A program made the position numbers and the translations under genes. From contig CAKKNE010000004.1 of the NCBI GenBank assembly GCA_918797485.1, positions 4,650,001-4,714,000 of the forward strand: a stretch of 64,000 nucleotides of DNA, written 5' to 3'. This DNA is from Pelagomonas calceolata (lineage: Eukaryota). Each line of letters starts with the position of its first letter. Position 1 is the stretch's first letter. Shown here in pieces: positions 1 to 64,000 of this stretch. Below the pieces are notes generated by a model. It worked only from the letters and a program-made list of their open reading frames with translations, searched no databases and was not told the DNA's origin.

Positions 1-107
1 TCGGGCGGTGCGCCGACCGCTGCGGAAGCGTCTTGATTTGGATTAACCCAGGGTGGAGTACGGTGTGCACACTCGCGTTTTGCGCGCCGAGTACGGTCCT
101 CGCGGCG

Positions 108-977
108 ATGTTGTCAGCTTTTGCGGTATTCTTGTTCCTCTTTAGTCTGCTCGCGAAGACGCCCGTCGTTCTTCAGAGGGGGCTTTGCGCCTTGATCATT
201 GCCGCACTGCTCGCGTGGCTCGTACCGGCCTGTGTGGAAATCAACCAGTGCGTCGGGTGCTGCCACGCCATCGAGCAGGCGTCGCATCGATGGCGTGGAG
301 GTCGACGCGGAACGCGCCGTAAAATTTTGATTTCCACACAGGTACCGGCCGTAAAAAATGTGCTGACGCGCCCACGGGAACATGTGAGACGCCTCGTCCA
401 GGGCCTGCGCGGCCTCGGTAGAGAGGCCTGGGGCGTCGGGAAGGTTTTGGTGCCGGGTGCGGCCCTGGGACTGGTCTACTCGATGTTCGAGGTGGAGCTC
501 GAGACGCACCTGCTCACGGCTTTAGCGGGAGGCGTCGTTGTCATCATGGCGGTGAAGCCGCTGCGGAGCCGCGCGTTCCGCTACCTCGGCCAGGCGCTGG
601 CCGACACGGGCGTCACTCAGCCGCCGAGCGAGGCGCCGCGCATCCTCGAAGCCTTGCAGCGCCTCGCCACTTTACCCGTGGAACTATACGTTCCGATCAA
701 CGTCCTGGACGACGCGCAAGTCAAGGCCAAGCTCGAACGAGCCGGCTTCTCGCGCCGCGACGGCGCCGCGACGCCGAGCCGCGCCGAGCTCGAGGCGGCC
801 TACGACGACGCCTATGGCGCCTGCACCGTGTGCTTCGCTCAGTTTGAAGCCGGCGACGAGTGCGTGCGCCTCCTCTGCGGGCACGTCTTCCACCGCGACT
901 GCGTGGTCCAGTGGGTGAACACGCGGACGGAGTCGGGCCGCGTGCCGACGTGCCCCCAGTGCACCTGTGACATGTGA
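108..977 (+). CDS. Membrane-anchored RING-H2 E3 ubiquitin ligase-like protein; exons 108-221 and 342-977 (~249 aa)
   Basis: C-terminal CTVC...CGHVFHRDC...CPQC RING-H2 motif and several hydrophobic segments. First in-frame ATG at 108. Contains a 120-nt in-frame introner intron at 222-341. Confidence 0.8.
   Translation: MLSAFAVFLFLFSLLAKTPVVLQRGLCALIIAALLAWLVPACVEINQCVGCCHAIEQASHRWRGGRRGTRRKILISTQVPAVKNVLTRPREHVRRLVQGLRGLGREAWGVGKVLVPGAALGLVYSMFEVELETHLLTALAGGVVVIMAVKPLRSRAFRYLGQALADTGVTQPPSEAPRILEALQRLATLPVELYVPINVLDDAQVKAKLERAGFSRRDGAATPSRAELEAAYDDAYGACTVCFAQFEAGDECVRLLCGHVFHRDCVVQWVNTRTESGRVPTCPQCTCDM
230..341 (+). mobile_element. Introner element copy 1 (non-autonomous TIR transposon; intron 222-341)
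   Basis: Perfect TIRs CTGTGTGGAAATCAA / TTGATTTCCACACAG. Perfect 8-bp TSD GTACCGGC at 222-229 and 342-349. GT donor lies in the first TSD; AG acceptor is the TIR end. Confidence 0.93.
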
Positions 978-1434
978 GTAAGATGAGTATAGATATCCTG
1001 CCAGTGGACCGCTCAGATAGGCTGTCGCGTCGCGCGGCGTATTCGGGTCTTTCTTTTACAAGCGCGGCGACGTCGTCGACGCGGTCCCTCCGTGCCCGGG
1101 CGCGTGCGATGGTGTCCCCTTAACTGCCAGAGCCCGCATTTCAGCGCAGCGAGGCGTACGCGAGCAGAATGGCACCTCACCACACTCGAACCTAGGGGTC
1201 CGCGCCGGTGCCTCGAGACGTCGCCGGCGCCCCGGGAGCGTCAACCAGAGCCTGGGGAGTCCTGTATCGTCGCGATGCAGGCTCAGATAGCCTAACTAAT
1301 GTAAGTCCGCCGCCACAGCGCGCTCGCATCGAGCGCCTCTGCCGCGCGGGAGAGGCAAGGCGAGGCAGCCCCCGGCGCTTTTTCGGTCGTATTAGCTTCC
1401 AAATAAACCGGGCGAGGCAGCCCCACCCCCAAAG

Positions 1435-2082
1435 ATGCCCAACGTCGAGGACGAGCAGCACATCGTGCTGCCGGGCGCGCCGCCGGCCCACCTCCTGAAG
1501 CGCACGATGATCAAGGACTGCATCGGGCGGTGCCGCGCGACGTCCTACGATTTGCCCAAGGACGTCATGCACGTCTACGGCTACATCCAGGAGAAGGACA
1601 AGGCCGACGCCCGCGAATGCATTGGGGGCTGGGACCAGTTCACGCCGTCGGCCTGCTCGTCGGCCCAGCGGAGCTTCGTGAAGACGAACCTCGAGGCCTT
1701 GAAGGCGGGGAACATCACGGCCAAAAGCCAGAGGGAGTACCAGATCGCGAACCCGAACATTTTCAGTGCGCAAGCCAAGCCCGGCCACAAGCCGGATCGG
1801 CACAACAAGCCGCCCTTCGACGGGCCCTACGGCTTCGTGCCGAAGACGGGCACCGAGCCTTTGACACATACCATCGAGGGCCGCTACATGGGCCAGGGCG
1901 ACGACGACGCCGACTACCCGGACATCATCTCCATCAAGAAGGCGAACAAGCTGCCCGGGCCCAAGCCGACCAAAGCGAGCCAGGGCCACGCCGTCAAGGC
2001 CAAGGAGGAGTCCCCTCCGAAAAAACACTTCTGCATGAAGCGCTTCAAGAACATCAAGTCCCGGCTCAACCTCGACCAATGA
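1435..2082 (+). CDS. CFAP77: Cilia- and flagella-associated protein 77-like (DUF4483)
   Basis: 215-aa ORF with pattern IGRCRATSYDLP...VYG...ECIGGW...RSFVKTN.EALKAG.ITAK..REY, resembling CFAP77; strongly GC3-biased codons. Confidence 0.7.
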   Translation: MPNVEDEQHIVLPGAPPAHLLKRTMIKDCIGRCRATSYDLPKDVMHVYGYIQEKDKADARECIGGWDQFTPSACSSAQRSFVKTNLEALKAGNITAKSQREYQIANPNIFSAQAKPGHKPDRHNKPPFDGPYGFVPKTGTEPLTHTIEGRYMGQGDDDADYPDIISIKKANKLPGPKPTKASQGHAVKAKEESPPKKHFCMKRFKNIKSRLNLDQ

Positions 2083-2102
2083 GGCTAGTGTCTTAATCTT
2101 TT

Positions 2103-3248
2103 TCATATGAGTAGTGCGCGGTGGGGGTGGGGGCGTGCGGGGAGATCAGGAATGTTCATGGAAACGTGGGGCCGGTACGGATGGACGTGGCCGCCGTCGC
2201 CGACGCGGCAATACTTGTCGTACTCGCAGAGCTGGAACTGGACGTCGTGGATATCTAGAGAGACGCCCTTGCAGAACTCCGGGTCCAGGCTCAGGAGCGT
2301 TCGCAGGAGGAGCCGCATCTCCGTTATGAAGCGCGCCTCACCTCCGTCAAAATTGAGCGCGCGCCCGTGGAGCCGGTTCAGGCCCCGCCGCGCGCCGGGC
2401 CCCGGCGGCGTCCAGTCGCCCTCGTCGCGGACTAAGGCCCGCACCGACGGCCAGCCCATGGCATCGAGGAGCACCTCCTTCGCCATAAAGCCCGAGCCGC
2501 CGAAGCCACTGACTCGTCGAAGCCGCGTGCAGACCGCCCGCCACGACAGGCGGCCGCCGGCCGGCGCGGCGACAATATCATCGACGGCGAGTCGCAACCC
2601 TTCCAGCGTCGACAGTTCCTTGTCATAAACGTCGAGAGGTAAACGCGACCGCTCAGCGTTGAAACGGACCCGGTTGTAGGCGCTCGTGAAGGCGTGATTG
2701 CCGGCGTTCCAGCACGCGACGGCATTGCATCGTTCCAGGAAAGCGTTCCAAGCGCTCATGTCCGCCGTCCAGCCCGTTTGTTCCGCGAACGCCACCGTCC
2801 CAAACACGCGAAAAACACCGCAATTGAACAACACGGTCGCGGCGTCGGCGTTACCGTGCTTCGCGGTCCAGTGGGCGCGGAGCCACGCCGTCGTGCGATC
2901 ATGCTCGCGCTTTACGTTCGTGAATTTATATCGATTCAGGACGTCGTCGTCGGACCACGGCCACGGTGCGCCAGCGGCCTTCGCCAGGCGGATCTGTTCG
3001 CGGGTCTTGAGCATGCGTAGGAATTTTGCTGTCTCGGCCGGTGCCGGCGCCGCTGGGCTCGCTGCCACAGATGGTGGGCGTTTCTTTGTCGGCGCGGGCT
3101 CGGGCTCGGGCGCCGCGCGCTTCCGCGGGTTGTAGCCCAGCGGCAGGATCAAGATGGGCTGGCGCTTGGCCCACGCGGTTGGAGACACAAGCTCGCCGGC
3201 GTCATAGCGAGCCTTCAGTGTCGTCCGACTGAGGGGCAGCCCGCGCAT
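2103..3248 (-). CDS. Alpha-glutamyl/putrescinyl thymine pyrophosphorylase clade 1 (aGPT-Pplase1 / amino acid:DNA transferase) homolog; start uncertain (ATG 3248 or further upstream, ORF open to 3473)
   Basis: Ordered motifs REQIRLAK..G.PWPWSDDDVLNRYKFTNVKREHDRTT, LFNC.VFR.FG, AFTSAY, GFGGSGFMAKEVLLD, PGPGARRGLNRL, DVQFQLCEYDKY.R. Basic NLS-like segments (PRKRA, PTKKRP) precede the domain. Confidence 0.85.
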   Translation of the reverse strand: MRGLPLSRTTLKARYDAGELVSPTAWAKRQPILILPLGYNPRKRAAPEPEPAPTKKRPPSVAASPAAPAPAETAKFLRMLKTREQIRLAKAAGAPWPWSDDDVLNRYKFTNVKREHDRTTAWLRAHWTAKHGNADAATVLFNCGVFRVFGTVAFAEQTGWTADMSAWNAFLERCNAVACWNAGNHAFTSAYNRVRFNAERSRLPLDVYDKELSTLEGLRLAVDDIVAAPAGGRLSWRAVCTRLRRVSGFGGSGFMAKEVLLDAMGWPSVRALVRDEGDWTPPGPGARRGLNRLHGRALNFDGGEARFITEMRLLLRTLLSLDPEFCKGVSLDIHDVQFQLCEYDKYCRVGDGGHVHPYRPHVSMNIPDLPARPHPHRALLI

Positions 3249-3646
3249 GCCTTCAGCGGCCTCCTCGTATGCGCCGTTGCTCGGCCTGGGCTGCCAGGGC
3301 CTGCTGGTGCCCGGCGGCCATGCCCTTAACCATGGGGAGCAGGAGGCATGGCCACAGCAAGGGGGGAGCATCAGGCACGCCACAGGCCATGTCTGCAGAA
3401 AAAGAGCCAAAAACGCACTGACCGGCAGCCGCAGCGGGGCATTGGCCTGCGGAGGCACCAGAGCCCATTTCAAGCTGTGCTCTGTGGATCGAGCTGAGAG
3501 CTTTCTTGCGGGTTCGGGCAGCCAGAAACGAGGCGAGAAGGCGAGGCCTGGAGACTCCTTGGAGACAGCTACAATAAGCCCCGGCCCGCGACCGCCGACG
3601 AATCCGAGACGCGGCCCGCAAAACGCAAGAGAACACTCGAGACACC

Positions 3647-4843
3647 TTACACGGGCTCCTCCTCGCGCCCCTTACAGTCGCCGTTCGGACCGTACCCGTA
3701 CCGCGCCGCCGCCGCCGCGACCTCCCGCAATTTTGGAGGAGGCAGCGCCGAGACCAAATCACTCCAGCTCACGTTCGCGTGCCGCCGGTGGTGGGGAATC
3801 CTAGGACCATCAGCACACGCACCTCTCAAACAGCGTTTCGGGTCGAAGATGCCGCGGTTCGCGATCCAGTGCGACCAGGCCCGCGCGAGTGTCCCGGCCG
3901 TATCAAGGCCGGCCTGGAAGGCTTCCGTCGACGACACACACACCCTCTCCCCACTCTTCTCGTCGTCGCGCGCCAGTTCCACCAAATCACACAACGCCGC
4001 CCCACTCAAATCGTCCTCGATGCGCGCCCTCGCGTCCGCGAAGCGCTCGATCCTCTCGTTCCAGCCGAGCCACACGTTCGATAAAAAGAGCAGCCACCGA
4101 TCTCTCCTCCTCGACTCCTTCTCGCTCAGGGTGAGGCGGTAGAGGGACCGCTCGAGCTGCGTCGCTCCCGTAGGTGCGTCCTCCGGGGGCGGCGGCGGCA
4201 GCGCTAAGGCTCGAGCGGCGAAAGCCAGGGTAGACCGCTTATGCGTCGATAGTGCCGCGACGTTGCCGACGGGACACCTTATGATCTGCAAAACCCTCCG
4301 AAACCTCACGTCCAAGTCGCGGACGGCCGCCGCCGCGGGGGGCACCGGGTACGGCCTTTGCGTGGAGTCGCGCACGGCGTACAACCAACACACACTGCCA
4401 TCCCTCCCGAGGCGCTCGTGCTCCACTCGTAAGCCCGCGTCACGCAACCTCAAAGAAGCGTGCCACGAGCCCGCTCCGCCCAGCGAAGTAACCAGTAAAG
4501 GCAATCGAACTTTCCGCGAGTAGACGGTCTTCTTCGAGCGGCCGCAGGCCGGCGGCACCATCTTGAGGGTCGCGTCGCGCAAAAAGCGGCAGTGCCGCGA
4601 GGACACCACCACGGGTGCTGTCGTGTTCGTCGTCATCGGCTTGCGCGGCCTCCGGTAGACGCCGCGCGGGACGGACGACATGAAGGCGCGCGTGAAAAAC
4701 CTCAAATTGCAGGCGAAGACCGCGATCATGATCATAGCTCCTAAAAAGGCGAGCGCGCTCGAGTGCGTCGTCGCGACGAAGCCGCTGCCCGTGCGCCGGC
4801 GCAGCAGCGTCGGCGTCCGCAGGGACGGGAGGGCGTCGCGCAT
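3647..4843 (-). CDS. Sulfotransferase-like protein with N-terminal signal anchor
   Basis: Hydrophobic anchor ALAFLGAMIMIAVFA; PAPS-loop-like LLVTSLGGAGS; LRVEHERLGRDGSVCW; 3'-PB-like VLQIIRCP. Confidence 0.55.
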   Translation of the reverse strand: MRDALPSLRTPTLLRRRTGSGFVATTHSSALAFLGAMIMIAVFACNLRFFTRAFMSSVPRGVYRRPRKPMTTNTTAPVVVSSRHCRFLRDATLKMVPPACGRSKKTVYSRKVRLPLLVTSLGGAGSWHASLRLRDAGLRVEHERLGRDGSVCWLYAVRDSTQRPYPVPPAAAAVRDLDVRFRRVLQIIRCPVGNVAALSTHKRSTLAFAARALALPPPPPEDAPTGATQLERSLYRLTLSEKESRRRDRWLLFLSNVWLGWNERIERFADARARIEDDLSGAALCDLVELARDDEKSGERVCVSSTEAFQAGLDTAGTLARAWSHWIANRGIFDPKRCLRGACADGPRIPHHRRHANVSWSDLVSALPPPKLREVAAAAARYGYGPNGDCKGREEEPV

Positions 4844-5324
4844 GGTTTTTGTTGCGCTGCGGCGCTCGCGTGGCTTGGGTCAAACTAGTTTTGTCTTGTG
4901 CGCCTCGTCACGCGCTGTGAGAGCGCACGCTTTGAGGCTAGGCCTATCTAGAGATATAAAAGCGTGCCGGGCGGCCCAGCGGGTCCATCTTTGATGCGGT
5001 AGCGGCCTCAAAGCCAAGTCGCAGCCGAACCGGGCTAGTATGTCGACGCTAGGTATTATTTTCCCGGCGGCGACTAGTCTGTTGATTCTTCATCTCAGAC
5101 GCCTCCGAGGCTTGGCAACGTGCATGCTTGCCGATTTTCAGCAGCGCTCGGCGCCGCTGCAGCATTTGGTTTGCTTTGCGGACGTGCCTGTGTTCACCAC
5201 ATTGGCGCATCTATTACACACAGCGCTTTCGGTGCGCTGCGTTATTATCGCGCTTGCATTCTTGCGCCACAAGACGCGCTGTGAAACCCCAAAACTCCCG
5301 CGCTCTCACAGATGTTTGAAAATT

Positions 5325-6641
5325 ATGGAGGTCGTAGCGCCGCCCACGGCGCCGCCAGCAGCCACTGACATGAAGATCACCTCACCGGCGCCGCCCGCGC
5401 CGCCCAAGAGCGTCTCGCCCGAGAAGCCCATCAACGGCCCGCTCGCGGCGCTCAAGCAACTCGTCGCGACGGCCGACGCTGATCAAGCCCAAACGCTCTC
5501 CACGGAGCTCAAGGCCTTGGTGAAGCAGTGCGAGCAACGAATCGTAGACGCGCGCAAGGCCGCCTCGGAAACGAATTTGGGCGAGGTGCGCTGGACGTGC
5601 GACGCGACGTGTTTGCAACCGAGGGGCAAGGCAACTCTCAGAGTAGGAGACCACGCTATCGTGGTGGTCAACCCGAAGGACGGCGCGGTCAAGGGCGAGT
5701 TCCCCTTCATGTCGATGAAGGCTGCTTTTACATTACCGCCGACCGAGAAGTCGCAGCCGTCCGAAGCGGCCACGCTACTCCTAGCCGCCTCCGTCACCAC
5801 TCCAAAGCCTGCTACCAAAATCACGTCGAAACTCATGCAGGACGCCTTCAAGAAGGCGTCGCTCGCATTGACGGTGAACGACAAGTACTCGAAGGCTACG
5901 CCGTGCCCCGGCACCACCACGACACTAGCAAACGTTGCACCACATCTCGCCTCCTTAACAAAGGTCGCCAATAGATCCTTACTGAAGGGCGGCAAGGATC
6001 CCATGAGCTTCAAGAGCGCGATATCGTCATTACCGTATGTGAAAGCGACACTAGGCGCGGCGCAGGGCAACCTCCATTTAGTTGACCTTGGTATTCTCTT
6101 CTTGAAACCGTTAGTATTTCTACCCTGCGAAGCTATCGCGTCCATCGATTGTGGGAGAGCAGGAGCCGGGAACTGCTCGTCCTTCGATCTCATGGTCGAG
6201 ATGGAACGCCCTTGGGACACTTCTGATGACGACAAGCCGGCGAAACCGCCGGCCTTCGAGTTCTCGAACATCCGGAAGGACGAGTTGGAAGGAGTGCAGA
6301 AATTCATCAGAGATGTGCTGCTGCCGTGCCGGGCCAAATTACGAAGGGAATTGGCGGAGAAGAAGGGCGAGCCCCAGGCGATCGAGGAGGACTCGGATGA
6401 TGAGGATGACGACTACGAGGCGCAGTCCTCGAGCGACGAGGACTCGGACGACTCGTCGCTCGAGGACTCGGAGGCGGGCGACGACCGCGGCGACGAGACC
6501 GAATCAAACGACGAGCGCGAGGGCTCGGCCGAGGAGCCCATCACCTTCGAGAGCGACGACGAGGCGGCGGCAGCGCGCGACGAGCCCGCGTCGCCCTCGT
6601 CGGAGCCCGCCGCCAAGAAGCTCCGCGCGGGCTCGCAGTAG
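5325..6641 (+). CDS. Rtt106/SSRP1-type PH-domain histone chaperone-like protein with acidic tail
   Basis: YVKATLGAAQGNLHLVDLGILFLKPLVFLP...SFDLMV...FEFSNIRKDE resembles the Rtt106 PH domain. Long D/E/S tail and terminal PAAKKLR NLS. Start at ATG 5325 is inferred. Confidence 0.75.
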   Translation: MEVVAPPTAPPAATDMKITSPAPPAPPKSVSPEKPINGPLAALKQLVATADADQAQTLSTELKALVKQCEQRIVDARKAASETNLGEVRWTCDATCLQPRGKATLRVGDHAIVVVNPKDGAVKGEFPFMSMKAAFTLPPTEKSQPSEAATLLLAASVTTPKPATKITSKLMQDAFKKASLALTVNDKYSKATPCPGTTTTLANVAPHLASLTKVANRSLLKGGKDPMSFKSAISSLPYVKATLGAAQGNLHLVDLGILFLKPLVFLPCEAIASIDCGRAGAGNCSSFDLMVEMERPWDTSDDDKPAKPPAFEFSNIRKDELEGVQKFIRDVLLPCRAKLRRELAEKKGEPQAIEEDSDDEDDDYEAQSSSDEDSDDSSLEDSEAGDDRGDETESNDEREGSAEEPITFESDDEAAAARDEPASPSSEPAAKKLRAGSQ

Positions 6642-6717
6642 TAGTCGGGTAATGTGTACCGTACAGCAGCCTGTCTCTCGCGTCGACGGCGTGTATGATG
6701 CGTGAAACTTACACGCC

Positions 6718-7671
6718 CTAGGCGCCCACGTGCCACGCGCGAATCAAACCGTCCGTGTAGCCCGAGTAGAGCACCGCGCCGTCCGCGGACCAGCAGATCG
6801 ACGTGCAGTAGGGCGCCGTCGCGTTCTTGCCCATGGCCGGGAACTCGGGCTTGAGCTCGTCGACGACGACCTTGCTCTCCAAATCCCAGATCTTGATCGC
6901 GAGCGTCGTCGCCGCGCAGAGCCAGTAGCGGTTCGGCGAGAAGACGAGCGAGTGGATGATGTCGCCGGCGTCGAGCGAGTAGAGGCGCTTGCCCTCGTTG
7001 AGGTCCCACAACATGGCCGTGCCATCTTTACCACCAGAAGCGCAGAGCGAGCCGTCGGGCGAGACGGTGACGGTGTTCAGGTAACCCGCGTGGCCGTACA
7101 AGTTCGTGCGCAGCTTGCAGTTCGTCAGGGACCACACTTTCACGAGCTTGTCCCAGCCGCAGGAGACGATGACGGGAGCTTGCACGGAGGGCGAGAATCT
7201 AACACAAGACACCCACTCCGTGTGCCCCTCGTCGCTGATCGTGTACTTGCACTCGCCCAGCGTGTTCCACAATTTGACCGTTTTGTCTCTAGCTCCAGAC
7301 ACGATCTGGCGGTTGTCCGTCGAGAAGGCAACGCTCAAAACGTCCTTCGAGTGGCCGACGAAGCGGCGCGTCGTCTTGCCCGTCGCGAGCTCCCAGAGCC
7401 TCAAGGTGCCGTCCCAGGAGCCCGACAGCGCGAACTGGCCGTCGGAAGAGATGACCACATCAGACACGAAGTGGCTGTGGCCCTTCAGCGCGCGGCGCGG
7501 GTAGCCATAAGCCTCGCCGTCGCCGCCGGCGTTCGTCAGCGTCCAGACGAGGCAGGTCTTGTCGCGCGACGCGGAGATGATCATCCCCGGGTCCTCGGAC
7601 GTCGTCGCGAGGGCCGTGACCCAGTCGCTGTGGCCCTTGAGGACGCCGCGTAAGGTGAGTGCTTCCGACAT
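6718..7671 (-). CDS. RACK1: Receptor for activated C kinase 1 (40S-associated WD40 protein)
   Basis: 317 aa with seven WD repeats and diagnostic segments [52 protein letters not shown]. Start context GCCACCATG. Confidence 0.97.
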
Positions 7672-7677
7672 GGTGGC

Positions 7678-7835
7678 CTGCGTGGAGCGGTCTGTGAGTT
7701 TATCGCGCGGCGGCGGCGTTTTGGGCTAGCGGCGGCGTTTTTACGCCCGCGGCGAGCAGGTGCTGCATTGGCGGCGCTTGGGCGAGCGACGGCACGATCG
7801 CTGCCCGCGCTGCCGAGATCTAGGACCCATGTGAC
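7678..7835 (-). other. Probable 5'-UTR intron of RACK1
   Basis: On the minus strand CAG immediately precedes GCCACCATG, with a CTCAC branch-like motif upstream. Candidate donor AG|GTCAC at 7835; donor position uncertain. Confidence 0.4.
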
Positions 7836-7949
7836 CTCTGAAGTGCTTAAGTTGCGTGTGAGACGCTGGACGGTGCGATTTTACAGCCTTTTTTGCTGTG
7901 TTTGGCAATTCGCCGATATAATCCGCTAGCGTGATGTCCTAGTAGGTTT

Positions 7950-8036
7950 CAAGCGGCTCGCGCCCGCCGCCGATGAATCGGTGACGCGCGGTGTCTCCCC
8001 ACACAAGGGACTCCGCCCGCGAGTCCTAGCACCGTC
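7950..8036 (+). repeat. Dispersed intergenic repeat, copy A
   Basis: 7950-8000 matches 56897-56947 at 47 of 51 positions. Both copies are followed by a CCTAGCACCGT motif. Confidence 0.75.
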
Positions 8037-8087
8037 AATAAAAGCAGGAAATAGACTGGAGACCTTAAAGGGGAAAGGGGGAATAGA

Positions 8088-11000
8088 CTACCGGTCCACC
8101 GTCGTCGCCGCGAGCACGAGCCGCTCGATGGCCTCGTAGCTAAAGTTCGCCAGGTCGAAGGTCAGGTCGTCGAGGAACGGCGGGGACGCGTCGAAGGCGC
8201 GCCGCGCCGCGTCCCTCGGAGAATGCCGCCGCGCGTAGAGCGCCGCAGCTCTCTGCAACAACTCCAACAACCTATTGGCCACGTCAGATCTAGTTGTAGA
8301 CGGCACGGACGCCAGCAAGGCCCGCGCGTCGTCCGGGTCCGCGGCCTCGGCCCGCGCCCGCGCCAGCAGCAATTGCCGCAACCGCGCCATCCACCTACAT
8401 AAATCCACCGCAACATGCAGCTCGTCCACGACGCGCCGCAGCCGCGCCGTCGCGGAGTCGCCGTCATCATTGGAATCCATCGCTTCGGCAGAAGCCGACC
8501 TGGAGGGAGGCGGCGGCAGGCCGCCGTCGTCGTCGCCCGCGACGCGCTCGAAGTCGACGAAGAACCCCAATTCATCATGATGCCACTTCCAGACCGACGC
8601 CGGGTCGACCGGCGCCGCCCCGTCCCAGTACCTCGTCCTCAAAAGCTCGGACAGCCGCCGGTGGTGCGCTCTCAAAGTCGCGGCTCGGTGGTCGTCGTGG
8701 GCCGCGCGGAAGGCCTCCTCCGCTAAAATTGTCAAAGCGCGCGTCGCGGCCGCGGCCCCGCCGGCGCACGGCGGCCAGAGTAGAGCTTCGTCGTACGCGT
8801 CCTGCGCGTACAGGGCCTCGCCCTCCGATCCCGGGAAGTGCTCGCCTCTTTGGCACTCCGCTAATAGTGACGTGCCCCGCCCGTCGCCGTTATTATCTCT
8901 CCTTTCATTTCTGCCGCACACTACTCCAGCAGCAGCCGCCGCCAGCCTTCTACGAGGCGCGTCGGCGTCGTGCGCGTCGGCGGCCGACGTTTCTCTCCTG
9001 GGAGGGTCCAACCTCCACAAATGAGCGGCCGTCAGCGCCTCGAGCTCCGCCTGGCCCAGCGACCGCCCGCCGCCCGCCGCCGGGGCGTCGGCGCCCGCGT
9101 CCGCGCGCCAAGCTAAACCCGCCCCGAGCAGCGCTGTCGCATCCGCGAACGGCTTCGGGAATGCTGGTGAAGGCGCCCGGTCGCCGAGCGGCGCGCTTCT
9201 TATAACCACACCGGCACCCCGCTCCGCCCGGCAGGCGCGCGCCGCCGCTACTAAGGAAGCGACGGCCGGCGCCTGCCGCAGAGCCGTCGCGTAGACCGCG
9301 TCCGCGCCGCCGCATATTAAAGCATCGGCCGCCGTCGCGCGGCGCCTTGCTAATTTAGCCCCGCCCGTGCCGTCGCCCGGCGGGCCGTCGAGAATTACTG
9401 CAATAGACGCTCGTTTCGATGCCCGCGAGCACGCGGCCTCGGCGTTTGAGGGAGCGCCCCACAGCCAGAGCGTCTCGACCGCGGCCGGTAAATTACTTGA
9501 GAGAGCTTCGCACACCTTCGTAGCCTTCGACGCCGATAATGACGAAGACACGCGCACCCCGAGCTGCGTCGCCCGATACCGTTCCGTGAGGGACTTTGCG
9601 CAGGCAACTGCTTCGTCCACGTTATCCGTATACACGCAGACCGTGGGAATGCAAGCAACGTGGCGCGCGCGGCACCGCGCACTCAGCGCCGCGCACGCGT
9701 CTAAACCCATACCTGGATCCGGGTCGCAATCCACATACCCATCACCGCCGTCGCACGAGTGCCACGGTAAGGGAGGGTCCTCGTCCGCCTCCTCCTGTAC
9801 TGGTACGGGCGCCCTAGAGAACCAGCCCCTCTGAACAGGTTCCGCCACCTCCTCCTCCTCTTGCCGGGGCCTTGCTTCCCGGTCCAACTGGTCGCAGCCC
9901 GCGTCGTCAGCTAAAATAAATAACGCGTTGCAGCGCCACGACGCCAAGCGCCGCGCGTCGTCGTCGATCTGGGCGTTCCGCGGGGCCGCGGCCCCCCGGC
10001 AATCGAGACACGCCGCCCTGACTAGAGCGTCGGGGCCGTCGTCGACCGCTAACGCCGGCAACCGAAAGGCCGGCAGGGCGTCGTCCTCGTCCTTGCCGCA
10101 CGACGCGTGGAATCTAAGTAGTTGTGCTAGCGTAGAGGCGCCATGTTTTAATCCAGCAGCGTCGTGGCCCACAACTGCAGCTACACCATCTCTAACTAAA
10201 ACGCGATAGCCCTCGGGCCCGCCCGTCGTCTTCGCGCAGACTCGCAACGACACGGAGTGCTCTTCATTAGCGGTGACGACTTTCACCCCAAATCTCGCGC
10301 CGACCTCCACTCTCAAAGTCCGCAAAGCCGCGTCGAACCGCGCATCATCTATGGAAGAGTGGACACCTACCGAAATCTCCGCACCTCTGAATTCTAATTC
10401 AGGGGCGCCTCGCAATAACCGGCACCGCCGCGGCGGCGGCCAGACCAATGGGGCTCTGCATCTCGCAGCGCCCTGGTCTTCCACGTCGACGCTTCGCTTG
10501 GGGGAGGGGGGGGGCGTGATCGTTTTCACCTCCTTCGCGGGCGTCGACACGGCGAGCGTCTTCTGGAGCGCGTCGTTTTTAGCAAGATCGGCCGGCAGTT
10601 TCCCCGCGTCAGGCCCGTCCGAAATTCTGAGGGACGCGTCGGCGCCGCCCCTTAACAATATTGAGACGCAATCAACATGACCGGCGCGCGCCGCCTCGTG
10701 GAGCGGCGTGACGCCGTCGTCGTTCGTGGCGCAGGGCTCGGCGCCGGCCGCGAGCAGCGCCTCCAGGGCCGCTTCCTGGCCGAAGGACGCCGCCCAGTGT
10801 AGAGGTGAGTCCCCTCCAAAAGTTGCTGCGTCGGAGAGGCGCGGTATCGAACCTAACAAAGCCAGTAGTTTCGTGACCTGTGTGGCAATCAAAATTTTAC
10901 GGCGCGTTCGCGCTGATTCGTCGCGTCGTCCTCCACGCCATCGACGCGACGCCTGCGTCGTCCTCCACGCCATCGACGCGACGCCTGCTCGATGTCGTGG

Positions 11001-11470
11001 CGATGCCGGTTCCTCGCTGCTCGAACGAGCCAGACGCACCCGACGCACTGGTTGATTTCCACACAGTTCGTGACCCTTCCCGCGTCCCCTAATGCGACCT
11101 GCTGCATAAGCTCGGCGTGGGCTGCAGCTCTACAGGCCGAGCCCTCCTCGAGCCACGATACGGGACTCGCCGCCGCGGGGATCGCACCTACTCTGAGCAA
11201 AGCGCGGACGGCGTCTACCTTGTTAGAACTGCAGGCCTTCTCGAGTAACGAAGCGTCGTCGTCGTTCCGCGCCGCGCCCAGCGCTTCGGCCAGGTCCTCG
11301 CCCGGCGCGAGCTTTTCTTTGAGCGCGGCGGCCGCGGACGCGACGATGTCCGCCCTACCATACTCGGCGGCCGCAAATAACACACGGTATTCTTCCGGGG
11401 GACCCTCCTCCTCGCCTTCCTGCGGCGGCTCCGCCTCGTCGGCGTAGCGTCCCTTGGCCTCGTCCGACAT
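8088..11470 (-). CDS. Ankyrin-repeat protein fused to a degenerate GH20 (hexosaminidase-like) region; exons 11470-11075 and 10877-8088 (~1061 aa)
   Basis: Ankyrin motifs GDSPLHWAA and GVTPLHEAARAGH. GH20 domain-2-like LVWPPP...PEGYRVLV...VVGHDAAGLKHGASTLAQLL...VDDGP. Splicing joins DAGR|VTKLL, identical to the intronless paralog. Confidence 0.8.
10878..11066 (-). mobile_element. Introner element copy 2 (intron 11074-10878, 197 nt)
   Basis: TIRs with one mismatch. Perfect TSD TTCGTGAC at 10870-10877 and 11067-11074 (GTCACGAA on the gene strand, giving the GT donor). Internal tandem CTCCACGCCATCGACGCGACGCCTGC. Confidence 0.93.
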
Positions 11471-11830
11471 CGTACGCGTAGCAGGAGCTGTTTACGTGCA
11501 GTTTGATGCGTCGGCGCGACGCCGGAGAGGATTCACGCGCTGCCTGGTCTTAGCACTGGCTGTCGCGGGCCTCGATGCAGCCCGACGCCGATCGCAGTTG
11601 TTTGCCGGCACGCGCCGCCGGTGCGCTAGCAACGGATATCCCCCGTCCCTGGCAGCTTACGTGGGTCGCCACTGGCCCACAGGATCGTGCAAAGCACGTC
11701 CGTTGCCTGTTCGTTTTGGCAGGCTTGTGGTGAACTATTAATTTTTTTGGGCTGAGGCTAGTATAGTACTACGCTAGCACCGAACCCTAGGAGGTATAGG
11801 CATCGTATGAAATTCTTACTTACATCAAAT

Positions 11831-11902
11831 AAGACGCATGCCCTCGTCGCCGCGGCGCCGCTTGGGGTGCCCGGACGATCGAGACGGCAATCTTGCCCGC
11901 CT
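11831..11902 (-). pseudogene. Orphan 3' fragment of the gene at 17162-18136
   Basis: Near-identical to 17168-17243 but with a 5-nt deletion (GAACA) and no upstream part of the gene. Confidence 0.75.
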
Positions 11903-12983
11903 GGTACGAGCTCGTAGCAATTGCCGCACCCATAAGACGAGGACCATATCACTCAAATTCTTGTTCAACAACCCGTGTATCTGAATAAGCACTTCCGTCT
12001 TCATCCTACGAGATCCTTCGTGGTTTCCGGGAGGAGTCTCCTGAGTAGTTCCCTTCTCGCGTCGGCGCAGCCGCGGAGGTGTCGCGACGGCGGCCGCTCC
12101 GCTTTTGGCATTTCAGAGATCCCCAGGTAGCGCTCGGGCACGTCACAAGTGTCAATTCAACTCAAACAGTGTGCACTAAAAAACAATTCAGGCAGCTGCA
12201 GAATCGTTGCTGCGGCAACACGCAGCGCCTGCGCGCAGCCGGCGTGGCGTGGACGCAATGGCAGTGCGGCAACGCCTCGACGCCATCGCCACGGCGCCGC
12301 GAGCGCGGGCGCTCCTAGTCCTGGCGTGCTGTCTCTTCAGATGCTGCCCCATGGGCTCCCGCTGGAGCAGCGGCAGAGCCGCGCGCTGGGGTCACGATAG
12401 ACAGCGCAGCGGCCGCGCGCGGTGGGCCACGACGTCGCGGGCTTACGCCGGGCGCAGAAGATGGACGCGGCTTGTCGGCGCGCACATCGATAGCGCGCCG
12501 CCGCGGCTTGACTCTGACAGCCAAGCCGCGGTTGCTGTGTTTTATTGTGATGTCGTTTCCGTAAATGCCGTTCTCGCCGAATTTCGCTCGTCTTGCTCGA
12601 AAACTCGAAAAACCCGACACAAAAGACCTGAACCATTCCCTGTCAACAAGAACACAGTGCGCAAGCCACACAGATCGCAGCTGCGTCTGGTGAGGCAACG
12701 ATACATCTGTTCGGATACCTGGCGAAATCGTGAGCGAGCAGTACGGGCCGAAGGGACCTGTAGCCGCATTTTACAGCACATTTGGCCCTTGTGTGCCAGT
12801 GCTCTAGCGCGGGCGCACGCGGTCGCTGCGCGCCAAGCTCCCGCTGACAGTAGGACGCTGAACCACTGCTGCTGCGCTGCGGACGACACGTCGTGTTGTG
12901 CCGCAGGTGTCGAGACGCAGCCGCTCGACGCCGCCGCCGCTCACAAAAACACTTCAGCGGTCACGCGCGCGTCCGTCGACGCC

Positions 12984-15893
12984 ATGTCTCGCGGCCAAAA
13001 GCGCGCCTCGACGCGGCCGCCGGGCATGCTGAGTGCGGAACAAAAAGCCAAAGTCGAACGAAGCATCACGGCCCAACGCGAGGCGCTCCTGGCGGAGCAC
13101 GGCAAGGCGACGGAGCTGCTGTCCCGCGAGGACGAGGGCTTCTTGGCGAGCATCGACGCGACGAACGTCGACGATGAGCGGCTCGCGAGCCTCTCGCAAG
13201 AAGATTTGAAGGGCCTCGGTCCGGACGACGGCGGCCGCGGCACGAGCCGGAGGGCCGTGCAACAGTACGTCCGGGACCGGCTCGCGCGCGCCGCGCAGCC
13301 GGACGAGGCCGGCGCCAAGGAAGAGAAGCGCGCCAAGTTACGGGAGGAGGGCGCGTTAGACCTCGAGCTCCCGGACCTCGGCCGGGCGGAGAAGGAGGCC
13401 GCGTGGCGCACGGCGCTCGTGGACCCGGCGTCGTTCGAGTTGAAGCTCCCCAGGAGCAAGTTCCTCGAGCGCACCGGCGGCTCTGGAAGTCATTTCTGGG
13501 ACCGCCTCTCGAGGGAGCGGGCCGCAGCGATGGCCGACGAGGCCCGGGGGCGCGGCGAATTGTGGAGGTCGACGCGCGAGCGTACTCATACGGCGTCCTA
13601 GAATTACGGTCTTTGAAGCATAGCGTCGACCTCCACGCCATCGACGCGACGTCCGCTCGACGGCGTGGCCCTCGTCCACTGGTCGACGTCCCCGCAGGCA
13701 CGGATACGGACTTCTATGATCCAGAGGACTACAACAAGGACGACGGCCAGGTGCCCTTCGGCAACCCCGGCGGCGTGAGCCCCGACTACTGGGGCTGCGG
13801 CGACCCCCGCTTCGACGCCATCATCGCCCTCTTGTTGGAGAAGATGTCGAAGGAGGAGTGGGCCCAGTTCGGGACGGAGTTCATCAAGATCGCCTGGACG
13901 CCCGAAATGTCCGAGGAGATGAAGCTGCGGGGCTTCATGCGGGTTCTGAGTCGGTGTCTGACGGTCGCCGCGGAGACGACGCGCGTGCACATTATGATCG
14001 TGTGCTTCCGAGTCCGAACTCTTCAGCCTGGAACGGTAGCGGCGCGTCGACCTTCACGCCATCGACGCGACGCGTTCACGCCGACGGTTCTCCGCGCAGG
14101 CCAAGGAGAAGCTCGAGGCCGAGCTGCGGAAGGAGCGCGCGGCGCGGCTCGCCGCCGAGGCGGCGGCGCGGCGCACGCCGCTCGGCGACGTGAACGCCGT
14201 CGCCGCGTCGGTCGCGGCGACCTGCGGCGACGCGCGCGGCGCGCTGCCCGTCGACGACGTCGCGGCGCCGGCCGACGCTTTAGATGGTGACCCGCCGATG
14301 CGCGTCGCGGCGCGCGCGGCGCCGCGCGTCGTCGCGGCTTCGGCGTTTGGCGGTGCTGCGGGCGGCGACGTGCCGCCCGAGAAGCCCCGCGCCGATCTAC
14401 TCGATGGTGCCCGCGCGCTCGACGCTTTAGATGATCCGACGGCGGGCGCCTCTGACGAGACGTTGCGCTTATTGCCGTCGCCCGCGCTCCAGGCGCTCGC
14501 TGCTTCGGACGCCTCGGCGTCTTCTCAGCGCGGCGCGCCCGTCGCTTCGTTAGATGGGCCTTCCCTGACGCGCGGAGCGCCTGAATCGGCGGCCTTCGGC
14601 GGCTCGGACGCGCTCATGCCTCCACTGCGGCGCGCCGACGACGATGATGATGACGACGACGACGACCCCCTCACGGCGGCGGTGCGCAAAGCCGAAGCGA
14701 AGCCCGAAACTCCAGAGGCTCGGGAGGCTCTGAACGATCTACCGCCGGGGAAGACGCCTTCGAGCGGCCTCGCGGCCCTGTTACTGCGCTTCAATTTATT
14801 TGCGGTCATCAAGGAGACGTGCTCGGTCGTCGGCGGTTCTCTGATTGACGATTTGGAGGAGTTAGACCAGGAGAAGCGGAAGGAGAGAGGAGGTGGCGGC
14901 TGGCCCATTAAATTCTACATCTACAAGATCGTCTTGTTCGCGGCGCAGATGGCTCTCATCTACGGGGACGTCCGCTTCGGGGACATGGGCATCAGCATCT
15001 TCCGGTGCGTCTTCGGCCGCTATTGCCTCGCAAAGATCTTGTGGGTGGGCAAAAAGACGATGCTGGACGCGATAAAGATGCAGGTGCCGCTGCTCTGGGT
15101 GCCTCTGGAGGTGCGAGCCGAGGACCTGCACCTGCTGCCGTCGTGGGTCCGCGTCGCGTTCCCGCGGGGCCTGCGCTTCGACTCGATCGCGGTGATCAAG
15201 GCGCTCCTGCAGCGGTCGAACGGCTTGTTCTTCGACTGCAAGTGCTTGCTCTGGTCCAGCGTCGCCGGCGTCGCCGCCTCGGGCACGGCGCTCGCGCTCA
15301 CAACGGCCTGCGTCGCGCCGCGCCGCGCGAAGCGCTCGCGGGCGCTCGTGTCGTCTTCGGCGCCGGGCGGCTCTTCTGATGCGGTGTCGTCGCTCTTTTC
15401 GGCGGGCGTCGACTACGCGGCCATCGATTTCTCCTCGCTCCCGACGTGCGCGCGGCGCGGCTCGGCGCTCCTGTCTTCGCAGCTCGGGTTCCCGCTCTCG
15501 GCGTCGGTGCCTTTCTTCTACATCCGCTTCCACAAGCCGAACTCTTCGAAGCTCACGGAGTGGTTCCTCGTCGACGACCTGGGGTCTGTCGCGCCGGAGC
15601 TCAACCGCCATCGGGTCTGGGACACCATGCCCGCCTGGGTCCTCTCATCCAAGACGCTGCGCGCGCTCGCGGCCGGCGCGGCCCTGATCTTCCGCGGGAT
15701 GGACGTCCGCGAGGTCGCGACGTCGCCTCAATCGCTCCTGGAGGTCTTCGATCCGACGATCGAGTGCAAACACAACTACACCTACACGATCTGGGCCGGC
15801 GTCGACTTCGTCATCTTGCTGCCGGACGGCCGCGTGCTCGACAAGCGGCTCTTCCTCCTCGAGCTCCTCAAGGCCTACGCGGACGCGGCCTGA
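12984..15893 (+). CDS. Uncharacterised protein; predicted exons 12984-13581, 13698-13942, 14100-15893 (~878 aa)
   Basis: Two GT-AG introns join three ORFs in frame (STRER/TDTDFY and GFMR|AKEKLEAE). Exons show GC3-rich codons. No domain recognised; donor positions inferred. Confidence 0.6.
13582..13697 (+). mobile_element. Intron with introner-related internal motif (old/decayed element)
   Basis: GT...CCCGCAG boundaries restore frame. Contains GTCGACCTCCACGCCATCGACGCGACG, shared with introner interiors. No intact TIR. Confidence 0.55.
13943..14099 (+). mobile_element. Intron with introner-related internal motif (old/decayed element)
   Basis: GT...CCGCGCAG boundaries restore frame. Contains GTCGACCTTCACGCCATCGACGCGACG. 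No intact TIR. Confidence 0.5.
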
Positions 15894-15985
15894 GCTCTTC
15901 CTCTGACACGCGAAGCATAAGTTGCTTTGTCTTCTCTTACTATCTACTTCTATTACTTCTACTACACATAACATGTATCCTGGTG

Positions 15986-16906
15986 TCAAACGAGCAGGGA
16001 CGCTCGACGACCTCCGCGAGGCCGTGAAGACGCTCGAAGACGCGGACCGGATCGCGCGATGCGTGCTCGGCGCGCACCCGCTCGTCGCGGATTTTGAGGT
16101 CGCGCTGCGAGACGCGCGAGCCGCACTCCGCGCCCGTGAAACGCAGTCGCTGTCGTGATCGTCTTGACCTGCTGTGCGGGTGCGGCGACGGCGAGCTCGG
16201 GCATGTCGCCCTTCGCGAGGTCGGCCGGCAGCTTCCCGGCGTCGGGGCCGTCCGAAATGCGCAGGGCGGCGTCGGCGCCGCCCTTTAACAGTAGGGAGAC
16301 GCAATCAACATGACCGGCGCGCGCGGCTTCATGCAAGGGTGTAACGCCGTCGTCGTTCCCGGCGTTGGCGTCGGCGCCGGCCGCCAATAAGGCTTCCAGG
16401 GCCGTTTCCTGGCCGAAGGACGCCGCCCAGTGTAGAGGCGAGTCTCCCCCAAACGTCGCCGCGTCGGAGAGGCGCGGGATGGGACCGAGCAGCCTCAAGA
16501 GCTTGGTCACCCTTCCAGCATCTCCTAACGCGACCTGCTGCATGAGCTCGGCGTGCGCCGCAGCTCTACAGGCCGAGCCCTCCTCGAGCCACGCTACGGG
16601 AGTTGATGCGGCAGGTATGGCGCCGACTCTGAGCAAGGCCCGCACGGCGTCGACCTTGTTGCTACTGCAGGCCTTTTCGAGGAGCGACGCGTCGTCGTCG
16701 TTCCGCGCCGCGCCCAAGGCTTCGGCCAGGTCCTCGCCCGGCGCGAGTTTTTCTTTCAGCGCGGCGGCCGCGGACGCGACGATGTCCGCGCGGCCGTACT
16801 CGGCGGCCGCGAAGAGGACGCGGTACTCTTCCGGGGGACCCTCCTCTTCTGCCTGCTCGGGCGGCGTTTCTTTATCGGCGTAGCGGCCCTTGGCGTCGTC
16901 CGACAT
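15986..16906 (-). CDS. Truncated intronless paralog of the ankyrin gene (ankyrin region only, 306 aa)
   Basis: First ~250 aa nearly identical to the spliced 11470 protein. Homology stops at VKTIT (~16154), then the frame reads into unrelated DNA. Confidence 0.7.
   Translation of the reverse strand: MSDDAKGRYADKETPPEQAEEEGPPEEYRVLFAAAEYGRADIVASAAAALKEKLAPGEDLAEALGAARNDDDASLLEKACSSNKVDAVRALLRVGAIPAASTPVAWLEEGSACRAAAHAELMQQVALGDAGRVTKLLRLLGPIPRLSDAATFGGDSPLHWAASFGQETALEALLAAGADANAGNDDGVTPLHEAARAGHVDCVSLLLKGGADAALRISDGPDAGKLPADLAKGDMPELAVAAPAQQVKTITTATAFHGRGVRLARLAARPQNPRRAGARRARIARSGPRLRASSRPRGGRRASLLV
15997..16158 (+). pseudogene. C-terminal fragment of a high-copy pelagophyte TPR-like gene family
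   Basis: Translates to GTLDDLREAVKTLEDADRIARCVLGAHPLVADFEVALRDARAALRARET*, a C-terminus I recall from a large Pelagomonas family (not verified by search). The N-terminal part is absent. Confidence 0.6.
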
Positions 16907-17243
16907 TGTCGCGGCCTCGATGCAGCCCGATGCCGATCAGAGTTGTTTGCCGGCACACGCCGTCGGTTCGCGCTTAAAACCTGCGAGCCGTTGTTGGCAG
17001 CTTAGGTGGCGTGCCGCTTACCCCCACACGATCGTGACTATGCACGGTTGCCCTGTTTTTTAGCAGCCTGGGCAAAAACGATGATTTTTTTCAGGCTAGT
17101 ATAGTACTACGCTAGCAATATGTGAAATTCTTGCTTGCTTAAGAATAATTCTTACTCACGTCTAAAGAAGACGCATGCCCTCGTCGCCGCGGCGCCGCTT
17201 GGGGTGCCCGGAGAACACGATCGAGACGGCAATCTTGCCCGCC
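16154..17243. repeat. Segmental direct duplication, copy 2
   Basis: Counterpart of 10515-11902; lacks the introner and a ~90-bp segment (11471-11560). Confidence 0.88.
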
Positions 17244-18136
17244 TCGAGGCCGCGCCCGCCCGAGGCATTGACCGTGGCGAACGCCGCGTGCAGGAAGCGG
17301 ACCTCCTCGGCGGACAGGTGGTTCTCGTCGCCGGAGAGGTCGGCGCAGCCCGCGGGGAGGAGGGGGAGGGCGCCGGCGCCGACGGCGTCCATTAAGACGG
17401 CGCCGCGCGCGACGCCCACGATGCGCGTCCAGCGGCGCTTGAAGCTGAAGAAGCCCTTGAACCGCCCGCGCCCCATGTGCCCGTTCGCCGCGACGAAGAG
17501 CAGGTCGCGGTCGTTGCAGTCGGCGGCCGGGACTATCAGGCGCTTGACTCGGGCGCGCGCGACGGCCCGCAAGCGAGAGTCCACGTGCAAACCGCCCTTG
17601 AAGTTCGTGCCGTCGTAGCCGTAGATCATGAAGTGGATGCACGAGGGGCTCAGGTCGTCGACGCGCTTGGAAGTAGCCACGACAGTATCGAGCCACTCCG
17701 TCACGACCGTGCCGGTCTTGTACAACCACTGCTCCGTCTCGTCGAGCTCGTCCATGTTCTTGCCGCGGTCCGTGGCCCGGCGCCAGCGCCGCATCTGCCG
17801 CTCCACGTCCGCGCGCAGGCCTCCATCAGCGGCGCCCCACTGAACCGACACATACCCTTCGCGCCAGACCGCACCACCAGAGGCGCTGCCGGGGCTCGGG
17901 CCGTCGTAGGGGCCGCCCGGTTCGCAGCCCACGAAGAACGCGAAGAAAAGCCAGAAGTCCTTGGACACGATCGGGCACTCGTAGACGCCCGCGCGGCTTG
18001 TGAAGAAGCCCTTCAGCCGCGCGTCGCAGGCGAACGCGTCATTGGTGACGTTGTAATCAGTGTTTCTTCCGCCGCCAGGGACCGCCGGACGTAACGCGTT
18101 GAGCGCGAGCCGGATGGCTTTAAAGGCTTGCACCAT
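17162..18136 (-). CDS. Uncharacterised protein, possibly a divergent 2OG-Fe(II) dioxygenase
   Basis: 324-aa ORF with ATG and coding-like codon use. CIHFMIY...LHVD (HxD), distal FLHAA and terminal AVSIVF strand; the usual 2OG-binding Arg is not evident. Confidence 0.5.
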   Translation of the reverse strand: MVQAFKAIRLALNALRPAVPGGGRNTDYNVTNDAFACDARLKGFFTSRAGVYECPIVSKDFWLFFAFFVGCEPGGPYDGPSPGSASGGAVWREGYVSVQWGAADGGLRADVERQMRRWRRATDRGKNMDELDETEQWLYKTGTVVTEWLDTVVATSKRVDDLSPSCIHFMIYGYDGTNFKGGLHVDSRLRAVARARVKRLIVPAADCNDRDLLFVAANGHMGRGRFKGFFSFKRRWTRIVGVARGAVLMDAVGAGALPLLPAGCADLSGDENHLSAEEVRFLHAAFATVNASGGRGLEAGKIAVSIVFSGHPKRRRGDEGMRLL

Positions 18137-18266
18137 TTCGTGTGATACGCTTCATCAGTCGCTGTCAATTGTTGTGTCTGCAATTGATGAGGTCTCTAAG
18201 CAGCGCTGCTGCTGCAATCGCAATCGATGCGGCAAACGCTGGGCCCGCAAAGCGTGAAAAACAAAA

Positions 18267-18291
18267 GCTAGCGGTCTGTAAGACACTAGCA
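18267..18291 (+). promoter_or_regulatory. 25-bp recurrent intergenic motif GCTAGCGGYCTGTAAGACACTAGCA
   Basis: Near-identical copies at 26630-26656, 57976-58000, 59262-59286 and, reversed, 56800-56824. Function unknown. Confidence 0.6.
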
Positions 18292-18566
18292 CATCGTGTT
18301 TTCAGCGCAGGGCCGGGTTAATTCGTTTGGGGAACTCAATTTGAAGCGCGGAGCGACTGGTGTTCGGCGCGACATTTAAATTTGGGCCTCTAGACCTGCA
18401 CAGAGGAGAGGCGGCGGCGGGATTATCGAGCCAAGCTAAAAGCGTGCTCTCCTAGGGAGTCCCCGCTACTCTCACAGACACGTCTCACTAAATCTATTGC
18501 CAAGCGCGACGCGGTGAAGCTCGCGGGCCCTCGCTCCGACGTGATAAATAAGCAAGGCGCGCCAAA

Positions 18567-19385
18567 ATGGCGACCCAGCCTCCGCCGGCGCCGCGCAAGA
18601 CCAGAAGGTCCAAGACGGTCCTGAGCCCAGTCCCCACGGAGATCCCGGACGGCGCCATCATGGTGCACTCGACTGATTCCACCATCGCGGTCCCGAGCCA
18701 CGGCGGCGACTCGGTCGCCCAGCGCGTGAAAAGCGCGAACCCGAAGCGGCCGACGATGGCCGCCATCCAAGCATTGCAGGGCCGCAGCGCGGGCGCGCAG
18801 CGCGAGATCGAGGCGGCGGCGCCGCCGCGGCGGAAACGCGGCGCGGGCACGCCCGCCAGCTGCCGCCGCGCGCCGAAGAAGAAGACGCCCTTGTCTCGGG
18901 ACGAGGAAACGCTCAAGCTCTTCCCGAATGGGCCGAAGACGCTGACGCCGCCGCGGCCCCTCGAGCCGGTTGAGTGGAACGGCGATTTATGGTGCCCATT
19001 CTGCTTGAACCAGGCGAAAAAGCTCTGTTACAAGATACCTCGGGCGAAGCCGAAGCCTTACGTTGAGGATGGAAGGGGCAAGGCACGGCACATTCCTACT
19101 GGTCGCTTGCAGCCGCACTGGCATGCACCGACCTTCAGTCGACATCTCACGGAGGAGCATGAATTTCCGCCGACGGGGAATACAAGGGGGGGTCGACAAA
19201 AGGGAGACGGCAAGGGTTCCAAAGCCGGCGGGAACCCGGGTTCGGTTGGGTTCTGGCAGGATCCCCGCTGCGCCCTCGGCTTTAAAGCCGGCGGGAACCC
19301 GCCCACTGTCAAACGGTGGCGCTTTATATACCGTCTAGGCTGGAGGCTGAGAGATGTGATACGGTCGCGGCATGCGTGTGGGTAA
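18567..19385 (+). CDS. Basic uncharacterised protein with possible atypical C2H2 zinc finger
   Basis: ATG in AAAATGG context; K/R-rich N-half; WCPFC...FSRHLTEEH. The 3' end is of uncertain coding status. Confidence 0.5.
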   Translation: MATQPPPAPRKTRRSKTVLSPVPTEIPDGAIMVHSTDSTIAVPSHGGDSVAQRVKSANPKRPTMAAIQALQGRSAGAQREIEAAAPPRRKRGAGTPASCRRAPKKKTPLSRDEETLKLFPNGPKTLTPPRPLEPVEWNGDLWCPFCLNQAKKLCYKIPRAKPKPYVEDGRGKARHIPTGRLQPHWHAPTFSRHLTEEHEFPPTGNTRGGRQKGDGKGSKAGGNPGSVGFWQDPRCALGFKAGGNPPTVKRWRFIYRLGWRLRDVIRSRHACG

Positions 19386-19472
19386 GTTTAATGTCCCGGG
19401 CCGCCCTAGGAATTGTTGGGGAAATTTCTAAAGTTCAATTCTAGAGTGACTCGGATGTGTTTGTGTTCACAG

Positions 19473-21278
19473 TCAAAACTCCTTACCACCCTTCACTTTC
19501 CAAGGCGCCGCGAGCCGAGGCCCCTTCCGTCGCGGCGGCGGCGTGGCATGCATGCACACTGGCATATGCGGGAACGGCGCGTAGGGCGTCGCGCTTCCCT
19601 CGCACGAGCCGCCCTCCTGCACACAATCGCCCTTCGAGTAGTCCCGCGGCGGCGCGGCGAGGAACGCGTCGACGAGTCCCTGGAACCGGGGCAGCGCGTC
19701 GACGAGCTTCTCGCTGAGATCGTTGCGCTCATGCGGGTCGCGCGTCAGGTTATAGAGCGCCGGCTTCGTGCGCTGGCTCTGGACCTTCAGGAAGTCGATA
19801 TATTTGAGGCCCTCCGTGCGGACGATGCCGTGGCCGCGCTGCGTGACCCAGGCAGCGACGCGCTCGTGCGCGATCCGTCGTTGTGAATTATCTCCAGTCA
19901 ACGTGGGCCAGTGGTCGACGCCGTCGAAGAGCCTGGCGCCCGGTACGTCGCGACCGGCCGCGTCCCACGACGGCTGCAGCGGCGGCCACGCGCGCCCCGC
20001 TTCGGGATAGGGCACCATTGCCGCGCTCAGAAAAGTCGCATGGAAGTCTGCGCCGTTAAAAAACACATCCTCCCGCTTGTTCGCCGGGATCGTGCCCGGC
20101 ATCCAGAAGATGCAAGGCACGGCGGTCCCGCCCTCGTAGGGCGACCGCTTGCGGCCGCGGAACGGCCGCGCGTGCCCGACGCCCTCCTCGGGCCCGTTGT
20201 CAGAGGTGAAGACTGCGAGTGTTGAACCATCCAGCTCGTCAAGGACTGCGCCGACGCCGGCGTCCAACGCCCGGACCTGTGCGTAAATCAACCGTGAGTC
20301 GGGTGCTCGATGGCGTCAGGAGGGAGCCATGAATTTGATTTGTGCACTGGCCTGGACGACCGAGTCGTACTCTGGTGAATATTTGACGACGTCGCCGCCG
20401 GGCCACCGGAAGACGCGGCCCGACCGGTCGCGCGGCGCCCGCTCACCATCGAAGAACGGCGCGATGGGCTCTACTGGCAGGTGCGGCGCGTTGAACCAGA
20501 CGTCGGCGAAGAAGCGTTGTTTCTGCTGGCGGATCCACGCCACCGCCTCGTCCGCCGTCCGCTTCGTCAGATCCATGGCCCTCGGCACCGGTTTCATATG
20601 CCCCGGCCGAAATTCGTGCCACCACTCGCTCTGGCGGCTGTACATGTTCCCGCACATGCGACAGGTGCGGCGGCCCGTAGTCGGGTCCCGGTACTCGGGA
20701 TCGACGTGCGTCGCGTTGTCCCAGGGGTTAGGTGCGCAGCACGAACAACAGACCGGCGGGTCACGGATGGACGCCTCGACCTGGTCGAGATGGACGTCGT
20801 AGCCATGCTCGTTCGGCCCAGGTGGGCCGGCACCCCGATGGCACCGGCCCGCGGCCCGGTCCGCACGCGCGCGCTGCGAGACGCCGCCGAGATGCCACTT
20901 CCCGAAATGCGCCGTCGCGAAGCCGGCGGCCTGCAGCGACCGCGCCGTCGTCGGCGCGCGGGGCAGACCGCGGAAGCCGTCCTTGAGCAGGCCGCTGAGG
21001 CGGTAGCGCCAGGGGAAAACGCCCGTGGCAATAGCCAAGCGTGACGGCGAGCAGACGCTCGCGGCGTTGCGGTAGCCGGTGAGCGTGAGGCCCTCGCGCG
21101 CCATGCGTTCTAGGTTTGGTGTCTCCGTGACCCAGAGCGCGGCTTTTTTATGCGGCGGTACGGACACGTCGGCCCAGCCCAAATCATCAGCGAGCAGCAT
21201 GACGACGTTCTCGGCGCGTTGTTTCGCACCGGTACCGGCCGCCAGCCAAAGCGCGAGCAACGCCTTGTGCGAAGGCAT
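19473..21278 (-). CDS. Secreted formylglycine-dependent (S1) sulfatase; exons 21278-20358 and 20276-19473 (~574 aa)
   Basis: Signal peptide, LADDLG, CSPSR (CxPxR), GKWHLG, APHLP, FTSDNG, YEGG..VP and LYNLTRDPHE. An 81-nt stop-containing intron joins the two ORFs. Confidence 0.9.
20277..20349 (-). mobile_element. Introner element, short diverged copy (intron 20357-20277, 81 nt)
   Basis: Ends CTGTGCGTAAATCAACC / TTGATTTGTGCACTG. TSD GCCCGGAC (20269-20276) vs GCCTGGAC (20350-20357). GT-AG on the minus strand. Confidence 0.85.
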
Positions 21279-21501
21279 GGCGTCGCGTCGCGTCGACGGC
21301 GTATGGGGCTGCCCCAAGAGTGCTACAGCTTTACTACCGATGGCAGGGCCGCATTCTTTCGCATCGATGGAAGCGCACGAAGCGCAGCATGGCTGAGCGC
21401 TGCAAATTCTGCTGCGGCGTCAACTATGGGCTGCGTGCGCCGGTGCCGCGCGCCGCGCTCCGATCACCAGGGCTCGGGTTTTGTCAGATTTTTTTACACC
21501 C

Positions 21502-24500
21502 CTATGAGTGCCGCGGCGGTTTGTTCTCCTTCGCACGACCCTTTGAGGATTTTTTCGACTTGCCTCCGCGCCCGTCCGCCAGCAACCGCGAAAACGCGTC
21601 GGCGTCGAAGGCGGGCTCCGTCCGCGCGTAGGCGACGCGGATCGCCCGCGCCGCCGCGTCGTCCAAATCCTCGTAACCCAGGCCCTGCAATGCTGCCCGC
21701 AGCTGCGGCTGCGTCAGCGAGGAAGCGACGCCGCCCTCGGCCGGCGGCGCGTGCTTCAGACACAACCCCTGCCAGAAGGAGGCGTCGTCCTCGCCCGAGG
21801 CCTTGACGGCCCGCGCGGCGAGCTTGGAAGCCTTCTGTTTCAGGCGGTGCAGCTTCGTCGGGTTGAGCCAGGAACAGAAGGTCACGTAGTCCACGCGCTC
21901 GGGCACGCCCCAGATGGCCTGGACCAGCTCCCAGGGCACGTCCAAGGTGCTGCCCGTTTTCTGCGCCACCTTTTCGAGCGTCGCTCGGAACTTCCGCAGA
22001 CTGATGGACCCGTCGCCGTTCGTGTCGTATTTCCGAAACAATTGCTCGTCGAGCTGCGTCACGTCGTAGCGCGTCGCCTGGACGACGCCGCGGACGTCGC
22101 GCCACAAACTTCCAAGTCGCTCGCCGCCAGGAACTAAACCGCGCGCGAAGACCACGGCGTCCTGCGGCGGCACGGCGCCGTCCCCGTCGATGTCGACGGC
22201 CGTCAGAATCGCCGCGAGGACTTGGGGAGCCGGGTCCGGGTGGCCGATCTTCTTCGCCAGCTTTCTGAGACCAGTCGCGGACACCCTCCCCCCGAGTTCC
22301 TCCTCCGCGACCTTGGCCAGCAAATCTTCCAACTGCTCGACACTACCGAGCGCGGCCCGGAAGCCCTCGACGGCCGCGTCGCTCGTGGCGCCGTCCATCG
22401 TCTCGGTCGCCGGCCGCGCGGACCCCGGCCGCGACCCGCCCTTGTTCGACGCCGACTCGGGCCGCGTCCGGGCGCTCCCGGGCCGCTCGCGCGCGCTGCC
22501 CGGCCGGCCCGACTGGGGCCGCCCGGACATGGGCCGCTTCTGTTGCGTCGACGCCGGCTGGAACTCCTCGCGCGCCGGCGCGGGCTCCTCCTCTTCAGCT
22601 GCCTTGGCCATGTTCGCCGCGCGGGCGTCCGCGATTTCTTTTTCCAGCCGTTCCTGCTCGGCGCGCTCGGCGGCCGCGGCGGCCGCGCGCTCCTTCTCCT
22701 CCTGCTCCGCGCGCTCGCGCTCCGCCGCCGCCTCGCGCTCCGCCGCATCATCATCGTCCTCCTCGGCCTCCTCGGCGTCTGGCGCAGCGGCGTCGTCCTC
22801 GCCGGCGAAGTCGTCGCCGTAGGACGCGGCGTCCTCCTCCTCCTCGGCTTCAGGCTCCTCGGGCTCTGCTTCCGGTTCGGGCTCGGGTTCAGGCTCCGGC
22901 TCCGGCTCGGGCTCGGGATCAGGCTCGGGCTCCGGCGTCGGCGCGCGCGGCGCAGACTCTTCGAAGGTAAAAGCATTAGCGAAGGTCTCGTTGCCCGCCT
23001 CCCGTTGTTTATCGACGAACTCGTCGAAGGTCGGCACCACCAATTCATGATCGGGCGCCGGCCGGTGGTCCGATGCCCACGCCCACGGCACGTCCGCCGA
23101 ATCTGAGGCCCACGGCGCACCATTCTCGCGTTCCTCGTCTGCCAATTCGGCAGTAGGCACGCCTGCTCTTTTAACAAAGTCGACGACCGCTCGTTGTATT
23201 TTCTGGGAAGAAGGAAACGTTCGCAACTGCAGCTTCGAGAAGATGACCCCGACCTTGGCCGGCACGTCGTCGAAGAAGCGCACGGCGATCTGCACCTCCA
23301 AGGCGCCCATGCCCACCTTGACGCCAGCTTTCCTTTCTTTTTCCGTCTTCGCGCCCTCGACGATCTTGACCATTGAACCGCAGCGCACGCCCCACCCTTC
23401 TAGAGCTTCGACGGCGGCATTCGCGGCCTTGTCCGCTTCTGCTCTGTACTTATTGGGATCATGTCTAGTAGACATCTGCTCGCCTTGGTTGGGCGCCGCC
23501 TCGACAGAAACCAGACAGTCCCACGCATGAAGCTGATCATATTCTGCCCATAACCGCACAGGCGGTTTGGGCAACTCGGAAAACTTCTGCCTGGGCGGCT
23601 CGTGGGGCCGCGCTTCGCTGAAGTGGCCTTTTTCTATCAGTCTAACATATCTTTCCTTCTCGAGGTCCTTGAGCGTTTGCGACACCTTCTGTTCGTAGTC
23701 CCTGACATGTCGCTTGATGCTTGTAGTAGGGTAGCCCGGCTCGTCCCGATAAGTCTTCCTTTTGACTTGTTCCTTAAAATCACCGAACTTGTGCCGCGAG
23801 TCGTACTTCACGAGGAACCTCGTTCGTCTCTCACTATTCCGTTCGGTGGGCGAGTAGGTGTTCGCGTACTTCGGTCTTGGAACTTTCGCGCCGCTCGTCG
23901 CCAATCGAGCGCCGGACTCGCGTTGCGCCTTTTTTGTCCATTTCGTCGCCGTGCGTGTCAGACCCTTGGGCGAGCCCATCATGCCCAGGCCCGCATTGGT
24001 GGTCGCCCAGCGCGACGCGTGTGTCTCGTTCTGCACGCCTCTCCTTTTTTGTAATTCTAAATACTCGTCGGGCGAGACCCGTCGCCCCGTCGCCGCGTCT
24101 ATCACATGCTTCGATGATCTCTTACGAGTGTCGCCTCGCACGACCACCTTGAACACGGGTTTGAGCGGCGCCTCGCGCCGATGGCCGTCCTCCACTGCTT
24201 GCCTTACGTGTCGCAACGCACTTCCGACGGACGGCGGCCGGACGGGCCAGACCGGGCCTCTGGAAGGCGCATTGAAGCGGTCGTCCCAGGCCTTGCGCCG
24301 CGACGACGCCCCGGCGCTGTGGGGCCGCGTTTTCATTGTGGGTGAGGCCGAGGCCTTCGGGATCGCCGAGGCCGGCCGGCGCACCTTCCTTTTCCTCTTA
24401 GATTTCACACGTTTCGGCGCAATCTTCTCGAGCTGGTGCTCCAGCGTGGCTACTTTTCTCATGAGCGCCGCGATGCGCCTTTTGTCCCGGTGCCGGTCTT

Positions 24501-25077
24501 CCTCCACGACTTCCCTCTGTTTGGTATACGAGTGTTGCGACGACCGCTTCACGAACGTCGACGCCGGCGTCGCCCGGGCCTTCGCGAGGGCCTGCGGCGA
24601 CGGCGCCTTGTCGACCGTCGGGCGCTTGGGCTTCCGCTTCACGACGGCCGACGGCGGCCGTTTCTGGGGTTCCGACTTCTCCGACGGATTTAAGGAAGCG
24701 AAGTCGTCCCCATAATCCGATTGAGAGGCCTCCTCCTCCTGCTGGGCCGCAGCCTCCATTTTTTTTTGCTGCGCCGCGGCCTCGGCGGCCTGCAGGCCCT
24801 TCTCGAACTCGTCCTCTTCGCTGTCCGCGTCGTCGTCGACGATGGACAGGTCGTCTTTGTCATCTGCTACAAAGTCATCCGCATATTGGTCTTCCTTTTT
24901 CGCGTCGTAGGGCCTATCACTAACCCCGAAGTCGTCCTCATACTCATCGTTGTCGGCGACGGGCGTCGCGATGGGGTCCGGCGGCGCCTCGGCCTCGCCG
25001 AAGTCGTCGTCGTAATTGTCGTCACTGTCTACGTCGCTGTAGTCGTCGTCTTGCACGGGGCTGTCCGCGACCTCCAT
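21502..25077 (-). CDS. Large low-complexity protein with C-terminal EF-hands (possibly cytoskeletal/flagellar)
   Basis: 1191-aa ORF with acidic YxDDF repeats, an EP tract, coiled coil, RPxSA repeats and EF loops DIDGDGAV and DTNGDGSIS. Confidence 0.75.
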   Translation of the reverse strand: MEVADSPVQDDDYSDVDSDDNYDDDFGEAEAPPDPIATPVADNDEYEDDFGVSDRPYDAKKEDQYADDFVADDKDDLSIVDDDADSEEDEFEKGLQAAEAAAQQKKMEAAAQQEEEASQSDYGDDFASLNPSEKSEPQKRPPSAVVKRKPKRPTVDKAPSPQALAKARATPASTFVKRSSQHSYTKQREVVEEDRHRDKRRIAALMRKVATLEHQLEKIAPKRVKSKRKRKVRRPASAIPKASASPTMKTRPHSAGASSRRKAWDDRFNAPSRGPVWPVRPPSVGSALRHVRQAVEDGHRREAPLKPVFKVVVRGDTRKRSSKHVIDAATGRRVSPDEYLELQKRRGVQNETHASRWATTNAGLGMMGSPKGLTRTATKWTKKAQRESGARLATSGAKVPRPKYANTYSPTERNSERRTRFLVKYDSRHKFGDFKEQVKRKTYRDEPGYPTTSIKRHVRDYEQKVSQTLKDLEKERYVRLIEKGHFSEARPHEPPRQKFSELPKPPVRLWAEYDQLHAWDCLVSVEAAPNQGEQMSTRHDPNKYRAEADKAANAAVEALEGWGVRCGSMVKIVEGAKTEKERKAGVKVGMGALEVQIAVRFFDDVPAKVGVIFSKLQLRTFPSSQKIQRAVVDFVKRAGVPTAELADEERENGAPWASDSADVPWAWASDHRPAPDHELVVPTFDEFVDKQREAGNETFANAFTFEESAPRAPTPEPEPDPEPEPEPEPEPEPEPEAEPEEPEAEEEEDAASYGDDFAGEDDAAAPDAEEAEEDDDDAAEREAAAERERAEQEEKERAAAAAAERAEQERLEKEIADARAANMAKAAEEEEPAPAREEFQPASTQQKRPMSGRPQSGRPGSARERPGSARTRPESASNKGGSRPGSARPATETMDGATSDAAVEGFRAALGSVEQLEDLLAKVAEEELGGRVSATGLRKLAKKIGHPDPAPQVLAAILTAVDIDGDGAVPPQDAVVFARGLVPGGERLGSLWRDVRGVVQATRYDVTQLDEQLFRKYDTNGDGSISLRKFRATLEKVAQKTGSTLDVPWELVQAIWGVPERVDYVTFCSWLNPTKLHRLKQKASKLAARAVKASGEDDASFWQGLCLKHAPPAEGGVASSLTQPQLRAALQGLGYEDLDDAAARAIRVAYARTEPAFDADAFSRLLADGRGGKSKKSSKGRAKENKPPRHS

Positions 25078-25517
25078 GGCAGCTTGTGTGCGCGGCCGCG
25101 GGCTGCGCTTGCTGCTGCCGCGCGGCTCGCGGGCTGCGTGGAGTCCACGCGGGCTGCCTGCTCGTGAGGCGCGCCGCGTTTGTCTGCCAAGCCGTCGCGC
25201 AGCGCCGCCAGTTTGGCGCTGCGCTGCGCAGCGGCCGATCGACCGCGCATCGCTCTCGCCGGTCGATCGATCCCTGCGAGACTTCTCTAGGACCTGGGGG
25301 AAGCGTGATGGCGGACCATGTTAGGTACGGGGTCACCCAAGCTTGGCTTGGCGCGCGCGGCCGAAAAAGCTGCCCCCTGACACCTGCCGCAACTTCCAGC
25401 CGGTGCGAGTCGCGCCTTGCAATCCCAAGCCGTGGCTGCCAAACCAGGTGCAACGCCAGCCGCCGTGGCAACAAGCAAAGGCTGCCCGCGATCCGCCCAG
25501 CACCAAACACAAGAACC

Positions 25518-26579
25518 ATGGCCGCCCAGCTCCTCAGCACGAACAACGAGCCACCGACAAAAATCCAGGCGACCGAGGAACCGCTGGAGAAGCCGACGCG
25601 GCCGCCGCCGCCGAGCCCCGTCAAGAACGATTACAAGCTGGTCTGGGCCGACGAGTTCGATTACGAAGGGCTCCCCCATCCCAAGCGCTGGGGCTACCAG
25701 GTCGAGGCGAACAACTGGGTCCACGACCGGAACCATAATGAACAACAGTGGTACATGGCGTCTCGCAGGGAGAACTCCTACGTGAGCGGTGGCACGCTCA
25801 AAATCATCGCCAGACGGGAGGACTGGATCGGGAAACCCTATACCTCCGCTAGAATACGGACGCGGGGCAAGGGAGATTGGGTCTACGGCAAGCTTTTGGT
25901 GAGAGCCAAACTCCCGGCGGGCAAGCCGGGCATCTGGCCGGCCATCTGGATGATGCCCACCGATCAAAAATACGGGAGCTGGCCGAACAGCGGCGAGATC
26001 GACGTCATGGAGAACGTGGGCTGGGCGCCCGGGGTGATCCACAATTCGGTGCACACGGGCGCCTTCAACCATCGGCTGCGGTCGCATAAGCACGCTGAAG
26101 TTGTTGTTGATGATGCGCACAGCGCCTTCCACGTCTACGGCGTCGAGTGGGACGAGGACTCGATCAAATATAGCATAGACGGCCAGCAGACCTTTGAATT
26201 TGTCAATACGAAGAGCGGGAACCCCGCCGAGTGGCCGTTCTCGCAGCGCTTCCATCTCATTCTCAATGTGGCCGTCGGCGGAAATTGGGGCGCGGCTCGC
26301 GGCTTGGACGACACGTGCTTACCGACATGCATGGAGGTCGACTACGTGCGGTTCTACCAGCGGGGCGCGGACATCACGGACGCGCCGCCGCCGCCGCCCG
26401 GGGGAGCGCCGCCGCCCGTCGAGCTGCCGGGCGGCCAGTTCGTCGCGCCGCGGTCGCCGCCCAAGGGCTCGCCGGCGCGGCCGCCGCCGCCCGCGCGGCG
26501 GCCGCCCGCGCCGCCGCCGGGCGCGGCCCCGCCGGCGCAGCCCGTGGCGCCGCCGCCGCTGCCGCCGCCGACGTTCTAA
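25518..26579 (+). CDS. GH16 beta-1,3-glucanase/laminarinase with proline-rich tail
   Basis: LVWADEFD, YTSARI, WPAIWM, catalytic GEIDVME, FHVYGVEW, LNVAVGG, MEVDYVR. No signal peptide seen. Start at ATG 25518 is inferred. Confidence 0.92.
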   Translation: MAAQLLSTNNEPPTKIQATEEPLEKPTRPPPPSPVKNDYKLVWADEFDYEGLPHPKRWGYQVEANNWVHDRNHNEQQWYMASRRENSYVSGGTLKIIARREDWIGKPYTSARIRTRGKGDWVYGKLLVRAKLPAGKPGIWPAIWMMPTDQKYGSWPNSGEIDVMENVGWAPGVIHNSVHTGAFNHRLRSHKHAEVVVDDAHSAFHVYGVEWDEDSIKYSIDGQQTFEFVNTKSGNPAEWPFSQRFHLILNVAVGGNWGAARGLDDTCLPTCMEVDYVRFYQRGADITDAPPPPPGGAPPPVELPGGQFVAPRSPPKGSPARPPPPARRPPAPPPGAAPPAQPVAPPPLPPPTF

Positions 26580-26629
26580 TTATTCTTCTTACCACGAGGA
26601 TACCCCTCCGCAGCGAGCCGTTCGGGAAA

Positions 26630-26656
26630 GCTAGCGGCCTGTAAGACATACTAGCA
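26630..26656 (+). promoter_or_regulatory. Recurrent intergenic motif copy (2-nt insertion)
   Basis: GCTAGCGGCCTGTAAGACATACTAGCA between the GH16 stop and the TGS1 start. Confidence 0.55.
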
Positions 26657-26770
26657 TAAAAATAAGCTGAACAGCGGCGGCTGCATATTCGCATAAATGC
26701 ATGCAGAATGATCTGAACTCGATCACTGGTCATTTCAAAGCACTACCTTCAAGCACTACGCTGTTTGCGC

Positions 26771-28719
26771 ATGAATGCCCTGATGCAAGGGCTCGGCTGC
26801 CTCGGTTGCCTCGACGGCTCCAGCGACGGCGACGCGTGCGAGGCGCCCGCGCCCCAGCCGCTGGCAGCACCAGCACGCGTCGTCGAGACGGAGCTGCGCG
26901 CCAGGGACGACGGCACGCGCAACTACCGCCTCGAGCGGCGCGCCGTCGCGTGGGCGTGCGAGGACGCCGTGCGGCGCTGCGCGAACGCTGCCGTCGACGC
27001 GGCGCTCGACGAATCGCTGCGCGACGCCCTCGACGCGCGGCTCGGGCTCAAGGACGAGATGGCGGCCTGCGGCCTCGCCGAGGGCGAGCTGCCCCTCGCG
27101 TTCGGGTCGTCGCGCCGGCCGCGGCGCCAGCCCAAGAAGAAGAAGCGCAAGAAGGCGCCGGGCCCGTCGCGCCTCGCCGACGCGCCGAACCCGCAGCGCG
27201 GCGTCGACGACAAGTACTGGGCCCAGCGCTTCCACTACTTCTCGCTCTACGACTGCGGCATTCAGTTGGATGCCGAGAGCTGGTACTCGGTCACGCCCGA
27301 GAAGATCGCGCTGGCCATCGCGGCGCGGTGCCGGCCGACGGACGTGGTGGTGGACGCGTTCTGCGGCTGCGGCGGCAACGCCATCGCGCTCGCGCGGCGC
27401 TGCCGCCACGTGATCGCCATCGACATCGACGCGGCGAAGGTCGAGAAGGCGCGGCGCAACGCGCGCATCTACGGCGTGGCCGTGGACTTCGTGGTCGGCG
27501 ACGCTTTGGTACTGTTGAAGACGCTCCGGGCGGACGTGTGCTTCCTGAGCCCGCCGTGGGGCGGGCCCGGCTACGGCGAAGACTTCCGGCTCGAGGCGAT
27601 CGACGTCCAGGGCGTCGATGGGTTTGGATTACTGCGGCTGGCGGCGGCGTGCGCCCCGCGCGTGGCCTACTACCTGCCGCGGACGCTGTCCGTGAAGGAG
27701 GCGGCGCGCCTCGCGCCCATCGTCGAGGTCGAGAGCCAGTACCTCAATGACAAGCTCAAGGCGAAGACGGTGTACATCGGCTTCGAGGAGGCGGTGCCCG
27801 TGGTCGCGTCCCTCGACGGGGTCGCCGACGCTCTATCAACGATCGGCTGCGCCCAGCTCCTCGTGGACGACGACCTGCGCGCACACAACGCCGCGGCATC
27901 AGAGCTGTGGCACGCGTTCTTTGCCGCGGACGAGGCGCACCGCCGCCAATTCGCGCTGGCCGATGGCGCGGACAGCGGCGGCTACCACTCTTCTGGAATG
28001 CTCGGCCGCTACAACGCGCACCGGTCGGGCGTCATCTACGAACATGATGAGGCGGTGCCTCAGCTCGTTGAGGGCGTGGCCTTCGTCGAGCGCGTCGAGG
28101 CCTGGCGCGGGGCCGTGACGGCGCTCGCGCGCGACGTGCTCGGGGCCGTCGCCGCGCGGCGCGGAGCGCCGGCCGATATGTTCGCGGCGGGCGGCGCCTT
28201 CGACGCGCGCGCGGCGGGGCGGTTTCATGTCAAGAGGACGCACGCCGGCGCCGCGCGCGTGCTGCTGCCGGCGCACCGCGACCCGAGCACGCTGAGCCTT
28301 ATTGTGCACTTCTCGGCGCCGCCGACGGGCCTCGAGGTGCGGACGCCGCGCGGCTGGGCGCGCTGCGCGCGCACGGGGCCCGGCGTCGTCACGGTCCTCG
28401 CGGGCTCCGTCCTCGCGGCGGCGCTGCCCGGGGTCCCGGCCTGCGTGGAATCAAAATTTCACAGCGCCTACTCGATGGCGTGGCGGCGCCGATACCTCGC
28501 CGCTCGCACTGATTGGTTTCCACACAGATCCCGGCGCCGACGCACCGCGTCGTCGCGGACTGGGAAGAGGACGACCGGAGCCCCCGCCTCGCGGCGACGT
28601 TCTTCTGCGAGCCCCGGCCGGACGCGCGCATGGCCGACGTCGCCGGCGACACGTCCGACGCGCCGACGTACGCGACCTGGCGCGCGCGCAGCTACAAGAA
28701 GTACCTCAAGAAGCCCTAA
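26771..28719 (+). CDS. TGS1: Trimethylguanosine synthase (TGS1) fused to an IPNS/DIOX-type 2OG-Fe(II) oxygenase; exons 26771-28432 and 28528-28719 (~617 aa)
   Basis: TGS1 motifs KYWAQR, ESWYSVTPEKIA, DAFCGCGGN, FLSPPWGGP, YYLPR. Downstream in the same frame: AHRDPSTLSL...GLEV and, after splicing, THRVV...RLAATFF. Confidence 0.82.
28441..28527 (+). mobile_element. Introner element, short copy (intron 28433-28527, 95 nt)
   Basis: Ends CTGCGTGGAATCAAAATTT / TTGGTTTCCACACAG. TSD GTCCCGGC (28433-28440) vs ATCCCGGC (28528-28535). Removal fixes a frameshift. Confidence 0.9.
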
Positions 28720-28752
28720 TGATGTGTCTGTTAAAACTTGGATAATGTCGAA

Positions 28753-29688
28753 TCACGCCCGCGCCTTGGCCCACGCCCTCTCACACGCTGGTTGGAGCAC
28801 GGCCATGAGCGCGCCGCCGCAGCCGAGGTGGAGCGACTTGAAGCCGACGCCCGCCCAGAGGCCCCGCGCGCCGCGCGCCGACACGACGGATCGTCCGGCC
28901 GCCAAAGCGTGCGCGAGGCCCGGCGCGCGCGTGACCGCTTCGCCGCCCGAGACCCAGGCACCGATGAGCTCCTTCTGCGCGACGGAGCGGCAGACGTCGA
29001 AGGGGCAGTTCGCCACGGCGCCGAGGACGCCGGCCCCGAGGCCCGCGCAGAACGTGGCCCCCGGCAGCGCGCCGAAGGCCTCCGCGAACGCCGGGCGCGA
29101 CGCGAAGTAGACGGCCGTCCAGACGGCCTGGCGGCACTGCAGCGCGCAGTAGCCCGCGTAGAGCGCCGCCGGGCCCGCCGCCGCCGTCAGCGCCGCCGCC
29201 GCCTTTTGCAACTGGTTGTCGAAGGCCGGCGCGGCCTTGAGCGCGTCGAGCTGCAGCGCGAGCTTGCCCGTCTCGAGGGGCGTGCAGAGCGCCATCTCGG
29301 GGAACGTCGCCAGCGCGCCCGCCGCGGCCCGCGACGCCGCCGAGCCGGCCGCCGGCGCGCGGTCGTAGAGCAGCCGGTGCGCCACGGGGAAGCCGCCGAA
29401 CTTGAGCACGCGCGAGAGCGTGCCCTTGGCGACCTCGGGCGCCAGGCCCTGGGAGAACTTGGCCACGGCGGCCCGCAGGCCCAGCTTCGCCGCGTCGGCA
29501 CTCGCTGCGGACGACATGCGCGCCGCGCGGAGGAAGTCGAGCGGGTACGTCGCCGTCGCCGTGATGGCGCTCGCGACCAGCAAAGGTGGGAGAACATCGA
29601 TGGCTCTGGGTGGCGGCTTGGCTTTTGATGATGTTTTTGCTGCGGATGCGTGCGCAAGGCAGGCGAAGACGAAGTGGCGGCGGCGCAT
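28753..29688 (-). CDS. Mitochondrial carrier family (SLC25) protein with signal-peptide-like N-terminus
   Basis: Three Px[DE]xx[KR] signatures: PLDFLR, PLETGK, PFDVCR. Start at ATG 29688 is inferred. Confidence 0.85.
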   Translation of the reverse strand: MRRRHFVFACLAHASAAKTSSKAKPPPRAIDVLPPLLVASAITATATYPLDFLRAARMSSAASADAAKLGLRAAVAKFSQGLAPEVAKGTLSRVLKFGGFPVAHRLLYDRAPAAGSAASRAAAGALATFPEMALCTPLETGKLALQLDALKAAPAFDNQLQKAAAALTAAAGPAALYAGYCALQCRQAVWTAVYFASRPAFAEAFGALPGATFCAGLGAGVLGAVANCPFDVCRSVAQKELIGAWVSGGEAVTRAPGLAHALAAGRSVVSARGARGLWAGVGFKSLHLGCGGALMAVLQPACERAWAKARA

Positions 29689-30099
29689 TGTTGCAGCAGT
29701 TGCAGCACCGCTCGCAGCGTTAGCTCGAAGCCTCGTTCGGCTGGTTCGGCTGTTCTTTTGCAAATAAGAATCGCTCTCCCTCAGCTCAGCAGAGTGCTGC
29801 ACCTCCTTTGGGCTAGAGCAGTTATCTAGCGTTTAGCCCCCAACCCGTTATCCTTTTATTGCTTAGCAGAGGATAAACTGAACGGGACGACCAGTCCCTC
29901 GTTTGGGCAGCAAGCTTTTGCTAGAGCTCGAGCTCCAGAGTTGATGCCTGCCAATCCGCGAGCCGACTTCAGCCGCTATAACTGGACTCAAGCATTCGTA
30001 TGGTTGCGCGAGTTTCGCATCTTGTCCTTCAATCAGTTTCTTCAACCGCATCCATCCGTGCGGCAAAAAGTGCTCGGCGCACACAGCTGCGGCAGGACG

Positions 30100-30192
30100 G
30101 GAGGAGCAACACAGCTTAAGCACGCGTGCAGCAGCACAGGTGGAACAACACAGCTTAAACACGCGTGCAGCAGCACAGGAGGACCAACACAC
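30100..30192 (+). repeat. 39-bp tandem repeat (~2.4 units) in the divergent promoter/5' UTR
   Basis: GGAGGAGCAACACAGCTTAAGCACGCGTGCAGCAGCACA at 30100, a variant at 30139 and a partial unit at 30178. Confidence 0.8.
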
Positions 30193-30214
30193 AGCAAGAA
30201 GCACAAAAACCACA

Positions 30215-31339
30215 ATGCCAGCAAAGGGGCGGAGGAGACGCGCCATCGCATGCCTCGCCGCCGCCGCGCCGACGACCAAGGCGTTGCGCCTCGGCGGGCT
30301 GCGCCGGCCGCGGCCGCCTCCGTCGATCCCGCGGGCCGGCGCCGAGACGGTGGCTGAACACATCGCCGAGGACCCGCGGCACACAGAGGCGATGCGCGAG
30401 GAGGTCGTCGTGTCGTCGGCGATGACGGCGCGCGAGTGCGTACGGCGCGTGCGGGAAGCGCCGGCGAGCTGGGGCCGGTCGGGCCGCGTCTGGGTGAACG
30501 GCCAGGACGGGCGCTTCGCCGGCTACGTCGGCGCGTCGCAGCTCTTGCTGGCCGAGCCGGACGCGTCGCTCGCGTTTCTCGCGAAGCCGCCGGAAGCCGT
30601 GCTGCGCGCGGACGAGGATTTAGATGATGCGCTGGCAAGGGTCGTAAACCGGGGCGGTAGCGGCGCGTTGCCCGTCGTCGACTCGAACGGCGCGCTCGTC
30701 GGCGCGCTCGCGCCGGGCGAGGTCATGGTCGAGCTCGAGCAGGCGGTGACCGAAGACGTCGCTCGCTACGCCGCCACGGGCGCGGGCGAGTCGTACTTCG
30801 GGTCGCGCATCCAAGACCTGGTCTGCGCGCGCGGCGCGTGGCTCGCGGCGCTGCTCGTGCTGCAGTCGGCCTCGTCCGTGGTCCTGGGCAAGTTCGAGGG
30901 CCTGCTGCAGCGGCACCTCGCCCTGGCCCTGTTCCTGACGATGCTGACGGGCACCGCGGGCAACGCGGGCAACCAGACCTCGGCGTTGGTTATCCGGGGC
31001 CTCGCGACGGGCGAAATTCGCGCCGGGCGCGACTGGCGGCGGGTGCTCTGGCGGGAGACGCGAGTGGCGCTGCCCCTCTCGATCGCGCTCGGCCTCGCGG
31101 CGTTCGGCCGGGTTGTGGCCGCCGTACCGGGAAGAATGGCGGTACGGACGGCTGGCGTCGTCGCTTTTGCCACGACGTCGACGATCCTCGCCGCGATTTT
31201 GGTGGGCGTCGGGGCGCCGCTGCTCCTGGACGCGGTCGGCGTAGACCCTTGCAACTGTGCTTCGCCGGCGCTGGCGACGGCGGTCGACCTCCTCGGCGTC
31301 GTGTTTCTCTGCGTCACGGGGCAGCGGTTCCTGAAATAA
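30215..31339 (+). CDS. mgtE: MgtE-type magnesium transporter (CBS pair plus MgtE membrane domain), probably plastid-targeted
   Basis: LPVVDSNGALVG CBS motif, EDVARYA, AGNAGNQTSALVIRGLA, DP...ASP...TAVDLLG; bipartite-like N-terminus. Confidence 0.85.
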   Translation: MPAKGRRRRAIACLAAAAPTTKALRLGGLRRPRPPPSIPRAGAETVAEHIAEDPRHTEAMREEVVVSSAMTARECVRRVREAPASWGRSGRVWVNGQDGRFAGYVGASQLLLAEPDASLAFLAKPPEAVLRADEDLDDALARVVNRGGSGALPVVDSNGALVGALAPGEVMVELEQAVTEDVARYAATGAGESYFGSRIQDLVCARGAWLAALLVLQSASSVVLGKFEGLLQRHLALALFLTMLTGTAGNAGNQTSALVIRGLATGEIRAGRDWRRVLWRETRVALPLSIALGLAAFGRVVAAVPGRMAVRTAGVVAFATTSTILAAILVGVGAPLLLDAVGVDPCNCASPALATAVDLLGVVFLCVTGQRFLK

Positions 31340-31468
31340 AATACTACAGTAGATTTAGCCCCCGCGGCTAGGCGGCCTAGCTTTAAGCAAAGATTTATTG
31401 GCGCTCCCCTGCGTGGCGGGCACTACTGGCAAGTCCACTAGCACTGTTTACTAGTAGTAGGTTTAGGC

Positions 31469-34400
31469 TCAGAGCTCGTGCCGCGCGTGCGCATAGCCGT
31501 GCTCGGCGCGCTTCTTCGCCTCTCGCGTCTTTTCATCCGAGCGGGCAATGTGGTCTTTTGCGTCGGATATGTCCTTCTTGCGTCTCTCCGCGGCTCGCTC
31601 GGTGTGCCAGGCGATGCGCCGGTGCACGCGCGCGGTGGCGTTCCAGAACGCCCCGACTGCCCTTGACCGGCGCTGGAAAATGATCCTCGGCTTCGAGGCC
31701 GAGCGCGGCACGGCGGCGGTGACGTTTGGGGGCTCGGGCGGCGGCCCGCCCTCGACGACGACCTCCGCCGTGATAGAGTTGGTCTGGATGGTCGAGAAGG
31801 CGGAGCTTGAATTCGTCCCGTTCCCGGTAAAGTTGGCGGCAGCACTTTCTATGGCACTGTCCACGTCGGTGGGCGTCGCCTCCGAGAGGCTTTCGCTCGC
31901 CCACGTCGCGCTCGCCGCGTCGACCGTGATCGTGTACTCCACGTTGACGCCTCCAGAGAGCCGGCGCCGACCGCTCGCAACGTCCTCCGCCAAACCGCGG
32001 CGGCTGTCGGCCGCGACAGCCATCGCCGCGGCTATCTCCACAGCGAGTCGGCGCCTCGCCGCCGTGATGAGAACAGTGACCTTTTCCTCGGAAACCCCTG
32101 CAATCGCCGCAATCGCAACCACGAAGACGTCTTTGTATTCGAGCGCCACGTCGAGGCTTATACCTTCCACTTTGAGCTGGCCGCTGACGTAGACTGCAGT
32201 CGGATAGGACGTAGGTACCGCCGACGGCATCGATGTCGTCGGTACGGATGACGGTAATGCCGTCGACGGGCTAGGCGTCGGCCGAGGTGATGGCCCGGGC
32301 GTTGGTGAATCGCTCGGTCGAGGTGTCGGCGTTGGCGTGGGTCGCGGCGTCGGCGAGAACACCGGCGAAGCCGTGGGGTTGCCAGGAATCGCCGTCGGCG
32401 CGGGCGTGGGCTTCGGCGTCGGCCGTGGGGTCGGTTGACCCGAAGGAGCGGGTATCGGCACCGCCGTGGGCATCGCGGACGGTTTCGAGGTCGGGACCGG
32501 AGATGGTACTTCGCTGGGCGGTGTCGTCGGAACCGCGGTAGTGGGGAGCGCTGATGGTGCCGGACTCGGCGGCGTCGTTGGGACCGGGCTGGGCACTGAA
32601 GTTGGAACGGGCGTCGAGATGAAAAAAGCCACCTCCGCCTCCGCGACCTCCTCCAGCGTAGCATTGACCTGTGTGGAAATCAACCAGTGCGTCAGGTGCA
32701 CCCGACAATTCTTCACTAAGTCATTTCTCAGCGATGGCGTGGCCGCGCTTGCTCCGTCGGGCGGTGAGGAACTGGGATGCCCACGCCATCGAGCAGGCGT
32801 CGCGTCGATGGCGTGGAGGACGACGATGTGATTCAGCACGAACGCGTCGTAAAATTTTGATTTCCACACAGGCATTGACGTCTACGGATACGCCGTCCAG
32901 CGCATCGAGACGTCGGCCAGACGTTGTCGCGGCCGTCTCGTTGGCCACAGCAGACACCAGCGTCTCTAGGAATTTCCCGTTGCTCACCGCCGTGGTCAGG
33001 TAGTCCGCCGCCTCGTCCAAAACTCCGGCAGCCACCGCGGACGCGTTTTCGGTGCCGTCAATGCGAGCGACTCCGGTATAGGAGATCCCACTGCCTTCAT
33101 CCTCGTCCAGGCGCCGCCCGGCGCTGCTAGCAGTCTGCGCCTTCCCGCGCAGCGCGCGCACGGCCGCCCGCTTTGCCTCGCCGAGGCGCCGCACGGTCCA
33201 CCCGGGCGGCGGCCACTCCGTCGCGCGCCGGCGCCCGGCGGCCCCAGCTTCAATATCGGTCACGTCGGTCAGGTGCGGGCAGAGCCGAAGGATGGTCAGG
33301 GCGAAGGCCCTCCTGAGCATTTCGTTCGCGTTGAACGCGCCCGAGTTCAAGCCGAGGAGCCGCACGCCCGAGGCGACCTGGACCACGGTCTGGATCGGCG
33401 TCGGCAGCGGCGACGGGAGGGGCGACGGCACCATCGTCGGCACGGGCGAGGGAGCCGCCGTGGTCGGCGACGGCGTCGGGACCAGCGTCGGGTGGGACGT
33501 AGGCACCGCCGTGGTCGGCGACGGCGTCGGCACGAGCGTCGGCTGCGGGCTCGGCGCGGCGGTCGTCGGCGCGGCGGTCGTGGGCCCGGGCGTCGGGAGC
33601 AGCGACGGCGCGAGCGTCGGCTCGGCCGTCGGCGCCGCGGAGGGCCGCGCCGACGGCGCGCAGCCGCCGGGGCCCTGCGCGACGCCGCAGGACGTCGCCT
33701 CGCAGGGCGTGCCGTCGAACGCGAGGTTCAGCCGGACGTGCGTGTCGAAGCACCAGCCGAGGTCCTGGTCGAAGGCCGCGGCGTCGCGGAACATGAGCGG
33801 CATCTTCGTCAGCGCGTCGAGCGACCAGTTCCCCAGCGGCCGGTTGAAGCTGGCGGCCTTCATGAACATGCCCGCCGTCGTCTCGACGCGCGTCGGGGCC
33901 CAGCCGTCGAGCTCCCCGTCGAAGGCGTCCGCGCCGCGGAACATCCACGACATGTCCGTGACGTTCTCCACGCGCCAGCGGTCGAGGGGCTGGTTGAAGC
34001 TCGTCGCCGCCGCGAACATGCGCGCCGTGCTCGTGACTTTGTCAACTCGCCAGCCGTTGAGCGGCTGGTTGAACGCCGCGGCGCCGGCGAACATGCGCTC
34101 CATGTCCGTGACCGCGCCGACGGCCCAGCCGTCGAGGGGCCGGTCGAAGGCCAGGGCGCCGGTGAACATCGAGCGCGTGCTCGCGACGCGGTCCACGCGC
34201 CAGGCGCCGACGTCGCGGTTGAAGGCCGCGGCGCCGTCGAACATGTTCTGCATGGCCGTGACGGCGGAGGTGTCCCACGCGCCGACGTCGTCGTTGAAAA
34301 GAGCGGCCTGGGCATGGCGGTGGTCGCACCACGACGCGCAGAACAGCTCGCTCATGTCCGTGACCAGGTGCGTGTCCCACGTCGCGATGTCGCCGTACCG

Positions 34401-37400
34401 GCAGACGGCGACGCGGCGGGCCTCGGTCAACCAGGCCGCGACGGCCGCGCGGAGGCTCGTGTCGTTCATCACCGGCCCGAGGTGCGCGACGCCGCTGCAG
34501 TCCAGCACCGTGGGCGCCGCCGTGACCGTGGGCGCCGGCGATGGCGCGCGGGACGGCGAGCCCGTGTCGTCGTCGAAGCCGGGAAAGTTCGCGTAGCTGT
34601 ACGAATAGCTGAACGACGGGCACTCCTCCGGTACCGCCGTCCCTTCGCGTGTGATCAGGTAGCTTTCGTCGTCGCCGACGTCCTCCATGCACTGGCAGTC
34701 GTTCTGACAATAGCACTCGCCGTCCCCCCAGTCGATGGCCACAAGATCGTCGCCGTGCGCGTCCTCACACATCGTCCAGCAGTCGCCCGGCGAGGTGGAA
34801 CAACCAATGAGCCTATCCAGATCGCTGTAGCACCAGCCCATCGACGAACCATGCGGAATCGATCCGTCGGTTGCCCAGCCGAGGTCGTCCGCCACCGTGA
34901 CGTTGCTGCAGTCAGGGCACATTTCTACCGTGAAATTGCCCTTGAACGCCATCGGTCCGAAGGAATGGCACTGTATCTCTCCCCCCGCAGACGCGCACGA
35001 GTCGGGGTCTTCGCACTCGCAATGGCTCCAGTCGGAGCCCGAGTAGTAATCGCATCCGTGCGCGGCGCAATCCTCCTCGGACATCAACCAGGGCTGGAAA
35101 TTGTCCGTGTCTCCGCACCAGCACCAATCGTCTGCGTCATCGACGCATTCGCACTGCTCGAAACATATGCAAGCTCCGTGGTCGGTGTCCCAGGCCATGG
35201 CGTCGTAGCCCGCAGCGTCGCAGGCCTCGATGCACGCCTCGCGCGAGGGCATGTAACCGACCTCATGATCGTCTTTTGAGTCGTCGCAGGCGCCCGCGGG
35301 GCCGGTTCGCCAGTGATCGGCCGCCGTGGGCGCAGGCGTGACGGTCGGCGCTGTCGAGACCGTGGGCGCGGTCGACGGCGTGGCCCCACCGCACGCGCGG
35401 AAGACCGGGCCGGCCGGGCTCGCGGGGTCCAGAAGGACGAGCATATTCGGTTCCGGGCCCACGAACCAGTCCCAGCAAGTGGCCGTGGTGAAGTCGCCCC
35501 AGCCAAGAACGAGGTGCGGGGCATCATGCGGCGAAATTGTCCCGTCGCCGTTGACGACCCAGCTCCCGGGGGAGCCCACATTCCCGAGCGCTATCGCTCT
35601 GGCCCCCGGCGCATAGTCTTGGCAGTTCACGTGCAGACCGACGTTGATGAGGAAATCCTCCTCGATGTGCGGTGGCCGCGTCGCGTCCGTAGTCCACTCG
35701 TCCGGCATCTCCGGGAAACTTATGCCCCCGTCCGTGCTGCTATGAAGCATCTTCGTGCCCTCCGTCGGGTCCACGGCGAAGAAGTGGTTGCTGTGCACGT
35801 TTCCGCCCTCATCGGGGTGGTAGTTTCTGTCGGCATCATTCAAGCCCACCGAGAACTCCACGCCATTTGACTCCGCCACCAGGTAGAACTCCTGGCCGGC
35901 GATGTACTGGCAGTGAGCGGGCATGCCGTCGCCGCAGTCGTCGTACCAGCACTCCTCCACCGCCTGCTCGACGCCGTCGTAGTAGTAGGTCGCCGTGACG
36001 CCCTGGCCGTAGCTGTACGAGTAGCTGTGCGAGTACGAGTACGAGTACGAACCATCAGGACCGTGTAGCTTGCAAGTGATCAGGCCGCCCGTGGCCGCCG
36101 TGAGGTCGTACATCGCGCAGTCGCCGCACGAGGCGCAGCCCTCGCCGCTCATCACCGTCCCGTCGTCGAGGCACTTCACGGAGTGCCAGCCCGGGGTACA
36201 CTCATCGTCCTCGTCCACGTCCACGTCGCAGTCGACGGCAAGCGCGTAGTTGCCCGCCGCGCCCGCGTCGCGCTCTTGGTCGGTGTCGCAGTCCCCCCTG
36301 TCTGAGTAGCCGGTGACCTGAAGCACGTACGTTTCGCCGGCCTGGAGCCGCTGGGAGGTCCAGACGTCCTCGAGGTTCCCGCGGCTACCGGTGCTCTCGC
36401 AGATTTCCTGGCCAGGGTCGTCCCAATCGCCGATGAGCTCCACTTCGCCAGCGTGCGGCGCGGGCGATCGGAGGCAGGTGTCCGCCTCGTGGTCGACGAC
36501 GTCGTAGAGGTAGAGCATGGTGTCGTAGTCGGAGCCGCAGGTCGAAAAGTGGTAGTAGGCCGTCTCGGAGGGCGTGATCAAATAGAAGTGGTCGGGCGCG
36601 TCGTTGCCCGAGAGCCAGTGCACCGCGTTCCTCGTGGACCCATATTTAGTCTCACCGCACGCGATATTGTCGACGACGACGGCGCCGGTGAGCGTTGGCG
36701 GGACCGACGGCAGGGATGTCGTGGGTAGCGCGGTCGTGGGGGTCAGCGTTGGCGCCGGCGTGACCGTCGGCGCCGCCGAGACCGTCGGTGCGGGCGACGG
36801 CGCGTCCGTCGGGGTGGCGTGGCCGTAGAGCTGGAGCGTCCACGACACCAAAATGCCCGCTGGACTCGTCTCGTGGGAATGGTCCGAGTACGAGTACGAG
36901 TACGAGTACGAGTCCTGCCCGTCGAGTCGTCGTCGTCCGCCATCGCCCGACCGTCGATCCGCTACGCGGAGCGTGAACGCCCCGGCGTCTGCGGATTCGC
37001 CCCAGTGGCGCAATGTCGTGTACTTGTGATGCGTATAGCTCGTGCCGTGCTCGAGCTTGTCGTCCGTGAGTAACGACGAAACGCCGTTCCGCTCGAGCTC
37101 GATCCTCAGGTCGCCGCGGCGCGGGTGTTCTATAGTCACGTAGACCGCGATCGTTTCGATCACGAAGTCCACCGCGCCGGAAAACTCCGCGGCCGTCGAC
37201 TCGACCCAGTGCTCGGCGCCGTCGTAATCGAGCAACGCCTCGCCGCTCGTCGTCGCGTTGATCACGCTCCTCTCGGCGCCCCACGTCGCCCAGGTCGCCG
37301 CGCGCTCGACGGCGGCAAGCGCGTCGACGAGCCCAAAGCCGTACTTGTAGCTGTGCTTGACGCCCGCCACGTTCGTGGTCCACTGGCCGGTCTCGTCGTC

Positions 37401-40400
37401 CTCGTCGTTGAAGTCAATCCGCGCGGTCGCGGCCAGGACCCCCTGGACGTCGCGCCAAGATAGGCTAGGGTTCGCCTCCAGCACCAGCGCGACGACGCCG
37501 GAGACCAGCGGACACGCGTACGACGTGCCGACTCCGGCGTCGCCGCAGTTGTCGACGGCGCCGTGGGCGAGCGGCAGCGCGGCGAACAGCCCGTGGTAGT
37601 TCTCCCAGTCGCCGCCGGGCGCGCTGATGAAGACGGGCGCGCCGCTCGACGAGTATCGCGCGTGCTTGAGGTCACGGCCGAGCGCGCCCACCGAAATGGT
37701 GAATCGGGAATTCAGGTAACCTTCGTAGTTCACGTCGTCGCCGATTTGGTACTCGTTGCCCGCGGCGAACACAAAGACCATACCTAGACCCTTGCGGCCC
37801 GCCGTCGCGCCCTCGACGAGCTTGTCGTGCGCCGCGGTCGAGAGCTGGCCGTAGCCGCACTGGACGAAGTAGTGATCTAATTCTAGACAGGGCGTCACGT
37901 CGTCCTCGAAGAAGTCGGCGCAGTAGGTGACGACGGCCTGCTCGCACGATGCCGAGAGGTCCCGCGACGCCCATTCGTCAGCGGCGCACGTGGCGCACGG
38001 GCAGTACTCGTTCGCCGCGGGGCACGCGAACGGGCAGTCCGCCGAGTAGGCGGTGCGCCAGCAATGGTCGATGCCCCAGCTGTTCGACGAGATGTCGTTG
38101 GCGTCGGAGGCCCAGGCGAGGTAGTCCTCGCCGTAGGCCTGGGACGCGACTGGACCGCCCGAGCTCGAAAAGAGGACGCACGACGCCAGGCCCGCATTTG
38201 GCGCCGCACCTACTCCACAATGCGAGTTCGAGTCGCCGGCCGCCAGCGACGCGCAGACCGTCCCGTGCGCGTCCCCGCCGGAGGGCTTGTAGACGTCACA
38301 CGAGTTGGCCACGTCGAGCTTCGCCAGGTCCGGGTGCGTGTTGTCGACGCCTTCGTCGTTGATGAGGATCTGGACCCCGGTACCCGTGTAGCCCGCGGCC
38401 CATGCCTCGGGCGCGCGGATTGCTCCGAGGTACCACTGGGCCTCGTAATACGGGTCCGGCACGGGGTCGTCGCGCGGCGGACACGTCGTTACGTAATCAT
38501 CGACGTCACAGGTCACTGCGGTGTGTCCCTGGTCCCAAAGGTCGCTTTTCGTTGGAATGTTGTCGGCAGCGGCACAGATCAGATCCGCAGCGCACCAAGC
38601 GCAGCCATCGCCGCACGCGGAACAGGCCATCGCCGCCGCGCAGTTGTCGCCGGGGGCGTCGTCGTCCCCGTCCTCGTCCTCGTCGCCTTCGCACTCCTGC
38701 GGCAGCGCGGCGAACGAGTCGCGCGTGATAAGGTAGCTTTCGTCGTCGCCGACGTCCTCCATGCACTGGCAGTCGTTCTGACAATAGCACTCGCCGTCCC
38801 CCCAGTCGATGGCCACAAGATCGTCGCCGTACGCGTCCTCGCACATCGCCCAGCAGTCGCCCGGCGACGCCGTGCAGCCAATGTCATCATCCAGCTCGCT
38901 GTAGCACCAGCCCATCGACGAACCATGCGGAATCGATCCGTCGGGTGCCCAGCCGAGGTCGTCCGCCACCGTGAAGTTGCTGCAGTCGATGCACATTTCT
39001 ACCGTGAAATTGCCCTTGAACGCCATCGGTGCGAAGGAATGGCATTGTGGCTCTCCCCCGGCGGACGCGCACGAGTCGGGGTCTTCGCACTCGCACCAGC
39101 TCCAATAATCCTCAACCTCGTATTCGCATCCGTGCGCGGCGCACTCGCTCTCGGACATCATCCAGGGCTCGAACCCGTCCTTGCCTTCGCACCAGCACTC
39201 GTCTGTGTAGACGCACTCGCACTGGTCCTGCATGAAGCAAACGCAATTCTTCTCGTTCGTGTCCCAGGCCATGGCGTCGTAGCCCGCCGCGTCGCAGGCC
39301 TCGATGCACGCCTCGCGCGAGGGCATGTAACCGAGCCAATGTTCGTCATCTGCGTCGCAGGCGCCCGCGGGGCCGGTCCGCCAGTGCTCGGCCGCCGTGG
39401 GTATGGCGGTGACCGTCGGCGCCGCTGTGATCGTCGGCGCGGGACTGGGATACATCCCGCCCGGGCAGCACGTCTCCGCGTCGTCGCCCATTGCGTGGAG
39501 GGCGGCGTCGCCCTCGGGATAGGGTTCTCTACCCACCGAGGCGCACTTGGAGTATCCGTCGCGATCGGCGCCCCAGGCGTGGTCCCCGCACGAACCGGAG
39601 CGATAACTGGTCGCGCTCGGGCAGCACGTGTACTCGGAGTCATGCTCAGGCGGGTTCGGCGGCGACGGAAAGTAGCCGTTTGAGCAGGTCGCCGGCTCGC
39701 CCCAGTCCATCGAGGCGTAGCAGTCGTCGCCCATGGACGTGCAGTAGTCCTGGCGACAGCCGTTCGCCCACCTCCAGTCCTCGTCCTCGTCCTCCGAGCA
39801 GTCGTCGTACCAGCACTCCTCCACCGCCTGCTCGGCGCCGTCGTAGTAGTAGGTCGCCATGACGCCCTGGCCGTAGCTGTACGAGAAGCTGTGCGAGTGC
39901 GAGTACGAGTACGAACCATCGGGGCCGTGCAGCTCGCAGGTGGCTCGGCCGCCAGTGGCCGTAGTGTAGTCGTACATCGCGCAGTCGCCGCACGAGGTGC
40001 AGCCCTCGCCACGCATCACCGTCCCGTCGTCGAGGCACTTCACGGAGTGCCAGCCCGGGGTGCAGTGGTCCTCGTCTTCGTCCGCGTCCTCGTCCTCGTC
40101 GCCTTCGCACTCCTGCGGCAGCGCGGCGAACGAGTCGCGCGTGATCAGGTAGCTTTCTTCGTCACCAACTTCCGCCATGCACAGGCAGTCGTTCTGACAA
40201 TAGCACTCGCCATCCTCGTTCCAGTCGATGGCCACGAGGTCGTCGATGTAGGGATCGTCCTCGCACATCGCCCAGCAGTCGCCCGGCGACGCCGTGCAGC
40301 CAATGAGCTTATCCAGCTCGCTGTAGCACCAGCCCATCGACGAACCATGCGGAATCGATCCGTCGGGTGCCCAGCCGAGGTCGTCCGCCATGGTGACGTT

Positions 40401-43400
40401 GCTGCAGTCAGGGCACATTTCTACCGTGAAATTGCCCTTGAACGCCATCGGTCCGAAGGAATGGCAGTGCCACTGCCCCCCGGCCGACGCGCACATGGCT
40501 TCATCACACTCGCACCCGCTCCAATCATCCTCAACCTCGTACTCGCATCCGTGCGCGGCGCACTCGCTCTCGGACATCATCCAGGGCTCGAACCCGTCCT
40601 TGCCTTCGCACCAGCAATCGTCTGTGTAGACGCAGCCGCACTGGTCCTGCATGAAACAAACGCATTCCCCCTCGCTCATGTCCCAGGCCATGGCGTCGTA
40701 GCCCGCCGCGTCGCAGGCCTCGATGCACGCCTCGCGCGAGGGCATGTAACCGAGCCAATGTTCGTCATCTGACTCGCAGGCGCCCACGGGACCGGTCCGC
40801 CAGTGCTCGGCCGTCGTAGGCACCGGCGTGACGGTCGGCGCCGCGCTCACGCTGCCGTAGAGCACGGCGACGGCCGACGCGTCGAGGGCGCGGGCGTAGA
40901 TGTAGACCTCGTCCAGCGCGGCGGTCAGGGGATAGCTCATCATCTGGTCCATGCCGAGCGACATCCAGCGCCCCTCCTCTATCTTCGTGTCGAGGCCTAT
41001 AGTCTCCTGCCAGCTGCGCTCGCCGTCGAAGTACAAGGCCAGCGCCGAGTTGCCGCCGCGGCTCGGGCCGTCGTACGTGAGACAAAAGTGATGAAAGTCT
41101 CGCCAGTCGATGTGGCGGCCGAGGCTCACTGCCGCCTGCGTGCTGTCGGCGATGATCACTAGGTCGCCTTCCTCGGTGCCGACGCGCAGGCCAAAGGACG
41201 CCGAGAGTTCGTCGTGCGTGAGCCGCCGCCGCCGGATCTCATCGTCGTCCGGCGGCGCTGCGAACGGCGCCGGCGTCCAGGACGTCGGCGCGCCGGTCGT
41301 CGGCCGGTACGACGGCCTGGGCATTGTCGGCGTAGCGCTTGGGGCGCTCGAGGGTACGTAACTCGGCGGCCTGGTCACTGTCGGCGTAGCGCTTGGGGCG
41401 CTCGACGGTACGTAACTCGGCGGCGCGGTCGTGGGAACCCGTGTGAACGGGCTCGGTGCCGCGGTCGGCGCGGACGTCGGATCGTAGGTATCTTGGAGCG
41501 TCGGCGCGTACGTCGGCGCGTAGGTATCTTGGAGCGTCGGCGCGTACGACCCGGGGTCGGACGAGCCGCCGTAGTGGAACAGGTAGCCGCCGTTCCACAA
41601 GTCGATGCGCGCCCAGAGACAGACGGTTCGATCGGCGTCGCCGTCGAGGTCTCGCACCACCTCCCAGGGAAGCCAGACGGACTCCCAGCGCATGCCGGCC
41701 AGCGTTATTGCCGTACCGCCGTCTCGGCCCTCGGTCGTGGCCATGGTCTCGGGCATGCCATTCCAGCTGTTATGGGCGTCCTGCGTCGTCCCGTCGACGA
41801 AGGGATAATAGGCAATGAGGCAGTCTTCGTACCAGCACTCCTCTGAAGACCAGTCAACCTGTAGCTCATGTATCCACTCTCCCTCGACTCGCAGTTGGAG
41901 CGGCGCGTCGAGGGAGTTGCCACTCTCGGCATGATACGTGCTTCCGGTCTGGCTCGACGTCGCCGCGACGACTCCGTTGATGTAGATCGACACCGCCGGC
42001 GCGTCGGTCGACGCCGAGAACACGACCGTCACCCAGTCGGTCGGTGCGAGCCGCGCGTGCGTGTCCGGTCCCAGAAGTTCCAGGCATGGGTAGCCTGCAT
42101 CCATATTGTCAGAGACCACGCTATTGAGGCACACGTGCGTCGTGTGTTGATCGCTGTCGCCAAGCGTGAGCCACGCCACGACGTTGTCGCCGTCGTATAA
42201 CGACCAACCGTTAGTAGTCATTCCATCATTCAGGTCTTGAGCTCGGAACCGGAGCTCGGCGCCATGTGGGTTAAAAGGCAGGACCAGTTGTCTGCTCCCG
42301 ACGGTGGCACTATCGTAGAGGTAGGTCGCCATGCCGCCCTGGTAGCTATAAGAGTACGAGTACGAGTACGAACCCTCGGGGCCGTGCAGCTTGCAAGTGA
42401 TCAGGCCGCCAGTGGCCGCCGTGTAGTCGTACATCGCGCAGTCGCCGCACGAGGCGCAGCCCTCGCCGCGCATCACCGTCCCGTCGTCGAGGCACTTCAT
42501 GGAGTGCCAGCCCGGGGTGCAGCCATCCTCATCTTCGTCCCCGTCCTCGTCCTCGTCCGCGTCCTCGTCCTCGTCGCCTTCGCACTCCTGCGGCAGCGCG
42601 GCGAACGAGTCGCGCGTGATCAGGTAGCTTTCTTCGTTGCCGACGTCATCCATGCACGGGCAGTCGTTCTGACAGTAGCAATCGCCGTCCCCCCAGTCGA
42701 TGGCCACCAAACCATCGCCGTACGCGTCCTCACACATCGTCCAGCACTCGCCCGGCGACGCCGTGCAGCCAATGCGCCTATCCAGATCGCTGTCGCAATA
42801 GCCCATCGAGTGACCATGAGCCATGGATCCGTCCGGCGCCCAGTTGAGGTCGTCCGCCACCGTGACGTTGCTGCAGTCAGGGCACATTTCTACCGTGAAG
42901 TTGCCCTTGAACGCCATCGGTCCGAAGGAACGGCATTGTGGCTCTCCCCCGGCGGACGCGCACGAGTCGGGGTCTTCGCACTCGCACCAGCTCCAATAAT
43001 CCTCAACCTCGTACTCGCATCCGTGCGTGGCGCACTCGCTCTCGGACATCATCCAGGGCTCGAACCCGTCCTTGCCTTCGCACCAGCACTCGTCTGTGTA
43101 GACGCACTCGCACTGGTCCTGCATGAAACATATGCAATTCTTCTCGTTCGTGTCCCAGGCCATGGCGTCGTAGCCATGCATGTCGCAGGCCTCGATGCAC
43201 GCCTCGCGCGAGGGCATGTAACCGAGCCAATGTTCGTCATCTGCGTCGCAGGCGCCCACGGGACCGGTCCGCCAGTGCTCGGTCGTCGTAGGCACCGGCG
43301 TGACGGTCGGCGCCGCGCTCACGCTGCCGTAGAGCACGGCGACGGCCGACGCGTCGAGGGCGCGGGCGTAGATGTAGACCTCGTCCAGCGCGGCGGTCAG

Positions 43401-46400
43401 GGGATAGCTCATCATCTGGTCCATGCCGAGCGACATCCAGCGCCCCTCCTCTATCTTCGTGTCGAGGCCTATAGTCTCCTGCCAGCTGCGCTCGCCGTCG
43501 AAGTACAAGGCCAGCGCCGAGTTGCCGCCGCGGCTCGGGCCGTCGTACGTGAGACAAAAGTGATGAAAGTCTCGCCAGTCGATGTGGCGGCCGAGGCTCA
43601 CTGCCGCCTGCGTGCTGTCGGCGATGATCACTAGGTCGCCTTCCTCGGTGCCGACGCGCAGGCCAAAGGACGCCGAGAGTTCGTCGTGCGTGAGCCGCCG
43701 CCGCCGAATCTCATCATCGTCCGGCGGCGCTGCGAACGGCGCCGGCGTCCAGGACGTCGGCGCGCCGGTCGGCACCGAGGAAGGCGCGTCGGTCTCCGTC
43801 GTCGGCTCGGCCGTGGGCCCCGAAGTAGGCTCGCTCGTGGGCTCGAACGTCCGCTCCGTCGTCGGCCGATAAGACGGCCTGGGCACTGTCGGCGTAGCGC
43901 TTGGGGCGCTCGACGGTACGTAACTCGGCGGCGCGGTCGTGGGAACCCGTGTGAACGGGCTCGGTGCCGCGGTCGGCGCGGACGTCGGATCGTAGGTATC
44001 TTGGAGCGTCGGCGCGTACGTCGGATCGTAGGTATCTTGGAGCGTCGGCGCGTACGACCCGGGGTCGGACGAGCCGCCGTAGTGGAACAGGTAGCCGCCG
44101 TTCCACAAGTCGATGCGCGCCCAGAGACAGACGGTTCGATCGGCGTCGCCGTCGAGGTCTCGCACCACCTCCCAGGGAAGCCAGACAGACTCCCAGCGCA
44201 TGCCGGCCAGCGTTATTGCCGTACCACCGTCTCGGCCCTCGGTCGTGGCCATGGTCTCGGGCATGCCATTCCAGCTGTTATGGGCGTCCTGCGTCGTCCC
44301 GTCGACGAAGGGATAATAGGCAATAAGGCAGTCTTCGTACCCGCATTCCTCCACCACCTGCTCGACGCCGTCGTAGTAGTAGGTCGCCGTGACGCCCTGG
44401 CCGTAGCTGTAAGAGTAGCTGTGCGAGTACGAGTACGAGTACGAACCATCGGGGCCGTGTAGCTCGCAGGTGGCTCGGCCGCCAGTGGCCGCCGTGAAGT
44501 CGTACATCGCGCAGTCGCCGCACGAGGCGCAGCCCTCGCCGCGCATCACCGTCCCGTCGTCGAGGCACTTCATGGAGTGCCAGCCCGGGGTGCAGCCATC
44601 CTCGTCTTCGTCCGCGTCCTCGTCCTCGTCGCCTTCGCACTCCTGGGGTAACGCCGTCCCTTCGCGCGTGATCAGGTAGGTTTCTTCTTGGCCGGCTTCC
44701 GCCATGCACAGGCAGTCGTCCCGGCAGTAGCACTCGCCGTCCTCCCAGTCGATGGCCACGAGGTCGTCGCCGTGCGCGTCCTCACAGATCGTCCAGCACT
44801 CGCCCGGCGACGCCGTGCAGCCAATGAGCTCATCAAGATCACTGTAGCACCAGCCCATCGAGTGATCGCTGTGGTAAGTGGTTCCGTCCGGCGCCCAGCC
44901 GAGGTCGTCCGCCACCGTGACGTCGCTGCAGTCGATGCACATTTCTACCATGAAGTTGCCCTTGAACGCCATCGGTGCGAAGGACTGGCAATTCGGCTCT
45001 CCTCCGGCGGACGCGCACGAGTCGGGGTCTTCGCAACTGCAGTAGCTCCATTCCGAGTAGTAATCGCATCCGTGCGCGGCGCACTCGCTCTCGGACATCA
45101 TCCAGGGCTCGAACCCGTCCTTGCCTTCGCACCAGCACTCGTCTGTGTAGACGCACTCGCACTGGTCCTGCATGAAACAAACGCAATTCTTCTCGTTCGT
45201 GTCCCAGGCCATGGCGTCGTAGCCCGCCGCGTCGCAGGCCTCGATGCACGCCTCGCGCGAGGGCATGTAACCGAGCCAATGTTCGTCATCTGCGTCGCAG
45301 GCGCCCGCGGGGCCGGTCCGCCAGTGCTCGGCCGCCGTGGGTATGGCGGTGACCGTCGGCGCCGCCGTGATGGTCGGCGCGGGACTGGGCGCGGCCTTTG
45401 CGGTATTCGTCGAGCATAGGTACGTCGAGAAGCACTGATGGCAATAGTTGTCGTGGAACTCGAAGCCTTCGGTCGACCAGCCGTACGTACCAAGCCAGCA
45501 GCCGGCTTCGTAGTCGCCGTTTGGCTCGTGATAGGCCGACGACCGCATGAACCAATCGCCTCTTGCGACGCCCCGCCAGCCGACGCCGCTGTACGTGGCC
45601 ATGGCGTCGCTGTTCATCGGGTAGTCGCCGCACGAGCCGCAGCCGTCCTCGTCGCGGTAAATGCCGACGAGGAAGTGGTGATGCTGGAGGTCTTGCCCGC
45701 CCGTCGCCTCGAGGACGGCGAGCGCGTGCGCGTAGCTGCGCGGCACCCAGATGTCGAAGCCGGCGGGGCAGCTGTTCTCGTCCGTGTGGCGGCACGTACT
45801 GTGGCCGTCCTCGACGCGCAGGACGTTGTGGAGCTCGCCCTCGGCCTCGACGCAGTAGAGCGTGCGGCCCTCGTAGTCGAATTCGCCGACCGTCGAACAC
45901 ACGTCGATCGTGGGCGCGACACTGATCGTGGGGACGGCCGTCGTCGGCGCATGAGATGGACCCGCAGGACAGCACGTGTACCGGCAGTCGTCCCCGGACG
46001 GGTTTGGCGGCATCGGAGTGTAGCCGTTCGCGCATGTCGCCGGTTCGCCCCAATCCATCGAGGCGCAGCAGTCACCGCCCAATGACGTGCAGTAGTCCGG
46101 GCGACAGTCATTCTCCCACATCCAGTCCTCGTCCTCGTCCTCCGAGCAGTCGTCGTACCAGCACTCCTCCATCGCCTGCTCGACGCCGTCGTAGTAGTAG
46201 GTCGCCGTGACGCCCTGGCCGTAGCTGTACGAGTAGCTGTGCGAGTACGAGTACGAGTACGAACCATCCGGGCCGTGTAGCTTGCAGGTGGCTCGGCCGC
46301 CAGTGGCCGCCGTGTAGTCGTACATCGCGCAGTCGCCGCACGAGGTGCAGCCCTCGCCGCGCATCACCGTCCCGTCGTCGAGGCACTTCACGGAATGCCA

Positions 46401-47987
46401 GCCCGGGGTGCAGTGGTCCTCGTCTTCGTCCGCAGCCCCGCCGCCGCAGTCGTCGTAGGAGCACGGCTCGCGCGTCCCCTCTTCGTCGACGATGCCGTCG
46501 TCGTCGTAGTCGTGATAATAGACGATCGGCGACGTGCCGGGCTCGCAGGTCACGCGGCCACCGAAGTCGAACGTCGCGTCGTGCAGCGCGCAGGCCGTCG
46601 CGTCGCACGAGGCGCAGCCAACCCCGCGCATCGGCGTGCCATCGTCGCGGCACTCAATGACCTCGTAGCCCGGCGTGCAGCACGAACCCCCGCCGTCGCC
46701 GTCCTCGTCGTAGTGTGCGTAACCCGGTTCGCACTCCAGACAGTCTTCGTATCCCGGGCCGTCGCACGCGACGCAGTTCTCGGTGCACGGACCTTCGTAA
46801 TCCGTGGAGGCGCTGCAGTCGTCGTACCAGCACTCCCCTGGAACCGGAAACTCGACGCCGCCCTCGAAATAGGTCGCTGCGTGGTCGCGACCGTAGCTGT
46901 ACGAGTACGAGTACGAAGCGTCTCGTTTGCACGTGATTAAGCCCAAGGTGGCCGCCGTGAGGTCGTACATCGCGCAGTCGCCGCAAGAGGTGCAGCCCTC
47001 GCCGTACATCACCGTCCCGTCCAGACAATTCATGGAGTGCCAGCCCGGCGTGCAGTCGTCCTCGTCGCCATCGTCGTGGTCATGCCCGCTCTGCCAGCAC
47101 TCCTTGCTCTGCACCTCGGCGTCGCCCGACGTCGCCGCCCAGGCGCCCAGCGAGTCGACGCCCTGGTCGTTGGCCCAGCCGGTGCACGGGTTGCACCAGC
47201 CTTCGCCGGGAACCCACTGGATGGCGAAGCAACTCGCCTCGGCGTCGCACCACGCGCGGCAGGCGTTGAGCCCCGCCGCGTCGCTGCCCATGCCGGCGAC
47301 GTCGTGCCACTCGCAGAGGTCGCGCTGGACACCACTCAGTTCCGTGCAGGAGCCAGATATCGAGCAGGCGCAACACTGGGAACTCTCGGAGCACATATTC
47401 ACATTCCTGTTGAGGGTGACGCAGTGGCCGGCGTGGTCCTCACACGGCCCGCCGTCGCACTCGCCGTACTCGCGCGCCGACGAACAGCCGGCCGGCCAAA
47501 CCCACGCCCCGTCGCCGTCGGCGTCGTTGAATCCGACCCAGACTTCGTCGCACATGGCTCCGGCCCGAAGCGCGTCGAGCGCGGTCTCGTCGGCGTCCGA
47601 CGTCACGCAGGCCACCGTGCCGCCCAGACTCGCGCAGTGATCCTCGCAGGAACTAAACGTCATTGGTCCGCCGCTGACCTCGTATCTGGCAAAATCCCCC
47701 GAGCCGCCCTCGCAGCTTTGGTACGAGCAGGACTCGAAGACGCGTTCCTCGTCGACGCGGCCGTCGAGGTCCTCGTCGTAGAAATAGGTCGCCGTGCGAT
47801 ACGAGTACGAGTAGCTGTGCGAGTAGCTGTACGAGTACGAGCCGTGGCCGTCTCGCTTGCAGGTCACGCGGCCTTCCGATGCCGCCGTGAAATCCCACAG
47901 GTCGCAGCCTTCGCACGAGGTGCAGCCCTCGCCGTGCATCACCGTCCCGTCGTCGAGGCAATCAAACACGCGCCAGCCCTCTGCGCA

Positions 47988-48020
<33 letters not shown>

Positions 48021-51000
48021 CTCCGAGCAGTCGTCGTACCCGCACGCCTCGAACTGCGCCTCGAGCTCGATGTTGCCGTCAATGTCTTCGTCGTAGTAAT
48101 AGGTATTCGTGCCCGGCTCGCAGGTGTATTGGTAGCCCGTCTCCATCGTTAGGTCGTTTGTCATTTGGCAGTCCTCGCCGCAGGGAACCGCGCCACAATG
48201 CCCGGACCACAGGTGCCCGTCGTCTCGGCACTCCATCGCCAAATAGCCCGGGGTGCAGTCGTCGCCCGGTGTACAGGTATTATCGTAGTGCGTCCCGGCC
48301 CAATCGAAACCGGCACCGGCCTCGGTCCGGCAATACTCGATCAGGCCGTCGTCGCCAGCGAACTTAAGTTCGCAGGACGTGCAATAGCCGTAGTCGCCGG
48401 CGAATTCACAGACGTGGTCGCCGGCGCACTCGCCGCAGCCGCCGTCGGCGCGGCAGCACTCGCACCCCGGGTCGCACGGCGTCCCGTCAGGTCTTGCTTT
48501 GGCGTACTCCGGACCGAGGCCGTGGTCCCACAGTATCGCGCAGATGTCTGTGCCGTCGTCGTGGCCAGTCGGGCAGCACGTCTCCGCGTCGTCCCCCATT
48601 GCGTGGAGGGCGGCGTCGCCCTCGGGATAGGGTTCTCTACCCACCGAGGCGCACTTGGAGTATCCGTCGCGATAGGCGCCCCAGGCGTGGTCCCCGCACG
48701 AACCGGAGCGATAACTGGTCGCGCTCGGGCAGCACGTGTACTCGGGGTCGTGCTCAGGCGGGTTCGGCGGCGACGGAAAGTAGCCGTTTGAGCAGGTCGC
48801 CGGCTCGCCCCAGTCCATCGAGGCGTAGCAGTCGTCGCCCATGGACGTGCAGTAGTCCTGGCGACAGCTGTTCGCCCACCTCCAGTCCTCGTCCTCGTCC
48901 TCCGAGCAGTCGTCGTACCAGCACTCCTCCACCGCTTGCTCGACGCCGTCGAAGTAGTAGGTCGCCGTGACGCCCTGGCCGTAGCTGTACGAGTAGCTGT
49001 GCGAGTACGAGTACGAGTACGAACCATCCGGGCCGTGTAGCTTGCAGGTGGCTCGGCCGCCAGTGGCCGCCGTGAAGTCGTACATCGCGCAGTCGCCGCA
49101 CGAGGCGCAGCCGTCGCCGCGCATCACTGTCCCGTCGTCGAGGCACTTCATGGAGTGCCACCCCGGGGTGCAGTCGTCCTCGTCGTCGGGCGCTGGACTG
49201 GACCCAGGCTTGAAGAGAAAGACGACTTTCGTCACCGAACCGGGAAAGACCTCATCCTCCTTTCCGTAGCCGCATCCCGCGTACAGCGGTACGTTGTCAT
49301 AGTCGTAGTCGTAGCACCAGGACACCGGAGAGCAGGGCGCCTCCGCTCCGATTCTTTCGACGCTCATGTCGAAGCAGTCGCCGCCGCCTTCCAGATAGTG
49401 ATACACCGACGCGGTGTAGCTGGCGCCCCCCTCGAAGCAACTCAGCTCCAGGCCCGCGGCCTGCGGGTGCGGTCCGTTTTGCTTCTCGAACCAGAGGCCG
49501 TCCCGGTTGAAGTACGGGTACGGGTGTCCCCCATCGTCGCGACCCAGGAGGCCATTCCAGTCACCGATGGATCCAAGGTCAGTTGGCATTGTGAACCATA
49601 TACCGAGTTTATACTCGCCTTCCCAAAATGTCTGCTCAAGGACCACGTCCAGGTCCGCGCCGGAAGCCGACGGGGTCGCGCCCTCGAACAGGGTGTACGT
49701 GATCCATTCGTCCGGGTGATAGCTGTGCGAGTAGCTGTACGAGTAGCTGTGGTCCGTGCGGGACGGCAGGGCGGTCGCACTAAAGTCCTTGTCGCAGGGA
49801 GAGCACGCCGAACATATGCCTCCTTCGGCCACGGTGCACTTGGTCAGCCCTGCGTGATATGTGCACGTCGAAGTGTAGCCACACGCATTAGTACCTATCT
49901 CTCCGTTGCAGGCAGCAAAGTCCGGGGATGCGCACGGACTGTTTTCCGGGGGATAGCTGTGCGAGTAGCTGTGCGAGTAGCTGTGCGAGTAGCTGTGGTC
50001 CGTGCGGGACGGCAGGGCGGCCGCCGGCATGTTTTCCGGGGGATAGCTGTGCGAGTAGCTGTGCGAGTAGCTGTACGAGTAGCTGTGGTCCGTGCGGGAC
50101 GGCAGGGCGGCCGCCGGCATGTTTTCCGGGGGATAGCTGTGCGAGTAGCTGTGCGAGTAGCTGTACGAGTAGCTGTGGTCCGTGCGGGACGGCAGGGTGG
50201 CCGCCGGCAATGTGGACGGCGAAGGCGATGGCCGCGGCGTCGGGTCAAAATTGCATTCAACAACGATGTCCGGGTTGGGCGTCCACCCGGAGCTGGTAGA
50301 CTCTATCCAATTTCCGGACACGTCCGCGAGGTCATCGTCTGAGTTGATATATATGTACCCATTGAGCGAATCGCAGCCGTCTGGGTCTTGGCCGATGACC
50401 CAGTAGCCACCATTCTTATACCAGAGGTATCGCGTGAAGCTGCAGTCGGAGCACTGATAGTAGACCTTATCCTCGCATCTGCCGCTAAATAAGTACGTTC
50501 CGTGGCTGCTGCTTTGATCGTTGGAGCCCGACACGGCGACGGAATCACAGCCGCCCCGAGGTGTCGGCTGCGGCGTCCACGGCGTCGACGTGTCGCTATC
50601 GTGACCGTAGAGCTGCAGCGTCCACTTCACCAGGACGCCGTCGTCGTCGTCGAGCCGTCGCCGCGATCCGAGGTCGTCGTCGTCACCGCTCCCGGCTCTC
50701 CGGTCCGCCACGCGGAGCGTAAATGCACCGCTGTCCGCGGTCTCTCCCCAGTGCCGAAGCGTAAAGAACTTCCAGTGCGTGTAGCTAGTACCTTGCTCGA
50801 GCTTGTCGTCTGTCAGGAGCGAAGTGACGCCGTTCCGCTCGAGTTCGATCCTCAGGTCGCCTCTCCTTGGATGCTCAATGGTCACGTAGACCGAGACGCC
50901 TTCGATGATAAAGTCCGACGAACCGAACTCCGCCGCTTCCGACTCGACCCAGTGCTCGGTGCCGTCGAAGTCGAGCAGGGCCGCGCCACTGGTCGTCGCC

Positions 51001-54000
51001 GTCACGAGCGTGATCTCGGCGCCCAGGGTCGTCCAGGTCTTCGCCGCCGTGGTCGCGGCCAGCGCGTCCACTAAACCGAAACCGTACTTGTAGCTATGTT
51101 TCACACCGGCCTGGTTCGTGGTCCACTGGCCGGTCTCGTCGTCCTCGTCGTTGAAGTCGGTCCGCGCGGTCGCGGCGAGCACTCCCTGAACGTCACGCCA
51201 TGTCAAATTGGGGTTCGCTTCCAAGACCAGAGCCGCGACGCCGGAGACGAGCGGGGCCGCGTAGGACGTGCCCATGCCGGCGTCAGCGCAGTTGTCGACG
51301 GCGCCGAGGGCGAGCGGCTGCGCGGCGAACATGCCGTGGTCGGTGTCGCCGCCGGGCGCGCTGGTGAAGACCGGTGCTCCAGAAGACGAATAGGACGCGT
51401 GCTTGAGGTCAAGGCCGAGCGCGCCCACCGAAATGGTGAAGCGGCTCTTTTTGTGGCCCTCGTAGTTCACGTCCTGGCCGATTTCGTACGAGTTGCCTGC
51501 CGAGAAGACGTACACCGTGCCCAGGCCGCCTCGACCGTTTGTCGTGCCATCGACAAAACTGTTGTGCCTGCTGCTCGAGATCTGGCCGTAGCCGCACTGG
51601 ACGAAGTAATGGTCGAGCTCCAAACAGGGCGTCACGTCGTCGTGGAAGTAATTGGTGCAGTAATCCACGACAGCATCCTCGCACGTTGCCGAGAGGTCCC
51701 CTGACGCCCAGTCGTCGCCATCGCACGCGTCGCACGGGCAGTCGGCCGAGCTCGCCGAAGGACACTCAAACGGGCAGTCTGTCGCCGAAGTGGCGTAGCG
51801 CTCGCACGCGTTGGTGCCCCAGCTGTTCGACGAGATGTCGTTCACATCGTAATTGTGCGTGAGGAAGTCCTCGCTTGTGGAGCATTCGCCCAGCATTACG
51901 CACGACGCGATGCCGGCGCCCGGTGCGACGCCGACGCCGCAAGCCGAGTTCGAGTCGCCGGCCGCCAGCGACGCGCAGACCGTGCCGTGCGAGTCCATGA
52001 CGCCGTCACTGTCCGCGCATGGGGCATAAACGCCGCACGAGTTGGCCAGGTCGAGCTTCGCCAGGTCCGGATGCGTGTTGTCGACGCCGTTATCGTTGAT
52101 GAGAATCTGCACGCCGCTTCCGTTATAGCCCGCGGCCCACGCCTCGGGCGCGCGGATCGCTTCGAGGTACCACGCGGCGTCGGCGTAGTACGGGTCCGGC
52201 ACCGGGGGCGCGTCGGGGTCCGCGCAGTCGTAGTTTCCGCACGTGGAGGTGCCGTCGACGCAAGTTGTTTCGCAGCAGTCGCCGCCGTCGTAGCACGGAT
52301 CGACGTTGTTCTCGGCGTCGCAGTGGCCGTCGCCGACGCTCGCCAGGGCGCTCGCGCCGCCGCAGTCGAAGCACTTGTACTTGGCCGTCGTGCCGGGGAC
52401 CTGCTGACAGCCCGCGGCCGCGTAGCACTCGACCGTGATGGCGGAGTTGACTGACCACGCGGACCCGGTCCACTCGCTCCAATCTCCGGACACGTCCGGG
52501 AGGTCTTCGTTTGTGACGATACTAATGCCCGAAGAGGTCGAGGCGCAGCCGTCTGCGTCTGGGCCCATGAACCAGTATCCATAATCGTGATACCAGATGT
52601 GTTTCGTGCTTCCGCAGTCGAGGCACGAAAAGTAAGGCTGAGAACTGTCAGTGCACGTTCCGGTCGCTTCGTAAAAGCCGTGATAGGAGGTTTGAACGGC
52701 GGCGCCCGAGACGCGGGCCCAGTCGCAGGGCACCGGGGCCATCGTCGGCGGGAGACTCACCGCGCACGTGACCGCGATGGCAGAGTTGGGAACGGTTGCA
52801 CTCCCGTCCCACTCGCTCCAATCTCCAGATAAAGCCGCGAGGTCTCCGCCCGGGTCGGAGGGGGAAAATATTCCACCAGAACCACTTCCGCAGCCAGCAG
52901 AGCCGATAACCCAGCCATTACCGTTTAACCAAATTTTCTGTTCCGAACTGCTGCAGTCGAGACAGGTGTAAAGAGGAGTCCCGTCGTCGCAAAGGCTCGC
53001 TTCATACAGGCCGTGCCTGCCGCTTTGATAGGTGGAGCCCGACACGGAGACGTAGTTGCAGGGCAACCCCTCCAGCCAGCGGCCGGTCCGCGCCAGCGGC
53101 GTCGGCGCCTCGGTCGGCGCGCCCTCGGTCGTCGCGCACTCGACGGCGATCGCCGGGTTCTCCTCCGTGAAGGGCGACTCGGCCCAGTTCCCCGTCAGGG
53201 CCGCGAGGTCCCCGACCGCATCGTTAATATAGATGCCGGCGACGGTCGCGCCGCAGCCGCCGGGCCCGATGAACCACTGGGACCCCGTGTACCAGATGAA
53301 CTGGGGGTCGCTGGCGCTGCAGTCCAAACACTCGTAGTAGGGCCGCGCCGCGCACTCGCCGACGCGCTCGTACGTGCCCTCCCGGCTGGTTTGGCCGGTC
53401 GTGCCCGATACGGAGACGTATTGGCAGGCGTCGTCGTCGTCGGAGGCATGCTGCGCCAGCGGCGTCGGCGCCTCGGTCGGCGCGAAGCACTCGACGGCGA
53501 TCGCCGGGTTCTCCTCCGTGAAGGGAGACTCGGCCCAGTTCCCCGTCAGGGCCGCGAGGTCCCCGGTCGCATCGTTAATATAGATGCCGGCGACGGTCGC
53601 GCCGCAGCCGCCGGGCCCGATGAACCACTGGGACCCCGTGTACCAGATGAACTGGGGGTCGCTGGCGCTGCAGTCCAAACACTCGTAGTAGGGCCGCGCC
53701 GCGCACTCGCCGACGCGCTCGTACGTGCCCTCCCGGCTGGTTTGGCCGGTCGTGCCCGATACGGAGACGTATTGGCAGGCCTCGTCGTCGTCGGAGGCCT
53801 GCAGGTCCCGGCGCGCGCGGCCGGGGTCCGGGGGCGGCGCGGGCACCCCCGCGGGGTCCGCGCGTCCGCGCCGCGGCGGCACCGCGACGTCCTGGGGCGG
53901 CGCGGGCACCCCCGCGGGGTCCGCGCGTCCGCGCCGCGGCGGCACCGCGGCGTCCTCTCTCCGCAGCGCGCGGCGCGTGCCGGGCTCCTGCGGCGGCACG

Positions 54001-54086
54001 GACACCGGCGCGGCGTCCCCTCGCCTCAGCACGACGCGGTCATCCGCGGCCGCGCCCAGCAGGAGCAGGCACAGCCCCGGACGCAT
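31469..54086 (-). CDS. Giant secreted mosaic protein (~7468 aa): two S8 kexin-like peptidase + P-domain modules, LNR-like, LamG-like, C-type-lectin-like and PAN-like domains, Cys-rich and SY repeats, DUF285/BspA-like repeats, PT stalks; exons 54086-32880 and 32668-31469
   Basis: Signal peptide MRPGLCLLLLGAAA. Two triads: INDNGVD/HGTVCAS/GTSYAAP and INDEGVD/HGTVCAS/GTSYACP. P-domains IEHPRRGDLRIEL...WTLQLYG. W.V..V..M..MF..A..FN repeats. Introner removal joins GVSVD|VNATLEE. Confidence 0.9.
32669..32871 (-). mobile_element. Introner element, longest copy (intron 32879-32669, 211 nt)
   Basis: Perfect TIRs. Perfect TSD GCATTGAC at 32661-32668 and 32872-32879 (GTCAATGC on the gene strand). Orientation relative to its host gene is opposite to copies 1 and 2. 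Confidence 0.95.
40390..44340 (-). repeat. Near-identical intragenic duplication of the LamG/PT/PAN-like block (~40390-41840 vs ~42850-44340)
   Basis: The block CLIAYYPFVDGTTQDAHNSW...ALDEVYIYARALD...EHWRTGPVGAC occurs twice with almost identical DNA. Confidence 0.9.
49940..50205 (-). repeat. 90-bp coding tandem repeat x3 (PSRTDHSYSYSYSHSYSHSYPPENMPAAAL)
   Basis: GGCAGGG anchors at 50011, 50101 and 50191; a partial fourth unit near 49720-49770. Confidence 0.9.
53130..53790 (-). repeat. Tandem duplication of a ~120-aa N-terminal Cys-containing module
   Basis: ACQYVSVSGTTGQTSREGTYERVGEC...NPAIAVEC occurs twice, nearly identical. Diverged homologs follow at ~52.4-53.1 kb and ~50.3-50.55 kb. 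Confidence 0.88.
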
Positions 54087-54437
54087 CGTTGCCTCGTGCC
54101 CCTAGGCAGCTCCAGCCATCTTTGGGGCAGCTCAGTTTTGGGCGGAGTTCGGCTCGTGTGGCCCGCCGATGCACTGAAGCCGTTTGCTATCCCTTGGGAT
54201 CGATGGCTGCCCCTCGGGAGTGCCGCTGCCTCGCACGAAACGAGTCGGAGCCGGGGTGGAGTTATGCCTAGGACCTGTCCCATGAGTCCGTTTCGTTCGG
54301 GGAACGAGGCTTTAAAATGAACTTGTTTGCTAGTGTGTTGATACGCTAGCTAGGTTTGCTTCTCGCTTCTCGCTTGGCGCTCGGCATTTGTCATTGCACT
54401 CAGCAGCGTGCAATCGAGAGCACTGTCGCTGCAGTCG

Positions 54438-55565
54438 ATGCGCCGCGCCATGCTGGCTGCCTTGGGTATGCGGTGCGCGGCGCTGGCGCCGCGCCTCCGC
54501 TCGGCGCGGCGCCTCGCGACGCCCGCGCGCCTTGCGCCGAGCCCGCTCGACGAGGACTTCCTGCTGCCCGACCGCGACCGCGACGGCGACGGCTTCGGGG
54601 AGCGGCCGCCGCCGCGGCGGCGGGAGACCCAGAAGCTCTGCTACAAGTGCGGCGAGCCGGGCCACCTCGCGCGCGACTGCCCGAGCGACGCCGGCGGCGG
54701 CGACTTCCAGCGGACGCGCGTCTTCGTCGCGGGCCTCGACCCGGCCGTGCAGTGGTACGACCTGAAGGACTTCTTCCGCGAGGCCGGCTTCGACGTCGTC
54801 TACGCGAGCGTGTCGGCCCACGCCGACGGCAGCTCCAAGGGCTGCGGCGTCGTGCAGCTCGCGTCGGCCGAGGCCTGCGACGCGGCCATCCGGGACCTCA
54901 ACGGCGCGGCGCTCCGCGGCGCCGCGATCGCCGTCCGCGAGGACCGCCAGGAGCGGCGCCGGCGCGGCCGCGGCGAGGCGCCGCCGCGCGCCGCGGCGCG
55001 CGACGCGTTCAGCGACCGCCGCGGCGCCTTCGACGAGTTCGGCGGCCTCCTGCCCTGGGTCGGCGCCGAAAACGGGCCGCTGCCCGCCGAGGTGCTGGCC
55101 CTCCTCGCCGACCGCGACGACGCGCGCGACGCCAAGGACTACGCGGCGGCCGACGCGATCCGCGACGACGTCCGCGACCTCTACGAGCTGCGGATCGACG
55201 ACCGGAACCGGCGTTGCCTGCCGCACGCGCCGCCGGTCGCGCCGCGCGCGCCGCCCACGGCGACGGTCAAGGCCGAAAGCGACGAGGCCGTCGTGGCCGC
55301 GCTCGCTGGTGACGTCTCCTTCCTTGACGCGCCGGCCGAGGATGCGACATTCGACGTCGCCGACATCGACCTCGACAGCATTCTTGCAAAACACGGCGAC
55401 GCCATGCGCGCCGCGCTCGCGGCGCCCGACGCCTCCGCCGAGGACCGCGACGCGCTCGAGGCCCTCCGCGTGCCCGAGCTCAAGGACCGGTGCCGGGCGC
55501 GCGACCTGCGGGTCGGCGGGACGAAGGCGGTGCTGATCGATCGGCTGCTCGGGGTCGAGGAGTAG
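54438..55565 (+). CDS. Putative plastid nucleic-acid-binding protein: CCHC zinc knuckle + RRM + CysRS-C-terminal-like helix + SAP domain
   Basis: CYKCGEPGHLARDC; RVFVAGL...WYDLKDFF...SKGCGVV; RDDARDAKDYAAADAIRD; LRVPELKDRCRARDLRVGGTKAVLIDRL; signal/transit-like N-terminus. Confidence 0.85.
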   Translation: MRRAMLAALGMRCAALAPRLRSARRLATPARLAPSPLDEDFLLPDRDRDGDGFGERPPPRRRETQKLCYKCGEPGHLARDCPSDAGGGDFQRTRVFVAGLDPAVQWYDLKDFFREAGFDVVYASVSAHADGSSKGCGVVQLASAEACDAAIRDLNGAALRGAAIAVREDRQERRRRGRGEAPPRAAARDAFSDRRGAFDEFGGLLPWVGAENGPLPAEVLALLADRDDARDAKDYAAADAIRDDVRDLYELRIDDRNRRCLPHAPPVAPRAPPTATVKAESDEAVVAALAGDVSFLDAPAEDATFDVADIDLDSILAKHGDAMRAALAAPDASAEDRDALEALRVPELKDRCRARDLRVGGTKAVLIDRLLGVEE

Positions 55566-55589
55566 GTCTGTGTACACGAGAACAAACAA

Positions 55590-56741
55590 TTAGGGCAGCG
55601 CGCACTGCAGCGTGTGGCTCGCGCAGTGGAACACGTTGCGCCGCGGCGCGCAGTTGCGCCCGCCGCCCACGGCCTCGCCGGCGAGTTTGGGCAGCGGGTC
55701 GGCCGGAGGTAGTCGCGGGAGGAGCGGTATGGGCGGTAGGATCTGCGTCCGGACGCGGCCGGGCGCCTGACGCGCGCGCATATGCAGGCCCGACGTGTCG
55801 GCGACGACGGCTAGCGCCCGCGAGCCCGTGAGGAGCGTCGGCCGCTCTAAGTTGGCGGCGCGCAGCGCGGCCGCGGTCGCGGCGGCGTCGTCCGGGTCGG
55901 CGCCGGGGAAGCGCAAGGACGCTTCGTAGCCGAACGTCGCCTCCTCAAATGGGCCGCGCGCGGCGTAAAAGTGCGGCGACGCGCGCGGCATCGCCCGCGT
56001 CGACGTGAGATGCCGCGTCCGCTCGAAGAGCCAGCGGAGCTTGGGGACGGACGCGTGGTGCGAGCCGCGAACATAAGCGAAGGGGCCGTCCTCGACGGTC
56101 ACGTTGAGGAAGATCCACGCCTTGTAGGTCGGTAGGTACGTGTCGACGTGCAGGTAGTGCTGCTTGTCGTTCGGCGCCGTGACGGCGCGCTCCCAGCCGC
56201 CGGCCGTCGCCGTCGAGAAGTTGCGCCGGAACAGCGCCTCGAACTTCGCCGCGATGGCCGCGGGCAGGAGCCGGCCGCCCGGCGGGTCGTAGGCCTCCGC
56301 GACGACGCCGTCGCGGAGGAGCGCCGCCCGCCAGGCGGCCGCCGCGTCGCCGGGCGGCGCGCTGTCCCGGACGGCGTCGGCCATAATTCGGATCGCCAGC
56401 AACGCGCGGAAGGCCTGCAAGCCGCGCGCGTTGAGGGGGTGTGGCACGACCTTCTTCGTGCTCATGACCACCGGCAGCGCCTCGTGCGGCAGCGTCGCGC
56501 CGTCGCGGGTCGCGTTCGCGTCGCAACTGCGGAGGCCCGCCAGCAGTTCGCCGACGGACGTGCCCGTCGCCCGCTGGAACGCGCCGTAGTCCTTCTTCCG
56601 GAGGTGCTGGCGGGCGACGGCCTCGAGGGTCTCGAACGTCGGCGCGACATCGCTGTGCCACCAGCTGCTGACCTTGGCGGCGAAGCGCACTTCGTCCGCC
56701 CGCGCCAGCGCCAGGACGGCGACGACGGCCCGCCGCATCAT
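55590..56741 (-). CDS. Secreted PhyH-like 2OG-Fe(II) dioxygenase
   Basis: Signal peptide; LHVDTY, DGPFAYVRGSH, DTSGLH...R. Confidence 0.8.
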   Translation of the reverse strand: MMRRAVVAVLALARADEVRFAAKVSSWWHSDVAPTFETLEAVARQHLRKKDYGAFQRATGTSVGELLAGLRSCDANATRDGATLPHEALPVVMSTKKVVPHPLNARGLQAFRALLAIRIMADAVRDSAPPGDAAAAWRAALLRDGVVAEAYDPPGGRLLPAAIAAKFEALFRRNFSTATAGGWERAVTAPNDKQHYLHVDTYLPTYKAWIFLNVTVEDGPFAYVRGSHHASVPKLRWLFERTRHLTSTRAMPRASPHFYAARGPFEEATFGYEASLRFPGADPDDAAATAAALRAANLERPTLLTGSRALAVVADTSGLHMRARQAPGRVRTQILPPIPLLPRLPPADPLPKLAGEAVGGGRNCAPRRNVFHCASHTLQCALP

Positions 56742-56799
56742 GGTTCCATCTGCCAGACCACTTGCATGGCTGCCCCGGTGCCAACTGATCGAATGGGCT

Positions 56800-56824
56800 T
56801 GCTAGTGTCTTACGTGCCGCTAGC
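56800..56824 (-). promoter_or_regulatory. Recurrent intergenic motif copy (reverse orientation)
   Basis: Reverse complement reads GCTAGCGGCACGTAAGACACTAGCA. Confidence 0.55.
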
Positions 56825-56896
56825 ACGGCGACGCGGTCCCAGCCCTGGGCAGGGGCTCCGCCCACTAGTTCCAGCACCGTAACAATGGATGACATC

Positions 56897-57004
56897 CAAG
56901 CGGCCCGCGCCCGCCGCCGACGAATCGGCGACACGCGGTGTCTCCCCCCAGGGGCCTGCCTACTAGTCCTCCTAGCACCTCCCTAGCACCTCCCTAGCAC
57001 CGTA
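56897..57004 (+). repeat. Dispersed intergenic repeat, copy B, with CCTAGCACC x3 tail
   Basis: 47/51 identity to 7950-8000; tandem (T)CCTAGCACC units at ~56970-57001. Confidence 0.75.
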
Positions 57005-57859
57005 ACAGCCCCCTGCACCGAACGAACTAACCGAAACGACATTACTACTACCGCTGCCCGGCGAGGTACTGCGCCTCGAGCGAGTCCGCCCGTCTGCACC
57101 GAGACCATGGGGCCGCCTGCCTGTTGGCATTGGGCCACGTTCTTGACGTAGTCCGTGTAGAGCGCCCCCGACCGGGCCGTCGCCGACGCCACGAGCGGCC
57201 TGTCCGGCGCCGCCAGGGCGTTGACCCGCTTGAAGACTTTGTCTAGCCCGGCGACGCACTCGGCGTGGAGTTTCGTGACACGGGCGATGGCCTTCGCGTT
57301 CACTTGGGACGGATCCGCGCCCCGTGAATTGACTGCCGTAGACGCGAGGTCCTTCACTGCAAGCTCGAACGTCCGGATGCGGTCCACCAAATCGTCGTCG
57401 AGGAAGGTGAGTGCGAGCCCGTTGAGCGGAGCCCACAGCGTACGCTCGGCCGCCTGTGCCTGCGCGCAAATCAACCAGTGATTCGGGTGCACCGCGCCGA
57501 CATTTGAGTTATGCACTGCGCCTCGCCCCCGGCGCGATGGCCTTGGGTAGAGCGTCCCACAGCTTCGGGTCCTTGGCCTGCTCGCCGATCCCGAAGACAA
57601 ACGTGTCGGCCGCGATCTGCAGCGTCCCCTGATAGCGTGCAAGAGCCTTCAGAGCGTCCGGCGGAAGGTCGTCGACGCTTGCAGCGCATGGCTTCGGCAC
57701 GATGCCGGCGGTCGCGACGACGGCGCCAGCCAGACCGCGGCGGCTGATACAATGCTGCCATTTGGTGTGGGTGCTAATCCAAGCTGTTTGCTGCCGCCGC
57801 CTGGTGTGGGCGCTGAGGGCTGCCACCGCCGGAATCATGAATAACCATGACTGACGCAT
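56983..57859 (-). CDS. Uncharacterised probable thylakoid-lumen protein; exons 57859-57527 and 57459-56983
   Basis: Signal peptide, then a Tat-like SRRGLAGAVV...CAA segment. A 67-nt GC-AG introner-like intron joins KAIAPG|AQAAERTLW. The C-terminal end is uncertain. Confidence 0.6.
57460..57518 (-). mobile_element. Introner element, minimal diverged copy (GC-AG intron 57526-57460)
   Basis: CTGCGCGCAAATCAACCAGTGATTCGGGTGC matches the family left end; right end TTGAGTTATGCACTG. TSD is degenerate. Removal restores frame. Confidence 0.72.
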
Positions 57860-57975
57860 CGTTCTGAATGTAGTGCGATCTCCAAAAACGCGGCCTGTCC
57901 TCGCGCGGCGTCCGGAGCGTCCGGAGCCTCTCAGTGCGGAGCAGAGCTCGAGCAGAGCTCCGGCAGCAAATCCGC

Positions 57976-58000
57976 GCTAGCGGCCTGTAAGACACTAGCA
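57976..58000 (+). promoter_or_regulatory. Recurrent intergenic motif copy
   Basis: GCTAGCGGCCTGTAAGACACTAGCA. Confidence 0.6.
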
Positions 58001-58070
58001 AGCAGGTTTCGCCCCAATAACGGCTCTCTGCCGCCGTAACAGAAGTATAACAAGCTGGGTATCAAAAGCA

Positions 58071-59045
58071 CTATACACCCAGCGCCCCGCGCACGAGCGG
58101 CGTCGCGACGCGCACGAGCGCCCGCGCCGCCGACAGCGCGCCCCACGCCGTGGCACCAAAAAAGATGGCGAGCGCGGCGCCGCCGACGCGCACGGCGCGG
58201 AAGCTGGCGCGGCGGAGCTCGTCGCCCGGGAAGGCCCGCCGGTCCGGCCGGACGGCCGGCAGGAGGTCGGCGTACGACGCCGCGCCCTCTCCTTGATCTA
58301 CCGTCATCGCGCAGAGCGTCGCGCGCGCGGCGTTCGGGTAGCCCAGCACCTCGACGCAGAGGTCGGCGACGGCGGCGTGCGGGATCGCCGAGACCTTGAG
58401 GTCGCCGCCGTCGTCGGCGAGCGCGAGCGCGTCCGGCGCGAGCTCCGTCTCGACGCCCATGACGCCCGGCCGGACGATCGTGTAGTCGATGGCCGCGTTC
58501 GCGCGGAGCCGCCGCTCGCCCTCGTAGTTCCAGGTTTTGGCGTGGCAGCCCAGCAGGTTGATGAGCACGGAGAAGAAGGACCACGGCGCCTCGCCCTTGC
58601 CCGTCACGCGGACGACGCGCCGGCAGCCGGCCTTCGCCGCCTCCCGGGCGAGGCGGTCGACGGCGTCGCAGTTCACGTTCTTGGCGTGGTTCGGGTCCGC
58701 CGTCGCGTCCTCCCAGAGGTCCGCGAGCCGCCGCCGCCGCGTCGCGCCGTGGAGCGCGAGCACGGCGTCGCAGCCCCTTACCAGCTCCGCCACCGCGCCC
58801 GCGTCGACGACGTCGCCCATGAGCAGCTCCACGGACGGCGACAGGTCCTGCAGCCACCTGGCGACCTCGGGCCCCGAGCCCGCGTCGTCGCCGACCGCCG
58901 CCGGCTCGTGGCGCACGAGGCAGCGCACGGCGGCGCCCTGCGCGACGAGCTTCTCGACGGCGCGGCGGCCGAGGCGGCCGGTCGCGCCCGTGATGGCTAC
59001 TTTAAGCGCCGTCGCGGCGTGGAGGGAGAGGAGGGCGCGCAGCAT
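58071..59045 (-). CDS. Atypical SDR / NAD(P)-binding protein, probably plastid-targeted
   Basis: Signal peptide; ITGATGRLG Rossmann motif; DYTIVRPG; C-terminal hydrophobic helix. Confidence 0.85.
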   Translation of the reverse strand: MLRALLSLHAATALKVAITGATGRLGRRAVEKLVAQGAAVRCLVRHEPAAVGDDAGSGPEVARWLQDLSPSVELLMGDVVDAGAVAELVRGCDAVLALHGATRRRRLADLWEDATADPNHAKNVNCDAVDRLAREAAKAGCRRVVRVTGKGEAPWSFFSVLINLLGCHAKTWNYEGERRLRANAAIDYTIVRPGVMGVETELAPDALALADDGGDLKVSAIPHAAVADLCVEVLGYPNAARATLCAMTVDQGEGAASYADLLPAVRPDRRAFPGDELRRASFRAVRVGGAALAIFFGATAWGALSAARALVRVATPLVRGALGV

Positions 59046-59261
59046 TGTCTTGGTGGCTGTAGCTCTCTGCGGGAACGCGTCGGCTGCGCGTTAGTGCCTT
59101 ATGAATGATAGATGAAGGGTGCTGTACGTCGTGAACCTTCGGCTGGGGCGTCAGACGTCGGGGGTGCTTTTGACTGATGGAGTAAGCGCGCTGCGCGTCG
59201 TGAACCTTCGTAATTCGCATGCACCCGCCGTTCTCGTCAAAATTGCCGATTATTCTTTTTT

Positions 59262-59286
59262 GCTAGCGGCATGTAAGACACTAGCA
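59262..59286 (+). promoter_or_regulatory. Recurrent intergenic motif copy
   Basis: GCTAGCGGCATGTAAGACACTAGCA in a divergent intergenic region. Confidence 0.6.
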
Positions 59287-59536
59287 AGCTCTCTTTGCAT
59301 TCAAAATCTCTCAGACGCTCGTTGCTCCTGCATACGGGCTTCACCGCTGAAGCAAAGGAGCAGCGTTCGTCTCCCGTCTCCTGTGAACGTGCCTGCTGCC
59401 GTAGGCTGCGCTTGCATCACCGGCGAGCGAGAAATAAGCGCGCGCCAAGAGCTGGCCAGCCAAGAGCAGCTTGCTGCGTCACGCGACGCGCAGCAACTAG
59501 GCCCCGCCAAGCCACACACAGCCACAGATAGCAGCC

Positions 59537-61066
59537 ATGGCCAGCATCTCCATCGTCGTCCGCGACGCCGACGGTACTACAGTAGAGACGTGCCACGACA
59601 GCGCCGCGGACAAGGAATTTGCAAAAGGCGGCTACAGCGGCGCGCGCCGGGCCTTCGCGGCCAAGAAGTTCGACAAGAACGTTAAATTAGCGGACGGCCA
59701 CACGCTCGTGTTGCTCGTCGACGGCGTCGCGAAGCTGACGCACCCCGAACAAAAAAAGGGCAAGAAGCGCGCCGCCGGCGGCACGCCGCGCGCGCCGAAG
59801 CCCGCCGCCAAAAAGGCCGCGACGGCCGAGAAGCCCAAGCCGAGCGAGGCGGGCTGGACGCCGCCCGCCTCAACTGACGAAGCTGCGTCGAGCCCGCCCA
59901 AAAAAACCTGCACGCCGTCGATGCTGTTGAGCATGAAGATGAAGAGCGGCAAGCCGCCCGTGGAAATGGAGCGGGAGGTCCACTCGCCGCAGGTGAAGCC
60001 CCGGAAGAAGAAGCGCGTCGTCGTGGAGGAGTCCGACGACGAGTCGCTGCCTGAACAAAAGCGGACGGACGAGGACTCGGAGGAGGAAATGGACTTCGAC
60101 GCCCCAGAGAAGGAGGAAGAAGTGGAAGAAGTGGTGGAGACGGCGGAGGCGCCCGCGCTGTCCACGGCGGGCGGCGCGGCGCGGGCGTGGTCGGCCTTCT
60201 CCGAGAAGACGACGAAGCCTGATGAAGGCGACGCCAAAGGCGATCAGTGGAACAAGGTCGACGAGGACGACGACGGGTGTGCGGTCGTCAACGTCGTGCA
60301 GGCCCTGAGTCCGAAGGCACTGGCGCAGAAGTTCGACGCGGCCGGGCTACTGTTACTGGAAAGTTCGAAGTGGATTCTGTCAAGAGAAGCCCTGAAGAGT
60401 TTGAAAGATGCCATTTCGGCACGGTACGCTTCAAAACTCGCCGAGGCGCAAGAAGAGGGCCTCGTGACGAAGAAGCGCAAAGACTTGTTGAAGGACGCCG
60501 AGACCGAGACCTTGGCGGGCTTCAACCAGCGACCGGGCGGGCGCGTGGACATGGTGCTCGACGATTTACAAGCTGTTCAGGGGTTTGACTGGCCCTGGGC
60601 TCCTGCTGTGAAAGCTATTCTGGGTCCTTCCTCGTCCCTGAACTACGTGGGGTGTGTGGTCGCGCGGCCGGGCGACGCGACGCAGAACTGGCACATCGAC
60701 GGCGTTCATAGTGTGGAGGAGTACCACGCTCGAGCGGACCGGGTGATCGTGTTTTGTCCTTTGACGGACCTGACGGAGAAGACGGGGTGCACGGAGTTCA
60801 TCCCGACGTCCCACTACAAGTCTAGAGGAAAATACAAGTTCGAGCAAGTGGCGTCGATGCCGCGCGCGAGACATTACCTCCATGCGGGCACGCCCGTCGT
60901 CATGGACTACCGGCTGTGGCACCGCGGCCTGCCGAACACTGGGGAGACTGATAGATACCTGCTCTACACGGTCTTCCAGAAGGCCGAGACCAAAAAGGCC
61001 ATGGAGCTCACGGGCGGGTCGAAGGTCGCGCTATCCAAGGGCGTCGACGGGTCGCGGGCGTGGTAG
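59537..61066 (+). CDS. PhyH-like 2OG-Fe(II) dioxygenase with disordered, NLS-bearing N-terminus
   Basis: QNWHIDG, PLTDLTEKTGCTEFIPTSH, MDYRLWHRGLPN...RYLLY; KKGKKR and PRKKKR basic motifs. Confidence 0.85.
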   Translation: MASISIVVRDADGTTVETCHDSAADKEFAKGGYSGARRAFAAKKFDKNVKLADGHTLVLLVDGVAKLTHPEQKKGKKRAAGGTPRAPKPAAKKAATAEKPKPSEAGWTPPASTDEAASSPPKKTCTPSMLLSMKMKSGKPPVEMEREVHSPQVKPRKKKRVVVEESDDESLPEQKRTDEDSEEEMDFDAPEKEEEVEEVVETAEAPALSTAGGAARAWSAFSEKTTKPDEGDAKGDQWNKVDEDDDGCAVVNVVQALSPKALAQKFDAAGLLLLESSKWILSREALKSLKDAISARYASKLAEAQEEGLVTKKRKDLLKDAETETLAGFNQRPGGRVDMVLDDLQAVQGFDWPWAPAVKAILGPSSSLNYVGCVVARPGDATQNWHIDGVHSVEEYHARADRVIVFCPLTDLTEKTGCTEFIPTSHYKSRGKYKFEQVASMPRARHYLHAGTPVVMDYRLWHRGLPNTGETDRYLLYTVFQKAETKKAMELTGGSKVALSKGVDGSRAW

Positions 61067-61594
61067 GTTAGTCTTCCCCTGCTAAGTCGCTTTTATCGAA
61101 GTGTGCTAGGACTCGTGGGGCGGATCTCGCGCGCCGGTGCGTGGCGGGCCGGCCCGGCCGCCGCCCGCGTTTCGATTCTATCAGAGGAGTAGGCCGAGCT
61201 TTCTCTAAGCGACGAGGCCGGGTGGCTGTGCAATCTGGCCCGCGGCCGGCCATCGCCGCGCGCGCGGCTTTTTTTCGCGCCCTTTGTCCGTCTGTCGCGG
61301 TCAGGGAGCCTATGGGAAGACAATTCGGCCGACGACTCTTTGTCTGGCGAGATCACGGGGCGCCTTTGGCGGCGGCTAATATTGCACGCCAAATGCCTGC
61401 TGAGAACGCGCAGGAGGCGAACCAAACTATAAAGGCAGCCGTACGTCCCAGTGAGTTGCCAGTTAGCTCTACCAAGCAGCACTGAGGCTTGCGCCACGAG
61501 TAAGGCCCTTAACCACCACACTCCCGAGCAGCTGCTTACCCAAAGCGCGCGAAAGTCGCATAAACTCGAGCCTATTGGGCCTCTGCTTCCCACC

Positions 61595-63529
61595 ATGGTG
61601 CGCAGGCGGCATCGCTGCGCCGCCGCGGCCATCGTCGCGGCATCCCTGCGCCCCGCGGCGGCGCTGCTCGCGCCGCCGCGCCTCTTGCACCGCCGCAGCA
61701 CAGCAAGGAACGTGCTCGCGGACCCGCCCGAAGAAGTAGAGACGGCCATCGAAGCTCTACTGCAGGGCGCCGCCGTCACGACGACAGATACGGCCTTTGA
61801 GTTCGTCGAGCAACCCCCCGATGTGCATGAGGGCGAGCTCGCGACCGCGGAGGCCACGGTAGAAGCTCTATTGCAGGGTTCGACCTCCGACGAGACGATC
61901 CAAGTGTATGAATCGATGGAGGCGATCGCGGAGGTGGACGAACGGAAAAGTACCGAGGCCGTCGAGGAGATGCCGTTGCCGGAGTTGGAGAGGGAGATCC
62001 TCGTCGAGGACGACGATCTGTTGAGGGAGGTCGACCAGGACGACACGCTGTGGTCGCTGGTCGAAGATCTGCCGGTCGTGGCGGACCCGATCCTCGCGGC
62101 GGTCGCGCCGGACGTCGCCGTCGAAGCCGACGAGGACGCGATAACACGGAGAAAAGTGAGGATGCGCGCCCTACCTTTGTTCGTGGTCTGGCTCGCGGCG
62201 CCGACGCTATCGTTGATCGACACGGCGGTCGTCGGGCGCTTCGCGAAGGGCCCTGCTGCCGCCGCGGCGCTCGCGCCGGCCGTGTCCTTCTCCGATTCTC
62301 TAGCCTATCTGATGACGTTTTTAGCTATCAAGACGACGTCGAGGGTCGCTACTTATGTGGCGAATCACGACGGCCGAGGGGCTCGCTTAGCCGCACGAGA
62401 AGGCCTCTGGCTGTCGGCCATTGTCGGTAGTCTGATGGCCCTGTCCGGGGAACTCGGCGGCGCCGCCGGGACCCTGAGGAGCGTCTATGTCACGGGACGG
62501 ACCGCGGCGGTCCTAGCTCCGGCGACGACGTACTGTAGGATACGGGGCGCAGCCATGCCATTGCAACTGATGTGGCAGACGGCGCAGGCGGCGTCGATCG
62601 CGCGCGGCGACGCGACGGCTCCGTTACGAGCCTGCGGCTGGGCGGCGTTGTTCAATGTCGTCGGGGATATAGTGCTGGTGGCCGGTTTGGGCCTTGGCGT
62701 CGCCGGCGCAGCCTTAGCGACGGCCCTGTCGATGCTCGTTGGGTGTGCAGCACAGCTACGTTCATTGAACAAACTGGAAACAACCGAAAGGCTGCAGGAG
62801 GCTGTGTTTCAGAACGACCAGCTCGATCCAGCTGGATGTGACAGAGCGCTGGAAAAGGAAGCAAGGCCTTCCCTCGGGGCGCTCTGCCGGTTGTTCGGGG
62901 ACGCCCTACCCATCTTCGCGACGCTCTTCTCGAAAACGGTGGTAGGTGTGGTCTTGGTCGCGGCGGCCGCTGGGGCTTCTTTAGCCGAGTTGGCCTCCCA
63001 TCAAATAGCCAACGGGTTGTTCTTATTGTTTGCACCGTTCGCGGATGCTTTGAGCGCCGCCTCGCAGTCCCTGGCGCCGCGCGCGCTGCGACGAGCGAAG
63101 CAGCGGCCGCGCGTCGTGCTCTCCACTGTGCTGAGAGAAACAGGCGTCGCCGCCACCGTCGCCTTCGGCCTGACCTGGGGCTTGGCCGCGTGCGGCGGGT
63201 CGCTGTTCTCGGCGAACCCCTTCGTGCACGCGACACTTGCAAAGCTGGGGCCGTGGATCGGCGCCTCCCTCGGCGTTTATGTCTTGAACACGGTCTTCGA
63301 GGGGACGCTGTTCGCGTTCGGCCACGCGCGGTGGATTGGAGCGCTCATGCCGTTCAACGCTCTGGCCGTGGCCGTGGCCCTGCTCTCGAAGAGCGTGCGC
63401 GGCACGCCGGAGACGTGCTTGATCCGGTCGTGGATCGTCTTCGTGGCCTACCAGGTCTGGCGCGTGCCGCAGCTTGCTTTAATAGCGCGCATGCCCAAGG
63501 ACGTCCTCGCGTCGACGTCGGACGACTAG
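61595..63529 (+). CDS. MATE/DinF-type transporter, probably plastid-targeted
   Basis: PTLSLIDTAVVG, YCRIRG, FNVVGDIVLV...GVAGAALAT; about 12 hydrophobic segments; bipartite-like N-terminus. Start at ATG 61595 is inferred. Confidence 0.85.
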   Translation: MVRRRHRCAAAAIVAASLRPAAALLAPPRLLHRRSTARNVLADPPEEVETAIEALLQGAAVTTTDTAFEFVEQPPDVHEGELATAEATVEALLQGSTSDETIQVYESMEAIAEVDERKSTEAVEEMPLPELEREILVEDDDLLREVDQDDTLWSLVEDLPVVADPILAAVAPDVAVEADEDAITRRKVRMRALPLFVVWLAAPTLSLIDTAVVGRFAKGPAAAAALAPAVSFSDSLAYLMTFLAIKTTSRVATYVANHDGRGARLAAREGLWLSAIVGSLMALSGELGGAAGTLRSVYVTGRTAAVLAPATTYCRIRGAAMPLQLMWQTAQAASIARGDATAPLRACGWAALFNVVGDIVLVAGLGLGVAGAALATALSMLVGCAAQLRSLNKLETTERLQEAVFQNDQLDPAGCDRALEKEARPSLGALCRLFGDALPIFATLFSKTVVGVVLVAAAAGASLAELASHQIANGLFLLFAPFADALSAASQSLAPRALRRAKQRPRVVLSTVLRETGVAATVAFGLTWGLAACGGSLFSANPFVHATLAKLGPWIGASLGVYVLNTVFEGTLFAFGHARWIGALMPFNALAVAVALLSKSVRGTPETCLIRSWIVFVAYQVWRVPQLALIARMPKDVLASTSDD

Positions 63530-63616
63530 CGCGAAGAGCGCTCTTTCTTTTTCGCCCCGCTGTAGTGGTGTCTCCGAGAAAATAAGTATATTGTACATTT
63601 TATCTTATCACACAAC

Positions 63617-64000
63617 TCACCCCCAGACCAACGGCAGCGTGACGTCGCCGTCGGGTCCAATAGCAGGCATCTCGCGAACCGCCGGCACGTCGACGGCGTC
63701 CCACGCGTCTAGTTTGGCAATGCGGGCGGTCACGACGATGCGTGCTCCCGTCCGCGGCGGAGCGCCAGGCGTGTGGTGGACGGCGTGCTTGGCGTGCGGC
63801 TGGAGGCCCTCCCGCTGCAGATGAACCAACGCGTCGGTGGTCGGGAGCGTCCGGGCGGCGCCCAATTTCCTTTCCAAACCACTGTCCTCCCAGTTCTGGA
63901 CCGGTTTCCAGCGCACACAGTCGGCGCCCGAGTCCGTCTGCGCTTTCTCGTACAATATAAGCGTCGCCACTGCCTGCCGCGGGGCGAGCGTCGTCTGCGC
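63617..64000 (-). CDS. 3' end of a probable AlkB-like 2OG-Fe(II) dioxygenase (runs off the window)
   Basis: Open frame to the window edge; LQPHAKHAV...RIVVTAR resembles the AlkB H...RxxxTxR C-terminal motif. Confidence 0.55.
   Translation of the reverse strand, partial: AQTTLAPRQAVATLILYEKAQTDSGADCVRWKPVQNWEDSGLERKLGAARTLPTTDALVHLQREGLQPHAKHAVHHTPGAPPRTGARIVVTARIAKLDAWDAVDVPAVREMPAIGPDGDVTLPLVWG

What the first reader, a model, noticed from the sequence alone, without database searches (positions are those of the whole stretch)
2103..3248. Phage-type DNA thymidine hypermodification enzyme in an algal nuclear genome
Seen: the full ordered motif set PWSDD.VL..YKFTNV.REHDR, FMAKEVLLD, GPGARRGL and Q..LCEYDKY, preceded by NLS-like basic patches, in a gene flanked by ordinary eukaryotic genes. 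Established: aGPT-Pplase1/amino acid:DNA transferases of phages such as PhiW-14, SP10 and M6 displace the pyrophosphate of kinase-activated 5-hydroxymethyluracil in DNA to attach amines or amino acids. Sporadic eukaryotic homologs have been noted computationally, but I know of no characterised algal activity. Inference: this alga may carry an undescribed hypermodified base (epigenetic mark or antiviral defence), or use the glycosylase-like fold for another DNA reaction. No 5-hmU kinase is visible in the window.
Basis: partly seen in the sequence, partly recalled or inferred. Interest (0 to 1): 0.85.

Follow-up and report, generated by a model that had tools for sequence, protein, structure and literature searches.

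The report
Phage-type thymine-editing enzyme family in pelagophytes
A common ocean alga transcribes a gene from a phage DNA-modification family; related pelagophyte genes carry histone-reading PHD fingers, so these algae likely edit oxidised thymine in their chromatin, although no such base or enzyme activity has been shown.

Summary
The gene is real: intronless, polyadenylated, under purifying selection, in Pelagomonas calceolata. It belongs to PF18723 (clade-1 aGPT-Pplase, E 1e-30) and has a helix-hairpin-helix glycosylase-type fold. All five transferases tabulated by Lee 2022 are clade 2; the clade-1 relative in M6 (gp55) was dispensable. The catalytic Cys aligns (C341), but the essential clade-2 Glu is Gln337. 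Nearest phage and bacterial relatives rarely have a 5-hmU kinase nearby (2 of 28, 0 of 9 loci), but 26 of 28 phage loci have a dUMP-type thymidylate-synthase homologue. New here: other pelagophyte copies are fused to ING-type PHD fingers, and this gene is a short, reader-less paralogue that seems to exchange sequence with the long form. P. calceolata also has a second, divergent family member. Best reading (0.4): a Cys-dependent enzyme that processes 5-hydroxymethyluracil in DNA without a kinase, most likely returning it to thymine. No genome was held, so partner enzymes and modified bases are untested.

The parts
2103..3248 (-). Coding sequence, 381 aa, intronless; short reader-less clade-1 aGPT-Pplase (PF18723) paralogue
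   Evidence: polyA RNA-seq from 4 runs of one sample covers it on the minus strand with no splice joint
2202..3026 (-). PF18723 core (aa 75-349), all-helical HhH-glycosylase-type fold
   Evidence: model pLDDT above 90 over about aa 71-350; Z 10.9 to PaMx11 gp46, tied with QNG1/DUF2419, OGG and Mag1
2226..2240 (-). Q337-F-Q-L-C341: C341 corresponds to the catalytic Cys of clade-2 transferases, Q337 to their essential Glu
   Evidence: MAFFT alignment with M6 gp51; structural end offset 349/255 puts C341 at gp46 C247
2358..2444 (-). Segment (aa 269-297) of long-paralogue type, a likely gene-conversion tract; dimorphic among syntenic alleles (6 of 9 long-type)
3033..3248 (-). Low-confidence N-terminal 72 aa with basic patches; length varies from 38 to 82 aa among relatives; the 35-aa intron of the public gene model is not seen in reads
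3249..3475 (-). 5' leader; transcript ends cluster at 3465-3475; it holds one in-frame ATG (3371) and six out-of-frame ATGs, one of them (3468) at the transcript end
1435..2082 (+). Convergent neighbour CFAP77; its polyA site (2110) overlaps the end of this gene; syntenic in metagenomic alleles
3647..4852 (-). Upstream gene of unknown family; separate transcript (polyA at 3632); 97-100% identical in 4 alleles; used as a selection control

Best explanation
The gene is a transcribed, reader-less copy of a pelagophyte PF18723 family whose protein likely flips 5-hydroxymethyluracil out of nuclear DNA, likely bonds to its C6 through Cys341 without prior phosphorylation, and most likely returns it to thymine. 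Shown here: expression, fold class, the conserved Cys, purifying selection, PHD-fused relatives, and the neighbourhoods of prokaryotic relatives. Inferred: the substrate (5hmU in DNA), the Cys-C6 adduct with an exocyclic methylene, kinase independence, and the product. The product could instead be an adduct with a small nucleophile. In the long pelagophyte form, ING-type PHD fingers would bring this activity to H3K4me3 chromatin. The window's short form lost those readers after a duplication and would act untargeted.
For: Cys is invariant in 16 of 16 aligned rows spanning clade 1, the divergent family and clade 2. The core fold matches gp46 (Z 10.9, rmsd 4.1, 217 aligned), which flips T and attacks C6 with C247 (PMC11472151 sections 10 and 22). 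26 of 28 QF-type phage loci carry a thymidylate-synthase homologue, and 74 of 76 such ORFs have Asn at the substrate-specifying position, like M6 gp58 (Asn = dUMP, Asp = dCMP is recalled). This points to a uracil-based substrate. Kinase is nearby in 2 of 28 QF phage loci and 0 of 9 QF bacterial loci, against 8 of 8 QN-type loci; clade 2 is nearby in 0 of 28. Virions of hypermodifying phages contain no 5-hmdU, part being converted to T. Clade 1 is listed in all four such phages (PMC5889632 Table 3) and is dispensable for the M6 hypermodification. Borohydride converts the clade-2 intermediate to T. dN/dS is 0.15-0.22 in 9 of 9 alleles. Long relatives have PHD fingers whose best PDB hits are ING proteins (E 9e-14).
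Against: No clade-1 activity was found in the papers read. Q337 replaces a Glu that is essential in clade 2. Hydroxyl is a poor leaving group without a kinase; the precedent of C5-methyltransferases acting on 5hmC is recalled, not checked. The fold is tied (Z within 1) with hydrolytic glycosylases QNG1, OGG and Mag1. No genome was held, so a TET/JBP source of 5hmU in this alga is untested. Kinases can lie far from the gene in phage genomes, and my kinase HMM came from two seeds. SP10 has only clade 1, fused to the kinase, and makes glutamylthymine, which suggests clade 1 can be a writer.
Confidence: 0.4

Rival explanations
1. One reading: a writer that, after a 5-hmU DNA kinase, attaches an amine or amino acid to thymine, giving the alga a hypermodified base.
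For: Cys is conserved and the fold is shared with gp46. SP10 has only clade 1 and makes glutamylthymine. P. calceolata has a second divergent paralogue, recalling the paired paralogues of phages.
Against: All five tabulated transferases are clade 2. Glu is replaced by Gln. Kinase is nearby in only 2 of 28 QF phage loci. No kinase fusion in 33 long relatives scanned with Pfam or in any stored protein with my HMM. No kinase in the window. The second paralogue also has Gln and resembles clade 1, not clade 2.
Confidence: 0.2
2. A glycosylase or a non-catalytic reader of oxidised or modified pyrimidines, working in repair or chromatin signalling.
For: Fold tie with QNG1, OGG and Mag1. Glu-to-Gln change at the metal-binding position. 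One relative carries an extra HhH-GPD match (P0390).
Against: Cys and a large set of core residues are invariant or nearly so across phage, bacterial and algal rows. The repair-glycosylase resemblance is structural only; no PDB sequence hit at E up to 1.
Confidence: 0.2
3. The short paralogue is an antiviral effector acting on 5hmU-bearing foreign DNA rather than on the alga's own chromatin.
For: A PF18723 protein is part of the validated E. coli defence system DS-4 (PMC13092281 supplement rows). Several bacterial QF loci lie near integrase, transposase or type I restriction genes. The short form lost its chromatin readers, recombines and has dN/dS two to five times that of two neighbours.
Against: dN/dS stays well under 1. 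Silent divergence is as high in the neighbours, so deep alleles are regional or species-wide. A third neighbour's N-terminus gives 0.25. No PADLOC match for 11 of 11 proteins. The contribution of the PF18723 protein within DS-4 was not seen.
Confidence: 0.12
4. The short gene is a redundant duplicate drifting under relaxed selection, kept alive by gene conversion from the long paralogue.
For: Truncated N-terminus, conversion-like tract, upstream ATGs in the leader, and frameshifted database copies (P0022, P0025, P0028, L012), which may be assembly errors.
Against: Core motifs are kept in 20-21 of 21 short-form proteins. dN/dS is about 0.2. It is retained in two lineages since the duplication and is expressed.
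Confidence: 0.08

Closest known systems
Clade-1 aGPT-Pplase, Pfam PF18723 HMUDK_hel (M6 gp55, PhiW-14 gp72, ViI gp160, C-terminal domain of SP10 gp186)
   Same: Full-length domain match; hhalign E 8.7e-38 to M6 gp55; Foldseek TM 0.56-0.63 to PhiW-14 and SP10 models; CE[FY]DK motif.
   Different: Belongs to a QF-motif subclade (Gln where gp55 has Glu); nuclear eukaryotic gene; no kinase nearby; relatives fused to PHD fingers. No clade-1 activity was found in the papers read.
Clade-2 amino acid:DNA transferases, Pfam PF18724 ADDT (M6 gp51, PaMx11 gp46, ViI gp247, PhiW-14 gp109)
   Same: Shared helical fold (Z 10.9) and aligned catalytic Cys.
   Different: No PF18724 match; no significant profile match to gp51; essential Glu is Gln; kinase coupling not seen.
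HhH-GPD glycosylases and QNG1/DUF2419 (OGG, Mag1, queuine salvage hydrolase)
   Same: Fold, Z 9.8-10.6.
   Different: No sequence match; catalytic residues of these enzymes were not mapped.
E. coli defence system DS-4 (thymidylate synthase, dNMP kinase, PF18723, TIR, NMAD)
   Same: Cellular use of a PF18723 protein.
   Different: Multi-gene prokaryotic operon; none of the tested partner types (thymidylate synthase, kinase, Nmad5) is in this window.
Eukaryotic thymine modifications: base J of kinetoplastids and 5hmU of dinoflagellates
   Same: 5hmU in nuclear DNA as an epigenetic intermediate or mark (PMC11065753 passages; PMC11572971 listing and passages). A divergent PF18723-like protein occurs in Breviolum minutum.
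   Different: Those use TET/JBP plus a glucosyltransferase; no PF18723 step was found in the passages read.

Membership tests
PF18723 clade-1 aGPT-Pplase | Profile match above the curated cut-off over the whole domain | tested here: met
   107.6 bits against 25; profile positions 6-274 of 281
PF18723 clade-1 aGPT-Pplase | HhH-glycosylase-like helical fold | tested here: met
   (predicted model)
PF18723 clade-1 aGPT-Pplase | Conserved CE[FY]DK, GPGA and N..RE.D motifs | tested here: met
Amino acid:DNA transferase (PF18724, clade 2) | Profile match to PF18724 or to M6 gp51 | tested here: not met
   No PF18724 hit at E up to 0.1; hhalign E 0.084; gp51 itself scores 159.6 bits
Amino acid:DNA transferase (PF18724, clade 2) | Catalytic cysteine | tested here: met
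   C341 aligns with the gp51 Cys and, by end offset, with gp46 C247
Amino acid:DNA transferase (PF18724, clade 2) | Essential glutamate four residues before the cysteine | tested here: not met
   Q337, invariant in 98 of 98 aligned relatives
Phage thymidine hypermodification pathway | 5-hmU DNA kinase and a 5hmU source in the same genome | not testable with these tools
   No genome held; absent from the window
Phage thymidine hypermodification pathway | Modified thymidine in genomic DNA | not testable with these tools
   Needs LC-MS/MS or signal-level long-read data
HhH-GPD DNA glycosylases / QNG1 | Catalytic Asp/Lys and base excision | not tested
   Only a fold tie was seen
Pelagophyte Tudor-UBA-PHD-PF18723 long form | PHD fingers on the same polypeptide | tested here: not met
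   Transcript starts near 3467 with no splice joint to upstream sequence; no PHD match in P0001 or P0121
Pelagophyte Tudor-UBA-PHD-PF18723 long form | Descent from the long form | tested here: met
   Short forms (SH-aLRT 100) are sister to long P0166/P0167 (97), nested among other pelagophyte forms; quick tree, midpoint root

The most novel reading that the evidence does not exclude
Pelagophyte algae run a histone-guided thymine-modification cycle built from phage-type parts. An ING-PHD-fused PF18723 enzyme edits 5hmU-type bases at H3K4me3 chromatin, an untargeted short paralogue (this gene) and a second divergent paralogue extend it genome-wide, and the chemistry is the unassigned clade-1 reaction (5hmU to T, or a new kinase-free base adduct).
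Probability: 0.3. Interest if true: 0.9.

Novelty: new variant of a known kind. Interest (0 to 1): 0.62.

Why it matters
No clade-1 aGPT-Pplase activity was found in the papers read, and phages that start with 5hmU DNA turn part of it into thymine by a step those passages do not assign to an enzyme. A compact, expressed, single-domain eukaryotic member from a cultured alga is a ready test protein for that question. The ING-PHD fusion in pelagophyte relatives ties a phage DNA-base enzyme to histone marks, the same route by which TET/JBP and methyltransferases became epigenetic (recalled). If a modified thymine exists in this abundant ocean alga, it would add to the short list of eukaryotic DNA marks beside base J, dinoflagellate 5hmU and glyceryl-methylcytosine.

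Tried and rejected
Whole-genome search for kinase and TET/JBP: no genome held. Iyer 2013 (NAR 41:7635), which defined the family, is not held; I recall it noting eukaryotic homologues, so it or its supplements may already list the PHD fusion. Literature searches listed no paper on a pelagophyte PF18723 protein or pelagophyte thymine modification; listings only, subscription journals are not covered. Earlier findings: none. Recent viral origin or transposon cargo: rejected. A viral scan for the divergent family gave one candidate and no locus. Cytosine-based substrate in phage relatives: not supported, as the neighbouring synthases have Asn. Locus-specific balancing selection: not supported, as neighbours have equal silent divergence and the second family is also polymorphic. 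Upstream gene as a kinase partner: no match in Pfam, NCBIfam, PHROGs, PDB or my kinase HMM. The intron in the public gene model: not seen in reads. Foldseek on PDB gave nothing at E under 0.001. The wide VIA search, the fold search for the divergent family's model and the Atlas search for the upstream gene gave no answer because the machines were busy. Whether P. calceolata itself encodes the long PHD form stays open; only indirect evidence was obtained.

Full report
Observation. Window 2103-3248 on the minus strand encodes 381 aa (P0001) with all four quoted motifs in order. Pfam PF18723 (HMUDK_hel; the older name aGPT-Pplase1 is recalled and also appears in a phage annotation) covers aa 75-349 at E 9.5e-31. 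The same 90% cluster holds CAH0375203.1 of Pelagomonas calceolata on a 5.3 Mb contig, whose core matches P0001 as printed. No whole genome was held.

Gene structure and expression. Four polyA RNA-seq runs of one sample were laid on 1300-5300. Reads cover the gene with the orientation opposite to CFAP77, hence on the minus strand. In run X21 depth is about 40-70, against about 500 for CFAP77, with a dip at 2372-2505, the most GC-rich stretch. No splice joint was reported, so the 35-aa intron in the public model is unsupported. Transcript ends cluster at 3465-3475. The upstream gene has its own polyA site at 3632, so this gene is not a 3' exon of a longer protein. The leader holds seven ATGs, one in frame; the start shared by the short-form relatives is 3248.

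Selection. Nine metagenomic contigs (L001-L008, L012, of 14 loci found) are syntenic with the window. Over the core, dN/dS against the window is 0.15-0.22 in 9 of 9, with dS 0.33-0.62. The upstream gene gives 0.04-0.05 (4 loci), CFAP77 0.06-0.10 (4 loci), and the N-terminus of a third neighbour 0.25 (1 locus). The gene is under purifying selection, looser than two neighbours. Silent divergence is not special to it. Alleles recombine: among 130 informative sites, 18% of pairs within 30 nt are incompatible against 33-38% further apart, and 0 of 1000 permutations were as low.

Which clade. Lee 2022 (PMC8989533; passages and Discussion) tabulates five amino acid or amine transferases, all clade 2. 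It shows a monophosphate intermediate, shows that a Cys and a nearby Glu are essential, and found M6 gp55 dispensable. My scans place gp51 in PF18724 and gp55 in PF18723; Table 3 of Lee 2018 (PMC5889632, passages) labels the two the other way round. The family alignment A1 (98 proteins) matches gp55 at E 8.7e-38 and gp51 at E 0.084. The protein is therefore clade 1, and I found no demonstrated activity for that clade.

Structure and active site. The AlphaFold model (mean pLDDT 84.8) gave no Foldseek PDB hit under E 0.001. VIA-align ranks PaMx11 gp46 first (Z 10.9, rmsd 4.1, 217 aligned), tied with QNG1/DUF2419, Mag1 and OGG. Viral models of PhiW-14 and SP10 clade-1 proteins match at E 5e-9 and 2e-6. 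gp46 flips T and is proposed to attack C6 with C247, with E243 binding the metal (PMC11472151, abstract, part 1 of section 10 and section 22). C341 aligns with that Cys and Q337 with that Glu. M6 gp55 keeps Glu there, whereas this subclade has Gln in 98 of 98 rows.

Prokaryotic context. Among 28 QF-type viral loci, 26 have a thymidylate-synthase homologue, 10 a TAGT glycosyltransferase, 2 a kinase and 0 a clade-2 gene. Among 38 EH-type loci 5 have a kinase, and among 8 QN-type loci all 8 do. 74 of 76 synthase ORFs have Asn at the specificity position, as M6 gp58 does, which points to a uracil-based substrate. Among 9 QF bacterial loci none has a kinase, and 7 have a convergent dCTP-deaminase-like gene plus an unknown 181-aa gene; several lie near mobile or restriction genes. 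Flanks were at most 6 kb and the HMMs were home-built, so distant kinases are not excluded. A PF18723 protein is part of the validated E. coli defence system DS-4 (PMC13092281, passages and supplement rows).

Pelagophyte context, the main new result. A search for longer relatives returned 6 proteins. P0166 and P0167 (872 and 924 aa, 65-66% identical in the best local alignment) and P0152 carry PHD fingers before the PF18723 domain. P0167 also has weak Tudor and UBA matches below cut-off. The best PDB matches of P0167 are ING-family PHD fingers (E 9e-14); that ING PHDs read H3K4me3 is recalled. Weak PHD matches occur in Pelagophyceae CCMP2097, Aureoumbra and P0320; the Chrysophaeum protein shows none. 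A quick ML tree of 91 rows (4 rows skipped, SH-aLRT only, midpoint root) groups 14 pelagophyte rows at 100. Short forms (100) are sister to P0166/P0167 (97), with Aureococcus-like long forms outside. A presumed-eukaryote group (98) sits with mostly alphaproteobacterial rows (93, not starred) inside the QF clade (100). The short gene thus arose by duplication and loss of the readers; the donor to eukaryotes is not established. In a second lineage, long (L010) and short (L011) genes come from contigs with the same assembly prefix.

Does this species also hold the long form? This is not shown directly. For: locus L013 (P0167 type) shares a 28-bp repeat with the window and with allele L002. Over aa 269-297 the window allele matches L013 at 24 of 27 synonymous codons against 79 of 151 elsewhere, but the short orthologue L011 at only 11 of 23. 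Six of 9 alleles carry this long-type segment and three the short type, and L007 shares a 65-nt perfect run with L013. This suggests gene conversion. The tract was chosen after viewing the data, and the two long genes are also alike there (22 of 24), so the donor is not pinned. Against: the P0167 cluster is nearly monomorphic (4 distinct cores of 11), while other genes of this species are diverse (PMC10087736 passages report a higher SNP density than in two other species). No named P. calceolata record was among the 15 of 119 members listed.

A second family. In L011 the next gene encodes a divergent relative (profile match to A1 E 1.1e-7) with Gln, Cys and Glu in the same motif. It has 32 relatives, including P. 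calceolata CAH0369793.1 on another contig, Aureococcus and Chrysophaeum, and a distant Breviolum minutum protein with a weak PF18723 hit. A profile search found 4754 representatives at E up to 0.001.

Mechanism. I commit to Cys-dependent processing of 5hmU in DNA without a kinase, most likely back to thymine (0.4). This rests on the shared Cys and fold, the uracil-type neighbours, the weak kinase coupling, the unassigned 5hmU-to-T step of hypermodifying phages, and borohydride trapping of the clade-2 intermediate to T. Rivals are a kinase-dependent writer (0.2; SP10 has only clade 1), a glycosylase or reader (0.2), an antiviral effector (0.12) and a drifting duplicate (0.08). No step of the chemistry was shown here.

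Novelty. The family and the existence of eukaryotic homologues are known (fungi in PMC5889632; Iyer 2013 recalled, not held; its supplements could bear on the PHD fusion). Ten searches (listings) showed nothing on pelagophyte members. PMC11065753, PMC11572971, PMC4738411 and bioRxiv 2023.12.21.572611 were searched for passages and gave none on this family. Verdict: a new variant of a known kind, interest 0.62.

Noticed in passing
L011:9375-10649 (+); P0241 = CAH0369793.1: Divergent PF18723-like family with no Pfam hit, conserved across pelagophytes, adjacent to the short gene in one lineage and unlinked in P. calceolata; distant relative in Breviolum minutum. A model was built (pLDDT 83.1) but not fold-searched.
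   Followed up: partly
window 3647-4852 (-): Expressed, strongly conserved 401-aa gene with a hydrophobic N-terminal segment and motifs that by eye recall sulfotransferases (recalled pattern); no match in Pfam, NCBIfam, PHROGs or PDB.
   Followed up: partly
L015:6883-8145, L016, L017, L018, L019, L020, L023: In 7 of 9 QF-type bacterial loci the PF18723 gene is accompanied by a dCTP-deaminase-like gene and an unknown ~181-aa gene, in several cases near integrases, transposases or type I restriction genes; a candidate three-gene defence module with no PADLOC match.
   Followed up: partly
window 32721-54086 (-): A single 7121-aa ORF with two subtilase plus P-domain units, laminin G domains and DUF285 repeats.
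   Followed up: no
window 18267-18291, 26630-26648, 56796-56825, 57976-58003, 59260-59289; L002:556-584; L013:6071-6099: A ~28-bp dispersed repeat; a second ~74-bp element at window 7951-8035 and 56898-56979 is shared with L009 and L010.
   Followed up: partly
window 238-340, 11039, 32851: Copies of a short repeated sequence that look like introner-type intron ends (the introner label is recalled).
   Followed up: no
L013:1812-4220; P0181 versus P0186: The long PHD gene exists with two different N-termini: 931 aa with the Tudor/UBA-like part, and 796-803 aa without it.
   Followed up: no
window 700-5600 versus L001-L008, L012: Syntenic metagenomic contigs differ from the window by about 5-25% in DNA while neighbour proteins stay 96-100% identical: very deep, recombining diversity in wild Pelagomonas.
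   Followed up: partly
window 2103-2110: The CFAP77 polyA site overlaps the last codons of the convergent PF18723 gene.
   Followed up: no
window 59537-61066 (+): PhyH-family 2-oxoglutarate dioxygenase; not TET/JBP by Pfam, no link to the finding shown.
   Followed up: no
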